From an uncultured Chloroflexia bacterium (GTDB lineage Bacteria > Chloroflexota > Limnocylindria > Limnocylindrales > CSP1-4): a DNA stretch of 64,000 nt. Positions 1 to 64,000 of this stretch are shown one piece after another (position 1 is the first letter of the stretch; each line of letters begins with the position of its first letter). The notes beneath the pieces were generated by a model. The model was not told where the DNA came from. It worked only from the letters and a program-made list of their open reading frames with translations, and searched no databases. The stretch lies in the NCBI GenBank assembly GCA_963768655.1, contig CAVYIM010000007.1, forward strand, positions 201,597 to 265,596, written 5' to 3'. The position numbers and the translations under genes were made by a program.

Positions 1-409
1 CGGATGCGCGCACGTCGGCGTCCCAGGGCAGCTCGTCGACCGCGAGGCCACGGGCCACGGAACGGATGTAGAAGCCCGTGCCGCCGACCAGCAGCGCCAC
101 GGCTCCACGCTCGGCGATGCCTGCGAGCGCCTCGCCGGCACAGCCCGAGTAGTCGGCGACGCTGAAGGCCCGGTCCGGATCCACGAGGTCGAGGCAGTGG
201 TGCGGCACCCGGGCGCGCTCGGCGGCCGTGACCTTGGCGGTGCCGATGTCCATGCCGCGGTATACCTGGCGCGAATCGGCGGAGACGATTTCGGCCGCCA
301 CTCCCCACGTGCGCAGCTCCTCGGCCAGGGCGAGCGACAGGGCCGTTTTGCCGCTGGCGGTGGTACCGGCAAGGACGACCAGGGGCGGGAGGCCGGCGGG
401 CGCGGCCAC
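1..409 (-). CDS. miaA: tRNA dimethylallyltransferase (N-terminal part; runs off the window edge)
   Basis: Manual translation from GTG at 409: LPPLVVLAGTTASGKTALSLALAE (P-loop), SADSRQVYRGMDIGTAK, HCLDLVD, LLVGGTGFYIRS. Confidence 0.95.
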   Translation of the reverse strand, partial: MAAPAGLPPLVVLAGTTASGKTALSLALAEELRTWGVAAEIVSADSRQVYRGMDIGTAKVTAAERARVPHHCLDLVDPDRAFSVADYSGCAGEALAGIAERGAVALLVGGTGFYIRSVARGLAVDELPWDADVRAS

Positions 410-421
410 TTACGCGGCCAC

Positions 422-2113
422 CTACGAAGTCGGGGCGACGGCGCGCCCCGGGACGATCCGCCCGCGCAGCGCGAACGGGCCCGCGAACTCGACGCGGACG
501 GTCACGGTGCGGCCGACGAGCTCGGGGTCGCCGGACAGGTGGACGAGCTTGTTGTGGCGAGTCCGACCCGCGAGGGCGACGCTGCCGGCCCCGGCGGCGC
601 CATAGAGACTCGGTACTCGGAGCGAAGCGTCAGCCGGGGGCGGGTCCTCTTCCGCGGCTGAGGCGGAGCGCTTGAGCGGCGTGATCAGCTCCACGAGCAC
701 CTCGACGTCGCGTCCGAGCCATGCCCTGTTGCACTCCAGGCCGATCGACTCCTGGCAGGCCAGCAGGGCGTTCAGGCGGCGCCGCTTGACCGCCGCGGGC
801 ACGTCGTCGGCCATGCGCAACGCCGGAGTTCCAGGCCGTGGCGAGTAGGCCGCGGCGAAGACCGTATCGAACCGGATCTCCTCCATTACGCGCAGCGTGG
901 CCTCGAACTGCGCCTCCGTCTCGCCGCAGAACCCGACGATGACATCCGTCGAGACCGCGATCCCCGGCACCGCTTCGCGTATCCCGGCGAGCCGCTCGCG
1001 ATAGTGGTCGACCGTGTATTGGCGCCCCATCCGCTGCAGCATGGCGTCGTCGCCCGACTGGATCGGCAGATGCAGGTGCTCGCAGACGCTCGGGCATTCG
1101 GCCATGGCGTCGATCAATCGGTCCGAGAGATCCCACGGATGGGACGTTATGAAGCGCAGGCGCGGAATGGCCGGGCCGCCCTGAGGGCCTTCGATCGAGT
1201 CGATCGCGCGCAGCAATTCGGCCAGATCGGGGCGGCCGCGCAGGTCGAGCCTGTGCCCGCTCGATCTTTCCGTCGAGATGTGGCCGAACCGTTCTTCCGC
1301 CGGCAGATCGTGGCCGTAGCTGTTCACGTTCTGGCCGAGCAGGGTCAGCTCCGCGAACCCGGCCGCGGCGATGCTTTCCGCCTCGGCGACGATGTCATCG
1401 AATGGCCGGCTGCGCTCGGGTCCGCGCGAGAACGGGACGATGCAGTAAGTGCAGGTCTTGTCGCAGCCGTAGACGATCGGCAGCCAGGCAGAGCTGGCCG
1501 AAGAGCGGGCGACGCGGCCCTCGGCCAGGGCCGTTGCCCGGCTGGGCGGCAGATTGTCGGCGGCGCTGACCGGCCTGCCGGAGACGACTGTCGTGGCCGC
1601 CGTCGCCGCCGCCCGGAGGCCGACGGGAGCCTGCGCGGAGACCAGGCCCAGCCGCAGCGCCAGCTCGGGTTCCTCGTCGGGCCGCAGGAACATGTCGACC
1701 GCCGGGAAGCGTCGAGCCAGGCCGGCGCGTTCGGACTCGCGGACGCCGCAGCCGGTCAGCACGACCCGCAAACCGGGTTTGGCCCGCTTCAGTTCGGCGA
1801 GCTGGCCCTGGCGGCCGATGACTTTCGCCTCGGCGTGCTCGCGGACGGCGCAGGTGTTGATGACGATCAGGTCGGCCAGCTCCATCGAGGGCGCCCGCTC
1901 GCAGCCGACGGCCAGCAGCTGGCCGGCCATCTCTTCGGAGTCGCTCTGGTTCATCTGGCAGCCGAGGGTCCAGAGAAAGAAGCCGGGCATCTCGTGCAGG
2001 CCGGGCCGGAACTCGGCGACGGCCGGATCCACAGCCGGCGGGACGGCGCGGGGCGCCAGCTCGACCCGTGGGACAGCTGGCGGCGCGAGAGCGCCCTCCG
2101 GCCGCACCGTCAT
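422..2113 (-). CDS. miaB: tRNA-2-methylthio-N6-dimethylallyladenosine synthase (radical SAM)
   Basis: TLGCQMNQSDSE, NTCAVRE, CDKTCTYC (CxxxCxxC), HLPIQSG, C-terminal TRAM domain; adjacent to miaA. Confidence 0.95.
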   Translation of the reverse strand: MTVRPEGALAPPAVPRVELAPRAVPPAVDPAVAEFRPGLHEMPGFFLWTLGCQMNQSDSEEMAGQLLAVGCERAPSMELADLIVINTCAVREHAEAKVIGRQGQLAELKRAKPGLRVVLTGCGVRESERAGLARRFPAVDMFLRPDEEPELALRLGLVSAQAPVGLRAAATAATTVVSGRPVSAADNLPPSRATALAEGRVARSSASSAWLPIVYGCDKTCTYCIVPFSRGPERSRPFDDIVAEAESIAAAGFAELTLLGQNVNSYGHDLPAEERFGHISTERSSGHRLDLRGRPDLAELLRAIDSIEGPQGGPAIPRLRFITSHPWDLSDRLIDAMAECPSVCEHLHLPIQSGDDAMLQRMGRQYTVDHYRERLAGIREAVPGIAVSTDVIVGFCGETEAQFEATLRVMEEIRFDTVFAAAYSPRPGTPALRMADDVPAAVKRRRLNALLACQESIGLECNRAWLGRDVEVLVELITPLKRSASAAEEDPPPADASLRVPSLYGAAGAGSVALAGRTRHNKLVHLSGDPELVGRTVTVRVEFAGPFALRGRIVPGRAVAPTS

Positions 2114-3207
2114 GAAGGCGAGGCCTCGGTGCGGATCGTCAAACGGCGGCGGCCGAGCAGCGCGTACAGGTTCGTGGCGTCCTCGTCGGGTACGTAGAGA
2201 GCGGCGTGCGCCTCAGCATACGTCTCCCCGTCGCCGTGATAGTCGCTCCCGCCCGTGGGAACCAGGCGCAGCTCACCCGCGACGTCGGCCAGCTCGGCGA
2301 TGGTGTCGGAATCGAAGTGGCGGTAGTGGACCTCTAGCCCGCCCAGCCCGACCTTTTTCAGGTCCTCGACCAGTTCGCGGCGCTCGTAGGCATCGGCGAA
2401 ATGGGCCAGTGCTGGCAGTCCGCCGGCGGCCCTGATGGCGGAGATGGCCTCGTTCGGACCCAGGCCCTCTCGGGGCACGTATGCCGGCTTGCCGCGGCCC
2501 AGGAGACGCTGCATCGCGTCGTCCACGCTCGAGGCGTACCGCGCGGTCACGAGGCAGCGGGCGATCTGTGGCCTGCCGAGCGCGGCGCCGGACGCGGCCG
2601 GCTGTCCGGCCAGCAGCTCGTGGACCTGATCGTCGACCGAGTAGCCGAGCTGTGCCAGCCGGTCGACGATCCGACTGAACCGGGTCAGGCGAAAGCAGCG
2701 CTGGCGTTCGAGCGTCGCTTCGAAGAAGTCGTCGTTGACGTCTACGCCCAGGCCGAGGATGTGCAGCTCGCCTTCCCACAGCTGGGGGATGCCCATGGCG
2801 ACGCTGTTGATCTCGACCGCCGGCAGCAGCTCGAGCGATAGGGGCGGCTGGCCGGGCGCGAGCAGCTCCCTGACGCCTGCCAGCGTGTCGTGGTCGGAGA
2901 GCGCCAGGACCTGCACGCCGGACGTCGCGGCCGCGCCGACCAGCTCGCGCGGCTCGAGAACGCCATCGGAGCGGCAGCTATGCGTGTGCAGGTCCACCCG
3001 TGACGGATGCGGGGGTACGACCCGATCGCCCTGAGTGGCCCGGTAGGCGGTGCTGCGGTACCGGTAGGAGCCGGTGTCGCCCTTCAGCGGATCGGCCGGT
3101 TTGGGGGCGCGTGCGCGATCGTTCTGCGCGGAGCCCGTCGGGGCCTTCTCGCTCGCGCGGGCTGCCCGCCGGAGAAGCTCGTCTCGGCGCCGCTGGTCGT
3201 CGGTCAC
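2110..3207 (-). CDS. PHP-domain phosphoesterase with an Arg-rich N-terminal extension
   Basis: DLHTHS.SDG, ALSDHDT, GRPQIA, LAH, GGSDYHG motifs; GTG at 3207 follows the ymdB stop; start approximate. Confidence 0.85.
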   Translation of the reverse strand: MTDDQRRRDELLRRAARASEKAPTGSAQNDRARAPKPADPLKGDTGSYRYRSTAYRATQGDRVVPPHPSRVDLHTHSCRSDGVLEPRELVGAAATSGVQVLALSDHDTLAGVRELLAPGQPPLSLELLPAVEINSVAMGIPQLWEGELHILGLGVDVNDDFFEATLERQRCFRLTRFSRIVDRLAQLGYSVDDQVHELLAGQPAASGAALGRPQIARCLVTARYASSVDDAMQRLLGRGKPAYVPREGLGPNEAISAIRAAGGLPALAHFADAYERRELVEDLKKVGLGGLEVHYRHFDSDTIAELADVAGELRLVPTGGSDYHGDGETYAEAHAALYVPDEDATNLYALLGRRRLTIRTEASPS

Positions 3208-3208
3208 G

Positions 3209-4048
3209 CTAGACCTCGACGACGCGCGCGACCCGCTCGATCGCCAGCGCCCGACCCGTGTCGGGATCGACGTCGATCTGGCAGGCATTGAAGACCACCG
3301 GACCGGTCCCCACTTCGAAGCGCGTCGGCAGGCCGTTCAGAAAGCGAGGGATCACCGTGGCCGGATCGAAGCCGATGACGCTGTGAACAGGCCCGCACAT
3401 GCCGAGATCCGACTGGTAGGCCGTGCCCTTTGGCATGATCCGCTCGTCGGCGGTGGCAACGTGGGTGTGCGTCCCTACGACCGCGCTAGCTCGACCGTCG
3501 AGGTAGATGCCAAAGGCGTTCTTCTCGCTGGTCAGCTCGCAGTGGAAGTCCACGACGCGGACCGGCGGCAAGGGCTCGGAGGCCTCGTCGATCAGGCGGT
3601 CGAAGTCGGTGAAGGGATTCTCGATCGGGGTCATGTACGTGCGGCCCTGGAAGTTGAGCACGGCCACGTCCGTGCCGTCGGCGGCGCGGAAGATGCCCCA
3701 GCCGCGTCCCGGGACCCCGTCCGTGCCGTAGTTGTGCGGGCGAAGGATCCGCTCGTCGTGTTCGAGTTCCTGGTACATCTCGCGCTTGTCCCAGATGTGG
3801 TTGCCCGAGGTGATGACGTCTATCCCGGACTTGAACATGCCCTCGGCGGTGGAAGCGGTCAGGCCCATTCCGCCGGCAACGTTCTCGCCGTTGGCGGTGA
3901 CCAGGGCGATGTCGCGCTCGTGCCGAAGGCCGGGGAGAAGCGCCTCGACGGCCAGCCTGCCGGGCCGCCCGATCAGGTCGCCGATCATGAGGATGCGGCA
4001 GGCACGCCGGCCTGCCGGGGTAAGGGGCGGGCCGGCGGGGACGGACAC
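3209..4048 (-). CDS. ymdB: YmdB/TIGR00282-family metallophosphoesterase
   Basis: IGDLIGRPG, NGENVAGG, TSGNHIWD, DFHCELTSEK, GTHTHV, DLGMCGP; conserved position after rny. Confidence 0.92.
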   Translation of the reverse strand: MSVPAGPPLTPAGRRACRILMIGDLIGRPGRLAVEALLPGLRHERDIALVTANGENVAGGMGLTASTAEGMFKSGIDVITSGNHIWDKREMYQELEHDERILRPHNYGTDGVPGRGWGIFRAADGTDVAVLNFQGRTYMTPIENPFTDFDRLIDEASEPLPPVRVVDFHCELTSEKNAFGIYLDGRASAVVGTHTHVATADERIMPKGTAYQSDLGMCGPVHSVIGFDPATVIPRFLNGLPTRFEVGTGPVVFNACQIDVDPDTGRALAIERVARVVEV

Positions 4049-4054
4049 GGGCGG

Positions 4055-5590
4055 CTACTTGGCGTATTCGACGGCCCGCGTCTCGCGGATGACCGTCACC
4101 TTGATCTGGCCCGGGTAGGTGAGGCTGGCCTCGATCTTCTTGACCACGTCGCGGGCCAGGCGGGTGGCGGTGACGTCGTCGATCTGTTCCGGCCTCACGA
4201 GGATGCGAACCTCGCGACCGGCCTGGACCGCGAAGCTCTTCTCCACTCCCTCGAAGCTCTCCGCGATCGCCTGCAGGTCCTCCAGACGCCGGACGTACGT
4301 TTCCATCGACTCGCCGCGGGCGCCTGGCCGCGAGGCGCTGATCGCGTCCGCGACCTGGACGATGGGAGCCTCCATGGACGCGTACTCGACTTCCTGGTGG
4401 TGGGCCGCGATGGCGTTCACGACCTTCGGCGAGAGGTTGTGACGCTGCGCGATCTGGGCTCCGATCTGGGCGTGCGGTCCTTCGACTTCGTGGTCGACTG
4501 CCTTGCCCATGTCGTGGAGCAGGCCGCCGACCTTGGCCGCCTGCACGTCCAGGCCCAGCTCCGAGGCGATCATTGCCGCAAGTCGGCTGGTCTCGACGGA
4601 GTGGACGAGCACGTTCTGGCCGTAGCTGGTCCGATACTTGAGGCGGCCCAGTAACTTCACTATCTCCGAGGGAAGGGCCGGGATCCCGGCGTCGTATATG
4701 GCCTGCTCGCCGGCCTGGCGCATGACCAGGTCAACCTCCGCGCGCGCCTTGGCGACGACCTCCTCGATGCGTCCGGGGTGGATGCGGCCGTCGGCCATGA
4801 GCTTGGTCAGGGCCAGGCGGGCGACCTCTCGGCGGACCGGATCGAAGGCGCTGATGACGACCGTCTCGGGGGTGTCGTCGATGATCAGGTCGACGCCGGT
4901 GGCCTGCTCCAGGGCCCGTATGTTGCGACCCTCGCGACCGATGATGCGGCCCTTCATCTCGTCGTTCGGCAGATGGACGGCGCTGACCGTGTGCTCGGCC
5001 GTGTGGTCCGCCGCGATGCGCTGCATCGTGGTGATGACGATCTCACGGGCGCGATCCTCGGCCTCGTCGCGGGCGGCCCGCTCGATCGCCTTGGCGATGC
5101 GGACGGCATCGTGCTCGGCTTCGTCACGAACCGCGTCGAGGAGCTGAGCCTTGGCCTCGGCCGCGGTCATTCCGCTCACGCGCTCTAGCGCAGCAACGTG
5201 CTCCTGCTGGGCCGTGGCGAGCTGTTGACGGCTGTTCTCGAGCTCGCGTTCGCGCTCCAGGAGCTTGCGATCGCGCTGCTCGAGCATGTCGGACCGGAGA
5301 TCGAGTTGTTCGTCGCGGGCGAGGAGACGGCTCTCCAGGCCGGAGAGCTCCGCTCGTTTGGCACGGGCCTCGTCTTCGGCCTCACGCGCCAGCCTTAGCT
5401 TCTCGTCCTTGGCTTCGAGGATCAGTTCCTTCTGCTGGGCGCGGGCCTCGGCGACGATGCGACCGGCTTTGTCCTGGGCGCTCTTCACCGCCTGATTGGC
5501 CAGCTGCCCGCGAGCCAGGAACCCGACGACCACGCCCACGGCAAGGGCAACCACAGCGGCTGTGGCCACAAGGGCTAGTTCCATATTCAT
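4055..5590 (-). CDS. rny: Ribonuclease Y
   Basis: N-terminal TM, coiled coil, KH domain ([13 protein letters not shown]), HD domain (LLHDMGKA), C-terminal AVQAGREVR. Confidence 0.97.
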
Positions 5591-5764
5591 TTGCCTCCCG
5601 TCCGGCCGATGACGCGGCCGGAGGTACGTCGAAACTGGCTGGGGCGGCCGTGTCCGGTCTGGGCCCGCTCCCGGGGCGCCATTGGACCAAGCCGCGTTGT
5701 AGATGATTTCGAGCTGGCGTCGCGGCCAGGGCGTGGCTGGCGACGCATTGTTCGTCTCGCGCGT

Positions 5765-5770
5765 AGTCTA
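5765..5770 (-). promoter_or_regulatory. Putative -10 element (TAGACT) for rny, giving a ~170-nt structured leader
   Basis: TAnnnT hexamer in the recX-rny gap, downstream of a terminator-like hairpin; no clear -35. Confidence 0.45.
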
Positions 5771-5821
5771 CGGCGGACGGGCCAATCCGGTCACGCGCGC
5801 GCGAAACGGGGAGTTCTCGTT

Positions 5822-5854
5822 CCGGTTGGCGTGCCGGTGCCGCGCGCCAACCGG
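5822..5854 (-). terminator. GC-rich hairpin after recX (putative terminator, no U-tract)
   Basis: ccggttggcgtg-N9-cgcgccaaccgg, 12-bp stem with one G-T pair. Confidence 0.5.
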
Positions 5855-5864
5855 CCGCCCGTCG

Positions 5865-6497
5865 TCAGTCTTCCCAGGCCGAGGGATCGTCCCCCGCTTC
5901 CGGGGCGGCCGCGAAGAACCGGCGAGTCGCCTCCCGGCACACGTCGGGGTCGAAGCCGTTGCGGGCTAGCAGTGCGTACGCCCGCTGGCGGCGGGCTCGT
6001 GAGTCGGCGATGCGCGCCAGGACGCGGCCCCGTCGGGCAAGAAGACGCTCGGCTGCGGCCATGTCCGGCCCCTCCCGTGCCTCGCCGACATCGCTGCCAC
6101 CACCTTCGTCGGCAGTGCCGGGGCCGAGGTGGCCGGTCCGCCTCTCGCCGAGGACCTCGGCCGCCAGATCTCTGTCGATGCCCTTGAGCGCCAGCTCGCG
6201 GCGCAGGGCAGCCTCGCTGCGTGGCCTGGCTCGGTCGCGCAATTCCACCCACGTGCGGGCGAAAGTGGCGTCGTCGAGCATTCTGAGCTCCGTCAGTCGG
6301 ACGATTGCCGCCTCGACCAGGTCGGCTCGATACCCGGCCCCGGTGAGGTGGCGCCGCAGTTCATCTACGGAGCGGGATCGAGCCTCGAGGAACCGCGCCG
6401 CGGCGTTCAGGACGATGGCGGGGTCGTCTATGAGAGCGCGGCGCTCGCGGCGCTCACGGAGCAATTCCCTGTGGTCCTGCGCGTACGTGCGAGGCAT
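5865..6497 (-). CDS. recX: Regulatory protein RecX
   Basis: RSVDELRRHL, LDDATFARTW, ALRRELALKG, YALLARNGF; directly downstream of recA. Confidence 0.9.
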   Translation of the reverse strand: MPRTYAQDHRELLRERRERRALIDDPAIVLNAAARFLEARSRSVDELRRHLTGAGYRADLVEAAIVRLTELRMLDDATFARTWVELRDRARPRSEAALRRELALKGIDRDLAAEVLGERRTGHLGPGTADEGGGSDVGEAREGPDMAAAERLLARRGRVLARIADSRARRQRAYALLARNGFDPDVCREATRRFFAAAPEAGDDPSAWED

Positions 6498-6504
6498 GAG
6501 CCCG

Positions 6505-7587
6505 CTACTCGGCCTCCTCGATGCCCTCCACCGGCAGCGAGACTTCGGACATCTTGGCCCGGATCTGCTTCTCGACCTCGGCCGCGATGTCTGGATTGGC
6601 CTTCAGGAACTCCTTGGCGGCCTCCCGACCCTGGCCCAGCCGGGTTTCGCCGAAGGTGAACCAGGCCCCGGTCTTCGCGACCAGGCTCATGGCCGTCCCG
6701 ACGTCAAGAAGGCCGCCTTCCTTGGAGATGCCCTGGCCGAACATGATGTCGAACTCGGCGGCCTTGAAAGGTGGCGCGACCTTGTTCTTGACGACCTTGA
6801 CCTTGACGCGGTTGCCGACAGAGTCCGTGCCCGACTTGATCGTCTCGATGCGCCGGATGTCCAGGCGCACGCTGGCGTAGAACTTCAGGGCCCGGCCGCC
6901 CGGCGTGACCTCGGGATTCCCGAACATGACCCCGATCTTCTCGCGCAGCTGATTGGTGAAGATGAGGCTGGTGTTCGATCGACTGACGACGCCGGCGAGC
7001 TTGCGAAGGGCCTGGCTCATCAGCCGGGCCTGGATGCCCACGAACGAGTCGCCCATCTCGCCTTCGATCTCGGCCTTGGGCACGAGGGCGGCAACGGAGT
7101 CCACCACGACGGCGTCCACACCGTTGGAGCGAATCAGCGTCTCGGTGATCTGCAGCGCGTCCTCGCCGGTGTCGGGCTGGCTGACGAGCAGTTCGTCCAC
7201 GTTGACGCCGCAGGCGCGCGCGTAGCCCGGATCGAGGGCATGCTCGACGTCGATGAAGGCGACTACGCCGCCCTTGCGCTGAGCTTCCGCCAGGATGTGC
7301 TGACACAGCGTGGTCTTGCCCGACGATTCGGGCCCGAAAATCTCGGTGATGCGACCGCGCGGGATTCCACCCACGCCCAGGGCGAGGTCCAGCGCTATCG
7401 AGCCAGTTGGTATGACGTCAACCTGGGCTCGTTCCGACGAGCCGAGACGCATGATCGAGCCTCGCCCGAATTGCTTCTCGATGGCCAGAATCGCCGCGTC
7501 GACGGCCTTGGTGCGTTCATTCGGGCGCTCGGTAGAGCGCTCCGCGCCTGTTGCCCGGGCCTCGGTCCCTCGCTCGATCATCGCCAC
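6505..7587 (-). CDS. recA: Recombinase RecA
   Basis: [54 protein letters not shown]. Confidence 0.99.
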
Positions 7588-7668
7588 CTAGCTCCTCGCT
7601 CCTGTCCTCGATCGTTGCCACGACTTGGGATTAGCGGAACGGGTCGCCGGACGGCGTCCGCCCGCCTA

Positions 7669-7824
7669 TTAGCTCTCGGTCTCGTCGGTCCGCGGCTTCC
7701 GCTTCGGCTTCCACACCTCGACGTTGGTGGGGGGCTCCAGCATGGGCTGGATCTGGGGGGTCTTCTTCCCAGCGTCCTTGGGCTTCTTCTTTTCTTCACG
7801 GTGCGGGCGGTCTCGGCTCGCCAT
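7669..7824 (-). CDS. Small basic hypothetical protein (51 aa)
   Basis: GGAGG RBS before ATG 7824; MASRDRPHREEKKKPKDAGKK...EVWKPKRKPRTDETES; fills the tgt-recA gap on the same strand. Confidence 0.7.
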   Translation of the reverse strand: MASRDRPHREEKKKPKDAGKKTPQIQPMLEPPTNVEVWKPKRKPRTDETES

Positions 7825-7864
7825 CGGGTGCGCCTCCGCGTTCCACAGGCTACTGGTGGGCTCT

Positions 7865-9070
7865 TCACTCCGGCTGCACTGGCAATGCACGCGCTCCTGA
7901 CGGAGGGGTCCGCGCCCGGAGTCCGGGCAGCCGATCGGAGAACGTGCCTGAGCGCAGCGCGTCGCGGATTTCGGCCATGAAGTCTAGGGTGAAGGTCATG
8001 TTGTGACAAGTTGCCAGGCGGTAGGCGAGAAGCTCCTCGGCACGGAACAGGTGAGCCAGATAAGCGCGCGAGAAGTTGCGACACAGCAGACAGCGGCAGC
8101 CCTCCTGGACCGGCCGGCGGTCCTCCACGAACTGGGCGTTGCGCATGTTCAGGCGGCCGCCGGGGACCCACAGCTGACCGTTGCGGGCGACTCGTGCCGG
8201 CAGCACGGAGTCGAACAGATCGACGCCGCGATGCACCGCCTCGAGCAGGTCCGCCGGCGAGCCGAGGCCCATCAGGTAGCGCGGCCGCGGATCGTCGGCA
8301 AGCAGGCCGATGGCAACGGCGAGAGCTGCCTCACGCTGGGCGGGTGTCTCATCGCCGGCCAGGCCGCCGATGCAGATGCCGTCGAACGGCTGGCCCGCCA
8401 TGAAACTCGTCGACTCGGCTCGAAGCCGCGGATCGAGGCCGCCCTGGACGACGCCGAAAAGGGCTTGATCGGGTCGCGTGTGCGCGGCGAGCGAGCGCTC
8501 GGCCCAGCGATGAGTGCGAGCCATGGCTTCCGCGACGGCCTGCGGGGTCGACGAGGCGGGCGGCACCGGCTGATCGAAAGCGACGGCGATGTCTGCGCCG
8601 AGCGCCTCCTGCACGGCGATCGAGTGCTCGGGCGTGAAGCGATGGTAGGAGCCGTCGAGATGGCTCTGGAAGGTGACGCCCTCGTCGTCGATCTTGCGCA
8701 ACTCGCCCATCGAGGCAACCTGGAACCCGCCTGAGTCGGTGAGGAGCGGCCGGTCCCAGGCCATGAAGCTGTGCAGGCCGCCGAGCCGCGCAATTCGCTC
8801 GTGTCCGGGGCGAAGGTAGAGGTGATACGTGTTGGCCAGGATGATCGTGGCGCCGGCCTCGCGAAGGTCGTCGGGAGCGAGCGCCTTCACCGTCGCGTTG
8901 GTGCCGACCGGCATGAACTGGGGCGTCTCAACGACCCCGTGGGGCAGCGTCAGCCGCCCGACCCGACCTTGAGTGGACCCATCGCCGGGCGGCGCGACCT
9001 CGACTTCGTAGCGGACCGGAGATGTCTTGGGGATGCGATGGGCGGGCGGGCGATCCGGTGCGTCTGCCAT
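7865..9070 (-). CDS. tgt: tRNA-guanine transglycosylase
   Basis: TPQFMPVGT, LANTYHLYLRPG, TDSGGFQV, FDSVLPAR, CRCLLC zinc site. Confidence 0.96.
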   Translation of the reverse strand: MADAPDRPPAHRIPKTSPVRYEVEVAPPGDGSTQGRVGRLTLPHGVVETPQFMPVGTNATVKALAPDDLREAGATIILANTYHLYLRPGHERIARLGGLHSFMAWDRPLLTDSGGFQVASMGELRKIDDEGVTFQSHLDGSYHRFTPEHSIAVQEALGADIAVAFDQPVPPASSTPQAVAEAMARTHRWAERSLAAHTRPDQALFGVVQGGLDPRLRAESTSFMAGQPFDGICIGGLAGDETPAQREAALAVAIGLLADDPRPRYLMGLGSPADLLEAVHRGVDLFDSVLPARVARNGQLWVPGGRLNMRNAQFVEDRRPVQEGCRCLLCRNFSRAYLAHLFRAEELLAYRLATCHNMTFTLDFMAEIRDALRSGTFSDRLPGLRARTPPSGARALPVQPE

Positions 9071-10155
9071 CAGCGAGCGGATGCGTCGGGGTCGGTCGTG
9101 CCGTCCCAGAGCGCCGGCTGGTCGGCATCGCTGCGCCGCGGCGGCGGTACTTCGTAACCGAGGCGCGCCAGGTGCTGGCGAGCGCCGTCCGTGGCGATAC
9201 GACCCTGTGGGGTCCGGTCGAGGAACCCCAGCCGCAGAAGGAAGGGCTCGTAGACGTCCTCGACCGTTTCCGGCTCCTCTGCCAGAACCGCGGCCAAGGC
9301 TTGCACTCCCACCGGCCCGCCGCCGAACTTCTGGACGATGGCGGCGAGCAGCTTGCGGTCCGTCCCGTCCAGGCCGGCGTCGTCGATCTCGAGAGCGGCC
9401 AGTGCCTGATCGGCGGTGGCGGCGTCGACCCTGCCATCGCCGTGGATCTGGGCGTAGTCGCGCACGCGACGCAGCAGGCGGTTCACGACGCGTGGAGTGC
9501 CGCGACCGCGGCGGGCGATCGCGGCGGCCCCGTCCGAGCTGAGCTCCACGCCCAGCAGCCGAGCGGACCGCTCGACGATCGCCGTCAGGTCCGCAAGATC
9601 GTAGAAGTCAAGCCGGTAGGTGGCGCCGAAACGGTCGCGCAGCGGGCTGGATATTCGACCCGCCCGCGTGGTCGCTCCGACGATCGTGAACGGCTTCAGG
9701 CTGAGGCGCAGGCTGCGGGCCGACGGCCCCTTGCCGATCATGACGTCGAGGGCGTAGTCCTCCATCGCCGGGTAGAGGATCTCCTCGACAGCGCGATTGA
9801 GGCGGTGGATCTCATCGATGAAGAGGACGTCGCGCTCGTCCAGCGACGTCAGAATGGCGGCGAGGTCCCCTGCCCGCTCGATCGCGGGGCCGCTGGCATA
9901 CCGAATGTTCGCGCCGAGCTCGCGGGCCACGATCGTGGCCAGCGTGGTCTTGCCCAGGCCGGGCGGGCCGTGGAGCAGGATGTGGTCCGCCGCGTCCCCT
10001 CTCTGGCGGGCGGCTCCGAGCAGGACCGAGAGATTGGCCTTCAGCTCGCGCTGGCCGATGTACTCACCGAGAGTCTTGGGCCGCAGCGTCCGGTCGACGA
10101 CGACGTCGGCGTCTTCCTGGATGTCCGGGGCCAGGATGCGCGAGAAGTCAGTCAC
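9070..10155 (-). CDS. ruvB: Holliday junction branch migration helicase RuvB
   Basis: [52 protein letters not shown]; stop overlaps the tgt start (TGATG). Confidence 0.98.
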
Positions 10156-10178
10156 CGGCGCGCTCGCTCATGCCGCGG

Positions 10179-10204
10179 ATCATACCAGACCGAACGGGTG
10201 TTCT
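10179..10204 (-). promoter_or_regulatory. ruvB promoter: extended -10 (TGgTATGAT) plus LexA/SOS box AGAAC-ACCC-GTTCG
   Basis: Exact GAAC-N4-GTTC at 10192-10203, lying just upstream of TATGAT (10179-10184). Matches the Gram-positive/Chloroflexi LexA consensus. Confidence 0.75.
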
Positions 10205-10248
10205 ACCTTCGGAATCGCTCCAGGTTCGAGCCATCCGGAGCGAAGATT

Positions 10249-10452
10249 TCAGTTGGCCGCGTAATCGAATGCCGGGTCCTCTCTCTCGGCCGCCACGATC
10301 CGCTCGAGCACGCTCATGCGGCTCCACGCTTCGGGTCGTGTGAGCGCCACTCTGCGCTCACGAAGTGGCGCTGCGACGGCTGCGGTCTCATCAGTAAGCG
10401 CGACCAACGCCGTCAGCGAGATCCGGTCCTTTCCTCTGCCGTGTGATCTCAT
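10249..10452 (-). CDS. Small hypothetical protein (67 aa)
   Basis: ATG at 10452 after GGAG (close spacing); MRSHGRGKDRISL...RPEAWSRMSVLERIVAAEREDPAFDYAAN; followed by a hairpin at about 10206-10245. Confidence 0.5.
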   Translation of the reverse strand: MRSHGRGKDRISLTALVALTDETAAVAAPLRERRVALTRPEAWSRMSVLERIVAAEREDPAFDYAAN

Positions 10453-10559
10453 TCTCCAAGCCCCCGGTCTCGGCAAGCCGCGTCCATTTCCCTACTGACG
10501 CCTTGCCTGCCCATGAGACGGCGGCCCCACAGCAGCTGTGATCCGGCTTTCCGTTCGGC

Positions 10560-11151
10560 CTACCCCTTGAGCAGGGTGCGCAACGCGGCCTTGACGCGAT
10601 CCTCCAGGCCGGGCCCGACGGAGGTATCGGAGAGCGCGTCACGGGACGCCTGGCGGGCCTCGCCGGCGGAGTAGCCCAGGGCCAGTAGCGCGGCCACCAC
10701 CTCCGGCTCGCCGGCTGGAGAACCTGCGGTGGCGCCCGCGGCAACGCCCGCGGCCGCGACCTTCTCCCTGAGCTCCAGCACGAATTCGAGCCGCCAGCTT
10801 CTTGCCGACTCCGGAGACTGCCGTCAGCAGTGCCAGATCCTCCGAGAGAATCGCCAGCTGTAGATCGCCAACGGCACGCGTCCCGACGATCGCGAGAGCG
10901 ACCTTCGGGCCGACACCCGTAACGGTCTGGAGGAGTCCGAAGAAGCCGAGTTCCTCGGGCGTACGGAAGCCGTACAGCGCCTGGGCATCCTCACGCACCA
11001 GGTGGTGGGTGAACAGCTTGGTCCGCTCCCCTACTCTCACCGCGGCCAGCACGGCGGGCGCGCAGTACACGCGATAGCCGATCCCCCCCACCTCGACGAT
11101 CATGGAATCTGCGAAGACGGCGCCGACCATGCCGTCCAGCGAGGCGATCAC
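10560..11151 (-). CDS. ruvA: Holliday junction protein RuvA, interrupted by a +1 frameshift at about 10783-10784 (probably a sequencing error)
   Basis: N-part VIASLDG...GVGPKVAL...GVGKKLAARI in one frame, C-part VLELREKV...ALLALGYS in the next. Removing one T (ATTCGTG to ATCGTG) restores a 196-aa ORF. Confidence 0.9.
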
Positions 11152-11170
11152 GGAGGCTCTGCTTCCGAGC

Positions 11171-11809
11171 CTAGACGGCGGTCTTGGGCTCGGGCACGCG
11201 CGAAGAGCGCCCGTCTGGATCGAGGCCCAGCCGTTCGCGGCGGAGGGCTTCACGGACCGCTTTCTCGTACGGTGTGACGCCGCTCGGCGCGGGGTTCAGG
11301 GCGGAACGATCCAGCGCCCCGGTCGGGATGCGACTGACGGAGCGCTCGCGGTTGGCGACGCAGATCGCGATCGCAAGGGCGTCTGCGGCGTCGTCCGGGG
11401 CCGGCATCTCGGCCAGGCCGAGGATGGCCTGGACCATCCGCCCGACCTGCTCCTTGGCGGCGCCGCCGTGGCCGGCCGTGGCCACCTTGACCTCGTTGGG
11501 CGTGGCCTCTCGCACTTCCAGATCGTGCTGAGCGGCCGCGAGCAGCGCGACCCCTCGAGCCTGCCCGACGGCGAAGGCCGTCTGGACGTTCTTGGTGAAG
11601 AAGAACCGCTCCACGCCGACCATGGATGGCGCATGCAACTCGATCAGGTCGGTCAGGGCGAGGTAGATCGACTCGAGGCGCTCGGGCAGGGTGAGGGTCG
11701 ACGGAGTCGAGATGACGCCGAAGTCGATGGCCCGGAGCCGGGGCCCGGTTCTCTCGATGACCCCGTATCCGAGCATCGCCGTCCCGGGATCGATGCCGAG
11801 GATGATCAC
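11171..11809 (-). CDS. ruvC: Crossover junction endodeoxyribonuclease RuvC
   Basis: ILGIDPG, VERFFF, QARGVAL, KEQV, DDAADALAIAIC. Confidence 0.96.
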   Translation of the reverse strand: MIILGIDPGTAMLGYGVIERTGPRLRAIDFGVISTPSTLTLPERLESIYLALTDLIELHAPSMVGVERFFFTKNVQTAFAVGQARGVALLAAAQHDLEVREATPNEVKVATAGHGGAAKEQVGRMVQAILGLAEMPAPDDAADALAIAICVANRERSVSRIPTGALDRSALNPAPSGVTPYEKAVREALRRERLGLDPDGRSSRVPEPKTAV

Positions 11810-12552
11810 CCGCCGACCTCGGCCAGTAGCGCCTCCGGAATCTCGAAGTTGGCGGTCACGCGCTGGACGTCGTCGTGATCCTCGAGCAGCTCGACCAGCC
11901 GGAGTGACTGGCGCGCTCTCGCCTCGTCGAGTTCGACCGTGTTCTTGGGCGTCATCGATAGCTCGGCCGACTCGATCTTGACGCCGGCAGCCTCGAGCTC
12001 TCGGCGGACCGCCTCGAGCTCATGAGGCCTGGTGTAGACCTCGACCTGCTCGCCCGAAGAGTCGACGTCGTCCGCACCGGCATCGATGGCCAGGAGTTCC
12101 AGCTCCTCTGCGTTGCCGCCCGCGGCCAGCGTGATGACGCCGCGCTGCTCGAATTGCCAGGCGACGCTGCCCGGCGCGGCCAGCTGGCCTCCGGCTTTGG
12201 TCAGGATCGATCGGACTTCGGCCGCGGTTCGATTGCGATTGTCGGTGGCCGTCTCGACAAGGATCGCCACGCCGCCCGGGCCGTAGCCCTCATACGTGAT
12301 CTCTTCGAACTGCTCGCCTTCGCCACCGCCGGTCGCCTTCTCGATGGCGCGCTTGATGGTGTCGAGCGGCATGTTGAGCGCCCGCGCGCGCTCGACGGCC
12401 AGGCGGAGGCGGAAGTTGCCGTCCGGGTCACCCCCGCCGGCTCGCGCGGCGACGCTGATCTCGCGGCCCATCTTCGTGAAGACGGCGCCGCGCTTGACGT
12501 CGTTCGCGCCCTTCTGGCGCTTGATCTGCGACCACTTGGAGTGTCCTGACAT
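11806..12552 (-). CDS. yebC: YebC/PmpR-family protein
   Basis: MSGHSKWSQIKRQKG, YEGYGPGGVA, TDNRNRT, LEDHDDVQRV; ATG at 12552. Confidence 0.96.
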   Translation of the reverse strand: MSGHSKWSQIKRQKGANDVKRGAVFTKMGREISVAARAGGGDPDGNFRLRLAVERARALNMPLDTIKRAIEKATGGGEGEQFEEITYEGYGPGGVAILVETATDNRNRTAAEVRSILTKAGGQLAAPGSVAWQFEQRGVITLAAGGNAEELELLAIDAGADDVDSSGEQVEVYTRPHELEAVRRELEAAGVKIESAELSMTPKNTVELDEARARQSLRLVELLEDHDDVQRVTANFEIPEALLAEVGG

Positions 12553-12559
12553 CGGGCGG

Positions 12560-12565
12560 AGTATA
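12560..12565 (-). promoter_or_regulatory. -10 element TATACT 7 nt upstream of the yebC ATG (leaderless mRNA)
   Basis: TATACT-ccgcccg-ATG, with no Shine-Dalgarno in between. Confidence 0.6.
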
Positions 12566-12747
12566 GCGCCCGGCCGGGCCTCCCAGCCGCTCAGGCTGAA
12601 GAAACCGCCGGCGTCTCGGGCTCCCAAGGCATCACGCCCTCCTCGTCCGGGAACACGCGCCGGGCTATCATGGCCTGACCGCGGCCGGCCCTTCGTCGAG
12701 CCGCTCGTTTGATGCGATCTGAAGCCACCAGAGGATCGATTGAGCAG

Positions 12748-14835
12748 ATGACAACCAAGAGTGTCGACCTCCCCCACCTCCGCAGCGTCGTCATTGCGGC
12801 CCATGCCGGGGCCGGCAAGACGACGCTAGCCGAGCGCCTCCTTTTCGACGCGACCGCAATCACGCGACTCGGCCGCGTCGACGACGGCACTGCCAGCCTG
12901 GATTACGAGCCCGAGGAGCAGAAGCGCAAGCAGTCGCTGACTCTCGCGGTCGCCAGCCTGGAGCACGAGGGAACGAGGGTTCAGCTCGTCGACACTCCCG
13001 GTTACGCCGACTTTGCGGCCGAGGTCGTCGAGGGCTTCGCTGCCACGGACGCGGCCGTCCTGCTGATGGATGCGTCGGGGCATGTGGAAGCCGGTCTCGA
13101 GTCGGCGGTGGCGCTGGCTCGCGCGAACGGCCGGCCGGCGCTCTTCTTCATCAACAAGTGCGACCGCGAGAACGCCAACCCGGGCAGCGCGCTGGACGGG
13201 CTCAGGACCGCGTTTGGTCAGAAGATCGCGCCGCTGCACGTCGCCATCGGCACGGCGGAGTCGTTCAGCGGCTACGTGGACCTGGTCCATCGCAAGGCCT
13301 ACCAGGAAGCCGGCGGGAAGGAAACCGAGGTCGCCGTCCCGGCCAGCCTCGCCGCCGAAGTCGCTTCCCGCCGCGATCAGCTGATCGAAGCCGCGTCCGA
13401 GGCGGACGACGACGTCATGACCAAGTACCTCGAGGGCGAGGAGATCACCGACGCGGAGCTGGAGAGCTGCCTCAAGAAGGCCGTCCGGTCCGGCATGGTG
13501 GCGCCGGTCCTGGTCGGCAGCGCGAGCAAGGACGTCGGCGTGCGGGCCCTGCTCGAGGCCATCGTCCACTATCTCCCCTCCCCCGCCGACCTTGGCGAGA
13601 TCGTCGCCACGGACGCGAAGGGCAAAGAGGTCAAGATCGTTCCGGACGTGACCGGCCCGCTCGTGGCTCGCGTGTTCAAGACGACAGCCGATCCGTTCGT
13701 CGGGCGGCTGACTTACCTGCGCGTGCTTTCCGGGACGCTGCACGGCCAGGGCCAGTCATGGAACTCCACCCGGAGCGAGCCCGAGCGAATCGGTCAACTG
13801 TTGCTTCTTCACGGCAAGGACCAGGAAACGGTAGGCCAGCTCCAGGCCGGTGAGGTTGGCGCGGTGGCGAAGCTCACGGTGACCGCGACGGGCGACACCT
13901 TGTGCGCAACGCGCGAAGGGGCCGTCACGCTCCCGCCTCTCTCGTTCCCGGTGCCGACCCTCCAGGTCGCCATCGAGCCGCAGACCAAGGCGGACCTGGA
14001 CAAGATGGGCTCGGCCCTGCAGCGCATGCTCGAAGAGGAGCCCTCCGCGCGCGTCGAGCGCTCCGACACCGGCGAGCAGATCCTGCTGACCATGGGGGAC
14101 GCCCACGTCGCCGTGCTCGGCGAGCGCCTCAAGCGCAAGTTCGGCGCCGCGATCGTGACCAAGACCCCCAGAGTGGCCTACAGGGAAACGATCCGAGGCA
14201 AGACGCAGAGCCACGGGCGCTACAAGAAGCAGACCGGCGGCCACGGCATGTTCGGCGACGTCTGGATCGAGATCGAGCCGAACCCGGGCGGCGGCGTCGA
14301 GTTCGCCGAGAAGGTCGTCGGCGGCACCGTGCCCAAGAACTTCTTCCCCGGCGTCGAGAAGGGCGTCCGCGAGACGGCGGCCGAAGGTGTGCTGGCCGGC
14401 TACCCGCTCAGCGACTTCAAGGCGACCCTGTACGACGGCTCCTTCCATGCGGTCGACTCGAACGAGCTGTCCTTCAAGATCGCGGCCTCGATGGCTCTCA
14501 AGTCGGGCGTGCTCGAGTGCAAGCCGGCGCTGATGGAGCCCATAATGACGGTCGAGATCCGGATCCCGGAGGCCTTCATGGGCGACGTGAACCGCGATCT
14601 CAACGGCCGCCGCGGCCGGGTTCTCGGTATGGACACCAAGGACGGTCAGCAGGTCATCACCGCCACCGTGCCCCAGGCCGAGCTCTTCACCTATGCCACC
14701 GAGCTGCGCTCTCTCACGGGCGGCCGGGGCACCTTCAAGGCCACGCTGGACCGCTACGAGGACGTGCCCGCCCACATCGCTGAGAAGGTCATCGAGGCTC
14801 ATCGCAAGGAAGTGGAGGCCGCGCACAAGGAGTAG
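12748..14835 (+). CDS. fusA2: Elongation factor G-like paralog (EF-G2 type)
   Basis: AHAGAGKTT, DTPGYADF, NKCD, YRETI, KKQTGGHG, GSFHAVDSNE; switch I is RKQSL instead of RGITI; outside the str operon; candidate -10 TATCAT at 12666-12671. Confidence 0.88.
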   Translation: MTTKSVDLPHLRSVVIAAHAGAGKTTLAERLLFDATAITRLGRVDDGTASLDYEPEEQKRKQSLTLAVASLEHEGTRVQLVDTPGYADFAAEVVEGFAATDAAVLLMDASGHVEAGLESAVALARANGRPALFFINKCDRENANPGSALDGLRTAFGQKIAPLHVAIGTAESFSGYVDLVHRKAYQEAGGKETEVAVPASLAAEVASRRDQLIEAASEADDDVMTKYLEGEEITDAELESCLKKAVRSGMVAPVLVGSASKDVGVRALLEAIVHYLPSPADLGEIVATDAKGKEVKIVPDVTGPLVARVFKTTADPFVGRLTYLRVLSGTLHGQGQSWNSTRSEPERIGQLLLLHGKDQETVGQLQAGEVGAVAKLTVTATGDTLCATREGAVTLPPLSFPVPTLQVAIEPQTKADLDKMGSALQRMLEEEPSARVERSDTGEQILLTMGDAHVAVLGERLKRKFGAAIVTKTPRVAYRETIRGKTQSHGRYKKQTGGHGMFGDVWIEIEPNPGGGVEFAEKVVGGTVPKNFFPGVEKGVRETAAEGVLAGYPLSDFKATLYDGSFHAVDSNELSFKIAASMALKSGVLECKPALMEPIMTVEIRIPEAFMGDVNRDLNGRRGRVLGMDTKDGQQVITATVPQAELFTYATELRSLTGGRGTFKATLDRYEDVPAHIAEKVIEAHRKEVEAAHKE

Positions 14836-14975
14836 CGGCGCCGGAAGGGCGGCGGCGTCGGGTCAGGGCCTCTGCGACCCGAAACGCGCAAGCGCGTCCG
14901 TCGCGAGCGGCTGGGCCGGCGGTCAGCGCCTCGGCGGCGACGGGTGGCTGTCTTGCCCGGGCGGAGACACGAATA

Positions 14976-15007
14976 GCGGGCCCCGTACCGGCCGGCAAGG
15001 GGCCCGC
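14976..15007 (-). terminator. Hairpin gcgggcccc-N14-ggggcccgc between convergent fusA2 and hisA
   Basis: Perfect 9-bp stem, followed on the - strand by tattcgtgt. Confidence 0.55.
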
Positions 15008-15191
15008 GTGCCTGTCTGTGGTTGTGCGGACCGGCACACGGCCGTTCCTCGCGCCGGGTCCGCAGAGAACCGCAGGGTGACGTCCCAAGATGCCGGGGCC
15101 GAAGCCCGTGAAGACCGACCCCAGAGCCGACGCCTCCAGCTCAGTCGTCGGCGAGCCCGACCTACGGCTTGAGCCTATCGTTGCCTGCGCG

Positions 15192-15965
15192 CTACGCCGT
15201 CAGTCGGATCGCCTCGGCCAGGTCGAGGCGGTCCGAGTAGATCGCTCGGCCGACGATCGCACCAACGCAGCCGAGGGCGCGGACGGCCGCAATGTCGGCC
15301 AGCGACGAAACCCCGGCCGAGGCGACAATTCCGCCCCGGCCAGGCTCGACCATGCGGCGCAGGAGATCGAAGTCCGGGCCCATCAGCAGGCCGTCGCGCT
15401 CGATCGCGGTGACGATGAAGGTTCGCGCGCCGCGATCCGCCAGCGACGCCAGCGCCTCCTCGGCCGGCATGCCCGAGGCGCCCGGGACCCAGCCCTGGCC
15501 CACGGCCATGCCGTCGCGGACGTCGAGAGCGATCGCGATGCGCTCGACACCGAAACGGGCGACGAGCCGACCGGCGAACGCGGCATCCCGCAACGCCGCG
15601 GTGCCGACAACGACCCGCGCCGCCCCCGCGTCAAGAGCAGCCGCCACCGCTTCCTCGTCTCGCAGCCCGCCGGCCACCTCGCAGGCCGCGCGTCCCCCCA
15701 CAGCACCGACTATGCGGCCGACCAGCTCAGTCTGGCGCCCCGCACCGTCCCGGGCGCCGTCGAGGTCGACGATGTGGATCCACCGCGCCCCGGCGGCCAC
15801 GAAGCCACAGGCGACCTCGACGGGCTCTGCAGCGAAGCGAGTCTCCCGAGCGAAGTCGCCTTCCGCCAGCCGGACCACCTGGCCGCCCCGGAGGTCGATG
15901 GCAGGCATGACCTCGAACTTTCGGGGTCTCCTGGACGCCTCCTCGGCTTGCGTCTCTTCTAGCAT
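15192..15965 (-). CDS. hisA: ProFAR isomerase
   Basis: VMPAIDLRGGQVVRL, HIVDLDGA, EVAGGLR, ARVVVGT, TAIERDG, AIVGRAIY. Confidence 0.95.
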   Translation of the reverse strand: MLEETQAEEASRRPRKFEVMPAIDLRGGQVVRLAEGDFARETRFAAEPVEVACGFVAAGARWIHIVDLDGARDGAGRQTELVGRIVGAVGGRAACEVAGGLRDEEAVAAALDAGAARVVVGTAALRDAAFAGRLVARFGVERIAIALDVRDGMAVGQGWVPGASGMPAEEALASLADRGARTFIVTAIERDGLLMGPDFDLLRRMVEPGRGGIVASAGVSSLADIAAVRALGCVGAIVGRAIYSDRLDLAEAIRLTA

Positions 15966-15980
15966 GCTACTATGCTACTA
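15960..15980. promoter_or_regulatory. Palindromic operator TAGCAT-N6-ATGCTA overlapping the divergent hisA and hisR-hisG promoters
   Basis: Perfect inverted repeat 15960-15977. + strand extended -10 TGcTACTAT (15965-15973). - strand -10 TAGCAT (15972-15977), 6 nt before the hisA ATG. Direct repeat TGCTACTA x2. Confidence 0.65.
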
Positions 15981-16024
15981 CACGACAACGGGCCGTGAGA
16001 GGCCGTCAAGAAGGGGAACCGATC

Positions 16025-16354
16025 ATGAGCTCGATGGAAGGCTGGCGCGACGAGGCCACGGGCGAACTGTTCGAAGCCGTGCTGCGTCTCGCCACGGTGG
16101 ACGAAGCCTCGGCGTTCTTCCGCGACCTGTGCACTCTCGGCGAGCTGCACGACATGGCGCAGCGCTGGGCGGTCGTTCGGCTCCTCGACCAGGGCATGCA
16201 CTACGCCGAGATCTCGCACCGGACCGGTGCGAGCACGGCCACCGTCACCCGCATCGCCCAGTGGCTTCACCACGGCGAGGGTGGCTACCTGCGCGCCCTG
16301 GAGCGCCTCCGCGAAGGCGGCGCGCCAGCCAATCCGGGAGAGAAGACACGATGA
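16025..16354 (+). CDS. TrpR-like YerC/YecD (HisR-type) transcriptional regulator
   Basis: FFRDLCTLGELHDMAQRW...YAEISHRTGASTATVTRI; AAGGGG RBS; first gene of the his operon, ATGA-coupled to hisG. Confidence 0.88.
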   Translation: MSSMEGWRDEATGELFEAVLRLATVDEASAFFRDLCTLGELHDMAQRWAVVRLLDQGMHYAEISHRTGASTATVTRIAQWLHHGEGGYLRALERLREGGAPANPGEKTR

Positions 16355-17211
16355 CGCGCCGGCTGCGCCTGGCAATCCCGAACAAGGGCCGGCTGGTCGA
16401 GCCGACCGTCCGCCTGCTGCGCGATGCCGGGCTCGTCTTCGAGGCCGGCGAGCGAGCGCTCGTGGCGCGCGTCCAGAACTTCGATCTCGACATCCTCTTC
16501 GTGCGGACCAACGACGTCGTCGAATTCGTGAGCGACGGCGTCGCCGAGCTGGGCGTGACCGGGCTCGACCTGCTGGCGGAGGCGGGCTCGGATGCTCCGC
16601 AGCTGCGCAGCCTCGGGTTCGGGAAGTGCCGCCTCACCATCGCCGTCCCGAACGACTCGCCGTACCGCGTGCCGGAGGATCTGGCGGGCCTCCGCGTCGC
16701 CACGTCGCACATGAACCTCACGAAGGGCTTCTTCTCGGGTCGTTCCATTCCCGTCGACGTCATTCCAGTTTCGGGCGCGGCTGAAGTCGCGCCGCGGCTT
16801 GGCCTCGCGGAGGCGATCGTCGATCTGGTGTCGACCGGCTCGACCATGGTTGTGAACGGCCTGCGGCCGATCGAGGAGGTCTTCGCCTCGGAGGCGGTGC
16901 TGGTGGCCAACCCGACGGCGCTGCGCGACCGCTTCGACGCCCTCGACACGATCCAGACGATGCTCAGCGCCACGCTGGCCGCGCGCGATCGCAAGTACCT
17001 GATGATGAACGCCCCCGAAACCAGGTTGATCGAGCTGGAGGATCTCCTGCCCGGATTGGAGTCGCCGTCCATCATCCCGCTGGCACACAAGGGCATGGTC
17101 GCCATTCACTCGGTCGTCGAGGCCGACGCCGTCTGGTCGCTGTTGCCCCGCCTCAAGGCCGCCGGCGCGTCCGGCATCCTGATCCTGCCCATCGAGAAGC
17201 TCGTCCAATGA
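16351..17211 (+). CDS. hisG: ATP phosphoribosyltransferase (long form)
   Basis: RLAIPNKGRL, ELGVTGLD, DLVSTGST, C-terminal regulatory domain. Confidence 0.96.
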   Translation: MTRRLRLAIPNKGRLVEPTVRLLRDAGLVFEAGERALVARVQNFDLDILFVRTNDVVEFVSDGVAELGVTGLDLLAEAGSDAPQLRSLGFGKCRLTIAVPNDSPYRVPEDLAGLRVATSHMNLTKGFFSGRSIPVDVIPVSGAAEVAPRLGLAEAIVDLVSTGSTMVVNGLRPIEEVFASEAVLVANPTALRDRFDALDTIQTMLSATLAARDRKYLMMNAPETRLIELEDLLPGLESPSIIPLAHKGMVAIHSVVEADAVWSLLPRLKAAGASGILILPIEKLVQ

Positions 17212-18542
17212 GCGCAACGTCCGTAGCTATTCGCCGCCTCGATCTGGCCGCCGCCGACACGGATCCGACCGTGGCCGCCGAGATCCAGGCGCTGCTGCGC
17301 CGCGGCGCCGTACCGGATCAGCAGGTTCGTGAGGGCGCAAGGGCGATCCTCGCCTCGGTGAAGGCCGGCGGCGACGCCGCGGTGCGCGAGGCCAACGCCC
17401 GCTTCGGCGGCGGCCGCGCCGACGGCTCGCTGCTCGTCAGCCGGGCGGAGATGGAGGCCGCGCGCGATACCCTTCCGCCGCGCATCCGGGCCGGACTCGA
17501 GCAGATGATCGAGAACATTCGCCGCTTCGCGGAGACTCAGCGACCCCAGACTCGTGTCACGACGATCGTCCCCGGTGTTGAGATCGAACGGCGTTGGGCG
17601 CCGCTGGCTCGTGTCGGTGTATATGCCCCGGGCGGTTCCGCGGCCTATCCGAGTTCCCTGTTGATGGGCGTGGTGCCGGCACGGGTCGCCGGCGTCGGCA
17701 CCGTCGTGGTGGCCTCGCCCGCGGACGCAGAGGGCGGGCTCAACCGGACGCTCCTCGGCGCTGCCGCGCTTGTCGGAGTGGACGTCTTCATCGTCGCGGG
17801 CGGCGCTCAGGCCGTCGGCGCGATGGCGTACGGGCTGTCGGAACTTGGTGTGTCGCCGGTGGACCGCATCGTGGGGCCGGGCAACTCCTGGGTGACGGCC
17901 GCCAAGCTGGAAGTCTTCGGTGAGTGCGGGATCGACCTGCCGGCCGGTCCGTCCGAGGTCATGGTCGTCGCCGACGGCACCGCCGACCCGGTTGACGTCG
18001 CTGCGGACCTGCTCTCCCAGGCCGAGCACGGGCCGGACTCCCCTGCCCTGCTTGTCACCTGGGACGCAGTCTTCGCGAGCGCGGTCGAGGCGGAGCTGGG
18101 GCGCCAGCTCGAGACCGCTGCCCGGCGCCCGATCCTGGAGCGCTCGCTCGCGATGGGTGCGCTCGCCGTCCTGGCGCCGGACCGCGACGCTGCCCTCCGG
18201 TTCGTGAACGACTACGCGCCGGAGCATCTGTCCGTTGTCGTAGATGATGTGGAGGAGGCGGTCGTGCGCCTCCGAAACGCGGGCTCGCTGTTCGTCGGTC
18301 CCTATGCGCCCGAGTCGGCCGGCGACTATGCCTCCGGAGCCAACCACGTCCTGCCTACCGGCGGGCTGGCGCGCTCGTGCGGCGCCCTCTCCACCGAGGA
18401 CTACGGCAAGTTCGTGCAGGTCCAGAGGATCAGCCGAGAGGGTCTGGCGGCAATCCGTGACTCGGTCGAATCGATCGCCGAGGCCGAGGGTCTGATCGCC
18501 CACAAGCGCGCGGTCGAAGTCAGATTCGAGGCCCGGCCATGA
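17208..18542 (+). CDS. hisD: Histidinol dehydrogenase
   Basis: GVYAPGG, GGAQAVGAMAYG, IVGPGN, AGPSEV, SQAEHG, YAPEHL, GDYASGANHVLPT. Confidence 0.97.
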   Translation: MSATSVAIRRLDLAAADTDPTVAAEIQALLRRGAVPDQQVREGARAILASVKAGGDAAVREANARFGGGRADGSLLVSRAEMEAARDTLPPRIRAGLEQMIENIRRFAETQRPQTRVTTIVPGVEIERRWAPLARVGVYAPGGSAAYPSSLLMGVVPARVAGVGTVVVASPADAEGGLNRTLLGAAALVGVDVFIVAGGAQAVGAMAYGLSELGVSPVDRIVGPGNSWVTAAKLEVFGECGIDLPAGPSEVMVVADGTADPVDVAADLLSQAEHGPDSPALLVTWDAVFASAVEAELGRQLETAARRPILERSLAMGALAVLAPDRDAALRFVNDYAPEHLSVVVDDVEEAVVRLRNAGSLFVGPYAPESAGDYASGANHVLPTGGLARSCGALSTEDYGKFVQVQRISREGLAAIRDSVESIAEAEGLIAHKRAVEVRFEARP

Positions 18543-19690
18543 GCGCGTCGACCGAACGGCCGGCCGAACAGGCAGCCAGCCAGCCGCTCCCAACCTACGT
18601 CTGGGAGCCCACGACGGACTTCCTCGCGGCCAAGTACGGGCTGCCGCGCGAGTCGATCGTGCAATTCGACGTGAATACCTCGCCGGTTCCGCCCGACCTT
18701 CGCGATGTCCTGGCCGGCCCATTCGACCCGCCGCTGTCGGAGTACCCGCCGAGTGACTATGCCGGACTCGTGGCCGCAGCCGCCGAGTCCTACGGCGTCG
18801 CTCCGGACGAGATCCTGCCCACGGCCGGCGCCGACGAGGCCCTGGACCTCACGGCTCGGGCGTTTCTGCGCGAGGGCTCGGTCGCGGTAGGCGCGGTGCC
18901 CACGTATGCGATGTACCAGATCGTGACCGAGCAACGCGGCGCGCGGTTCCGATCCGTCTCGCGGCTGCCCGCGGATGCCGGGTTCGAGCTGGACATGCCG
19001 GCGCTCGCCGAGGCAGCACGCGGCGCGGACCTGGTATGGCTGTGCGAGCCCAACAACCCCACCGGCACAGCGGAGCCGCCGGAGCGTATTGCCGAACTGC
19101 TCGACCTGCTGGCGACGGACGCGACCCGAGAAGGACGGCCCGCCCCGGCGGTGGCCGTAGACGAGGCCTACGCCGAGTTCGTCGGCCGCTCGGTGCTGCC
19201 GCTCCGGGCCCGGTATCAAGGTCTGGTCGTCGTCCGGACGCTGAGCAAGGCGCACGCTCTGGCCGGGGCCCGCGTGGGCTTCGCTGTGGCGCGGCCCGAA
19301 ACACTGGCACCGATCCTGTCGTATCGCGCTCCGGCCTCGGTCGCGACGGTTTCGGCGGCCCTCGCGACTGCCGCCCTGCGCCGCCCCGACCTGGCCGTGG
19401 CGAACGTCGCCCGGATCGCGGGGCAGCGTGCCCGCCTCATCGGGGAGCTGACCCGCCTCGGCTGGCGTCCGTATCCCTCGCAGGCCAGCTTCATCCTGGT
19501 CCGCTTCGGCTCTGTGGAGATCGCGGCGCAAGCCGCCGAGTCGCTGCTGCGCCGGGGCCTCGTCCCGCGGACCTTCGGCCCCGATCATCCGCTGGCCGAC
19601 TGTCTCCGCCTGACCGTTCGGTCGGTCCAGGAGAACGACCGTCTGATCCGCGCCGCGAAGGAGATATCACCGAGGGAGATACCGGCATGA
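18539..19690 (+). CDS. hisC: Histidinol-phosphate aminotransferase
   Basis: GADEAL, PNNPTG, VDEAYAEF, RTLSKAHALAGARVG. Confidence 0.95.
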   Translation: MSASTERPAEQAASQPLPTYVWEPTTDFLAAKYGLPRESIVQFDVNTSPVPPDLRDVLAGPFDPPLSEYPPSDYAGLVAAAAESYGVAPDEILPTAGADEALDLTARAFLREGSVAVGAVPTYAMYQIVTEQRGARFRSVSRLPADAGFELDMPALAEAARGADLVWLCEPNNPTGTAEPPERIAELLDLLATDATREGRPAPAVAVDEAYAEFVGRSVLPLRARYQGLVVVRTLSKAHALAGARVGFAVARPETLAPILSYRAPASVATVSAALATAALRRPDLAVANVARIAGQRARLIGELTRLGWRPYPSQASFILVRFGSVEIAAQAAESLLRRGLVPRTFGPDHPLADCLRLTVRSVQENDRLIRAAKEISPREIPA

Positions 19691-20307
19691 GCAACCAGAT
19701 CGGCACCGTGGTCGAATCGGGCGATCGGTGGGCCACGGTGGCCCGCGCCACGCGCGAGACTCAGATCACCGTCACCCTGCGACTCGACGGAACCGGCGAG
19801 AGCAAGATCTCGACCGGCGTCGGTTTCTACGACCATCTGCTGCACTCGCTCGCCCACCATGCGCTCTTCGACCTCGACGTCGACGCCACCGGCGATCTGG
19901 CGATAGACGAGCACCACACGGTCGAGGACGTGGCGCTGGTCCTGGGCGCCGCGCTCGCGCAAGCCCTGGGCGACCGCTCCGGCATCGTCCGCTTCGGCGA
20001 TGCGGCCGTGCCCATGGACGAGGCGGTGGCCACGGCCGTGGTCGACGTCGGCGGACGCCCCTACGCCGTCGTCGACCTGCCGTTCAGGGGCAAGCGTGTC
20101 GGCAAGCTGCCGCTGCAGCTGATCGAGCACGTCCTTGCGTCGTTCGCCCGCGCGGGTGGGGTCACGCTCCACGTTACGGGCAGAGGTCGCAACGATCATC
20201 ACCTGGCAGAGGCGGCGTTCAAGGCGCTGGGCCGATCGCTGCGCGCCGCGTGCGCCGTCGATCCACGCCGCGCCGGCGTCGCCTCAACGAAGGGGTCTCT
20301 GGGCTGA
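19687..20307 (+). CDS. hisB: Imidazoleglycerol-phosphate dehydratase
   Basis: RATRETQI, STGVGFYDHLL, DEHHTVED, PMDEA, NDHHLAEAAFKALG. Confidence 0.97.
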   Translation: MSNQIGTVVESGDRWATVARATRETQITVTLRLDGTGESKISTGVGFYDHLLHSLAHHALFDLDVDATGDLAIDEHHTVEDVALVLGAALAQALGDRSGIVRFGDAAVPMDEAVATAVVDVGGRPYAVVDLPFRGKRVGKLPLQLIEHVLASFARAGGVTLHVTGRGRNDHHLAEAAFKALGRSLRAACAVDPRRAGVASTKGSLG

Positions 20308-21002
20308 TGGCCACCGGCCAACCGACCGTGGCGGTCCTCGACTACGGTGCCGCGAACATGGTCAGCATCGGCCAGGCGCTCGTGACTGCGGGCGCTCGGG
20401 TGGTCGTGGCCGTCGACGCGGCCGGGCTTGACGGAGTCGACGCGATCGTTGTCCCGGGCGTTGGAGCGGCCGCCCCGGCCATGGCTCATCTGCGCGAGGC
20501 GGGGCTGCTGGAGCCGTTGCGCGATTGGGTTCGGGCGGGCCGTCCGTGCCTGGGTATCTGCCTGGGCTATCAGCTCTTCTTCGAGCGAAGTTCCGAAGGC
20601 GGCGCCGAGACGCTGGGTCTTCTGGCCGGACGGACGATTGGCCTCGAAGGTGCGCCAACGTTGCCCCATATCGGCTGGAACACCGTCGACCTGACCCGGC
20701 AGCACCCTCTCTTCGACGGCATCGCGGATGGGTCGCACTTCTATTTCGTGCATTCGTTCGCGCCGGTGCCGGAGGACGAGAGCGTCGTCGTCGCCCGCAC
20801 GACGCACGGTGGCACCTTCGTGAGCGCTGTCGCAGCAGGCTCGCTGTACGGGCTTCAGTTCCATCCTGAGAAGTCCGCCGAGACCGGCCAGCGGCTGCTC
20901 GCCAACTTCCTGCGGCTGGTCTCCACGAGCGATGGCGAGGCGGGCGCGGGTCGCGCCACGACCGCGGCTTCCGCCGGCTCGGCCGCGTCGGGAGTGGCGT
21001 GA
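20307..21002 (+). CDS. hisH: Imidazole glycerol phosphate synthase, glutaminase subunit
   Basis: [39 protein letters not shown]. Confidence 0.96.
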
Positions 21003-21805
21003 TGCTTGCCCGCCGAGTCATCCCCTGCCTTGACGTGGCCAACGGCCGCGTTGTGAAGGGCACCAGGTTCGTGGATCTCACCGACGAGGGCGACCCGGCC
21101 GAGCTGGCGGAGCGCTACGCCCGGGAAGGTGCGGACGAGATCGTCTTCCTCGACATCGCCGCCGCTCCTGAGGGCCGTGGCACCATGCTGGAGGTCGTTC
21201 GGCGAACGGCCAGCCGGGCATTCGTGCCAGTCACGGTAGGCGGCGGTGTCCGCAGCGTGGGCGAGATGCGCGACGTACTACGCGCCGGCGCGGACAAGGT
21301 TTCGTTCAACACGGCTGCGGTGGCCCAGCCGGATCTGCTCACGGCCTGTGCGCGGCGCTTTGGCAGCCAGGCGGTGGTCTGCGCGATCGACGCCCGGCGC
21401 CTGCCGGAATCCTCGGGAGCGCGGCTCGAGACGGCGGTTGGCTGGGAGGTCGTCACGCACGGAGGTCGAACGCCTGCCGGCCTGGATGCCGTCGAGTGGG
21501 CACGGCGGGCGGTCGAGCTTGGCGCCGGCGAACTGCTCGTCACCTCGATGGACCGCGACGGCACGCGGAGCGGCTTCGACACGGAACTGTTGAGGGCCAT
21601 CTCTTCTCGAGTGCGCGTGCCGGTGATCGCATCAGGTGGCGCATCCGGCCCGGAGGATTTCGTGGCCGCCGTCCGGGACGGGGGCGCCGACGCCGTGCTC
21701 GCGGCCTCGGTCTTTCACAGACGGATCTACTCGATCGACTCGGTCAAGAAGGCCATGGCCGCGGCCGGGTTGCCGGTCCGGCCCGTTCGGGAGGCCGCCG
21801 CATGA
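21002..21805 (+). CDS. hisF: Imidazole glycerol phosphate synthase, cyclase subunit
   Basis: [45 protein letters not shown]. Confidence 0.97.
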
Positions 21806-22491
21806 CAGCCAGACGGGCGCTCGAAGAACTGATTTCGTGGGGGCCGAGCGGCCTCGTGCCGGCGGTGGTTCAGGACGTCGCCGACGGCCGCGTCCTGATG
21901 GTCGCCTATATGGACGCCGAAGCGCTCGCCGCGACGATGACCAGCGACGAGGTGCACTTCCACTCGCGCTCCCGCGACCGCCTCTGGCGCAAGGGCGAAA
22001 CCAGCGGCAACGTGCTGCGCCTGGTCGACGTCGACCTCGATTGCGACGGCGACGCGCTGCTGATCCAGGTGCAGCCCGTCGGGCCGACCTGCCACCGCGG
22101 CACGCGTAGCTGCTTCGACCCGGCCGACGGCGAGGCCGGCAGGCGTCCTCTCGGCCCCAACGCGCCCGGCATCCAGGGCTTCGCCTGGCTCGAAACGCTC
22201 TGGTCCACGATCGACGCCCGCGCCGCCGCCGACCCGGCCGCGTCCTATACGGCCCGCCTGCTGGCCGCTGGCGTCGACGGTCCGGCGCGCAAGATCGCCG
22301 AAGAGGCCACCGAAGTGCTGATGGCGGCCAAGGACGACGCCTCGGCCCCTGCCGACCGCCGGGACGCGACGCGTGCGGCGCTTGCCGGCGAGGTGGCGGA
22401 TCTCCTCTATCACACCCTGGTGCTGCTGAGAGAACGAGGGCTGGAGCCGGCGGCGGTCGTCGGCCGCCTCCGTGAACGCCACAAGCCGTAG
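21802..22491 (+). CDS. hisIE: Bifunctional PR-AMP cyclohydrolase / PR-ATP pyrophosphatase
   Basis: [50 protein letters not shown]. Confidence 0.96.
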
Positions 22492-22513
22492 GCGCGCCGT
22501 CCACGACCGATCT

Positions 22514-23836
22514 TCAGCTCTTCAGTCGGCCGATCCGAAGGGCCTTCTTGCCCATCCGCACCACGAGGTAGCGGCCATCGATCGGTGAGGGCACGGCGTC
22601 CTCCGGCGCGCCGACGCGCTGGTCGTTGATCGACAGCCCGCCCTGCGAGATCGCCCGGCGAGCCTCCCCGTTGGAGGTGAACAGACCGCTCACGACCGCC
22701 AGCGCCAACGCCCCGCCGGCGAGGTCCCCGGGGGTGTACTCAAAGTGGTCGATGGCCTCGAACAGGCCGGCCAGCAGCTCCGGGTCGCGGATCGGCTCCT
22801 TCGAGAAGGCGGCTTCGCTGATGCGGACCGCCTTCCTGGCGTCCTCGTCGCCGTGGACGCGCGCCGTCAGGTCGTAGCCCATCGCCTTCTGGGCTACGCG
22901 CGTCTCGGGGTGCGCGGCTTGCTGGGCCTCGAGATCCTCGACCTTGGCCCGATCGAAGAGGGTGAACCAGCGCAGGTACAGGCCGATGTCCCGGTCGTCC
23001 GCATCGAGCCAGTACTGGTAGAACTGGTAGGGGCTGGTCTTGCCGGGATCGAGCCAGACGCTCGTCCCTGCGGCGGTCTTGCCGAACTTGGCGCCGCTCT
23101 CGTTGGTCAGAAGCGGGTACGAGAGCCCGTACGCCAGGTCCTGCGCCTCCCCGGTGCCGAACTCCTTGCGGATCAGCTCCAGGCCCGCGGTGATGTTGCC
23201 CCACTGGTCGGCGCCGCCCATCTGCATCTCCACGCCGCCGGTGCGGTAGAGGTGCAGGAAGTCTGCCGCCTGGAGGAGCATGTAGCTGAACTCCGTGAAG
23301 CTCAGGCCCTGGTCGAGGCGGATCTGGACGGAATCCTTGGCCAGCATGTAGGGCACGGTCAGCTGCTTGCCGATGTCCCGCAGAAACCGCAGCAGCGAGT
23401 ACGAGCTCAGCCATTCGTAGTTATCGACCAGCTCGGCGCCGTTGGGACCGTCGAAGTCAAGGAGCCGGGAGAGCTGGCCCTGGATCCCGACGATGTTCTC
23501 TTCGACCGTCGCCCGACTCAACAACAGCCGCTCGGACGATCTCCCCGACGGATCGCCGATCATCGCCGTCCCGCCGCCCACGACGATCACAGGCGTGCCG
23601 CCGGCGCGCTGCAGGTGGAGCATCCCGAAGATCGGCACCAGGCTGCCGATGTGGAGCGAAGTCCCGGTGGGATCGAAGCCGTTGTAGCCCTTGATGGGAA
23701 CGCCGGTCGCGAGCCGTTCGGCCAGGCCGCTGCTGTGCTGGTGCAGCATTCCCCGCCAGCGCAGCTCGTCGAGCAGACCGGCCAGGCCGGTAGCGCTCCC
23801 AGACCCTCGTCCGCCACTCCTGTCAGCTGCCGTCAT
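22514..23836 (-). CDS. tyrS: Tyrosine--tRNA ligase
   Basis: YNGFDPTGTSLHIG, GDPSGR, EFSYMLLQAADF, GGADQWGNI, KFGKT, C-terminal S4-like domain. Confidence 0.97.
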   Translation of the reverse strand: MTAADRSGGRGSGSATGLAGLLDELRWRGMLHQHSSGLAERLATGVPIKGYNGFDPTGTSLHIGSLVPIFGMLHLQRAGGTPVIVVGGGTAMIGDPSGRSSERLLLSRATVEENIVGIQGQLSRLLDFDGPNGAELVDNYEWLSSYSLLRFLRDIGKQLTVPYMLAKDSVQIRLDQGLSFTEFSYMLLQAADFLHLYRTGGVEMQMGGADQWGNITAGLELIRKEFGTGEAQDLAYGLSYPLLTNESGAKFGKTAAGTSVWLDPGKTSPYQFYQYWLDADDRDIGLYLRWFTLFDRAKVEDLEAQQAAHPETRVAQKAMGYDLTARVHGDEDARKAVRISEAAFSKEPIRDPELLAGLFEAIDHFEYTPGDLAGGALALAVVSGLFTSNGEARRAISQGGLSINDQRVGAPEDAVPSPIDGRYLVVRMGKKALRIGRLKS

Positions 23837-23948
23837 CGCCAGACCCGCTCCTAACTTGCGTCACAGGCTTCGCCGTCGGCCCGTCCGAAGGCCCGGCGGT
23901 CGGGGGTGCGATGACCGCCTTCGCACGTATGCTATCTTGCGAGCCGCC

Positions 23949-26909
23949 ATGCAGACCAGCCTCGCCCGACGCCAACGCCGTCGCCGCAACGGCCGGGGAG
24001 CTTCCCGCGGGGGGGCCGTCAGCCGTTTCGCCCTGATTCTCCCGATGATCCTTCTCGGGGTCATGGTCTTGATCGGGGCGGTCGGCTTCGTCGGGGCAGT
24101 GGATATCTATGCCACCTACAGCCGCGATCTGCAGGATCCCAGGCAGCTCCTGCAAAGCATCAACTTCAGCCAGCCGACGGTCCTCTACGACAAGACGGGA
24201 CAGTATTCACTCGCCTCGTACGGGACCGAGAATCGCCGCGTCCTCACGTTCGACGAGATTCCAGACGTCGTTCTCGACGCGACCACCAGCGCCGAAGACA
24301 AGACCTTCTGGACGAACGAAGGCTTCGACCCGGCCGCCGTCCTGTCGGCATTCCGCGACGCCCTCTCTGGTGCCCCCAGAGGAGCCTCGACGATCACCCA
24401 GCAACTCGTCAGAGCGGAACTCCTCCCGCCGACCACGAGCCTCGTGGACCGCAAGATCAAGGAGATCATCCAGTCGGTGAAGCTCACCCAGGAATTCCCG
24501 GGCGTGCAGGGCAAGGAAACGATCATCACCGACTATCTCAACCTGAACTTCTACGGAAATGAAAGTTACGGCATCGCCGCGGCCGCCGAGGGGTATTTCG
24601 GCATCACCGATCTCAGCCAGCTGACGATCGCCCAGAGCGTGATCCTCGCCGCCTTGCTACAAGCCCCGACCGCCTACGACCTGATTCAGAACGCGGTGCA
24701 GCAGCCGGACGGCACCTGGGTTGTCCCGGCGGATTCCGAGATCGTCCAGCGCCGCAACCTGATCCTCGAGGACATGCGCCAGAACCAGCTGGATGGCCTG
24801 TTGCGCGGGACCTACAAGGACGCGGATATTCTCGCGGCCGAGTCTGAGCCGGTGGTCGTTCATCCTCAGCCGCAGAGCCGGTTGATAGCCCCGCAATTCG
24901 ACGAGCAGGTTCGCGAACAGCTCGCGGCCCTGCTATGCGGCCCCGGAGTCGACCCGTCTGACTGCGAGAAGGTGGACACCGGCGGTTACAAAGTGGTTAC
25001 GACGCTCGACACAACGATGCAGGATTCGGCCGAGAAGTGGCTCGAGGCCTACATCCTGGCCCCGAATCAGGGCTCCAAGCAGGCCGCGATAACCTACCTC
25101 GCGGGGATTGGTATCACGGCCCAGTCTGACCCGTACGACTACTACCGAATAGTCGGGCCGCAGCCGTCGACCGGCCTGGCCACCGGTTTGCTCAATGCCA
25201 ACATGCACAACGGGGCGCTGATGGCGGTCGACTACCGGACCGGCGAGGTGCTCGCCTACGCGGGCAGCGCCGGGTTTTATGAGACGCCGGTGCCGGACCC
25301 GACCAAGCCGGGGCAGAACCTGTTCGATCCGCAGTTCGACGTCCTGAGCAATGGCTACCGCCAGCCGGGCTCCTCGTTCAAGCCCATCAACTACATCGTC
25401 GGTCTTCAGGACAAGACAATGACGGCGGCGTCGCTGTTCATGGACGTAGCCACCAACTTCGGCGGCGGCTATACGCCCCATGACGCCGACAACTATGAGC
25501 GCGGTCCGGTCCGCATGCGCGAGGCCCTCCAATACTCGCTCAACATCCCGGCGGTCAAGGCCGCCTCGATCAACGGGGTGGACCACTTGATGCAGCGCGC
25601 CGAGGACTTCGGGCTGTCCTTCCCCGCGAACTCGAACCCAGGCGTGTCGATCGGCATTGGCACGCTCGAGGTACGGCCGGCCGACCTGGTGTCCGCGTAC
25701 GGCGCCATCGCCGACGCAGGAACCCTGGTGCAGCGCTCGATGATCCTGTCTGTCACGGATTCGCAGGGCAACGTCATCTGGTCACTGAAGAACGACCCGC
25801 CGCCCACTACGCATCCGACGACGCCGCAGGCCGCCTACATCATGACCGACATGCTGAAGGGCAACACCGATCCAAGCCAGAACAACTGGTGGAGCCAGTA
25901 CAAGCTGTACGACAACGGCCGGCGCGTCGCCGCCCTCAAGACCGGAACCTCCGACCAGACCCAGGATCTGTTCGCGGTCGGCTACGTGGCGCCGCCCACC
26001 GATCCGAACGCACCGGCAATTGTCGCGGGGGTGTGGGCGGGGAACAGCGACGATGCGCCCGGCAGGAGCGTGATGTCCCTGGAGCTGGCTGCGCCGATCT
26101 GGCATGGGTTCATGCAGGACGTCACCACGGGTACACCCAAGACGGACTTCCAGCAGCCCGGAGGCCTGACCTGGGCCAACGTCGACGCGTACAGCGGAAT
26201 GCTGCCGGGCCCCTACTCCGCCAAGACCGTGCGAGAGGTCTTCATCAACGGCACGGTGCCGACCCAGGTCGACGACACCAAGGTCCCGATGGACATCGAC
26301 ACGGTCACGAACACGCTGTGGACGTACGACTGCCCGGGTGTCGAGGACACGAGGGGGTTCCTGAACTTGAGCCAGGTCGACGCCGGCAACGCCAACTTCC
26401 AGTACTACGACCAGATCTGGATACAGCGAGCCATGACCGGCGTCGGTAAGAGGGGCGGCCCCAACAACGGCGAGACCATGTACTTCTACCAGACCGGCTT
26501 CTGGACCCCGTATGGGAACACATGGGGCGCGCCGTTCCCGCCCACGACGTACTGCACCTCCAACACCGGGACACCGCCGCCGACGCCGAGCTTCAGTCCA
26601 ACGACGCCGCCCACGCCGACCGCGCCGCCGACACCCACGCCGACGCCCGCGCCGACCATGGGGCCTACGCCTACGCCGCCGCCTACACCGACACCGGCGC
26701 CGACCGCGGCTCCAACTCCCACGCCGACGCCCACTGGGACTCCGACGCCGGCACCCGCGCCGCCATCGCCGGCCACGTCCGCCCTGATGTTCCCGTGGTT
26801 CGCGCTCGTTTCGCTCTTCGGCCGAAAGGGTCGGACGCTCCGGGGCCGCCTCTCACGAGCGTCGAAGCAGAGTCCTCGCGAGATCGGTCGCGATCGCCAG
26901 CTCAGGTAG
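23949..26909 (+). CDS. Class A penicillin-binding protein (transglycosylase + transpeptidase)
   Basis: N-terminal TM; AEDKTF, GASTITQQL, RKIKE, YLN; SxxK (GSSFK), SLN, KTGT; extended -10 TGcTATCTT at 23930-23938. Confidence 0.92.
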   Translation: MQTSLARRQRRRRNGRGASRGGAVSRFALILPMILLGVMVLIGAVGFVGAVDIYATYSRDLQDPRQLLQSINFSQPTVLYDKTGQYSLASYGTENRRVLTFDEIPDVVLDATTSAEDKTFWTNEGFDPAAVLSAFRDALSGAPRGASTITQQLVRAELLPPTTSLVDRKIKEIIQSVKLTQEFPGVQGKETIITDYLNLNFYGNESYGIAAAAEGYFGITDLSQLTIAQSVILAALLQAPTAYDLIQNAVQQPDGTWVVPADSEIVQRRNLILEDMRQNQLDGLLRGTYKDADILAAESEPVVVHPQPQSRLIAPQFDEQVREQLAALLCGPGVDPSDCEKVDTGGYKVVTTLDTTMQDSAEKWLEAYILAPNQGSKQAAITYLAGIGITAQSDPYDYYRIVGPQPSTGLATGLLNANMHNGALMAVDYRTGEVLAYAGSAGFYETPVPDPTKPGQNLFDPQFDVLSNGYRQPGSSFKPINYIVGLQDKTMTAASLFMDVATNFGGGYTPHDADNYERGPVRMREALQYSLNIPAVKAASINGVDHLMQRAEDFGLSFPANSNPGVSIGIGTLEVRPADLVSAYGAIADAGTLVQRSMILSVTDSQGNVIWSLKNDPPPTTHPTTPQAAYIMTDMLKGNTDPSQNNWWSQYKLYDNGRRVAALKTGTSDQTQDLFAVGYVAPPTDPNAPAIVAGVWAGNSDDAPGRSVMSLELAAPIWHGFMQDVTTGTPKTDFQQPGGLTWANVDAYSGMLPGPYSAKTVREVFINGTVPTQVDDTKVPMDIDTVTNTLWTYDCPGVEDTRGFLNLSQVDAGNANFQYYDQIWIQRAMTGVGKRGGPNNGETMYFYQTGFWTPYGNTWGAPFPPTTYCTSNTGTPPPTPSFSPTTPPTPTAPPTPTPTPAPTMGPTPTPPPTPTPAPTAAPTPTPTPTGTPTPAPAPPSPATSALMFPWFALVSLFGRKGRTLRGRLSRASKQSPREIGRDRQLR
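26571..26771 (+). repeat. Pro/Thr low-complexity linker (ccgacg-type tandem codons) in the PBP C-terminus
   Basis: Encodes TPPPTPS...PTPTPAP; a similar linker occurs at about 39280-39430. Confidence 0.8.
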
Positions 26910-28487
26910 ACGCAGGATGCGGCTCCAAACGAGGTAGACTCCCGCGCCGGCGAGGCAGGCCGCCCCAAGCTCGAGGACGAGGGCCGGGAACCACGTCGAG
27001 CCGTGGGTCAGGCTGCTGACAAACCGGTCCGTCGCGAGTGCCCCTGCGGCCGTGAGCGACGCTCCCGGAATGGCGAAGGCCACAGTCAGACCGAGCGGTC
27101 GAAGATCGAAGCCCGGGCGGCGCCGCATGAAGTAGAACAGCATCGAGACTTCTGCCCACGCCCCGATGCCGATGGCCAGCGCCAGGCCTCCGAGCCCGAA
27201 ATACGGGAAGAGCACTGCCGCTGCAACGACATCGATCGCGACGGCCAGCAGCGCCGCCGTTACCGGAGTGCGTGTGTCCTTGCCCGCGTAGAAGATCGGG
27301 GCGAGGAGCGAGATGAGCACGTGGGCGACCAGCCCGAGCAGGAAGACGACGAAGACCGGCACCGCTATCGACGTCTCCTCCGGCGTGAAGATGCCGTGCT
27401 GGAACAAGAGGGTCAGTGTCGGCGTCGCGAGCACGATCATCAGCCCGGTGAGCGGAACGACCACGTACAGCGTCAGTCGCAGAGCCTGATCCACCAGCCG
27501 GCCGAAGCGCTCCCTGTCGCCCTTCGCAATAGCCTGAGACAGTGGAGGCAGCAGCACGATCCCAAGCGGCACACCTATCAGGCCGACGGGGATCTGAAGG
27601 GCCGTGAAGGCATATGTGTAGATGTCGATGCCGTTGATCTGCTGGCCCCCGAGGTTGGTGAGCTGGAACGCGAAGAAGGTGTTCACCAGGAAGACGATCT
27701 GTGTCACGCCGAGCCCGAGCGCCCGCGGCGCCATGAGTTTGAGCGTCTCTTTGACCGCGGGATCGTGCACATCCAGCACGAGGCCGTACAGGCCCTGCTT
27801 GCGAACGGCGTAGGTCTGGATTCCCATGTGCCCGGCTGCCCCCAGCACCACGCCCGCCGCAAGTCCCTGGATGCCCATGAAGGGCGTCAACGCGACCGTG
27901 GCCCCGATGATCACGAGGTTGTATACGTTGGGCGCCAGTGCTGGGGCACCGAAGATGCCGGACGCGTTGAGGCCGGCGGTGAAGGCCGCCGCCAGCGCAA
28001 GGAAGATCGGCGAGATCAGCATCCAGCGCGTCAGGTCGATCTCGAGGGCGATTTCCGCCGGGTCGTTGCTGGGACCGATGATCGGCACGATCAGCGGCGC
28101 TGCCAGCCACACCAGCACCGCCAGCGGCACCAGGGCCATGACCATCAGATTGGCGATCGTGGCCACCAGACGGCGAGCGCGGCGATCCTCGCCATTGGCC
28201 AGGAGTGCGGAGGCTACGGGTACCAGCGCGGAGCCGACTGCGCCGGCGGCGACGAGCTGGAACAGGGTATCTGGGATGCGGAAAGCCACGTAGAACGCCG
28301 CGATCTGCGGTCCGGCGCCGTACTGGGCGGCGAACACGGCAACCCTGACCCAGCCCAGCAGACGAGAGACGAAGACCCCGGCCACGACGACCATTCCGGC
28401 CAAAGCGATGGCGCGACCGCCGAGCCGGGCAGCGGACGCTTCGGAAAGGCCGGGAGTGGCCGGATTCGTCGGGTCGCCGGCGAGCAC
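26853..28487 (-). CDS. murJ: Lipid II flippase MurJ (MviN)
   Basis: SRLLGWVR, AFRIPDTL, ALGLGVTQIVFLVN, GLIGVPLG, FYAGKDTRTP; start approximate; 3' end overlaps the PBP 3' end by 57 nt. Confidence 0.92.
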   Translation of the reverse strand: MLAGDPTNPATPGLSEASAARLGGRAIALAGMVVVAGVFVSRLLGWVRVAVFAAQYGAGPQIAAFYVAFRIPDTLFQLVAAGAVGSALVPVASALLANGEDRRARRLVATIANLMVMALVPLAVLVWLAAPLIVPIIGPSNDPAEIALEIDLTRWMLISPIFLALAAAFTAGLNASGIFGAPALAPNVYNLVIIGATVALTPFMGIQGLAAGVVLGAAGHMGIQTYAVRKQGLYGLVLDVHDPAVKETLKLMAPRALGLGVTQIVFLVNTFFAFQLTNLGGQQINGIDIYTYAFTALQIPVGLIGVPLGIVLLPPLSQAIAKGDRERFGRLVDQALRLTLYVVVPLTGLMIVLATPTLTLLFQHGIFTPEETSIAVPVFVVFLLGLVAHVLISLLAPIFYAGKDTRTPVTAALLAVAIDVVAAAVLFPYFGLGGLALAIGIGAWAEVSMLFYFMRRRPGFDLRPLGLTVAFAIPGASLTAAGALATDRFVSSLTHGSTWFPALVLELGAACLAGAGVYLVWSRILRLPELAIATDLARTLLRRS

Positions 28488-28609
28488 GGCGTCACCCGCG
28501 GCGACCTCGCGGGCGGGCTGAAGCGCTCGGCGCGGCTGCCATTCGTCGTGGCGTGGCGAGCTCAGTCGCTGGCTACCCGGAACGTGGCGGGAGGGCCGGC
28601 GATGGCCGC

Positions 28610-29725
28610 TCACCGGAAACGCCCGGCGAGCCGCCAGAACACGCCCGAGAGCGCGCCTGGGGCGTACTCGTGGGCCCGAATGCGGACCTCGCCGACCGCG
28701 CCGAGGCGGCGCTTGAACTCGTACAGGTTCCAGAGCGGATGCGAGCTGTCCGCAGGCAGGCCGGGGAACTCGTGCGTGTCCACGCCGCCGAGATCGTAGC
28801 CTTCGAACCCGGCCGTGACGGCCCATCGCATGATCGACCAGTGCAGCAGGTGGTTGGCCCGGTTCTTTCGGAGATCGGCGTCGTCGTGAGATCCTGCCGC
28901 GAACAGGACCACGTATCGGCCACTGTGGAGGAGCAGAAGGCCGCTTCGCCGGCGGCCCTCGGCGCTGGCGAACCACAAGCTCGCCAGGCCCATCTGGCCG
29001 AGACTCCGCCACTGGTTCAGCTCGTACTCTCGGTCGCGCACAACGAAGCCTTCGCGCCGGCCGGTGGCGGCGTGCATCTCGAAGAACTCGGCCAGTGCCG
29101 CCTCGCGGACCGCCGGCGACGTCAGGTCGATCCGTTCAGTTGTCACGCCCGCGCGCCGGGCCTTGTTGATGTTGGTGGCCGTCGAGTCGTCCAGGAGCGC
29201 GTGCTGCTCCTCCTCGTCGGCGCGCAGCGGAACCACCATCGCCGTGCGCGACACCTGGACTTCCCGGGCCGCCGGCCGAAACCCCGACCCGGGCAGCGTC
29301 GCCGCGAAATCGCTGTCCTCGCGCCAGGTGGGGTCGATCGTGAGCGTCAGGCTGTGATGCGCCCGGGCAATGCCCCTCAGGGCCGCCAGAGCCGCCGTGG
29401 CGGCCTCGGGCGTCGCTTCCAGTAGGATTGGGCCTCGTGGGGCGTAGTGGATGTGCGGGCGCACCGGCCCCGGCGCGCGGCGCAGCAGAGGCCGCTCCTG
29501 GATGAAGACGGCGGCGACGCGCCGGCCGTCCAGCTCGACGGCGTAGCGGAGCGGCGTCCAGCCCAGGCCGCGCTTGATCTCGCCCCATTCGTACGACTGG
29601 AACGCGTCGCCGAGCGGACTGCGGGCCGCCAGTGCGTCCCAATCCGCCGCCGCCCAGCCACTCGCGTCGATGACGCGGGGCATGGCGGAAACGGCCGCTT
29701 GCCTTGTCTGCACCAACTCCTCCAC
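28610..29725 (-). CDS. FemAB/MurM-like peptidoglycan bridge aminoacyl transferase (GNAT)
   Basis: FQSYEWGEIK, HYAPRGP, NINKARRAGV, LLHWSIMRWA, YDLGG, YEFKRRLG; start uncertain (29683-29725). Confidence 0.82.
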   Translation of the reverse strand: MEELVQTRQAAVSAMPRVIDASGWAAADWDALAARSPLGDAFQSYEWGEIKRGLGWTPLRYAVELDGRRVAAVFIQERPLLRRAPGPVRPHIHYAPRGPILLEATPEAATAALAALRGIARAHHSLTLTIDPTWREDSDFAATLPGSGFRPAAREVQVSRTAMVVPLRADEEEQHALLDDSTATNINKARRAGVTTERIDLTSPAVREAALAEFFEMHAATGRREGFVVRDREYELNQWRSLGQMGLASLWFASAEGRRRSGLLLLHSGRYVVLFAAGSHDDADLRKNRANHLLHWSIMRWAVTAGFEGYDLGGVDTHEFPGLPADSSHPLWNLYEFKRRLGAVGEVRIRAHEYAPGALSGVFWRLAGRFR

Positions 29726-29845
29726 AGGGCCGCGACGCGTGACGGTCCGGGCCGCAGGTGACCAATTCTCGCATCCTGCGGCACAGAGCGCGGGCTGAGT
29801 CTGGATAACGGGTGAGCCCCGCGTGCCGGCCAGTCCGATCGGAGC

Positions 29846-32321
29846 TCAGAAGGCGACCACCGTAGCGCCGTCGCCGCCCTCCCCTCGCCCGCCGGGACGC
29901 CACGATTTCACCAGCGGATGGCCCGACGCGAACTCGCGGACCGCGTCGCGGAGCGCACCCGTGCCCAGGCCGTGGATGATCGTGGCCTGCTCCAGGCCGG
30001 CCAGCGAGACGTCGTCGAGGTACCGGTCCAGGACCTCCAGCGCCTCACCGACCTTCGCCCCGCGAAGATCCAGTGAGGACGCGACGGTTCGCGCCCGTTC
30101 CAGCTGCAGCCGCGAGGCGGTCGTCCCGGCCTCCCCATCGCCCGTCGCTGCCAGTCGGCGGCCGCCCGGCCTCGAATCGATGGCCGCTCCCTCCCCTTCT
30201 CCGCCGACCGCCGGCTCCAGGTCCTCCAGCGGGACCGTCACGCGTATGCCTCCGGCCTCGAGAGTGGCGCGCCGGCCGCCCTTCTCCAGCGCGGCGATGC
30301 GGCCCTCCCACCCGCCGCTGATGCTGCGGGCGCGCATTCCGGTGTGCCAGGCCACCGCGCCCGGGCGTACCGTTCGAATCGGTTCGGGATCTGCCGGAGG
30401 GAGGCGCTCGAGCTGCGTCCTGGCCCGCTCGAGCCCTTCGTCGAGACTGCGTTGCGTCACCGTCTCGCGCTCGAGCTGGCGGCGGATCGTCCGAACTTCG
30501 GCCCTGACGTCGTCGACGAGCCGCTCGGCCTCGTCCCGGGCTGCCTTGACCGATTCGTCTCGCTCGCGCCGAGCGCGGCGTCGTTCGTCCTCCGCCGACG
30601 CGAGCGCAGCCCTGGCCCGGTCCTCGGCCGTGCGTGCTCGGGCGAGCGCTTCGGTCGTCTCGAGCTGAGTGGCCTTGATCGACGCCAGCGTCTCCTCGAA
30701 GGCCTGCTGCTCGTCCGTGAGCCTCGATCGAGCCTCCGCCACTATCGCCGGCGGCAGGCCCAACCGTTCGGCTATGGCGAAGGCCTGGCTCTGGCCCGGC
30801 AGGCCGATCGACAGCTTGTAGGTCGGGCGGAGCGTCTCCACGTCGAACTCGACGGAGGCGTTTCGAGCCTGCGGCGTGGTGTGGGCGTACAGCTTCAGCT
30901 CGGCGTAGTGGGTCGTGGCGGCGACCAGGGCGCCGGCCCTGATGAAGTGATCGAGCAGGGCCTGTGCCAGCGCGGAATCCTTCGGTCGGATCGGTCCCGG
31001 CGCCGAGCTCGTCCAGGAGAACAAGGTGATTCGGTCCCGCGGCCTCGACGATTCGAACGATCGAGCGCAGGTGTCCGCTGAAGGTGGAGAGAGACTGCGC
31101 GACCGACTGTTCGTCCCCGATGTCGGCGTAGACGTCGAAGAGGATCGGCAGGCTGGTGCCCGCCTCGGCGGGCACGTGCAGACCGGCCTGGTGCATCAGG
31201 CTGAGCAGACCCAGCGTTCGCAGCGCGACCGTCTTTCCGCCCGTGTTCGGGCCAGTGATCAGCAACGCGGTGTAGCCGTCTCCGAGGCGGATGTCGATCG
31301 GCACCACCCGGCCAGGTAGGCCCGGATGACGCGCGCCGAGCATCACGATCTCGGGTCGAGTCGCGATCTCGGCGGCGATGGCGTCCATATCCTCGGCCAG
31401 GCGCGCCTTGGCGGCCCAGAAGTCGAATCTGGCCAGCGCATCGAGCGTTTCGCGGAGCTGGGGCGCCTGGCCGGCCACGAGAGTGGACAGCTCGTCGAGG
31501 ATGCGCTCGACCTCCGTCTGTTCGGCGACCTGCGCCTCGCGCCACGCGTTGCCGAGCTCGACGGCCACGAGCGGCTCCACGAACAGCGTCTGGCCGCTGC
31601 CGGAGGCGTCATGGACGATGCCCTTCACCCGGCTGCGCGCGTCGGCCCGGACCGGGATGACGTACCTGCCGCCGCGCAGCGTCACCAGCGGCTCCTGAAG
31701 GGCGCTTGCAATGTCGCCGGAGTGGACCAGTTGATCCAGGCGGGTGCGTAGCCGGTCGTAGGCGACGCGCACGGCGCGGCGGAGTCCACCGAGGCGCGGT
31801 GACGCCGTATCGAGCAGCTCACCGGTTGGGTCGAAGCTGCGGCCGAGCACGCTGCGCAGGGCCGGCAGCGGGTGGATCTCGCGGCCGAGATCATGCAGGA
31901 TCGGGCGCCGATCGCCGGACAGCGCCTCGGCCAGACGGGAGGCGGCCTCGAGCGTGGCGGCGATGTCAAGGAACTGGCCCGGATCCAGGCGACCGCGGCG
32001 GGCAGCGCGCTCCAGCGCCGGTCCGATGTCCTTGCTGCCGCCGATGCCGGCGCCCGGGTGGGCGGCCACGAAAGCGCGCGTCTGAGTCGTCTCCTCGAGC
32101 CCGTGGGCCACGATCACACGATCGGTCGACGGCTCGAGAGCCTCCGCGAGGCGGCGCCCCGGTGGGAACCCGGTCGCGGCGGCAAGCCGCGCGCGGACCA
32201 GCGGGAATTCCAACAGCGCCATGGAGCGCCGATCCATGTGCGCGCCCGGGCCGGGGCCGGCAATTGCAGGCTTAGCGGCCGCGTGGCCGGCCGCAACGTT
32301 GTCGAGGCCGGACGCGCTCAT
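29846..32321 (-). CDS. mutS2: MutS2 endonuclease with Smr domain, interrupted by a +1 frameshift at about 30976-30977 (probably a sequencing error)
   Basis: TGPNTGGKT, DIGDEQS, LSTFS, LDELGAGTDPTEG, TTHY, C-terminal LDLRG...IHGLGTG. Removing one T (GGATTCC to GGATCC) restores GSALA and an 824-aa ORF. Confidence 0.9.
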
Positions 32322-33055
32322 CGAGTCGCCCTCGAGCCCGACACGGCCGGATTGCCCGCCGCCCAGACCCGCCACGGTTTGCTGAGCCAGGGTTCCGGCG
32401 TGGCGCCGAGGCCGACGCGCGGACCGAACGTCGGCTCCAGCGCCGGGTCGTCCGGGCGGGCCGGCTCCAGGCGGAGCGAGGCAGCCGGATCGCACAGATC
32501 CGCGCCGTCCTCGTCGCGTCCGATCGAGAAAGCGGCGCAGACCAGGCCCGGTCCGGAGGCGAGCCGCTCGATGGGCAGCGCGGCCACTCTCTGGCGGGCG
32601 GCGGCGGCCCGCGCGGCTCCCGCGAGGCCGTCATCATGCCGAGCGGCTCGGGCCACGATCCACTCCTGCCGGGCGCGGCGCATCAGGTCCGCTCCGTCTA
32701 CCGGATCGACGGAGCGCACGAGCAGGGCCGCGGGAAAGCCGCGCGGCTGGGTCACGACGTTCAAGCAGTGGTACATCCCATAGACAAGGTACACGTAGGC
32801 GTGGCCCGGCGGGCCGAACATGACGCCGTTGCGCTTCGTCGGTCCGAAGCGCGCGTGAGACGCCCTATCGTCGATCCCGATGTAGGCCTCGATCTCGACG
32901 ATCCTGCCTACCCTTACGCCGGAAGCGTCGCTTCGGACCAGTCGTGCGCCCAGCAACTCGCGCGCCGCGGCGAGACTGTCCTCCTCGAGCAGGCCGCGCG
33001 GGTACGCGCCGGTCGAGGAAGTGAGGCAGGATTCGATCGTGTCAGGCTCGCTCAG
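32318..33055 (-). CDS. DNA-3-methyladenine glycosylase (MPG/Aag family)
   Basis: ARELLG, IVEIEAY, DRASHA, MFGPPGHAYVYLVYGMYHCLNVV, LLVRS, GPG, RVG. No ATG/GTG found in frame; CTG overlapping the cvpA stop is assumed. Confidence 0.85.
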   Translation of the reverse strand: MSEPDTIESCLTSSTGAYPRGLLEEDSLAAARELLGARLVRSDASGVRVGRIVEIEAYIGIDDRASHARFGPTKRNGVMFGPPGHAYVYLVYGMYHCLNVVTQPRGFPAALLVRSVDPVDGADLMRRARQEWIVARAARHDDGLAGAARAAAARQRVAALPIERLASGPGLVCAAFSIGRDEDGADLCDPAASLRLEPARPDDPALEPTFGPRVGLGATPEPWLSKPWRVWAAGNPAVSGSRATR

Positions 33056-33618
33056 GGGAAGAGCGAGACCAGGTCGCCGGGGAGCAGAACCGCCAATACG
33101 TGAACGATCGGCGGCGCCACGTTGGCCTGTATCGCGCTGGCGATCTGGGACTGATCCATGACCTGGTAGAGGCTCCGAAGCTGGTCGATCTCTCCCGGGA
33201 AAGGATCCGGCAGTGTGTAGGAGCCAAGAATGATGACCACGATCGTCAGCACGATGAACGCTTCCAGAAGTCCAAGAAGGCCACCGACGACGTCGTCGAT
33301 GACCGGGTGGGCCGCCGAGAGTTCGGTGCGCTTGTAGAAGCCCTGGATGAGCACTGAGAAACCGATGGTGAGGGCGCAGAACAAGATGCCGAAGGCCAGC
33401 AGGTGATCGTAGCCGGCGGGGTATTGCTGCCATTGCGCGGCCAGGTAGCCGCCGACGGGATCGCGCAGGTTTGCCGAGACGAGGAAGGCGAATACGATCG
33501 AGATGATCCCCAGAATCCGCCGGATGGCTCCCTGCATCGCCCCGACGACGAATGCACCGAACAGGACGATCACGATCGCCAGATCGACCAGCGAACCGGA
33601 CTGGATCTCTCCGATCAT
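33052..33618 (-). CDS. cvpA: CvpA-family membrane protein
   Basis: DLAIVIVL..AFVVGAMQGAIR, four TM segments, DDVVGGLLGLL; ATG 33618 after GAGGGAG. Confidence 0.8.
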   Translation of the reverse strand: MIGEIQSGSLVDLAIVIVLFGAFVVGAMQGAIRRILGIISIVFAFLVSANLRDPVGGYLAAQWQQYPAGYDHLLAFGILFCALTIGFSVLIQGFYKRTELSAAHPVIDDVVGGLLGLLEAFIVLTIVVIILGSYTLPDPFPGEIDQLRSLYQVMDQSQIASAIQANVAPPIVHVLAVLLPGDLVSLFP

Positions 33619-33809
33619 TGGTCTCCCTCGCATCCTCGAAACGGAGAAGAGGCTGGTTGACGCGAACGCGGCTAGGTTAGCAGCGCGCGCGCCACCGCGC
33701 CGCACCTTACCAGTGCCCCGGCTCGCGCTTCAACTGGCAAAGCGTACGGGCGGGCACGTGACTTCAAGTGCGCCCGGCCGGCTATCACTGCCATATCGGC
33801 AACGAGAAC

Positions 33810-36311
33810 TCACATCCGGAGGTGGGCTCCGAGGTCGGTCTCGAGTCCTTTTCGAACCGCCCCTACGGCGGCGTCGACTTCCGCCTCCGTTAGAGTCCGG
33901 TCCTTCGCCCCCAGCACCAGCCGATAGGCCAGGCTCTTCTCATCGGCCGCCAGAGGCGTACCCCGGTACAGGTCGAAGAGGCGGACGCGGCGCAGGAGCG
34001 CGCCTCCGTGCTTTTGAATCGTGGCCTGAACCTCGGCGGCGGTGCGGGACTCGGCGACGATCACGGCCAGATCCCGTTCGACTTCCGGAAAGCGCGGAAG
34101 CGGCTCGACGTGTACGCGCAACGGAGCGGCGACGTCCAGCCCCGCGACGGCCACCTCGGCGACGATCACCCGCTGAGCGCGCAGGTCCCACGCCGCCGCC
34201 GCGTCCGGGTGCAGCTCCGCGACGCGGGCTGCGATCGCCTCGCCGCCGGACTCCTGCCGGGCCAGGAGCGCACGCCCGGGATGGAATGGGAAACCACGCG
34301 TGTCGGGCACGTACGAAGGCTCTGCGAGGCCCAGGCGACGGCACAGCAGCTCCAGGAGGCCCTTGGCGTCGTCGAGGTCGTACGGTCGAGCAGCGCGATT
34401 CCAGGCGGCAGGCTCCGCGGCGCCCGTCAGGAGGATCCCGAGACGAGTCCACTCACCCGGCCGCCCATCGACGCGCGCATAGCGCTTGCCGATCTCGAAG
34501 ATGGCTACCTCCGAACGGCCCTGACGCTCATTCAGCGACAGCACGTCCAGCAGGCTGCCGGCCAGATGCCGGCGCAGGACGGAATGCTGGGCCGCAAGTG
34601 GGTTTGTAACGACGATTTCGTCCCCGGACTGGGCCGCCAGACCGGTGGGCAGAGCCGGTTCGCTGGCGTCATCGGGCCAGCGAAGTCGGGCTTCGTCCAG
34701 GGGCGAAACGAGGGCGTGCGTGACGACCTCGCTCACTCCGGCGCCGGCCAGAGTCTCGCGCACCAGCTCGCGCACCCGCAGGGGCGATGGCCGGTAGGCC
34801 GGCGTCAGCGTGTCCGGGAGATGGGCCGGCGTCGTCTCATACCCGCGCACGCGGGCAACCTCCTCGGCCAGGTCCATCTCGATGGCGAGGTCGCGGCGCC
34901 ACGTCGGTACGATTGCGACCAGCGTCGGCTCTGAGCCCGGCTTGATGAGGAGCGGCTTCGGAGCCTCGGACACCAGGATGTGTGTGCCGGCCGGGGCCGG
35001 TTCCGTCTCGACGCCGACCCGGCGCAACAGATTGCGCTGTTCGGCGACGGAGATCTCGGTACCGAGCATCCTGCTGACGCGGGCCGGCCGGAAAGCGACC
35101 CGAACAGCCGCCGGCTCCGTGGCCGCCGTGTCTACGCGACCCTTCGAGAGCGCCCCGCCTGCCCACGCAAGCGTCAGCTGTGCGACCCGATCCGCGCCGA
35201 TTCGTGCGAGGCGGAACTCCTGGCCCTTCTCGAAGCGAAGGCTTGCCTCGGACCGGAGAGCGTACCGATGCCCCGTGCGACGAATGCTGACGGGGTCGAA
35301 GACGGCCGACTCGATCGCGATCTCAGTGGTCGCGTCCGTGATCTCACTGTCGAAGCCGCCCATGATCCCCGCGATCCCGATCGGACCGCTCGAGTCGGCG
35401 ATGATCAGCGTCTCCGGCGTCAGGACACGCTCGACATGGTCGAGGGTCTCCAGTCGCTCGCCTACGACCGCGCGTCGAACGATGATGGTGCCGTCCCTCA
35501 CCGCAGCGCCGTTGAACGTGTGCGTCGGCTTGCCGAGTTCGAGCATGACGTAGTTCGATGCGTCGACGACGTTGCTGACCGGGCGCATGCCGGCGGCCTG
35601 GAGGCGCATCTGGGCCCAGTCCGGCGAGGGCCCGATCTTCGCCCCGCTCACCCATCGCCCGACGAAACGCGTGCACAACTCGGGCTCTCGGACCTCGACC
35701 CTCAGATGGTCCGAAACGGGACCGTCCGTCTCCTCGACGACGATCTCGGGCCAGCGGAGGCCGGCACCCGTCGCCGCCGATACCTCGCGCGCCAGGCCGA
35801 TCAGGCATAGCGCGTCGCCGCGATTGGGTTTCACGTCCACGTCCAGAACCTCGTCGCCGTACAGCTCGCTCAGGTCACGGCCGAGTGGCGTCGCCGGTGG
35901 GAGGATGAGGATTCCCTCCGCGTCACTGGTGATGTGGAGCTCGTCGCCGGAGCAGAGCATTCCCTCCGAGGCGATGCCCATCTTCTCGGTCCGCTCGATG
36001 CGGCGATCTCCCGGCAGGACGGCGCCGGGCAAGGCAACCGGCACACGCTGGCCGGGGGCGATGTTGTGTGCGCCACAGACGATGTGGAGCGGCTCGCCCG
36101 AGCCGATGGTGACCGTCGTGAGATGGAGGCGGTCGGCGAACGGGTGCTTCTCGACGGTCAACAGCTCGCCGACGACGACGGAGCGCCAGTCGGCGCCCCA
36201 GCGTTCGACGCCCTTGACCTCCATGCCGAGGAGAGTCAGGCGCTCGGCCAGCTGTTCGGGCGAGAGCTGGATGTCGACGTATTCGCGCAGCCAGCCAAGC
36301 GGGACTCTCAT
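33810..36311 (-). CDS. pheT: Phenylalanine--tRNA ligase beta subunit
   Basis: MRVPLGWLREY, HPFADRL, IVCGA, SEGMLCS, PNRGD, SLRFEKG, FDX-ACB domain (FPEVERDLA). Confidence 0.97.
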   Translation of the reverse strand: MRVPLGWLREYVDIQLSPEQLAERLTLLGMEVKGVERWGADWRSVVVGELLTVEKHPFADRLHLTTVTIGSGEPLHIVCGAHNIAPGQRVPVALPGAVLPGDRRIERTEKMGIASEGMLCSGDELHITSDAEGILILPPATPLGRDLSELYGDEVLDVDVKPNRGDALCLIGLAREVSAATGAGLRWPEIVVEETDGPVSDHLRVEVREPELCTRFVGRWVSGAKIGPSPDWAQMRLQAAGMRPVSNVVDASNYVMLELGKPTHTFNGAAVRDGTIIVRRAVVGERLETLDHVERVLTPETLIIADSSGPIGIAGIMGGFDSEITDATTEIAIESAVFDPVSIRRTGHRYALRSEASLRFEKGQEFRLARIGADRVAQLTLAWAGGALSKGRVDTAATEPAAVRVAFRPARVSRMLGTEISVAEQRNLLRRVGVETEPAPAGTHILVSEAPKPLLIKPGSEPTLVAIVPTWRRDLAIEMDLAEEVARVRGYETTPAHLPDTLTPAYRPSPLRVRELVRETLAGAGVSEVVTHALVSPLDEARLRWPDDASEPALPTGLAAQSGDEIVVTNPLAAQHSVLRRHLAGSLLDVLSLNERQGRSEVAIFEIGKRYARVDGRPGEWTRLGILLTGAAEPAAWNRAARPYDLDDAKGLLELLCRRLGLAEPSYVPDTRGFPFHPGRALLARQESGGEAIAARVAELHPDAAAAWDLRAQRVIVAEVAVAGLDVAAPLRVHVEPLPRFPEVERDLAVIVAESRTAAEVQATIQKHGGALLRRVRLFDLYRGTPLAADEKSLAYRLVLGAKDRTLTEAEVDAAVGAVRKGLETDLGAHLRM

Positions 36312-37345
36312 CGGAACTGCTCCAGGAAGCGCAGATCGTTCTCGAGGTAGTAGCGCAGGTCGGGCACGGCATGGCGCAGGTTGGCGATGCGCTCCACGCC
36401 CATGCCGAAGGCGAAGCCCTGGTATCGCTCGGGGTCGATACCGCCGTACTGGAGAACCACCGGGTGGACCATGCCGGCGCCCAGGATCGTCATCCAGCCC
36501 GTCCTCGAACAGGCCGGACAGCCGGCGCCGCCGCAGACGACGCACTCGACGTCGAACGCCGCCGACGGCTCCGTGAACGGGTAATATCCGGGCCGGAAGC
36601 GTGTCTTGCGCGGCCCGAAGAGAGCGTGGGCGAACTCGTCGAGCAGGCCCTTCAGGTCGGCCATCGAGGTGCCCTCGTCGACCATCAGCCCCTCGACCTG
36701 GAAGAACTCGAAGCCGTGGCTGGCGTCGACGGCCTCGTAACGGAAGCAGCGACCCGGCAGCAGCGCCCGAATTGGCGGTCGGGTCGACTGCATCACTCGG
36801 ATCTGGCCCGGGCTGGTGTGGGTTCGCAACAGGTGCCCGGGGATGTCCACGTAGAGAGTGTCCCACAGGTCCCGAGCGGGATGGTCCGGCGCGATGTTGA
36901 GCATCTGGAAGTTCGTCAGGTCGTCCTCGACCTCGGGGCCCTCATAGACGACGAACCCGAACTGCCCGAAAACCTCCGCGATGGCCGCGACCGTTTCGGG
37001 AATGGGATGGAGCGTGCCTCGCGGAACGGTCCGGCCCGGCAGCGTCACGTCCGCCTTCTCCGCCACGAGCCGTTGCGCCTGAACGCCGGCCCTCAGCTCG
37101 GCGCTGCGTTCGGCCAGGGCCGTCTTGACAGCCTCTCCGATCTCGTTGGCCACGGCGCCGACACGCGGCCGGTCTTCCGGCAGCAGCGCTCCGATGCCGC
37201 GCAGGACGGCCGTGAGCTCCCCCTTCTTGCCCAGGTACTGTATCTGCAGCTGTTCGAGCGCTGCGGGATCGGCCGCTTTCGCGATCTCAGCCAGGGCGCG
37301 ATCCATGAGGCGACGCAGGTCACCGCTCAGGCTGTCGAAGTCCAC
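36308..37345 (-). CDS. pheS: Phenylalanine--tRNA ligase alpha subunit
   Basis: YLGKKGELT, DHPARD, LRTHTSP, FFQVEGL, YYPFTEPS, GAGMVHP, FAFGMGVER; GTG 37345. Confidence 0.97.
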   Translation of the reverse strand: MDFDSLSGDLRRLMDRALAEIAKAADPAALEQLQIQYLGKKGELTAVLRGIGALLPEDRPRVGAVANEIGEAVKTALAERSAELRAGVQAQRLVAEKADVTLPGRTVPRGTLHPIPETVAAIAEVFGQFGFVVYEGPEVEDDLTNFQMLNIAPDHPARDLWDTLYVDIPGHLLRTHTSPGQIRVMQSTRPPIRALLPGRCFRYEAVDASHGFEFFQVEGLMVDEGTSMADLKGLLDEFAHALFGPRKTRFRPGYYPFTEPSAAFDVECVVCGGAGCPACSRTGWMTILGAGMVHPVVLQYGGIDPERYQGFAFGMGVERIANLRHAVPDLRYYLENDLRFLEQFR

Positions 37346-37404
37346 GCCACGTTTCCTCGCTCTATCGCCGGGCCGGGTGGCTCGGCGTCGACATCGGTCG
37401 CTCC

Positions 37405-37685
37405 AGGAATCCAGAACCCTCGACTGTCCGCATCCGTTCGAACACGGGGACGAGTCGAGGGCTCGCGGTACCACCCCGCTTCCCCGGTGGCCGGTGTGCC
37501 GCCAGGGCGCTTGTGGGCCCGATATCGGGGGACCGACCGGTCCGCCTACTCACTCGGACGCCTGTGCGTCGGAGCTTCAACGGACGGCTCTGGAGCGAAC
37601 CGGCGAGATCGATCGCGGACGGGCTTCCAGTCGCCGACCCGTCCTCCCTGGGGGATCTGTCCTCGCCTCTTCTCCGTCCTCGCCT
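37405..37685 (-). ncRNA. T-box riboswitch (Phe)
   Basis: AAGCGGGGTGGTACCGCG T-box (37464-37481); AG-type box CAGGGAG; candidate TTC specifier at 37597-37599; downstream hairpin gagccctcgact...agtcgagggttc. Confidence 0.85.
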
Positions 37686-37723
37686 CTACTTCCTGTCAGC
37701 CGGCCGTCTCCGGCCGGCCCGGC

Positions 37724-38080
37724 TCAAGCCGGCGCCTTGCCGGCGGCAGCCACTACCTGTGCGAATGCCGAGGCGTCGCGAATGGCCAGATCGGCCAGGA
37801 CCTTGCGGTCGAGGTCGATGTTCGCGGCCTTGAGACCGGCGATCAACTTGCCGTAGGTCGTGCCGTTCTGGCGAGCGGCCGCGTTGATGCGGATGATCCA
37901 GAGCTCGCGCATCTGGCGCTTGCGCTGCTTGCGGTCGCGGGTCGCGTACGCCAGCGCGTGCAGCATCGACTCATGGGCTCGCTTGACGAGCTTCGAGTTG
38001 GTGCCGGACCGGCCCTCGGCGTCGTTGAGAAGCCGCTTATGGCGGCGATGGGCGGTTACGCCTCGCTTGACGCGTGCCAT
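37724..38080 (-). CDS. rplT: 50S ribosomal protein L20
   Basis: [42 protein letters not shown]. Confidence 0.98.
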
Positions 38081-38086
38081 CGAAGA

Positions 38087-38290
38087 TCAGACTCCCAGGT
38101 ACGGCAGCAGCCGGCGGATCTGGTCGAGAGACTCGCCGCTGACGAGCTCCTTGCCCTCATAGCGGCGCGTGCGCCGCGAGGACTTCAGTTCGAGGTGGTG
38201 TCCGCGCCACGACTTGACCCGGACCGCCTTGCCACTGCCGGTGACCCCAATCCGTTTCTGGGCCCCCTTGTGGCTCTTCATCTTGGGCAC
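38087..38290 (-). CDS. rpmI: 50S ribosomal protein L35
   Basis: MPKMKSHKGAQKRI; located between infC and rplT. Confidence 0.95.
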   Translation of the reverse strand: MPKMKSHKGAQKRIGVTGSGKAVRVKSWRGHHLELKSSRRTRRYEGKELVSGESLDQIRRLLPYLGV

Positions 38291-38291
38291 G

Positions 38292-38969
38292 TCAGTTCAC
38301 CTTCCCGTTTGACGCCGCGCCGTCCTCCGGCTCGGGTCCGGGAGCCGCCGGTCTGTCCGGGGTCTCCACGCTAGATGTATCTTCGGCGTCCAGAGAGGAC
38401 GCCCCGTCACCTGCGCCGGCGTGGCCTTTCGCCGCCGCTGTCGGCTCATGCGGCTTTGGCTTGTGGACCGAGGCCACGCTTATGTGCATCGATTTGCCTT
38501 CGAGCAGCGGAGGCCGCTCGACAACGCCGTGTTCCTTGATCTGCTCCGCGAACTTGTCCAGCAGATCGCGCCCGATCTGCGGGTGAGTCAGCTCGCGGCC
38601 GCGGAACTGGACCGCAACCTTGACCCTGTCGCCTTCTTCCAGAAACTCGATCGCGCGTCTGACCTTCGTATCGAAGTCGCCGGTGCCGATCTTCGGCTTC
38701 AGGCGGACTTCCTTGAACGTAACAGACCGCTGCCGCCGCTTGGCCTCCTTCTCACGCTTGGTCAGCTCGTACTTGTACTGACCGAAATCGAGGAGTCGCG
38801 CCACGGGAGGACTGGCCAGTGGTGCGACCTCCACCAGGTCGAGCCCCCGCTCCTGCGCAAGCCTCAAGGCGTCGGCTGTTCGCATCACGCCAAGCTGGCT
38901 ACCGTCTTCGTCGACAACCCGTACGTCGAACACACGGATCATCTGATTGATGCGCAGGTCTCGGCTGAT
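38292..38969 (-). CDS. infC: Translation initiation factor IF-3 (non-canonical ATC start)
   Basis: LRINQMIR, LDLVEVAP, DFGQYKYE, KEVRLKPKI, FRGRE; AGAAGGGG RBS 6 nt before ATC 38969. Confidence 0.93.
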   Translation of the reverse strand: MSRDLRINQMIRVFDVRVVDEDGSQLGVMRTADALRLAQERGLDLVEVAPLASPPVARLLDFGQYKYELTKREKEAKRRQRSVTFKEVRLKPKIGTGDFDTKVRRAIEFLEEGDRVKVAVQFRGRELTHPQIGRDLLDKFAEQIKEHGVVERPPLLEGKSMHISVASVHKPKPHEPTAAAKGHAGAGDGASSLDAEDTSSVETPDRPAAPGPEPEDGAASNGKVN

Positions 38970-39079
38970 GGCGAACCCCTTCTGTACGTGTTCCGGTTGC
39001 CGGCGACCGGGCCACTCTGCCCGGAGACAGGCGGACGCACAAACCCGGGGCACGGCTGCGCCGGGCTGTCGCCCGCGGG

Positions 39080-39109
39080 ACTATAGCACACGGATTCCGG
39101 CACCGGCAA
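39080..39109 (-). promoter_or_regulatory. sigma70-type promoter of infC-rpmI-rplT
   Basis: TTGCCG-N18-TATAGT with an extended TG. Confidence 0.7.
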
Positions 39110-39206
39110 ACGCGCGACCGACACGTTTCGCGCCGTTTCGCCGTCGTTTTCCGCGCGGTGTGTGATGATGCCCGCGTCACTCGCAAAGTGGATCTGAGGA
39201 GTGCTG

Positions 39207-39809
39207 ATGGGGCGGTCGATTCTGGCGTCTGCGCTGGCTCTGTTTCTGGTCGTGGCGACAATCGCCGGGTGCGGGACCACGACACCCACACCCACGCCAT
39301 CCCCGAGCCCGAGCCCCAGTCCCACGCCCACTGCATCTGCGACGGCCACTCCGTCTCCGATCCTCTCCCCTACTCCGACCCCGTCGCCGACGCCCACCGT
39401 CAACCCGAATGCCTCTCCGACTCCTCTGCCGACCGGTGGCCCGGGAGCGTACTACGCGGTCAACAACTACGAGCAGGACCTGCTTGCCGGAAACTACGCG
39501 AAGGCTTGGGCGCTCCTCAGCAAGAGCAGCCAGAGCATGGCCAAATGGGGCACGCTCGCCGGCTTCACGAAAGAGCGGGCTGCCTTCCTGGCCACTGCCG
39601 GCACGGACTTCCAGGAAGAGTTGAGCCCTACCAACACGCTGACTCTGCGCCAGTGGATCGAGGGAGCCAACTGGATGTCGCAGATCGACCAGGCTCACGC
39701 CTACCTGGTCAGCGTCAAGTGGACCTCAATCACAACGGCCTACGCGGGTTGGGAGATCTGGGTGGTCAATCCCACCAAGACCGGCTGGCTCCTGTACGAG
39801 GCTCACTAG
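39207..39809 (+). CDS. Putative lipoprotein with a Pro/Thr linker
   Basis: GAGGAG RBS; signal peptide with IAGC lipobox; PT/PS linker; globular C-terminal domain. Confidence 0.75.
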
Positions 39810-39828
39810 CCAACCCTTCGGTCGTGAG

Positions 39829-41691
39829 TCATGGTCTGCGGGCGGCGGTTTCCTCGGTCAGTCGATCGATGAACGCGTCCCAGGCGACGCCGTTCTCCTG
39901 CTCGCCGGCGCGGTTTCGGATCGCGACCGTGCGCGCTTCCACTTCCCGATCTCCGAGCACGAGCATGTACGGCACCTTCTGCTCCTGGGCCAGCCTGATC
40001 TTGTTCTGCATCCGGCTGTCGGAGTCGTCGACCTCCACGCGCAGCTTTCGCCCCTTGAGGAGGCCCGCCAGGTCGCGGGCCGCCTCGACGTGCCGATCGG
40101 CGATCGGGATCACCACGGCCTGTACCGGTGCGCACCACACCGGGAAGGCGCCCGCGAAATGCTCCACGAGCACGCCTATGAATCTCTCGAGCGAGCCGTA
40201 GATGGCCCGATGGATCGTCATCGGGCGGACGGCCTGGCCGTTCTCATCGATGTAGGTACAGTCGAATCGCTCGGGCAACATGACCAGATCGACCTGGATG
40301 GTGGCTGTCTGCCACTCCCGCCCCAACGCATCCTCGATCTGGATGTCGATCTTGGGGGCGTAGAACGCGCCGTCCTTCGGCTTGAGGCGGTACGGCTTGC
40401 CGAGCGAATCGAGAGCGGCCTTGATCTGCGCCTCTGCCGTCTCCCACAGGGCAGGGTCGCCGAGCGCCTTGTCGGGCCTGGTGCCGAAGGTGAACTTGGG
40501 CTCGAGGCCGAACCAGCCGTAGACCTCGTAGACCTCGCCCAACAGGGCCTTGATCTCGTCCTGGAGCTGGTCGGGCCGGAGGTAGATGTGGGCGTCGTCC
40601 TGGACGAAATGGCGGACACGGGTAAGGCCCGAGAGCGTGCCCGATCGTTCGTTTCGATGCAGTCGGCCGAAGTCCGAGTAGCGGAGCGGCAGGTCGCGGT
40701 AGGAGCGCAGCTTGCTCCTGTAGATGAACGTGCTTTCGGGACAGTTCATCGGCTTGAGGCTGAAGGTCTGACCCTCGGACTCGAGGATGAACATGTTGTC
40801 CTTGTAGTTGGCCCAGTGCCCCGACTGCTCCCACAGCTTCTTGTGGACGAGAAGCGGCGTGCTGACCTCCTGGTAGCCGCGGCGGTCCTGGACCTCGCGA
40901 ATGGCCGTTTCCAGCGTTCGCCAGAGTCGCTGACCCTTTGGGTGCCAGAAAGCCGACCCGGGGCTGACGTCGTGGAAGCTGAAGAGGTCGAGCTGGACAC
41001 CGAGCCGGCGATGATCGCGCCGCTTTGCCTCCTCGCGGCGGTGAAGATAGGCCTCCAGCTCCCCCTGAGTCGGCCATACGGTGCCGTAGATGCGCTGCAG
41101 CATCGGCCGCTTCTCGGAGCCGCGCCAGTACGCGCCCGCCACGGTCATGAGCTTGAACGGGCCGATCTTGCCCGTGCTGGCGACGTGGGGGCCCTTGCAG
41201 AGATCGATGAAGAGACCGTGCTGGTAGGTGGAGGTCGGAGGAAGCGGTGTGCCGGCCTCCGTGGATCGGGCGGCCAGGTCGTCTAGGATTTCGACCTTGA
41301 AGGGCTGCTCACGAGCTTCGAAGAAGGCGCGGCCTTCCTCGAACGGAATCTCCTTGCGGACGAAGGCGTTGTCGGCGGCGATCGAGGCACGCATCCCGCT
41401 CTCTATTGCGGCGAGGTCGTCGGGGGTCAGGGGGCGAGGCAGCAGGAAGTCGTAGTAGAAGCCGTCTTCGATCGACGGCCCGATCCCGAGCTGAGCGTCC
41501 GGGAACAGTGCCACGACCGCCTCGGCCATCACATGGGCCGCCGAATGGCGCATCGCGTCCAGATCGGAGTGGGCGCCGGCGTCGAGGAGTTCATCCACGG
41601 AGCCGCGGTCGACCGCGTCGAAGAACTCCTCTGGCTCTGCGGGCTCGGCTCCGCCCGACTGAGCCGCCTGGATCTCCTGATCGTTGCTCAT
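39829..41691 (-). CDS. thrS: Threonine--tRNA ligase
   Basis: RHSAAH, DLCKGPH, RDHRRLG, KPMNCP, RNERSG, GAFYAPKID, HRAIYGSLERF. Confidence 0.98.
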   Translation of the reverse strand: MSNDQEIQAAQSGGAEPAEPEEFFDAVDRGSVDELLDAGAHSDLDAMRHSAAHVMAEAVVALFPDAQLGIGPSIEDGFYYDFLLPRPLTPDDLAAIESGMRASIAADNAFVRKEIPFEEGRAFFEAREQPFKVEILDDLAARSTEAGTPLPPTSTYQHGLFIDLCKGPHVASTGKIGPFKLMTVAGAYWRGSEKRPMLQRIYGTVWPTQGELEAYLHRREEAKRRDHRRLGVQLDLFSFHDVSPGSAFWHPKGQRLWRTLETAIREVQDRRGYQEVSTPLLVHKKLWEQSGHWANYKDNMFILESEGQTFSLKPMNCPESTFIYRSKLRSYRDLPLRYSDFGRLHRNERSGTLSGLTRVRHFVQDDAHIYLRPDQLQDEIKALLGEVYEVYGWFGLEPKFTFGTRPDKALGDPALWETAEAQIKAALDSLGKPYRLKPKDGAFYAPKIDIQIEDALGREWQTATIQVDLVMLPERFDCTYIDENGQAVRPMTIHRAIYGSLERFIGVLVEHFAGAFPVWCAPVQAVVIPIADRHVEAARDLAGLLKGRKLRVEVDDSDSRMQNKIRLAQEQKVPYMLVLGDREVEARTVAIRNRAGEQENGVAWDAFIDRLTEETAARRP

Positions 41692-41732
41692 CCTGTCAGC
41701 CCGCCTTTGCTATCAAACCGGCGTTAGCGATC

Positions 41733-41985
41733 GAAACACAAAGCCTCCCGTCCGACAGGACGAGAGGCTTCTCTCGCGGTTCCACCCGCCTTCGCGCCGC
41801 CCACGGTCAATCCGCCGGCGCCGCGCGCTCATGCCGCTCTCACGGGCGGATCCCGGGCCGGTTCCCCGGCCGCTCACGGTTGGTGCCAGCGCCGGCGACG
41901 ATCGTCATCGATCTCAGCGGTGGCGATGCCACCTCGACGACTCTCTTGGATCCTGCCGGCGAAGCGTGTCCCGCTCGTCGCTTTG
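41733..41985 (-). ncRNA. T-box riboswitch (Thr)
   Basis: AAGAGAG and GCTGAGA stem I motifs; ACC specifier (41882-41884); AAGGCGGGTGGAACCGCG T-box (41775-41792); terminator agcctctcgtc-ctgtcg-gacgggaggct followed by ttgtgttt. Confidence 0.92.
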
Positions 41986-42023
41986 GATATGCAGTTTCCG
42001 GGGCGCCGCCTGGGCAGCCTCGA

Positions 42024-42100
42024 TGGTGGGCGGTAGAGGACTTGAACCTCTGGCCTCATGCATGTCAAGCATGCGCTCTAACCAACTGAGCTAACCGCCC
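42024..42100 (-). tRNA. tRNA-Val(GAC)
   Basis: Full cloverleaf: GGGCGGT/ACCGCCC acceptor, CATGC-TTGACAT-GCATG anticodon arm, AGAGG-TTCAAGT-CCTCT T arm, encoded CCA. Confidence 0.97.
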
Positions 42101-42154
42101 GGGTGCGCGGCGGATCGTAGCACAGGCGGTCGCGGCGAGCGGGCCGAGTACTAA

Positions 42155-42667
42155 CTAAGGCAGCGCTTCAGATGCCAACACAGCCCTCGCCATTCGGCTT
42201 CCACCGACTAACGGCCCAAGGAGTGCCGAAGCGGCCGCGAGCCACGTGATGAGCGTCCATTCGCCAAGAGGGTTCAGGAGAAGCAAGGCGAGGAGGGCCA
42301 GAGCCAGATAGGTTCCGTCGACACACAGAAGGAGGCCAAGCGCCGACCGCTTGAGCCAATTGACAACACCGATCAGGTCGCCTACGGCGATAGCCAACGC
42401 AGCCACTGCAACCAAGGCCCACAGGCCATAGAAGAACACATCTACGCCGCAGGCATTTCCAGCCCCGAAGAACCACTCGACCGCATCAGCGATTGTGAGG
42501 TTCCCGGGTCCTGGTCGGCCGCACAGCTGTCCGGGCCCAGGGTCAACCGCGACACCGCCAGGAGTGACAAGTGCCCAGACAAGCACGCCGGCGACTAGCA
42601 CGAGCGAGGCGATGGCGGCCATGTGGGATAGCGTCCCCAAGGCCCGCGCCGCTCGCAGCCACTTCAT
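42155..42667 (-). CDS. Hypothetical multi-pass membrane protein (170 aa)
   Basis: GGGAGGG RBS, ATG 42667; about 4 hydrophobic segments; two Cys in the first loop; more A/T-rich codons than the flanking housekeeping genes. Confidence 0.65.
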   Translation of the reverse strand: MKWLRAARALGTLSHMAAIASLVLVAGVLVWALVTPGGVAVDPGPGQLCGRPGPGNLTIADAVEWFFGAGNACGVDVFFYGLWALVAVAALAIAVGDLIGVVNWLKRSALGLLLCVDGTYLALALLALLLLNPLGEWTLITWLAAASALLGPLVGGSRMARAVLASEALP

Positions 42668-42781
42668 CTCAGGCGCCCTCCCCGTTCGTGCCGTCGACCT
42701 GCGAACACAATAATCGACGGGCCTTCGCTCGCCCGATCCGTGCGTGAATTGGCGTCTGGCTACACCGCTCGGGGGCTCAAC

Positions 42782-42823
42782 GCATGTCAAGCTCTAACCA
42801 ACTGAGCTAACCGCCCGGGTGCG
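42782..42823 (-). repeat. Truncated copy of the tRNA-Val 5' half plus upstream flank (6-nt deletion)
   Basis: Identical to 42060-42107 except for loss of atgcgc; the match ends just past the anticodon loop. Confidence 0.9.
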
Positions 42824-42929
42824 GGGCGCATCATAACGCATCAGCCTGTGGCGGGGCTGACGCCGGAGCCGCTCGGGCGGACGGCCTGACACTCGGGCTG
42901 AGGGCGAGGATGCGCCGGACGTCGATCTG

Positions 42930-43988
42930 TCACCCAAGCCAGACCTGGCCCTCCGCCCGTGTGAACGGAGCGGCCGAGTCGGTCTCCTTCGACCAGCCCG
43001 AACCGCTTCGAACGTAGGTGAGCTCATGAATACCCGCCACAACGCCGCTCGCGTCCTCTGTGCCGGAAAGCATGGCCAGGCGCGAACCGTCGGCGCTCAG
43101 GGCCAGATCCCAGACAACCTGCGACGGTTCGAGCGACGCCGCGGTGGGCGGCTCCTTGCCCCCCAGCCAATCGGCGACGGGCGCCACGTAGACCGCTGAC
43201 TCCGTTGCCGCAGCGAGGCTCTCGCGATCCGGCGACAGGGCGAAGACACGCACGCCCCCCAACCCGCCCAGGAGAAGGATCGTGCGCTTTGCGGTATCGA
43301 CGACCGCGAGACGTGGGATCTGGCGGGCGTCGTCCGATATCACCGCCAGCCGTTGAGAGTCGATCCATGCGACTGATGGACCAAACGGTGAATCCGGCGC
43401 CGGCAGGAGCTCGACGGTCGACCCATCCGTTGCGACCACACGGAATGCCAGTCCACCCGAAGCTGAGACTGCGATCGCCGTCACGCCGGCGTCCGAGCGA
43501 TCCACACCGACGATCGTTCCGTCGAGCGGCTGGTTGCCCGAACGAGGCGATATCGTCGCCACGGTGGTCTGTGGGCTGGCGTCGGCTCGCAATTCAAGCG
43601 ATCCACCCATTCCCAGGACGAGTGTCTGTCCGTCTCGAGCCAGTGCGGTAGCCTCCGGCAGCGGCCATCGCGGGGCCCAGGTCCCGCCCGTATACGTCCA
43701 CAGCCCGACGCCACCCTGGACCCCATCGGCAAGCACGAGCAGCTGCGGTGCCGGCACGCCCGTGGCGACCGGCGACCCCGAAACCGTGGCTTCGGTCGGG
43801 TCGGTTGGACGAATGGAGACGGCAGTGGTCGCTGGAGGCGCGACGCTACCGCTGGCTGTGCCGCCAGATGTGCCCACGCCCGCGGCGCAGCCGGTCGCCG
43901 CCACGGAGAGGCAGAACGCGACTGGAACCAACTGGCGACTCAGCGTGGCTGCGAGTTCCTTGATACGGGTACGCGAACCGTGGATCAT
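42930..43988 (-). CDS. Hypothetical lipoprotein-like protein, probable beta-propeller
   Basis: AAAGGGGG RBS, ATG 43988; hydrophobic segment ending ATGC; S/T/P linker; repeats such as VAWID, FALSPDRE and LALSADGSRL. Confidence 0.7.
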   Translation of the reverse strand: MIHGSRTRIKELAATLSRQLVPVAFCLSVAATGCAAGVGTSGGTASGSVAPPATTAVSIRPTDPTEATVSGSPVATGVPAPQLLVLADGVQGGVGLWTYTGGTWAPRWPLPEATALARDGQTLVLGMGGSLELRADASPQTTVATISPRSGNQPLDGTIVGVDRSDAGVTAIAVSASGGLAFRVVATDGSTVELLPAPDSPFGPSVAWIDSQRLAVISDDARQIPRLAVVDTAKRTILLLGGLGGVRVFALSPDRESLAAATESAVYVAPVADWLGGKEPPTAASLEPSQVVWDLALSADGSRLAMLSGTEDASGVVAGIHELTYVRSGSGWSKETDSAAPFTRAEGQVWLG

Positions 43989-44085
43989 GTGATCCCCCTT
44001 TCTGAGGCGGCCCGCGCCCGCCCAACCGGACGGCCGCGGGCCGCCGAATGGTGGGGTTGCCATCACTGGCCGAACCCCATCGCCT

Positions 44086-45009
44086 TCACTCCACGAAATC
44101 TCCACCGATGATGGTGCCGTCGCCGGCATCGATGAAGATGCTCATCAGCCAGACGTAGTTGGCCGCGTCGCCGGAGGGCTTCACTTCGCTCACCCAGGCG
44201 AGCCTGTACGGTGCCTCGGAGGCGCTGATCCCGGCCGGATCGAACGCCGCATTGGGCCCGACCCACTCCAGGTCGAGCTTCTGGATCGCATATCCCGAGT
44301 TCCGGCCGGCGAACCAGCGGTTGAGGTTCGTTGCCGCGATCTGGCGGGCCGTCTCCGAAGGAATCGAGCTGAGCGGCGCAGCAGCCAGCTCGTGCTCCGC
44401 ACGGGCCACACTCTCGATGCGCCCGTCGGGCCAAACCTGGACGCGAGTCTCGTCGCCACGCACCCGGACACCGTCCTGCGTGCGAGCCCAATGCACCGTC
44501 CACCCGCCCGTTGCCTGATCGGCCTCGGTCGAGGTGGGAGTTCCTACGCCAAGGCCGGCCGCCAGGACTGACTTCTGGGCCGATCTCACGGCGCTGTCCT
44601 GGGTGATTCGAAGGCCCGCCGCAGGGGCGGCATCCAATCGAACCGCGGCCCGCAAACGTCCCTTCGAATCGAACTGAGTGACCGACTCGACGTCGCCTGC
44701 GGAGTCGAGCTCGGTGACCTCGTCGTACTCGGCGTCTTCAAAGCCATCAAGCACGTGACGACCGACGCGTTTGACGCCCACCGGGAAGCCCAACGCCTCG
44801 CGCGCCAGGCCCTCGCGGGCGAGCAGCACCGCGTCGGTATTCGCGTCCAGGGCGGCCTCGACTCGAGACGGATTCCCGATGGTTTCGCCCGGCGAGTCAG
44901 GCGACCTGGGAGCCGCCTCGATGCGGCCCGCCGATACGGCAACGCACATCAGAGCTATCACGCCCAGGGCCAGGGAGGATCTTGCGTTCTTGATGATGGA
45001 GGCTCGCAT
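44086..45009 (-). CDS. Secreted protein with a C-terminal PepSY-like segment
   Basis: Signal peptide MRASIIKNARSSLALGVIALMCVAVSA; C-terminal YRLAWVSEV...IFIDAGDGTIIGG; starts 5 nt after the upstream stop. Confidence 0.65.
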   Translation of the reverse strand: MRASIIKNARSSLALGVIALMCVAVSAGRIEAAPRSPDSPGETIGNPSRVEAALDANTDAVLLAREGLAREALGFPVGVKRVGRHVLDGFEDAEYDEVTELDSAGDVESVTQFDSKGRLRAAVRLDAAPAAGLRITQDSAVRSAQKSVLAAGLGVGTPTSTEADQATGGWTVHWARTQDGVRVRGDETRVQVWPDGRIESVARAEHELAAAPLSSIPSETARQIAATNLNRWFAGRNSGYAIQKLDLEWVGPNAAFDPAGISASEAPYRLAWVSEVKPSGDAANYVWLMSIFIDAGDGTIIGGDFVE

Positions 45010-45014
45010 TTCCG

Positions 45015-45784
45015 TCACCTCGACACCGGCCGCATAGGCGTGCCGCTGTAGTAGGGATCGCCCCACCAGTTGGCCTGGAAGGGCTCGCTTGAACTGACGT
45101 CTCTCGTAGCCGCCAATCCCTGAGGCATAGGCAAAAGCGGCGGAAAGCGTCCGGGATCCTGGAGTCCCACCGTTCGCGTAGCTCCAGAAGGCCTTCTCGA
45201 AACGCAAGACTGGAGCTGTCCCAGGTGTGATAGACGTAGCCGAGGTAGAACTCGTAGTCGGTGGCCTGCTTCGTCTTCTCTATCTGGAACGCGGCCGGCA
45301 TCGTGCTGGAATTCGAGCCCAGCATGCAGGTCGACATGATGACGATGTTGTAGAACGAGCCCTGGGTGGCGGCCTTGATTGAGCTCGCCCTGATGATGTC
45401 CTTCGAGGAGTTGCACTTCCCCGCGCCGGGATCCTGGAGGAACCCGGAGTCGATGTTCGGTGCACCGCTCGCTGCCCAGTAGTTGTCGCCGTGGCTGTGG
45501 ACGTACACGGCCCAATCGTTGAGAACGTCGCCCAGGACGGCAGCGCGGGTGAACCCAGGTCCCAGGGCTCCCGCCACCGGGGCGAAGCCCAGCTTGCCGA
45601 GCTGCGTGACGGTCAGGCTGTAGAGCTGCTGTGGATAGGTGTCGTTCACACCCAGGCACCCGACCTTGAACGCGTCCGAGTTGGACCACACATGGGCGTC
45701 GTAGGTGGCGGCAGCCTGACCTGGCGCCGCGATCGTGGAGGCCGCGACGGCCATCGAAACGAGACACATGAATGCTCGTTTCAT
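45015..45784 (-). CDS. Secreted putative clan CD (caspase/gingipain-fold, DUF6345-like) cysteine peptidase, with two +1 frameshifts
   Basis: GGGAGGAG RBS, ATG 45784, signal peptide; WAVYVHSHG and IVIMSTC dyad motifs. Stitching three frames (shifts near 45206 and 45092-45116) gives a continuous 255-aa ORF ending NWWGDPYYSGTPMRPVSR. Confidence 0.6.
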
Positions 45785-45992
45785 GAAATCTCCTCCCATT
45801 CCGGCGGGCGGATCGATTTGCCGGCGGCGGGTCGAGGCGGGCGGGAAGCTGAGCGGCTGGATGACAGGCCGGCGGAACACCTCCTTCGCGGGCGAGCGCG
45901 TCACCGTCCAAGGGGCGATGTCCGGCCCTGGCGCCGGTGGGCCCGCCCCCTCGTGCACCCTTACCAGGGCAGGCCCAACGTGCGACGGCGGG

Positions 45993-46025
45993 ACTCTACC
46001 CTCGACCGCTTATCAGCGGCTTATC
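45993..46025 (-). promoter_or_regulatory. -10 (TAGAGT) with GATAAGC-N4-GATAAGC direct repeat replacing -35
   Basis: 7-bp perfect repeats with an 11-bp period at 46008-46014 and 46019-46025, 9 nt upstream of the -10. Confidence 0.5.
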
Positions 46026-46069
46026 CGGTGATTTGCCCCGGCCGTCCACGGCCGCCCGCGGGCGCCGTC

Positions 46070-47476
46070 TCAGTCGCGCGGCCCAGCGCTCGCCGCACTG
46101 TCCCAGCGCGCCTTCCCAGTCCCATCGTGCGCCATCTTCTCGTAGCGAACAGGGCCGCCTCGGAGGGCGAGGTTCAGCAGCGCCCGCGGCACGACAGCGA
46201 GCCAGAGCGCGTTGAAGAGTGAAACTCGCAGGGCGCGCCGGGCGCGCTCTGCCCCACCCAGCGCCCCGCCGCCGGCCCCCGTCTCCCAGCGAAGAGCGTC
46301 CCAACCAAGGCCCGCGCTGACACCGAGGTAGCCGCCCAGAAGCGCGACCAGCGACCGTCTGCGGCCCCGCACCACGCTCGCGGCTGCGGCGCCGGCGACG
46401 ACGGTTGGCACGGCAAGCTGGCCGACGTAGGCGACGAAATCCAGCCGCGACCGGGCCGCCAGGCGCGCGCTGGAGATAACGGCCGGTCCGTGCTCGAAGG
46501 CGCGCCTGAAGCCTCCCTCCGCCCAGCGAAGGCGCTGTCGCCAGAGCCCTCTGATCGTCCGGACCGGCTCCTCCCAGACCTCCGCGTCGATCGCCCACGC
46601 GACTCGCTCGCCAGTGATCGAAGCCAGTCGACTGGAGAGGTCGATGTCCTCGGTCAGCGCCGTCGCGCTCCAGCCGCCCGCCGCTGCGAGCAACTCGCGC
46701 CTGATCATGATCCCGTCGCCGCGGAACTCCGAGCAGCCGCCCATCGCCCAGCGACCTCGGTTCAGCTCGCCGTCCATGGTCTGTTCATCAGCCTGAGCGC
46801 CGGCCAGCCAGCCGGAGTCGGCGTCCAGAATGCGGCGCCTGGCGGTGACTGCGTTCGCGCCGGCCGCGAAGTAGCCCGCGGCTCGCCGCAAGAACCACGG
46901 TTCGATCCTCGCGTCGGCATCGAGAACGAGGATCACCTGTCCGCGGCAGACGTCAGGCTGGGCGGCCGTCAGCGCGGCCCCTTTCCCGTCCGGGAGTCCG
47001 TCGCCGTCGCGCCGGATCACGCGCGTCACGCTCTCGATCCCGAACTGCCGAGCCGCGGCCACCACGACCTCGCCGCTGCCGTCGCGGGAACGATCGTCGA
47101 CCACGATCAGCTCGAACAGCGGCTCTCCTGCCGCCGAACGGTAGTTCTGGCCGGCCAGGTCGCGCACTATGCGCGGCAGCACTGTGGCTTCGTCGCGCGC
47201 TCCGACCAGCACGGTAAAGGTGGGCGGGGACGCCAGCGTCTCGAAAGCCTCCGCGGCCGCTTCCGGGGGGATAGGTGGCCGCCGCGTCGCGATCGCCACG
47301 GGCACCGCGCAGCCGATGGCCACGCCGGCAGTGCCGAGCGCGGCGAGCCTGCCAAGCCGATGCCCGCTCCCGACGTACCCGACGGCCGCTCCGCCTGCGA
47401 GGATGCCCGCTGCCGCCACCCGCCAGGCGAGGGGCGTGGTGCGTGACTCCTTCGGCGCCGGCGCGCGGACGGTCAC
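46070..47476 (-). CDS. Family 2 glycosyltransferase (processive, membrane-bound)
   Basis: VDDRSRDG, GKGAAL, LDAD, TED, QRLRW motifs; N- and C-terminal TMs. Confidence 0.9.
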   Translation of the reverse strand: MTVRAPAPKESRTTPLAWRVAAAGILAGGAAVGYVGSGHRLGRLAALGTAGVAIGCAVPVAIATRRPPIPPEAAAEAFETLASPPTFTVLVGARDEATVLPRIVRDLAGQNYRSAAGEPLFELIVVDDRSRDGSGEVVVAAARQFGIESVTRVIRRDGDGLPDGKGAALTAAQPDVCRGQVILVLDADARIEPWFLRRAAGYFAAGANAVTARRRILDADSGWLAGAQADEQTMDGELNRGRWAMGGCSEFRGDGIMIRRELLAAAGGWSATALTEDIDLSSRLASITGERVAWAIDAEVWEEPVRTIRGLWRQRLRWAEGGFRRAFEHGPAVISSARLAARSRLDFVAYVGQLAVPTVVAGAAAASVVRGRRRSLVALLGGYLGVSAGLGWDALRWETGAGGGALGGAERARRALRVSLFNALWLAVVPRALLNLALRGGPVRYEKMAHDGTGKARWDSAASAGPRD

Positions 47477-47501
47477 GCCGTCCGTCCCGCTGCGCGGCCT
47501 G

Positions 47502-49043
47502 TCATCGCCGGACCTGGCTCCCGTCTCGGCCGGGCTCGGGAGCGATCAGATTCGTACCGCCGGCCATCTCCGGTGGCACGATCACCACGCTCACTGGATC
47601 TACCGGTGCCCCGGTTGGCGGAGTGCTGGCCCGGGCTTCCGCCTCGGCCGGCAGCAGCGCGCCTCGCCTAACGACGCTTGAGACCCCCCACAGGCACACG
47701 ATGATGGCCACGACCAGGATCACGCCCTCAGTGCCGACGAAGTCGGCCACAGGGGCGACGATGATGATCGGCGCAAGGCTGGCTATCGACACCAGCATGT
47801 TCAAGACGCCGAATACGCGACCCCGCACGTCTTCGGGCAGCTCTTCCTGAAGCTGCGTCTGCGACGCGATCGAGACGATCGAGAACGCGAAGCCGACCAG
47901 GAAGGCGATGACGACCACCAGAGACAGCACGGAGACGACGCGGCTGGACTCCGCGATCTGAGCCGCGACGTTGTCCTCGAGGAAGCGCGAAATGGGGCCG
48001 GCGAACGACAGGATCGCCAGCAGGATGCCCATTGCGATCATTCCCGCTTCGATGGTCCGTCGCCGCGGCAGCCGGTGCCCATACGCGTTGAGGGCGATGA
48101 TTCCGGCCACTACCCCGAGTCCAAGAGGTAGGACCACCACCACGAAGTCCTTGGTTCCGAGAGCCAGCGTGGTCGTCGCGAACTTAGGCCCGAGGACGCC
48201 CAGGATGCCGATGAGCGCACCCGTGATGCCGAGGTAGGACAGCGACCACCCAACGGAACGGTGGTCGCGGATGTATGCCAGTCCCTCGGTCAGCTGCCCG
48301 AACATCGTCTCGACGGCGCGCTCGGCGTCTGCCACGGCCTGCCCCTTGGTAGCCCTGTCTCCGCCCACGGGAGGCGCCGACGGCAGTGTCCAGCAGAAGG
48401 CGGCAGCCACGAAGTACAGGATGCCGACGATCACGATCAGCGCCTGCGGGCTGGCCACGGCTACCAGGAAGGGTCCGACGAGCGCGAACCCCAGGGCGAA
48501 AGCGGCGTTCATGGTGAGGGTGAAGAGTCCGTTGGCCGCGAGGAGCTGGCGACGCGGTACCAGGAACGGGATCATCGACGCCTCAGCCGGGCCGAAGAAG
48601 GTGGTCACCGTCGCCACGAAGATCATCAGCAGGTACAGCAGCGCGAGGTTGCTGTGGACGACGACGATCGCTAGGAATGCCAGCCCGCGGAGCACATTGG
48701 TGACGAGCAGGATGTGGCGTTTGTCGACACGATCGACGAAGACGCCGGCGATTGCCGAGAAGACGATCGCCGGAACGAGGAAGCTCAGCAGCAGGGCGCC
48801 CACGGCCGTGGACGAGGCGGTCTGAGTGGTGATCAGGATCGTCAGACCGTAGATGACCATGTTGCCGCCGACCTGCGTCGACAGCTGGGCCAGCCACAGC
48901 AGCAGGAACGGCTCGTTGCGCAGGACTGCGAGGGCGCTCAATTCCTGCGCCGGTTCCACGTCCGCGGCGCGGCTTGCGGCAACTCTCGAGCGCGTGGCGG
49001 TCACGACGCCCGCCTGCCGCGCGGCCCGGCCCGGCATGTTCAT
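47502..49043 (-). CDS. MFS transporter (DHA3/DUF894-like)
   Basis: FLLLWLAQLSTQVG, GVFVDRVDKR, about 12 TMs, RGRVFG; ATGA-coupled to DUF951. Confidence 0.9.
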   Translation of the reverse strand: MNMPGRAARQAGVVTATRSRVAASRAADVEPAQELSALAVLRNEPFLLLWLAQLSTQVGGNMVIYGLTILITTQTASSTAVGALLLSFLVPAIVFSAIAGVFVDRVDKRHILLVTNVLRGLAFLAIVVVHSNLALLYLLMIFVATVTTFFGPAEASMIPFLVPRRQLLAANGLFTLTMNAAFALGFALVGPFLVAVASPQALIVIVGILYFVAAAFCWTLPSAPPVGGDRATKGQAVADAERAVETMFGQLTEGLAYIRDHRSVGWSLSYLGITGALIGILGVLGPKFATTTLALGTKDFVVVVLPLGLGVVAGIIALNAYGHRLPRRRTIEAGMIAMGILLAILSFAGPISRFLEDNVAAQIAESSRVVSVLSLVVVIAFLVGFAFSIVSIASQTQLQEELPEDVRGRVFGVLNMLVSIASLAPIIIVAPVADFVGTEGVILVVAIIVCLWGVSSVVRRGALLPAEAEARASTPPTGAPVDPVSVVIVPPEMAGGTNLIAPEPGRDGSQVRR

Positions 49044-49324
49044 CGCCGGCCCTCGCCGCCTGCCGGGGGCAGGTCGGCGTCCCGAGGAATCGGGGCCACG
49101 GCCCGACTCAAGGCCAGGTCGCCTCGGGCCACGAACCCGGTAGATCGCCGCTCGAGCGTGCGGCGATCGAGCAACACGTGCCGGCCGCAGCCCTGGCAGC
49201 GCAGACCGATGTCGGCGCCGAGCCGGTCCACGAGCCAGTCGTGCCCGCCGCACGGGTGCGACCGACGCAACCGGACGATGTCCCCGAGTCTGAACTCGAC
49301 GACACCCTGGTCAGGAGACGGCAC
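49040..49324 (-). CDS. DUF951-family protein
   Basis: LGDIVRLRRSHPCGG..W...RLGADIGLRCQGCGRHVLL.R. Confidence 0.85.
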   Translation of the reverse strand: MPSPDQGVVEFRLGDIVRLRRSHPCGGHDWLVDRLGADIGLRCQGCGRHVLLDRRTLERRSTGFVARGDLALSRAVAPIPRDADLPPAGGEGRR

Positions 49325-49471
49325 TGTTGTCGACCTGTGCTGAGTGCAAGGACGCGGGTTCCATAATGGCCGCTCAGCCTATCAGAGCCGAAGGCGGCCG
49401 TGGCGGCGGATCGAACGACGACCTGGCGCACCGAGCCCGGCGACATCCGGACGGCCGCATCAGGGCGTCCT

Positions 49472-50836
49472 TCAAGGCGCCCCTCGCGACGAACGTCGGT
49501 GCGAAACGGCGACTGCTACCAGGATCAGGCCCACGAGAACGACCGCTGCGGCCGCAATCGCGTAGGCGGCGGCCGGGATGCCATGTTGCGAACCGGCGCC
49601 CGCGGCACCGGGGCTCGCGGGGGCGCCGGGCACCGACAGCGGCGTTCGAGCTGAAGTGAATCCGGCTGCCCCGGTCGTGGTCCAGTCGGACGGGACCGGG
49701 CCGGTTGGCTCCGGCTGCGGGCCGAATGAACTGACAGGTGTGGCGCCGTTGTCCTTCTGCCAGGCCTGGTCGAACGCCTCGGTGTCGATGCCGATGGCCG
49801 TCTTGAACGCGTCATCGTCCGACACGCCCGTGCCGTAGGTCTTGACGAGCCTGTCCAGGTCGGCCTGGCCGTAAGTCCGCATGAAGTAGTCCACTGCCGA
49901 CACCAATTCGGCATAGGCCAGGTAGAACCCCTGCTGGCTCGTCGGGAACTCGCCCCGGAGGGCCGCGAGCGGCATCAGGCTGCCGTCGGAAGCAGCCTGG
50001 GCGACCAGTTGCTTGTCCGAGCTGTCGTATCCCTGCGAAACGTATACGGCGATGCCCTCGTTGAGCCAGCGCGGAGGGTCGTGATAGGGGTTTCCGGTGA
50101 TATCCGCGAACACCACGTGCGTCAGCTCGTGGGGCACAACCGTCGAGGCGTACGAGAGATCGCCGGGCGCGATCAGGGCGAAGAGCGTCCTCGTGTCCGG
50201 ATTGGCCTCGCCACCCACGTTGTCCCGCGTGGCCGGACCCAGAGCGTCGTAGAAGGGCGTCTGGTCGGCGTAGACGTAGAAGTCGATGGGGGCGGTTTCG
50301 TCGTAGCCCAGGAAAGCGGACGCTTTGGCTATCCCGTCCTCGCCCATCTGCAATGCCTGCTGGGCGAACGTGTCGTCGCCTTCGTACCAATGAAGCCGGA
50401 CGATCGTCCCGACCTTGGTCTGCCAGTCGAACCTGTCGTCCTGGTAGTTGACTTGAACGTCGGGTCCGGTTTCGACCGTGCCGTCCGCCAGGACCACCTG
50501 GAAATGGGCGGCTAGCTGCGTGTTCGGTTGCATCTCCCCGGACGAAGTGTCGAGTTCGTAGTCGAAGCTGCCCGTCCCCGGGCTCTCGAGCTTGATCACG
50601 GAAGGCCCGTAGTCGCCCGGATAGGTGATGACGATGTCGACCTCGCTGAAGGTTCCGCCGCCGGTATAGGGCTGAGTGAAGTCGATCCCCTTACCGAAAG
50701 TGGACGTGGCAGTCGGCGTTCCGAACGTGATCGAAGCGCCGAGAACCGACGCCGCGCTGGCGCCGACCGCCGCCGGGGCAAGCACGGCCGCCATGAACGC
50801 GACGCGGACGAGCCTGTAGCGCAGTGACAGCTTCAT
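49472..50836 (-). CDS. Peptidase MA-family zinc metallopeptidase, secreted with a C-terminal membrane anchor
   Basis: Signal peptide; HELTH (HExxH); PRWLNEGIA; C-terminal TM followed by RRSSR. Confidence 0.85.
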   Translation of the reverse strand: MKLSLRYRLVRVAFMAAVLAPAAVGASAASVLGASITFGTPTATSTFGKGIDFTQPYTGGGTFSEVDIVITYPGDYGPSVIKLESPGTGSFDYELDTSSGEMQPNTQLAAHFQVVLADGTVETGPDVQVNYQDDRFDWQTKVGTIVRLHWYEGDDTFAQQALQMGEDGIAKASAFLGYDETAPIDFYVYADQTPFYDALGPATRDNVGGEANPDTRTLFALIAPGDLSYASTVVPHELTHVVFADITGNPYHDPPRWLNEGIAVYVSQGYDSSDKQLVAQAASDGSLMPLAALRGEFPTSQQGFYLAYAELVSAVDYFMRTYGQADLDRLVKTYGTGVSDDDAFKTAIGIDTEAFDQAWQKDNGATPVSSFGPQPEPTGPVPSDWTTTGAAGFTSARTPLSVPGAPASPGAAGAGSQHGIPAAAYAIAAAAVVLVGLILVAVAVSHRRSSRGAP

Positions 50837-52503
50837 GAGCCGCTCGCCCAGGCCAGGCTGGCGTAGCGCATCAGGCCCTGGCCGTTCGTGACGGCCCCCA
50901 GAAGACCCGCTTTCGCCAGCGAATAGCCCCCGTCGTAGTCGACCGGAATCACGGGCGCCTGGTCGAGCACGACCGCCTGTGCCCGATCCAGCGCTTGCTG
51001 CATCGATGCCTGATCGCCGGCGGCCAGCGCCTGGCTGATGGCGGTGTCGAAGTCGGTCGAGCTCCACCTCCCGTAGTTGTTCGGCTGCCCGGTCCCGAGG
51101 AGAAGTCCGAGGAAATCGTCGGCTCCGGGATAGTCCGCCTCCCAGTCCATCTCCCAGAAGGCCGGCGGGTCGTTCACGAGCTGCGCGTAGTAGGACTGGA
51201 AGTCGCGGGTTTCATAACCGATATCGATCCCCAAGTTGTCATGGAGCTGGCGCACGATGGCTTCGTCCAGCGGGGCGCCGGCGGTGACCAGCGTTATCTT
51301 CGGAAAGCCCACTCCGTTCGGGTACCCCGCCGTGGCGAGCTCGGCCTTCGCCTGATCGAGATTGAAGACCGGCCCAAAATCGGTGGCGCTATGCCCGGGA
51401 ACGTCGGGCGGGACCATCCCCGTCGCCGGCTCCATCAGCGGGTCGGCTTGCAGGCCGACGATGCCTCGCCAGTCGATCCCCATCTGGAATGCTAGCCGGA
51501 CATGGACATCCGAGAATGGCGGCCGCGACGTGTCGAAGCCGTAGAACTCGACGGAAGGCGACGGATCGACGTGCAGCAACGGCCCGAGCGTCTGGTCGTA
51601 CGCGATCCACGACGCGTCGTCATAGGTGATCGGCGTGTAATCGAGCTTGCCGCTCTCGAAATCGGAGACCGGGCTGTCGCCGCCTATGGAGATCAGCTGG
51701 TGGACGGTTTCGATGGGAGGCGGACCGGCCCAGTAATGGCTGTTGGCGGTCAACGTTACCTCTGTGTCGGTCAGGCCGGAGAGGACGTATGCACCGCTGC
51801 CCACGAAGCCGTCAGGCGTCAGCGCGTCCGGGTTGGAATCGATCGACGGCGGGACGACCGCCAGCGTCGGGCTGGCCGCTATCGCGGGGAATTCCGGCGA
51901 GGGGTTCGTGAAGTCGACCTCGACCTGGTCGTCGCCGATCGCAGACAGACCTACCGCCGACTTTGCCCCGCTGCCTTCACGGTACGCACAGGCCCCGACG
52001 ACATCATCGAGGAGCGAGGCGAGCTGGCTCGGCTGAGCAGGATCGAGGACCCGCATCCAGCTCGAGATCACGTTGGCCGCGACGAGGGGCGAGCCGTCCG
52101 AGAACACCAACCCTGGTCGGAGGTCGAAGACGAGTTTCTTGCCGGCATTCGAGGTCTGCCAGCTGTCGGCAAGGGCAGGCTGGACGTGTCCGGCCGTATC
52201 GATCGCAGTCAGTGACTCGAAGAGTTGGGCCACGACCTGGGCGCTGCCCATGTCGGACTGAACCGCCGGGTCGAGCGAGGCAGGCTCGCTCCCGAAGATG
52301 GTGACCGAGCCGGTCGAGGATCCAGAGGGCCCCAGACTGACCCCAGGGCTGACGCCTCGGCTGGCGCCGGGGCCGGGCCGGCCGGACCCCGTCAGGTAGG
52401 TCCCGCCGGCTATGGCCAGAACGAGCGCGAGCGCGACGCCGATCGCGACCAAGGCGGGGCGGCGCTGGCCGGAACGCGGGGGCGGGGCGGGCCAGGCATA
52501 CAT
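50833..52503 (-). CDS. ABC transporter substrate-binding protein, family 5 (peptide/nickel)
   Basis: PASLDPA, QLFESL, PALADSW, LRPGLVFSDG, GSGAY, PPFSDVHVR, WEADYP; N-terminal TM anchor. Confidence 0.9.
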   Translation of the reverse strand: MYAWPAPPPRSGQRRPALVAIGVALALVLAIAGGTYLTGSGRPGPGASRGVSPGVSLGPSGSSTGSVTIFGSEPASLDPAVQSDMGSAQVVAQLFESLTAIDTAGHVQPALADSWQTSNAGKKLVFDLRPGLVFSDGSPLVAANVISSWMRVLDPAQPSQLASLLDDVVGACAYREGSGAKSAVGLSAIGDDQVEVDFTNPSPEFPAIAASPTLAVVPPSIDSNPDALTPDGFVGSGAYVLSGLTDTEVTLTANSHYWAGPPPIETVHQLISIGGDSPVSDFESGKLDYTPITYDDASWIAYDQTLGPLLHVDPSPSVEFYGFDTSRPPFSDVHVRLAFQMGIDWRGIVGLQADPLMEPATGMVPPDVPGHSATDFGPVFNLDQAKAELATAGYPNGVGFPKITLVTAGAPLDEAIVRQLHDNLGIDIGYETRDFQSYYAQLVNDPPAFWEMDWEADYPGADDFLGLLLGTGQPNNYGRWSSTDFDTAISQALAAGDQASMQQALDRAQAVVLDQAPVIPVDYDGGYSLAKAGLLGAVTNGQGLMRYASLAWASGS

Positions 52504-52661
52504 CAGCGAACGAGCCACCAGGCGAGGAAAGTGCCGTCACGGCCATCCACCTGGAGCGGCCTCTCGATGGGTACCGGCCGAGGGGGCGGGACCACGCGCC
52601 AGACGTATCCCTGCCCGCAGAACCGGCCGATCAGGGCTGCGATACAAAGAAAGCGGCGCAT
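52503..52661 (-). CDS. Small hypothetical protein (52 aa), leaderless, not in the ORF track
   Basis: TATACT (52668-52673), 6 nt, then ATG 52661; MRRFLCIAALIGRFCGQGYVWRVVPPPRPVPIERPLQVDGRDGTFLAWWLVR; TGA overlaps the SBP ATG (TGATG). Confidence 0.5.
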   Translation of the reverse strand: MRRFLCIAALIGRFCGQGYVWRVVPPPRPVPIERPLQVDGRDGTFLAWWLVR

Positions 52662-52804
52662 CCCGGGAGTATATGCGGACACGCCTTTGTTGCCCTGCTG
52701 CTCCAGGCTTCCCGCGGCCGGCGTCTGGGAATGCGCGGGCGTCAGCTTCTACGCTGCCTTTGCTCGCCAATTCGAGCCGTCACGGCACCGCGGCGTTTCC
52801 TTCC

Positions 52805-55504
52805 CTAACGTCCGTCCCGCAGCGCGGGAGCGAGGCGCTGGATTGCGGCTCCGGCCAGCGCAGCCAGGTGGTCCAGCATCCGGAGTCTCTCGGGCGAAAC
52901 CACCGCCGCGGCTGGGAGAGCCACCACGATGAGCCCGCAGACCTGGCCGTCGACCGGAATTGGGAGGCTCAGCAGCACGCCGTTCCCGTTGTCGTCCTCA
53001 GTCAGGACGCTGGAGTTGGACCACAGCCGGCCCCAGAAACCCTCGCCGCGATGGATCGACCGCCCGGTCTCCTCGAACCTGCCGAGGCCCGCCAGCTGGC
53101 GCATGACCTCCGGTTCTACGACAGACGACAAACCCCGCGCGGCGTCTCCGAGGGCCACCAGCCCGTCGCGCGAACCGACGATGGCGGCTGCATGCCGCAG
53201 GGTCACCAGCGCGACCTCTTCCGCGCCGCCGGCCGTCAGGAGGTCCCTGGCCGCGTCGAGAATCGCCCCCGGGACGGCCTCGGGCGGGCTCTCGGGCACA
53301 CGTCCGGCGCCGGCTGCTCGACGTCGCTTCGCTTCGTACAGGGCCGCATCCGCGGCGCTCACCAGCTCGGCCTTGGCGGGTCCGTCCGCAGGCCAGTAGG
53401 CGACCCCGACAGACGCTCCGAAAGGCAAGTCGGCCCCTCCGATGGGCGAGACTCGGACGGCCTCTCTCACGGCTACGCGAACGCGGCCCGCCACCTCTTC
53501 GGCCTTGGCGCGGCTGGCGCCGACCAGGAGCAGGGCGAACTCGTCGCCGCCGTATCGATACGCCCGGTCGTTCTGTCGCGTGGCCCCTACGATCGCCCTG
53601 GCTACCGTCTGGAGGAGCGCGTCGCCGGCCGGGTGGCCGTAGGTGTCGTTGAATGCCTTGAACGAGTCCAGGTCCATCATCAGTAGCGAGAACGGCTTGC
53701 CGGCGTCGACGAGCCCATCCAGGTCGCGCTGGAATGTGCCGTGATTGCGAAGTCCGGTCAGGGCGTCGAGGTCCGCGCGTGTCGACACGGTCACGTGGGT
53801 CTCGGCGTTCTGAAGAGCGATCGAGGCCTGACCGGCGAACAGCTTGCTCAATTCGAACTCCGGCTCGCTGAAATGGGCCTCCGCGCCCCCCACGCGGGCC
53901 AGGTTCAGGCTCCCGACGACATCGCCGTGAACACGCAGCGGGACCACGATGACGTTCTGCGAGACGCGGTCGCCCGCCTGCCCGGCCGTCGCTGCCTCCC
54001 GGTCGCGCCGGCTCCCATCCGTGGCCGCACTCGTCGATCGAGTCGCGTCGCTCTGCAGAGTGCCCTGGAGCGCTCCCGCCAGAACGCCCTCGGCTATGTC
54101 GTTGGCGCAGACGGCGTCACCCCGACCGATGACCCAGCTCGTGAGACCCTCGTCCAGGGCGTGGCGAGATTGGCCGGCGACTGCTTCCGCCCCCGAGTCG
54201 CCGCGCGTCAGGACCACCTCGATGCCACCGGATTCGCGGTCGTGCCTGTAGATCGTCAGGCGATCGTAGTGGACGACGCTGCCGATGGTGTCCGCTATCT
54301 GTTCGAGCACCTGGCGCGGCTCCAGGGTCGACACCAACTGCTCGCTTACATCCAGCAGCCTGCGCTCCCCGGCGAGCTGGCGTTCCAGAGCTGTCTGCTG
54401 GTGTTCCAGGCGCTCGATGTTGTCGGCATTCTCTATCGCCTGGCCCGCGTACCGGCCGAAGATCGACAGCGCCTGTTCGTCTTCCCGGTCGTAGCGCCCG
54501 GCCCCGGCTTTCGACACGACGAGCACGCCATGGACTGCCTCGCCGTACGCCATCGGAACCAGCAGCAGCGACTCGGGCCCCATCGTCGACCGGAAGATCG
54601 ACCGTCTTTCCAGTGCGGCGTCGGCGACGATCACGGGTTCGTTGTGCTTCGCCACCCACCCGGGCAGCGTCTCCGCGTACCCGGACGAGATGACTTCGAG
54701 CGGCGGCGAGACGATGCCGACGAAGGTGCCGGAAGCGGCAGCGAGGTGAAAGCCCCCGTGGACGGGATCGTCCCGGTACACCCGCACCGTATCGCAGTCG
54801 ACCAAACGCCCCACCTCGGCGACGATGGCCTCCACGATGGCCTCGACGTCCCGAAGCTGGGCCAGCCGAAGGCTCAGCTCGTGGATGGCCGTAAGTCGGT
54901 TTGCCAGCGATCGCACCGATGCGTACAGCCGGGAGTTCTGCATCGCGGTCGCCAGCTGGCCCGCGAAACCCGTGGCCAGGCCGAGATCCCTCACGGTCCA
55001 GGGGTGGGGCCGACGGTGAATGACGATCAACAGGCCGAGCATCTCACCCGGCACGCGGCACGGCACCCCGGCCAGACCGACGATTTCCTGCTTCTGCGCG
55101 ACCGCCCGGATCTCTTCCGCAATCGGGTTCGTGGCGTCGTCCAGCGGGATCGCGACCAGTGGGCTGTCCGGCCAGCGTTGCATGATCGACTGCAGCGGAC
55201 TGATCACGTGGTGGTCCAGGGCGTCGAGGACATCCCTCGGAATCGACCGGCTGGCGGTCAGGACCAGCGAATGATCAGCCTCTTCGCGCCAGAACGCGAC
55301 GCCGTCCGCCACGAGCACGAGCTCCACGCCGGCGAGCACCTCGTCGAACAGGCGGGCTCGGGCCGCCCGCTCGGTCTCGCTGTCCAGGAGCTCGGAATCG
55401 GCAGCGATCGGGTCACGCGCGAGCGTCGGAGCGACCTCCGGGGCGGCATCCTCGAACGGCCGACCGGACTCCAGGGCGAAGCTGTGGCTCTCCATTGCCG
55501 GCAA
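52805..55504 (-). CDS. Multi-GAF diguanylate cyclase
   Basis: Three GAF-like repeats, DALTGLRN, DLDSFKAFNDTYGHPAGD, RxxD I-site (RQND) and intact GGDEF, plus a C-terminal GAF-like domain. Confidence 0.9.
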   Translation of the reverse strand: MPAMESHSFALESGRPFEDAAPEVAPTLARDPIAADSELLDSETERAARARLFDEVLAGVELVLVADGVAFWREEADHSLVLTASRSIPRDVLDALDHHVISPLQSIMQRWPDSPLVAIPLDDATNPIAEEIRAVAQKQEIVGLAGVPCRVPGEMLGLLIVIHRRPHPWTVRDLGLATGFAGQLATAMQNSRLYASVRSLANRLTAIHELSLRLAQLRDVEAIVEAIVAEVGRLVDCDTVRVYRDDPVHGGFHLAAASGTFVGIVSPPLEVISSGYAETLPGWVAKHNEPVIVADAALERRSIFRSTMGPESLLLVPMAYGEAVHGVLVVSKAGAGRYDREDEQALSIFGRYAGQAIENADNIERLEHQQTALERQLAGERRLLDVSEQLVSTLEPRQVLEQIADTIGSVVHYDRLTIYRHDRESGGIEVVLTRGDSGAEAVAGQSRHALDEGLTSWVIGRGDAVCANDIAEGVLAGALQGTLQSDATRSTSAATDGSRRDREAATAGQAGDRVSQNVIVVPLRVHGDVVGSLNLARVGGAEAHFSEPEFELSKLFAGQASIALQNAETHVTVSTRADLDALTGLRNHGTFQRDLDGLVDAGKPFSLLMMDLDSFKAFNDTYGHPAGDALLQTVARAIVGATRQNDRAYRYGGDEFALLLVGASRAKAEEVAGRVRVAVREAVRVSPIGGADLPFGASVGVAYWPADGPAKAELVSAADAALYEAKRRRAAGAGRVPESPPEAVPGAILDAARDLLTAGGAEEVALVTLRHAAAIVGSRDGLVALGDAARGLSSVVEPEVMRQLAGLGRFEETGRSIHRGEGFWGRLWSNSSVLTEDDNGNGVLLSLPIPVDGQVCGLIVVALPAAAVVSPERLRMLDHLAALAGAAIQRLAPALRDGR

Positions 55505-55588
55505 TTGTGACTCGGGGGCTCTCGCACGCCAGCCACCGATAGGACATCCCCCAAGCGTGGGGGTTCGGGGGTGAGACTCCCGATGCAG

Positions 55589-56545
55589 CTAGCCGCGCTC
55601 GATTGGAGCCACGAGAGTCGCGGCCGATCGATCGCTCTCGGCCGGCTCGGCAGGCGACAGCCCATCCAGGGGAGCGGCCGCGTGGTAGTGACCGTCGTCG
55701 GCGGTCTCGTGTCGGTGCGAGTGGCTGATCGGACCGTGCCGGTGCAGGTGCTCGTGGATGAGATTCGCGCGAACGAGCAAGTCCGTGTCGGCCAGGATCG
55801 TGGCCGGATCGCCGTCCGCGACGACCCTCCCCTGCTCGCTCAGCACAACGGCCCGATCCGCGATCAGGGGCACGATGTCGAGCTCGTGAGTGGCGACGAT
55901 GAGCGTCCGGCCGGCCGCTCCGAGACGCTGGATCAGATCCACCAGAACCCACTTGGTGCGCGGATCCAGCGAGGCCGTGGGCTCGTCCAGGAGGAGTACC
56001 TCCGGCCTCAGGGACAGAACGGAGGCGATCGCCGCGCGCTTCTTCTCCCCGCCTGAAAGTTCGAATGGAGCCCTGTCGGCCAGGTGCGCGATCTCCATCG
56101 CCGCCAGGGCCTCGTCGCAGCGCTGCTTGACCTCGTCCGCGGCCAGGCCCAGCTGAAGCGGCCCGAATGCCACGTCGTCGAGCACGGTCGCGCTGAAGAG
56201 CTGAATGTCCGGGTCCTGGAAGACGAGACCGACCTGGCGGTGGAAGGTGAAGGCCTCCTGCCCGGCCGCGACTGCGGCGACGTCGGAGCCGAGGGCGCGC
56301 ATCGTGCCGCTCGACGGGGCGGCGATGCCGTCGAGCAGCTTCAGGAGCGTCGACTTTCCGCTGCCGTTTGCGCCCAGCAGTACGACTCGTTCGCCAGGCC
56401 AGATGTCGAGGGTCAAGCCGTCGAGGGCGGTCTGCCGGCCCGAATAGAGGTAGCCGACGTCTCGAAGGTTGAACAGGGGTTCGCCGGGGCCGACAGCCTC
56501 GGCCCTTCGATCGCCGGCCGCCGGGTCGAGATTTCGGCCGTTCAC
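55589..56545 (-). CDS. nikO: ECF-type Ni/Co transporter ATPase (NikO/CbiO) with a His-rich tail
   Basis: GANGSGKST, FQDPD, LSGGEKKR, LDEP; tail HEHLHRHGPISHSHRH; GTG 56545 overlaps the nikQ stop. Confidence 0.88.
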   Translation of the reverse strand: MNGRNLDPAAGDRRAEAVGPGEPLFNLRDVGYLYSGRQTALDGLTLDIWPGERVVLLGANGSGKSTLLKLLDGIAAPSSGTMRALGSDVAAVAAGQEAFTFHRQVGLVFQDPDIQLFSATVLDDVAFGPLQLGLAADEVKQRCDEALAAMEIAHLADRAPFELSGGEKKRAAIASVLSLRPEVLLLDEPTASLDPRTKWVLVDLIQRLGAAGRTLIVATHELDIVPLIADRAVVLSEQGRVVADGDPATILADTDLLVRANLIHEHLHRHGPISHSHRHETADDGHYHAAAPLDGLSPAEPAESDRSAATLVAPIERG

Positions 56546-57408
56546 GCCACGACTCGCGACACGAGCACCGCGCCGACGCCGAAGGCCCCGGTGGCGCCGA
56601 GGGCCAGCCAGTCGGCCATGCGCATTCGATAGGTGCTGTAGACCCGCACTTCTCCCGTGAAGCCGCGCGCGAGCATGGCGGCGTACACGTCGTTGCTCAT
56701 CTTGAAGGCGCGGCTCATCAGGTTGCCCATGGTGCCGGTGATCCAGCGGCGCTGCTCTCCGCCGCTCGTCCGGCCCACCACGCGGCTCTTGCGGGCCAGG
56801 AGCATGCCGTTTGCCGTGTGCAGGAAGAGGAAGATGTAGCGGTAGGTCATGGACAGGACGAGCACGAAGACCTGCGGCGTTCGAAGCGCGCGAAGGCTCT
56901 TGAGAACATCCGCCCACGGGGTCGTGAGGACCATCAGCACGGCCAGCGACACTGACACTCCCACCCGGCTGACGAAGATCGCCGCTCCGGCGAGGCCATT
57001 CCAGGACGGAGCCAGGTGCGCCGGCCCGAGCGCCAGGTCGAAGACCCGTACCCCGGGCACGAAGAAGATGGCCGGCACGACTACGATCCCGGCGAAGAAC
57101 GGGATCCCGAGCCAGACGCGCTTGATGAAGAAGCCGAATGGAACGCGGCTAGCCCGCGCCGCCGCGAGGGTGGCGGCATACAGGAGCGCGAGACCGACGA
57201 CCGAGCTCGCCAGGCTGGCCGCTACGATGGCCATGAGGAAGCCGACGAGCTTCGCGCGGGGATCGCGTCGCTGCAGCCATCCGTCGGAGCGGGCGTGCCG
57301 TTCCGTGAAGATGGCGTGCTCGATGTTGGCGGTGATGCCACCGACGGTCTGCTCCAGCCAGCCGATGCGTCCGTCAGCTGCCGGGCGCCCGGCTGCGACC
57401 GCGGTCAC
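56542..57408 (-). CDS. nikQ: ECF-type Ni/Co transporter permease (NikQ/CbiQ)
   Basis: DPRAKL, TTPWADVLKSLR, MTYRYIFLF, AMLARGF. Confidence 0.9.
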   Translation of the reverse strand: MTAVAAGRPAADGRIGWLEQTVGGITANIEHAIFTERHARSDGWLQRRDPRAKLVGFLMAIVAASLASSVVGLALLYAATLAAARASRVPFGFFIKRVWLGIPFFAGIVVVPAIFFVPGVRVFDLALGPAHLAPSWNGLAGAAIFVSRVGVSVSLAVLMVLTTPWADVLKSLRALRTPQVFVLVLSMTYRYIFLFLHTANGMLLARKSRVVGRTSGGEQRRWITGTMGNLMSRAFKMSNDVYAAMLARGFTGEVRVYSTYRMRMADWLALGATGAFGVGAVLVSRVVA

Positions 57409-58688
57409 GAGCCGGCCTCCGCGGCCGCCCCAGCCTGCCCGTTGCCGCGGCTTAGCAATCGGGCGATCCCGTATACGACCGCGCCGATGAGCGTGATCCC
57501 GATGATGCCGGCGACCTCGTAGCCGATTGCGGCGTGCCAGAGCGGCGCGCTCGCCTCGGAGAAGAACGGCAGGGGCAGGTTGTAGCCGGCCATCGGGGCC
57601 GCGAAGACGCCCGACAGCTGCTGCAGGCCCGAGGGCACGTAGCCGAACGCAGCCTTGACGTCCTCGGTGCTGCCCTCCCCATACGCGATCCCGGGCGCGA
57701 TGAGACCGAGCGGAGCAATCACGGCAATCGCCACGAAGGTCGCACCGATGCGCTTGGCGGCCCGCGGCAGGAGCAAGTAGCTGGCCGGTATCAGGATGGC
57801 GCCGATCACGATCGTCACGACCAGCATCGTCGCCACCGACGGCCAGTCGACCCGCGACCAGTCGGCGCCGAACATGCGATTGGGGTTGCCGCCACCCTCG
57901 ATCAGGCCGATGGCGGCCAGGGCCACGACTCCCGCGCCGACAGACGCCGCGACAAGCTGCCAGAGCGGGCGTCTGGCGACGGTCCCTTCCGCAACCGCGT
58001 CGGGCGCGAAGATCCGGCTCATGCTCGTCAGGTACTCCGGGTGGCGCCGCTGCAGATACGCGACTCCGAGGCCCGTGATCAGACCCTCCACGATCGACGC
58101 TCCGAAGGCGTGCGCGGCAACCATCGCCGGGATCGCCTCGGACAGCCCATACGGGCTATAGAGAGCGTGCCCGTTCTGGGAGAAGAGGATCGGTTCGATG
58201 CCGAGTTCGACGCCTACGGTGAACGCCGCGACGGTGATGCCCACGTATGCACCGATGCCCGCGGCCACGGCCCGACGAGTGGACAGCACCGGCGAGCCCG
58301 CGGCGAGGAGGCGGTACGTCCCATACCCGACGAACGGCAGGATGATGGCCATGTTCAGGCAGTTCGCGAAGATCGCCAGCACGCCGCCGTCACCGAAGAA
58401 GAGGGCCTGCAGAATCAGCGCCGTACTGACGGCGATGCAGGCGGCCCATGGCCCCAGGACGACGGCGATGAGCGTCCCTCCCACTCCATGTGCCGTCGTG
58501 CCGCCCGGAACCGGGACGTTGAACATCATGATCGTGAAGCTGAGGGCCGAGAAGATCGCCAGCAGCGGCACGGTCCTGTTGTTCAGGACCTTCTTGACCT
58601 TCTGCGTCGCCACCGCCCAGACTGGTAGTGTCGGTACCGCGAGGGCGAGAGAGACGGCTGGCGCAAGGTAGCCGTCGGGTATGTGCAC
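57405..58688 (-). CDS. nikM: ECF-type nickel transporter S component fused to a NikN/PDGLE-like region (NikMN)
   Basis: Starts MHIPDGYL at GTG 58688 (GGAG RBS); GTTAHGVGG, GDGG...NCLNMA; C-terminal APMAGYNLP. MHIPDG is the Ni-type N-terminus (CbiM has MHIMEG). Confidence 0.88.
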   Translation of the reverse strand: MHIPDGYLAPAVSLALAVPTLPVWAVATQKVKKVLNNRTVPLLAIFSALSFTIMMFNVPVPGGTTAHGVGGTLIAVVLGPWAACIAVSTALILQALFFGDGGVLAIFANCLNMAIILPFVGYGTYRLLAAGSPVLSTRRAVAAGIGAYVGITVAAFTVGVELGIEPILFSQNGHALYSPYGLSEAIPAMVAAHAFGASIVEGLITGLGVAYLQRRHPEYLTSMSRIFAPDAVAEGTVARRPLWQLVAASVGAGVVALAAIGLIEGGGNPNRMFGADWSRVDWPSVATMLVVTIVIGAILIPASYLLLPRAAKRIGATFVAIAVIAPLGLIAPGIAYGEGSTEDVKAAFGYVPSGLQQLSGVFAAPMAGYNLPLPFFSEASAPLWHAAIGYEVAGIIGITLIGAVVYGIARLLSRGNGQAGAAAEAGS

Positions 58689-58723
58689 CAGGGCTCTCCA
58701 GATGTTCCGCCTGACGCTACAGT

Positions 58724-58735
58724 TTGCTATTGCAA
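58724..58735. promoter_or_regulatory. Palindrome TTGC-TATT-GCAA between nikM and the Fur-family gene (candidate operator)
   Basis: Only A/T-rich inverted repeat in the 120-nt divergent gap. Confidence 0.4.
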
Positions 58736-58808
58736 CGCGTCGCGGCTGACGCAAGTCTACGTCCTCGCGCCGATGCGCGACAATCGGGGGCGCAGAAAGG
58801 ACCGCCCA

Positions 58809-59273
58809 GTGCCACAGGCAGAACCCAACCCAGGCGCCGGAGTGACCGGCGCGAGCCCATGGGATGAGGCCGCCGATCGAATCAGAGCCAGCGGCCTCCG
58901 CTGGACGCCTCAACGGCGAACCCTGGTCGAAGTCCTGCGGGAACGCGAGGGGCACGTCACGGCGACGGAGCTGATCGCGCGTTGCCGGGAGCGCGACCAG
59001 ACGACCACCCCCTCAACTGTCTATCGGACGCTGGATCTGCTCGAGGATCTGGGACTCGTCAAGCACGGTCACGGACACGACGGGCGCGAGGAGTACCACA
59101 TCCTCCCCCAACAGGTCCACGGTCATCTCTACTGCGTGGGCTGCGGCACCACGTGGGAGATCCGGCCTGAAACGGGAGCCGTCATCGTGGAGGCGCTGGC
59201 GTCGCAGCTGGGCTTCGTCGTGGATCTCTCGCACGTGACGATCTCTGGTCGCTGCGCCGGCTGCCATGACTGA
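58809..59273 (+). CDS. Fur-family regulator, Nur-like
   Basis: GLRWTPQRR, STVYRTLDLL, HGHLYCVGCG, GRCAGC; AAAGGA RBS before GTG 58809; divergent from nikMNQO. Confidence 0.88.
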   Translation: MPQAEPNPGAGVTGASPWDEAADRIRASGLRWTPQRRTLVEVLREREGHVTATELIARCRERDQTTTPSTVYRTLDLLEDLGLVKHGHGHDGREEYHILPQQVHGHLYCVGCGTTWEIRPETGAVIVEALASQLGFVVDLSHVTISGRCAGCHD

Positions 59274-59294
59274 CTTCCGGCCCTGGCTCGCCCC

Positions 59295-60161
59295 CTAGTA
59301 CGGAACCACCAGCAGCCACTTTCCGTCACGACCCGGGTAGTGCCCCTCGGGTCGCTTCCACGGAAGGTAGTTCTTGGCCATGGCGGTCATGTCCCGGAAC
59401 GTGTCCGGGGGCAGCGTCTGGCCCCAGATCGAGCTCAGGCGCGGATAGAACGGATCAACGATGTACGCGCCGAGAACCGCGAAGCCTCCGGGGTAGTAGC
59501 GCGGGTCGTTGGTGGACTGGAAACCGGTCATGACCCATGAATGGGCGCCCTTCCAGGCCAGCAACCCAACGGGCAGGTTCGTCTTGCGCAACGCCGTGGC
59601 CGCGTCGTCCAGCGCCTGGTTGAGAGTGTTGTCCACGACAAGCTTGTAGCGATGGCCGCTCAACTGGGTCATCGTGATGGCCCAGCCAGCCGGGCCGTAG
59701 CCACCGTTGAGGCTGTCCGTCTTCGTTGTGTTGGCGACGATCGTGTTGCTGATCACCAGCTGGCGCGCCGTCGTCAGATCTATCTTCGGCCCGATGATGT
59801 TGAGCATGTTCTGCACTGCACCGGCCATGCACGCTTCCCTGTCGTGCTGCGAGACGAACGTTCCGGCCCGATAGATGTCTATGCTGAACGGGGCAGGCGT
59901 GGGCGCCGGCGTTGGGAAGGACGGCCAGACAAAGGGGGTGCCGGTTGCGTCGGGAGTTGCCGAGTCGGTGGGCGGCGCCGTCTCGCCCGGCGTCTCGCTC
60001 GGCGTCGGGGCGGGGGTGATCGTCGACCGCGTCGCAGATGGACCATTGGCGGCCGCCGTTCCCACGGCGACCCAGGCCGCTGACGCGAGGATCACGCAAA
60101 CCGCCACGTAGGCCCCCACCCCAACCAGAGCCCGCCACCGTGACTTCGACCGCCGCGCCAT
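59295..60161 (-). CDS. Membrane-anchored C39-like (papain-fold) cysteine peptidase
   Basis: N-terminal TM and PT linker; Q..REAC, GAHSWVMTG and IVDP give a Cys-His-Asp order typical of C39-like enzymes. Confidence 0.65.
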   Translation of the reverse strand: MARRSKSRWRALVGVGAYVAVCVILASAAWVAVGTAAANGPSATRSTITPAPTPSETPGETAPPTDSATPDATGTPFVWPSFPTPAPTPAPFSIDIYRAGTFVSQHDREACMAGAVQNMLNIIGPKIDLTTARQLVISNTIVANTTKTDSLNGGYGPAGWAITMTQLSGHRYKLVVDNTLNQALDDAATALRKTNLPVGLLAWKGAHSWVMTGFQSTNDPRYYPGGFAVLGAYIVDPFYPRLSSIWGQTLPPDTFRDMTAMAKNYLPWKRPEGHYPGRDGKWLLVVPY

Positions 60162-60374
60162 CAAGCCGCATTTCCTCCGCATCGTCCCGTCCGCCGCGTC
60201 CGCGGCGCTGCCGAAAGACGCGGCGGGCCAGGACTGCGTGACGGACAGCCGTGCGCCAAACCGTCTGACTCAGGATACGCCCACTCGGCCAAGACCGAGG
60301 AAACCGAGCCCGTCAGGGCATCGTGCGAGGCCGCGCCCGCCCCTCGCGCCAAGCACCTGGCGCTCTTCGCCGCC

Positions 60375-60818
60375 TCAGGAGAAGAGAACCGTCCCGAAGA
60401 CATGGCGCCGACCCAGGGCGGTGATGGGGTCGTCGAAATGGACGCTGCCGGAAGCCTCGCGCTCGTACGTGCACAGCACCACCGTCGGGTCCCCGTCCCG
60501 GTGTTCCAGCCCTATGGCGATAGCCTCCGTCAAGCCGCCGCCCTCTTCCTTTGGCACCAACGCGTCCCAGCAGACCGCGCATGCCTTGATCGTGCCCGCT
60601 CGGGCCTGCAGACGGAACGTGGCGTACAAGGAATCGATGATCAGCGGATTGGACGGGTCCCGCAGCGTGGGGGCCACGTCGATCACCGCCAGCTGACCAC
60701 TCGCCGCCAGCCGAGCGCCAAAGGGCCGGAACTCGCCGGTCTCCTCGAGCATCCGCTCCGCCAGGCCGAGCATGGGAGTGAGCAGTTCGTTGAAGTCCGT
60801 GCGGATGCTCGGTTCCAT
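60375..60818 (-). CDS. Hypothetical cytoplasmic protein (147 aa)
   Basis: GGAG RBS, ATG 60818; MEPSIRTDFNELL...GEFRPFGA...IGLEHRDG; coding-like composition. Confidence 0.7.
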   Translation of the reverse strand: MEPSIRTDFNELLTPMLGLAERMLEETGEFRPFGARLAASGQLAVIDVAPTLRDPSNPLIIDSLYATFRLQARAGTIKACAVCWDALVPKEEGGGLTEAIAIGLEHRDGDPTVVLCTYEREASGSVHFDDPITALGRRHVFGTVLFS

Positions 60819-60952
60819 GAGTCTCTCCTGCGCTTGCCCGGCCGGGCGGCCGGCCGCTGGCCGACCGGTAACTGCTTCCACGGAAGAAGTCGGCAGAAGA
60901 GCGCCACCCTCAAGCCGCGGCCCGTCAAACGCGGCTCCTCGGCTCGACGCCG

Positions 60953-61645
60953 TCAGGGCGCCTCGGTGCCGCGCGTGCCTCGTCGCAGGACGAGAACGGC
61001 GCCGCTTGCCGCAGTGGCCATCCCGGCAACGAAGAGCGGCCATGGGAACCAGCCCGGCAGGCCGCCGGCCATGATGCGGGGCGCGTCGGCCGTGAAGCTC
61101 AGCACCACGAGAAGGCCGCCGACGAGTCCAAGCCCCACCTCGCGCCGCCCGGTGCCAAGGGCCACTCCGCTCTCTGCCCGGCGTGCGGCGGTCAATCCAA
61201 ATCCAACGAGGGCGGCGCTCACCGCCACGGGCGCCCACACCGGCCCGATCCAGGGCACGGGAATCAAGAACAACACATCCCACGTCCCTGGCGAGTGTGG
61301 CCAGCCAACGAAGATCCACAGCCAAACGTAGTAGAAGATGTCCCACACGCCGAAGGCGACCGCAGCCCAGGCCAGCCGCTCGAGCCAGGTCCGTCCAGTC
61401 AGCCAGCCAATCCCCGCCAGCATGACCAGCGTGGCGAACTCACGGCCCACCTCGATCGCGGCCAGGTCGCCGACCACCTCCGGGCCGCGCAGCGGGAAGA
61501 GCTGATCGGGCGTGATGCTCAGGGCGCGCTGCAGATAGACGACGACCGCCGCCTCCAGGTAAGCCATCGCCACCGCGAACACGACGACCGCAATCGCGGC
61601 GCTGCGGAAGCGCTCGGGCCGCCTGGCCACGGGGGCGCCGTCCAT
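60953..61645 (-). CDS. Hypothetical multi-pass membrane protein
   Basis: AMAYLEAAVVVYL, EVGREFATLVML, FGVWDIFYYVWL, WDVLFLIPVPW; 5-6 TMs. Confidence 0.8.
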   Translation of the reverse strand: MDGAPVARRPERFRSAAIAVVVFAVAMAYLEAAVVVYLQRALSITPDQLFPLRGPEVVGDLAAIEVGREFATLVMLAGIGWLTGRTWLERLAWAAVAFGVWDIFYYVWLWIFVGWPHSPGTWDVLFLIPVPWIGPVWAPVAVSAALVGFGLTAARRAESGVALGTGRREVGLGLVGGLLVVLSFTADAPRIMAGGLPGWFPWPLFVAGMATAASGAVLVLRRGTRGTEAP

Positions 61646-61799
61646 CAGTCCATCACGGCCCGGCGATGCCGTCGGGCGATCGTGTCCGCAAGGTTCCGGG
61701 AGCCGTCCGGGGCAGACGCCCGAGGGCTCCGCAGGATTGCCTCCTGCTTGTAGTTGAGCCGCGGCAAGGGCGTCCCTCCGGGCAAGGCGACCTGGGGTT

Positions 61800-61875
61800 T
61801 GGCGCCCCCGGCCGGACTCGAACCGACGACGCCCGCCTTAGGACGGCGGCGCTCTGTCCACTGAGCTACGGGGGC
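61800..61875 (-). tRNA. tRNA-Arg(CCT)
   Basis: GCCCCCG/CGGGGGC acceptor, CCGCC-GTCCTAA-GGCGG anticodon arm, TTCGAGT T loop, A20, encoded CCA. Confidence 0.95.
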
Positions 61876-61933
61876 CCGGACCGATGTTACCGCGTCCGCG
61901 GACAACAACCACACCCTGCAGTGCGCCTCAGGC

Positions 61934-62797
61934 CTAGACCGCCGCCTCGAACCGATAGCGATCGCGATCGCGGACCAGGCAACCGACCGGGTGGAAAGGC
62001 TCATGGGAGAGGACGATCGTCCAGTCCTCCTCGGTTGCGCGGGCGAACAGCGCCGCCTTGACGGCCACGGAGTCGAGGGGGAAGTCGTCGAACGCGGTGA
62101 CCCAGCGCGGGTTCGCGCTCCAGGGCCGCATGAAGAGATCGCCAAGGAACGCGACCGTGATGTCCCGGCCGCGGATCAGGACTCCCTGGTGACCGGCCGA
62201 ATGGCCGCCCGTCGGCATGACGCTGACGCCGGGCAGGATCTCGGCCTCCCCGTCCGCGGCCCCGCGCAGCCCCAGATCGCGCACCAACCGCAGCTCTGGC
62301 TGGTCGTAGCTGGCCACCAGGCGCGGATTGCCCCCCATGGCGATCTCCCACTCGGCCAGCTGGGCGACGAACCTGGCTCGGGGGAAGGCCAGGTCTCCGT
62401 TCGCGCGCAGCAGGCCGCCTGCATGGTCGAAGTGGAGGTGACTCACCGCCACAGCATCGACCGAACCCGGGTCGAAGCCCGCGTTCTCGAGCGCCGGGAC
62501 GATCCATGGGCCCTCGTACGCCCGCATCGTCCGAACCTTGTCGCTGACCCGCTCTCCGATGCCGGTCTCGACGAGCACTCGACCGGCGGGCGTCTCCACG
62601 AGCAGGCAGTTGAGCGCCTGCAGGATGCGGTGTTGGTCGTCGATCTCCGGGGCGACCAGGTCGTTCCACATCATGCGCGGCACCACACCCAGCAGAGCGC
62701 CCGCATCCGAGCGGAACTGGCCCGCCTGGATCAGCGCGACTCTTGTTCCTCCGCCCAGCTCGGCCGACCAGTGGACGGAGTCGTTGAGCGTCGTCAT
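61934..62797 (-). CDS. Metallo-beta-lactamase-fold hydrolase (YtnP-like)
   Basis: [24 protein letters not shown] (HxHxDH), GGHSAGH, GDL, SHE. Confidence 0.88.
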
Positions 62798-63399
62798 CGC
62801 TTCCTCCTGGGCGCCGCTAGGGTTCGACGACCTCGCTCGAAGTCCTCGAAGAACGCCGAGGCCGTCGGCTCGGCCTGGCCCTGGTATTTCGACCCCAGGC
62901 CCGCCGAGCCGTAGGGCCGCTCGACCGGACTGGACATGGTCAGGAAGCTGATCTGCCCGATCTTCATGCCGGAGTAGAGCGCGATCGGCAGCTTCGCGAC
63001 GTTCGACAGCTCGAGCGTGAGCTTGCCTTTCCAGCCGGGGTCGACATAACCGGCGGTCGAATGGATGAGCAGGCCGAGGCGTCCAAGCGACGACTTGCCC
63101 TCCAGCCGAGCCACCAGGTCGTCCGGCAGCTCGACCCACTCGAGCGTCTGGCCCAGCACGAACTCGCCGGGGTGCAGCACGAACGCCTCGTTGTCGGCCA
63201 CCGTCAGAAGCTCCGTGAGATCCGGTTGCGCGGACCTGACGTCGATGTACGGATAGCGGTTGTTGCGAAAGACCCGGAAGCTGTGATCCAGGTGCAGATC
63301 GATGGAAGACGGCTGCAGATCCGCCCGATCGTAAGGCGCGATCTTGATCCGGCCGGCCGCCAGGGCGACCGCGATGTCGCGGTCGGAGAGGACGCTCAC
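62794..63399 (-). CDS. dcd: dCTP deaminase
   Basis: [46 protein letters not shown]. Confidence 0.96.
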
Positions 63400-63890
63400 T
63401 TGACCGTGGCCCCGCTTTCGCGCTGGGCGTAGAGGTTATCCACCTCGCGCTTCAGGGCCTCCAGGTCTTCGAAGCTCTGATACACGCTGGCGAATCTGAT
63501 ATAGGCAATCTGGTCGATGGCTCTCAGCTTCTCCATGGCCAGCCGGCCGACCTCCGAGGATTCGACCTCGGAGGAGCCAGACGCCCGCAGCTCGGCCTCG
63601 ATCTGGTCCGCGGCGCGGTCCGAGGCGTCCTCCGCCACGGGCCGGCGCACCAGGGCCTTGCGCAACCCCAACGCCAGCTTCTCGCGATCGAATTCCTCGC
63701 GGGAGCCGTTGCGCTTGATGATGACCAGGCGCGGGGCCTCGATCCGCTCGTTCGTGGTGAATCGGGCGGAACAGGCCGAGCACTCGCGGCGGCGCCTGAT
63801 GCTGACCTCGTCGAGGTCTCGCGAGTCAATGACCCGGGTTTCGCGTTCGCCGCATCGCGGACAGCGCATCGGCTCCGTCTCCTCCGCCAC
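63396..63890 (-). CDS. nrdR: Transcriptional repressor NrdR
   Basis: [27 protein letters not shown]-cone, YIRFASVY; start 63890 or 63869. Confidence 0.96.
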
Positions 63891-64000
63891 GACGCCCGTG
63901 GCCTGCCGTGGAGGATATCACCGCGGGTCTGCCGGCCCGGAGCCCCGGTCGCGCCGCCGCCCGCGCCGCGTGGAGGCTCAGCTCACCCGCCCCAGCTCGA

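Follow-up and report, generated by a model that had tools for sequence, protein, structure and literature searches.

Integrative elements that reverse the usual orientation of their tRNA target were reportedly described by Zhao and Williams in J Bacteriol in 2002, and Williams is said to have set out, in Nucleic Acids Res in the same year, a class of tRNA integration sites at the anticodon loop. Recombination of an element with the 5' part of a tRNA gene is documented, though uncommon; one article cites Zhao and Williams (2002) together with several archaeal cases (PMC6563490), and the Islander algorithm explicitly allows for a 5' fragment that lies upstream of the gene (PMC4383910). CIMEs are flanked by att sites, with attL and attR intact by definition, and are devoid of integration and transfer (recombination) genes (ICEberg 2.0, PMC6323972).

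Here we analysed a tRNA-Val(GAC) locus in a 64-kb stretch of DNA (the window) from an uncultured Limnocylindrales bacterium (Chloroflexota), whose own genome, G000, is a MAG of 9 contigs and 88.6% completeness. As in reversed-orientation elements, an intact tRNA has a displaced 5' fragment upstream of it in direct orientation, the 5' part of the gene comes with the element, which must also bring the promoter, and an integrase gene lies beside the restored gene in the full-length relatives of the window unit. In contrast to those elements, the window copy is only 0.72 kb long and contains one orphan ORF, no integrase gene, and a captured-looking chromosomal promoter as its X arm. The host, an uncultured Limnocylindrales bacterium, also differs, in a comparison made through citations. 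The window locus resembles the anticodon-loop class in that the block of identity ends 3 nt past the loop and the anticodon stem forms a symmetric core round a 7-nt loop, and differs from it in that the block spans the loop, the 5' end and the promoter. Like CIMEs, the unit is att-flanked and has one ORF without integration or transfer genes, and tandem accretion at the same site occurs in a relative (G011); unlike CIMEs, it has lost 6 nt from its attL core and has no known conjugative partner, and any mobilisation is hypothetical. An analogy can also be drawn with integron cassettes, in that promoterless-looking single ORFs follow a promoter fixed outside the unit, and a tyrosine recombinase whose gene lies elsewhere would move the units that have no integrase gene. 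Unlike cassettes, these units have no attC hairpin and no IntI-type integrase, use a double-stranded tRNA core with arms, and bring one tRNA promoter per unit. The configuration belongs to a documented minority class, so that 'exceptional' would overstate it, and the window unit is a decayed or miniature form of this known minority kind of integrative element.

Partial duplication of tRNA-Val(GAC) in the window

A single tRNA-Val(GAC) was called at 42024-42100 on the minus strand (ARAGORN; Rfam RF00005, 73.7 bits), and this gene is present in only one copy among the 51 tRNAs of the G000 genome. A second copy of its promoter and of tRNA positions 1-41, minus 6 nt, was found at 42782-42840. The repeat finder aligned 42075-42124 with 42791-42840 at 90% identity over 50 nt, and past the 6-nt gap ten further bases, gcatgtcaag, are identical (42060-42069 and 42782-42791). 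The first 26 nt of the tRNA had two exact matches in the 64 kb compared with zero expected from 100 shuffles. The upstream fragment corresponds to positions 1-41, that is, through the anticodon loop plus GC, the 6-nt deletion having removed the 5' strand of the anticodon stem. Read on the minus strand, it runs from a promoter-like stretch into the truncated tRNA and on into unrelated sequence; the intact gene lies 716 nt away in direct orientation. Both copies have a -10-like hexamer 13 nt before the tRNA +1, TACGAT at 42114-42119 with a TG at 42121-42122 for the intact gene and TATGAT at 42830-42835 for the fragment, and upstream of the tRNA they are still alike, with five mismatches in about 17 nt. 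An earlier note made from the letters alone had described this duplicated promoter and 5' half with its deletion, and ARAGORN, Rfam, the repeat finder and the shuffles bear it out; the two hexamers also lie as it had stated.

All features of the locus are encoded on the minus strand. The p399 lipoprotein gene (42930-44129), the conserved left neighbour by tblastn synteny, marks the native place of the tRNA and is followed by a displaced native tRNA promoter of type A (42817-42846) that points into the Y arm and the membrane ORF, and by the displaced native 5' fragment, or attL core (42782-42816), which breaks after GCTTGACATGC. The unit itself is composed of the Y arm (42681-42781, delimited with an nhmmer arm profile), which is the end of the insert adjoining the fragment, a single cargo ORF (42155-42667) and an X end. 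The latter consists of a 54-nt spacer (the element-side X arm, 42101-42154) with an extended -10 promoter of type B, which would now serve the restored tRNA, and of tRNA positions 1-41. Within the intact tRNA (attR, 42024-42100), positions 1-41 were read as element-derived and 42-77 as native. The conserved right neighbour, thrS with a T-box-like leader (39829-42023; ORF list and Rfam), has been kept with the intact tRNA. While attR is intact, the 6 nt missing from attL are the 5' strand of the anticodon stem, beside the presumed crossover. Repeated AGCG-type motifs in the Y arm, GAGCGGTG and GAGCGAAG, are candidate arm-type integrase sites.

The cargo reading frame is open from 42155 to 42790. 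Its likely start, ATG at 42667, is preceded by a Shine-Dalgarno-like run, GGGGAGGG, at 42676-42683 and gives a protein of 170 aa with about four hydrophobic, presumably transmembrane, segments in the hydropathy profile. No homologue was detected by tblastn in the related loci, the protein matched itself alone among 5.8 billion proteins, and it belongs to no Pfam family. Its GC content at the three codon positions (0.71/0.52/0.68, compared with 0.67/0.43/0.86 in thrS) is atypical for the G000 genome.

The thrS leader (41700-42023, minus strand) begins directly after tRNA-Val and is 75-91% conserved in most genomes of the genus, so that a tRNA promoter brought by the element may also feed thrS. 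A weak Rfam T-box match lies in it at 41756-41832 and contains GGGUGGAACCGCG, and a terminator-like hairpin was seen at 41746-41760.

The same locus across the genus

The comparison of this locus covered 24 genomes from the genus, which belongs to the uncultured Limnocylindrales (Chloroflexota). By tblastn, its members share the gene order p353-p373-p399-tRNA-Val-thrS. Four genomes (G017, G020, G008 and G022) have an empty site, in which the p399 stop codon is followed by 60-95 nt, the promoter and tRNA-Val, and thrS. The earlier note had suggested alignment with relatives lacking the segment, and these four genomes are such relatives. In occupied loci it is the 5' fragment that sits in the native place after p399 (113 nt from it in the window, 97 nt in G005 and about 57 nt in G007), and the intact window tRNA stays linked to thrS. 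All fragments in the genus break after the same nucleotide, at the end of GCTTGACATGC and 3 bases past the anticodon loop, the window fragment sharing its break point with those of six other genomes. Beyond each break comes a homologous arm, about 95 nt long, in which AGCG-type motifs recur. A profile built from six of these arms matched window positions 42780-42681 with an E value of 9e-18 (nhmmer) and also matched G001, G005, G007, G010, G011 (twice) and G012; in the whole G000 genome this window segment was its only match. The Y arm is not part of the normal chromosome downstream of tRNA-Val in the empty-site genomes.

The arm marks the start of a 14-kb insert in both G001 and G005, and the far end of this insert is a tyrosine integrase gene (PF00589 and PF13495) that is divergent from the restored tRNA and 100-120 nt away from it. 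The same integrase adjoins the tRNA or the fragment in G004, G007 and G011, and only an integrase stub is left in G003. Neither an integrase nor a remnant of one was found in the 64-kb window by tblastn with the G001 and G005 integrases as queries. The statement of the earlier note that no integrase is present therefore holds for the window and fails for the element family, whose islands in relatives carry one. Taken together, the empty sites, the shared break and arm, and the integrase islands indicate that the window fragment is the displaced native 5' half of the tRNA.

The restored tRNA of G005 has a D loop one base longer than that of the displaced fragment, which indicates that the 5' half is foreign and that the crossover lies 3' of the D loop, up to position 41. 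The element-borne 5' halves of G005 (locus L014, 15841-15918) and G012 (L035, 16141-16218) have the D loop AGCCTGGTTA as against AGTTGGTTA. Since the longer D loop came from the element in both genomes, integration alters the sequence of an essential tRNA. The G005 island (L014, 1819-15840) encodes an ArsP-type permease, a MerR-LMW phosphatase fusion, a MIP channel, a CDF transporter and a chromate transporter, and is thus a metal and metalloid resistance and transport island.

Other genomes display further stages at this locus. G011 carries a tandem array in which the older fragment is heavily mutated; on its contig 21 (L019, 2840-5053), a mutated type-B promoter and fragment lead into the arm and a minimal element of about 2 kb with little beyond the integrase gene, and then into another fragment with its arm. 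The second element has a first ORF with a weak HepT/HEPN-like match. G012 has kept the arm and lost the fragment. In the same genome, the C-terminal fragment of a DDE transposase (L035, 15931-16113; motif YNRARPHWSL) ends immediately upstream of the tRNA-Val promoter, inside a 1.6-kb remnant in which a partial MFS transporter is also present. G010 mirrors the window unit: its displaced fragment is of type B and continues into the arm and a single lipoprotein gene, after which the intact tRNA has a type-A promoter. The lipoprotein gene and the type-A promoter recur in G009, in which fragment and arm have been lost, and the two lipoprotein units are 85% identical compared with 69-75% for the flanking chromosome, which is suggestive of horizontal transfer of the unit. 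The tRNA-Val locus is a hotspot of element insertion and decay.

Two types of promoter occur at these sites. Type B precedes the intact gene in 12 genomes of the genus, including all four empty sites, and type A is found at the native place in G000 and G005. The type-A block, GATGCGTTATGATGCG, is identical to the intact tRNA-Val promoters of G018 and G010 and differs by one base from that of G009. The native attL of G007, with its promoter and fragment, matches all 68 nt of window positions 42060-42127 (100% identity), and a weaker likeness, judged by eye on the sequences, reaches about -48. The X arms of integrase-bearing elements contain a conserved motif, GCGGTATTCGAGCGGTGTAGG, the halves of which recur in the Y arm; these are probably arm-type integrase binding sites. 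The window X side is without GCGGTATTCGAGCGGTGTAGG and resembles the chromosomal p399-tRNA spacer of other species. The window Y arm is homologous to that of the mobile family members; its X arm shares with them only the tRNA 5' half and the promoter. Judged from such likeness, the one-gene units without an integrase carry a chromosomal-type promoter from another lineage.

The type-B promoter is predicted to serve the restored tRNA from its conserved extended -10 at a fixed 13 nt from +1. A scan for sigma-70 consensus promoters with a -35 element found none; those present belong to the -10-only or the extended -10 kind. The type-A promoter is intact, and neither a terminator nor a stable structure lies between it and the membrane ORF. 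Five elements have their first cargo ORF in the same orientation, starting 94-115 nt past the core and each time preceded by a purine-rich run. This anatomy fits the idea, raised in the earlier note, that the displaced promoter drives the membrane ORF. The other product envisaged there, a stable small RNA from the tRNA fragment, finds no support, because a search for structured RNA or a terminator in the attL transcript gave a z-score of +1.5 and the only terminator-like site is the hairpin in the thrS leader.

Insertion model and rival explanations

We consider, with a probability of about 0.87, that 42060-42781 is a 0.72-kb member, without an integrase, of a genus-wide family of integrative elements, and that it entered by a reversed, 5'-restoring insertion at or beside the tRNA-Val(GAC) anticodon loop. 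The insertion point, its polarity, the division into native and foreign parts and the homology to integrase-bearing islands are established at the level of sequence comparison. The native promoter and tRNA positions 1-41 were left beside p399 as attL (42782-42846). The insert begins with the family arm, continues with the orphan membrane ORF and ends with its own promoter and tRNA 1-41, which are joined to the native 3' half as attR with the link to thrS kept. Through this junction the only copy of the tRNA is kept whole.

Going by what is known of tyrosine integrases and of anticodon-loop tRNA sites, strand exchange by a tyrosine integrase of the clade found in the relatives would have taken place within tRNA positions 20-41 or thereabouts, most likely in the 7-nt anticodon loop, with the anticodon stem providing the flanking core sites and the AGCG-type motifs the arm sites, and the enzyme would have either acted in trans or been lost later. 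The 6-nt deletion would have removed the left core half-site of attL, and the displaced type-A promoter may still work and read via the fragment into the membrane ORF. Since the attL core is damaged and no cognate integrase is present in the genome (88.6% complete), the unit is probably immobile now.

How the unit itself arose is a separate matter. A plain internal deletion of an integrase-bearing element was considered and rejected, as it leaves the chromosomal-type X arm unexplained. One possibility is duplication of the attL junction by aberrant capture, followed by site-specific excision between both cores; alternatively, homology-facilitated recombination could have replaced the integrase end.

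The 5'-restoring insertion with a crossover near the anticodon loop, one of two origins that the earlier note had put forward, is strongly supported by the empty sites, the shared arm and the integrase islands of relatives. What counts against it is that the window unit has neither an integrase gene nor a remnant, that its chromosomal-looking X side does not have the integrase-proximal arm motifs, and that integrase activity and crossover position are deduced from sequence; moreover, neither the genus comparison nor the G000 genome yielded an excision product, a same-species empty site or a second copy of the unit. The other origin proposed there, a local tandem duplication of promoter and tRNA in which the upstream copy lost its 3' half and captured an unrelated ORF without site-specific recombination, would agree with two copies in direct orientation, 716 nt apart, with no integrase gene between them. 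It fails to account for a fragment that ends where those of six other genomes end and continues into the arm common to the 14-kb integrase islands, and for the fragment, rather than the intact gene, lying at the native distance from p399. In addition, the two promoters represent distinct allelic types, and yet the copies agree in their tRNA parts; upstream regions that have diverged beside identical tRNA parts point to separately evolved genes joined by recombination, not to a recent duplication. We therefore regard tandem duplication as very improbable. A chimeric join or a mis-resolved repeat could be imagined in a MAG of this contig number and completeness, yet the copies differ by the 6-nt indel and five upstream mismatches and so do not represent a duplicated read pile, the same architecture recurs in independent assemblies of at least six other species, and base composition is continuous across the region, which together make an assembly artefact scarcely credible. 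A MITE- or IS-like repeat was ruled out, since no further copy of the unit or of the Y arm exists in the G000 genome.

A further rival reading is that the unit is a working one-gene cassette, CIME- or integron-like, which is moved in trans by the integrases of full-length elements and uses the displaced tRNA promoter as its expression signal. Two independent one-gene units, that of the window and the lipoprotein unit of G010, do combine an intact Y arm with a promoter-bearing X end, and each brings a promoter type native to other species, a type-B unit residing in a type-A host and a type-A unit in a type-B host. The excess similarity of the G009 and G010 lipoprotein units over their flanks (85% versus 69-75%) and the tandem arrays of G011 would likewise be expected of cassettes. 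However, the attL core of the window is damaged by the deletion, the X side is without the arm motifs of integrase-bearing elements, the membrane ORF was found nowhere else, and the Y-arm profile matched one site only in G000, a genome that encodes no cognate integrase, its best candidate being 49% identical and located in a canonical tRNA-Gly island. A working cassette is thus unlikely, and the insertion of a unit that is probably immobile now is the reading that we prefer.

The integrase clade and its tRNA targets

A profile search with one genome per species gave 373 relatives of the integrase, of which 80 loci were kept. Reversed orientation, in which the tRNA 5' end is nearest the integrase gene, was found in 59 of 68 scorable loci; here the integrase gene has the tRNA gene 110-250 nt upstream of it and on the other strand, and tRNAs for Val, Pro, Thr, Ala, Arg, Lys and Gly serve as targets. 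Nine loci, including the paralogue of G000 itself, are canonical, and 13, mostly at contig ends, have no tRNA. On the maximum-likelihood tree, orientation requires 3 changes compared with 8.5 in shuffles (none of 500 as low), and one clade contains 47 reversed and no canonical loci. The tRNA-Val integrases form a subclade beside the tRNA-Pro integrases. Four further loci have a second copy of the tRNA 5' half beyond the integrase gene; such 5'-half duplicates occur at tRNA-Pro, Ala, Gly and Arg loci, and no 3'-half copies were found there. In the Pro and Ala fragments the break falls at positions 39-41, and an arm of the same design comes next. The clade was found in Chloroflexota and Actinomycetota.

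In the G000 genome, the integrase closest to the tRNA-Val clade, at 49% identity, belongs to the canonical tRNA-Gly(CCC) island (L037). Five other tRNAs of this genome have canonical displaced 3' halves, and Val-GAC is the only one with a 5' fragment. On contigs C3, C4 and C5, these 3' halves lie downstream of Thr-CGT at 1.1 kb, of Lys-TTT at 16.4 kb, of Ser-TGA at 12.7 kb, of Gly-CCC at 17.1 kb (the island with the L037 integrase), and of Leu-TAG as a tandem array of four fragments at 3.2-11.5 kb.

The new results for this locus are the cognate integrase clade and the proof by empty sites. They identify the likely enzyme family, provide a candidate recombinase for 5'-half units without an integrase, and define the att sites. 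Insertions replace the promoter of an essential tRNA and, in G005 and G012, also part of its sequence, and the old promoter left facing the cargo could offer a simple route to the expression of acquired genes. For the window alone the biology is modest, namely an orphan membrane ORF in a probably immobile remnant. A broader proposal, which we put forward tentatively and with the odds against it, is that Limnocylindria and related soil bacteria use the 5' side of their tRNA genes as a cassette platform. Short units with one or a few genes and no integrase gene, each bounded by a module of promoter, tRNA positions 1-41 and the arm of about 95 nt, would be moved in trans by the large and almost always reversed integrase clade, and the displaced native promoter would express the first gene. 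If so, each event would give a new promoter, and at times a new D loop, to an essential tRNA that is present once and lies directly upstream of thrS, and the window unit would be a cassette caught after decay of its site and carrying the native promoter of another lineage.

Two further loci were noted in the search. An integrase with 72% identity to the tRNA-Val/Pro clade (L048) comes from a contig that was binned as Isosphaeraceae (Planctomycetota), which is probably a mis-binning or else an inter-phylum transfer. On contig C5 of G000 (270.6-271.5 kb; L038/L039), an integrase-like frame with an in-frame TGA lies beside tRNA-Gln(CTG) and is probably a decaying island.
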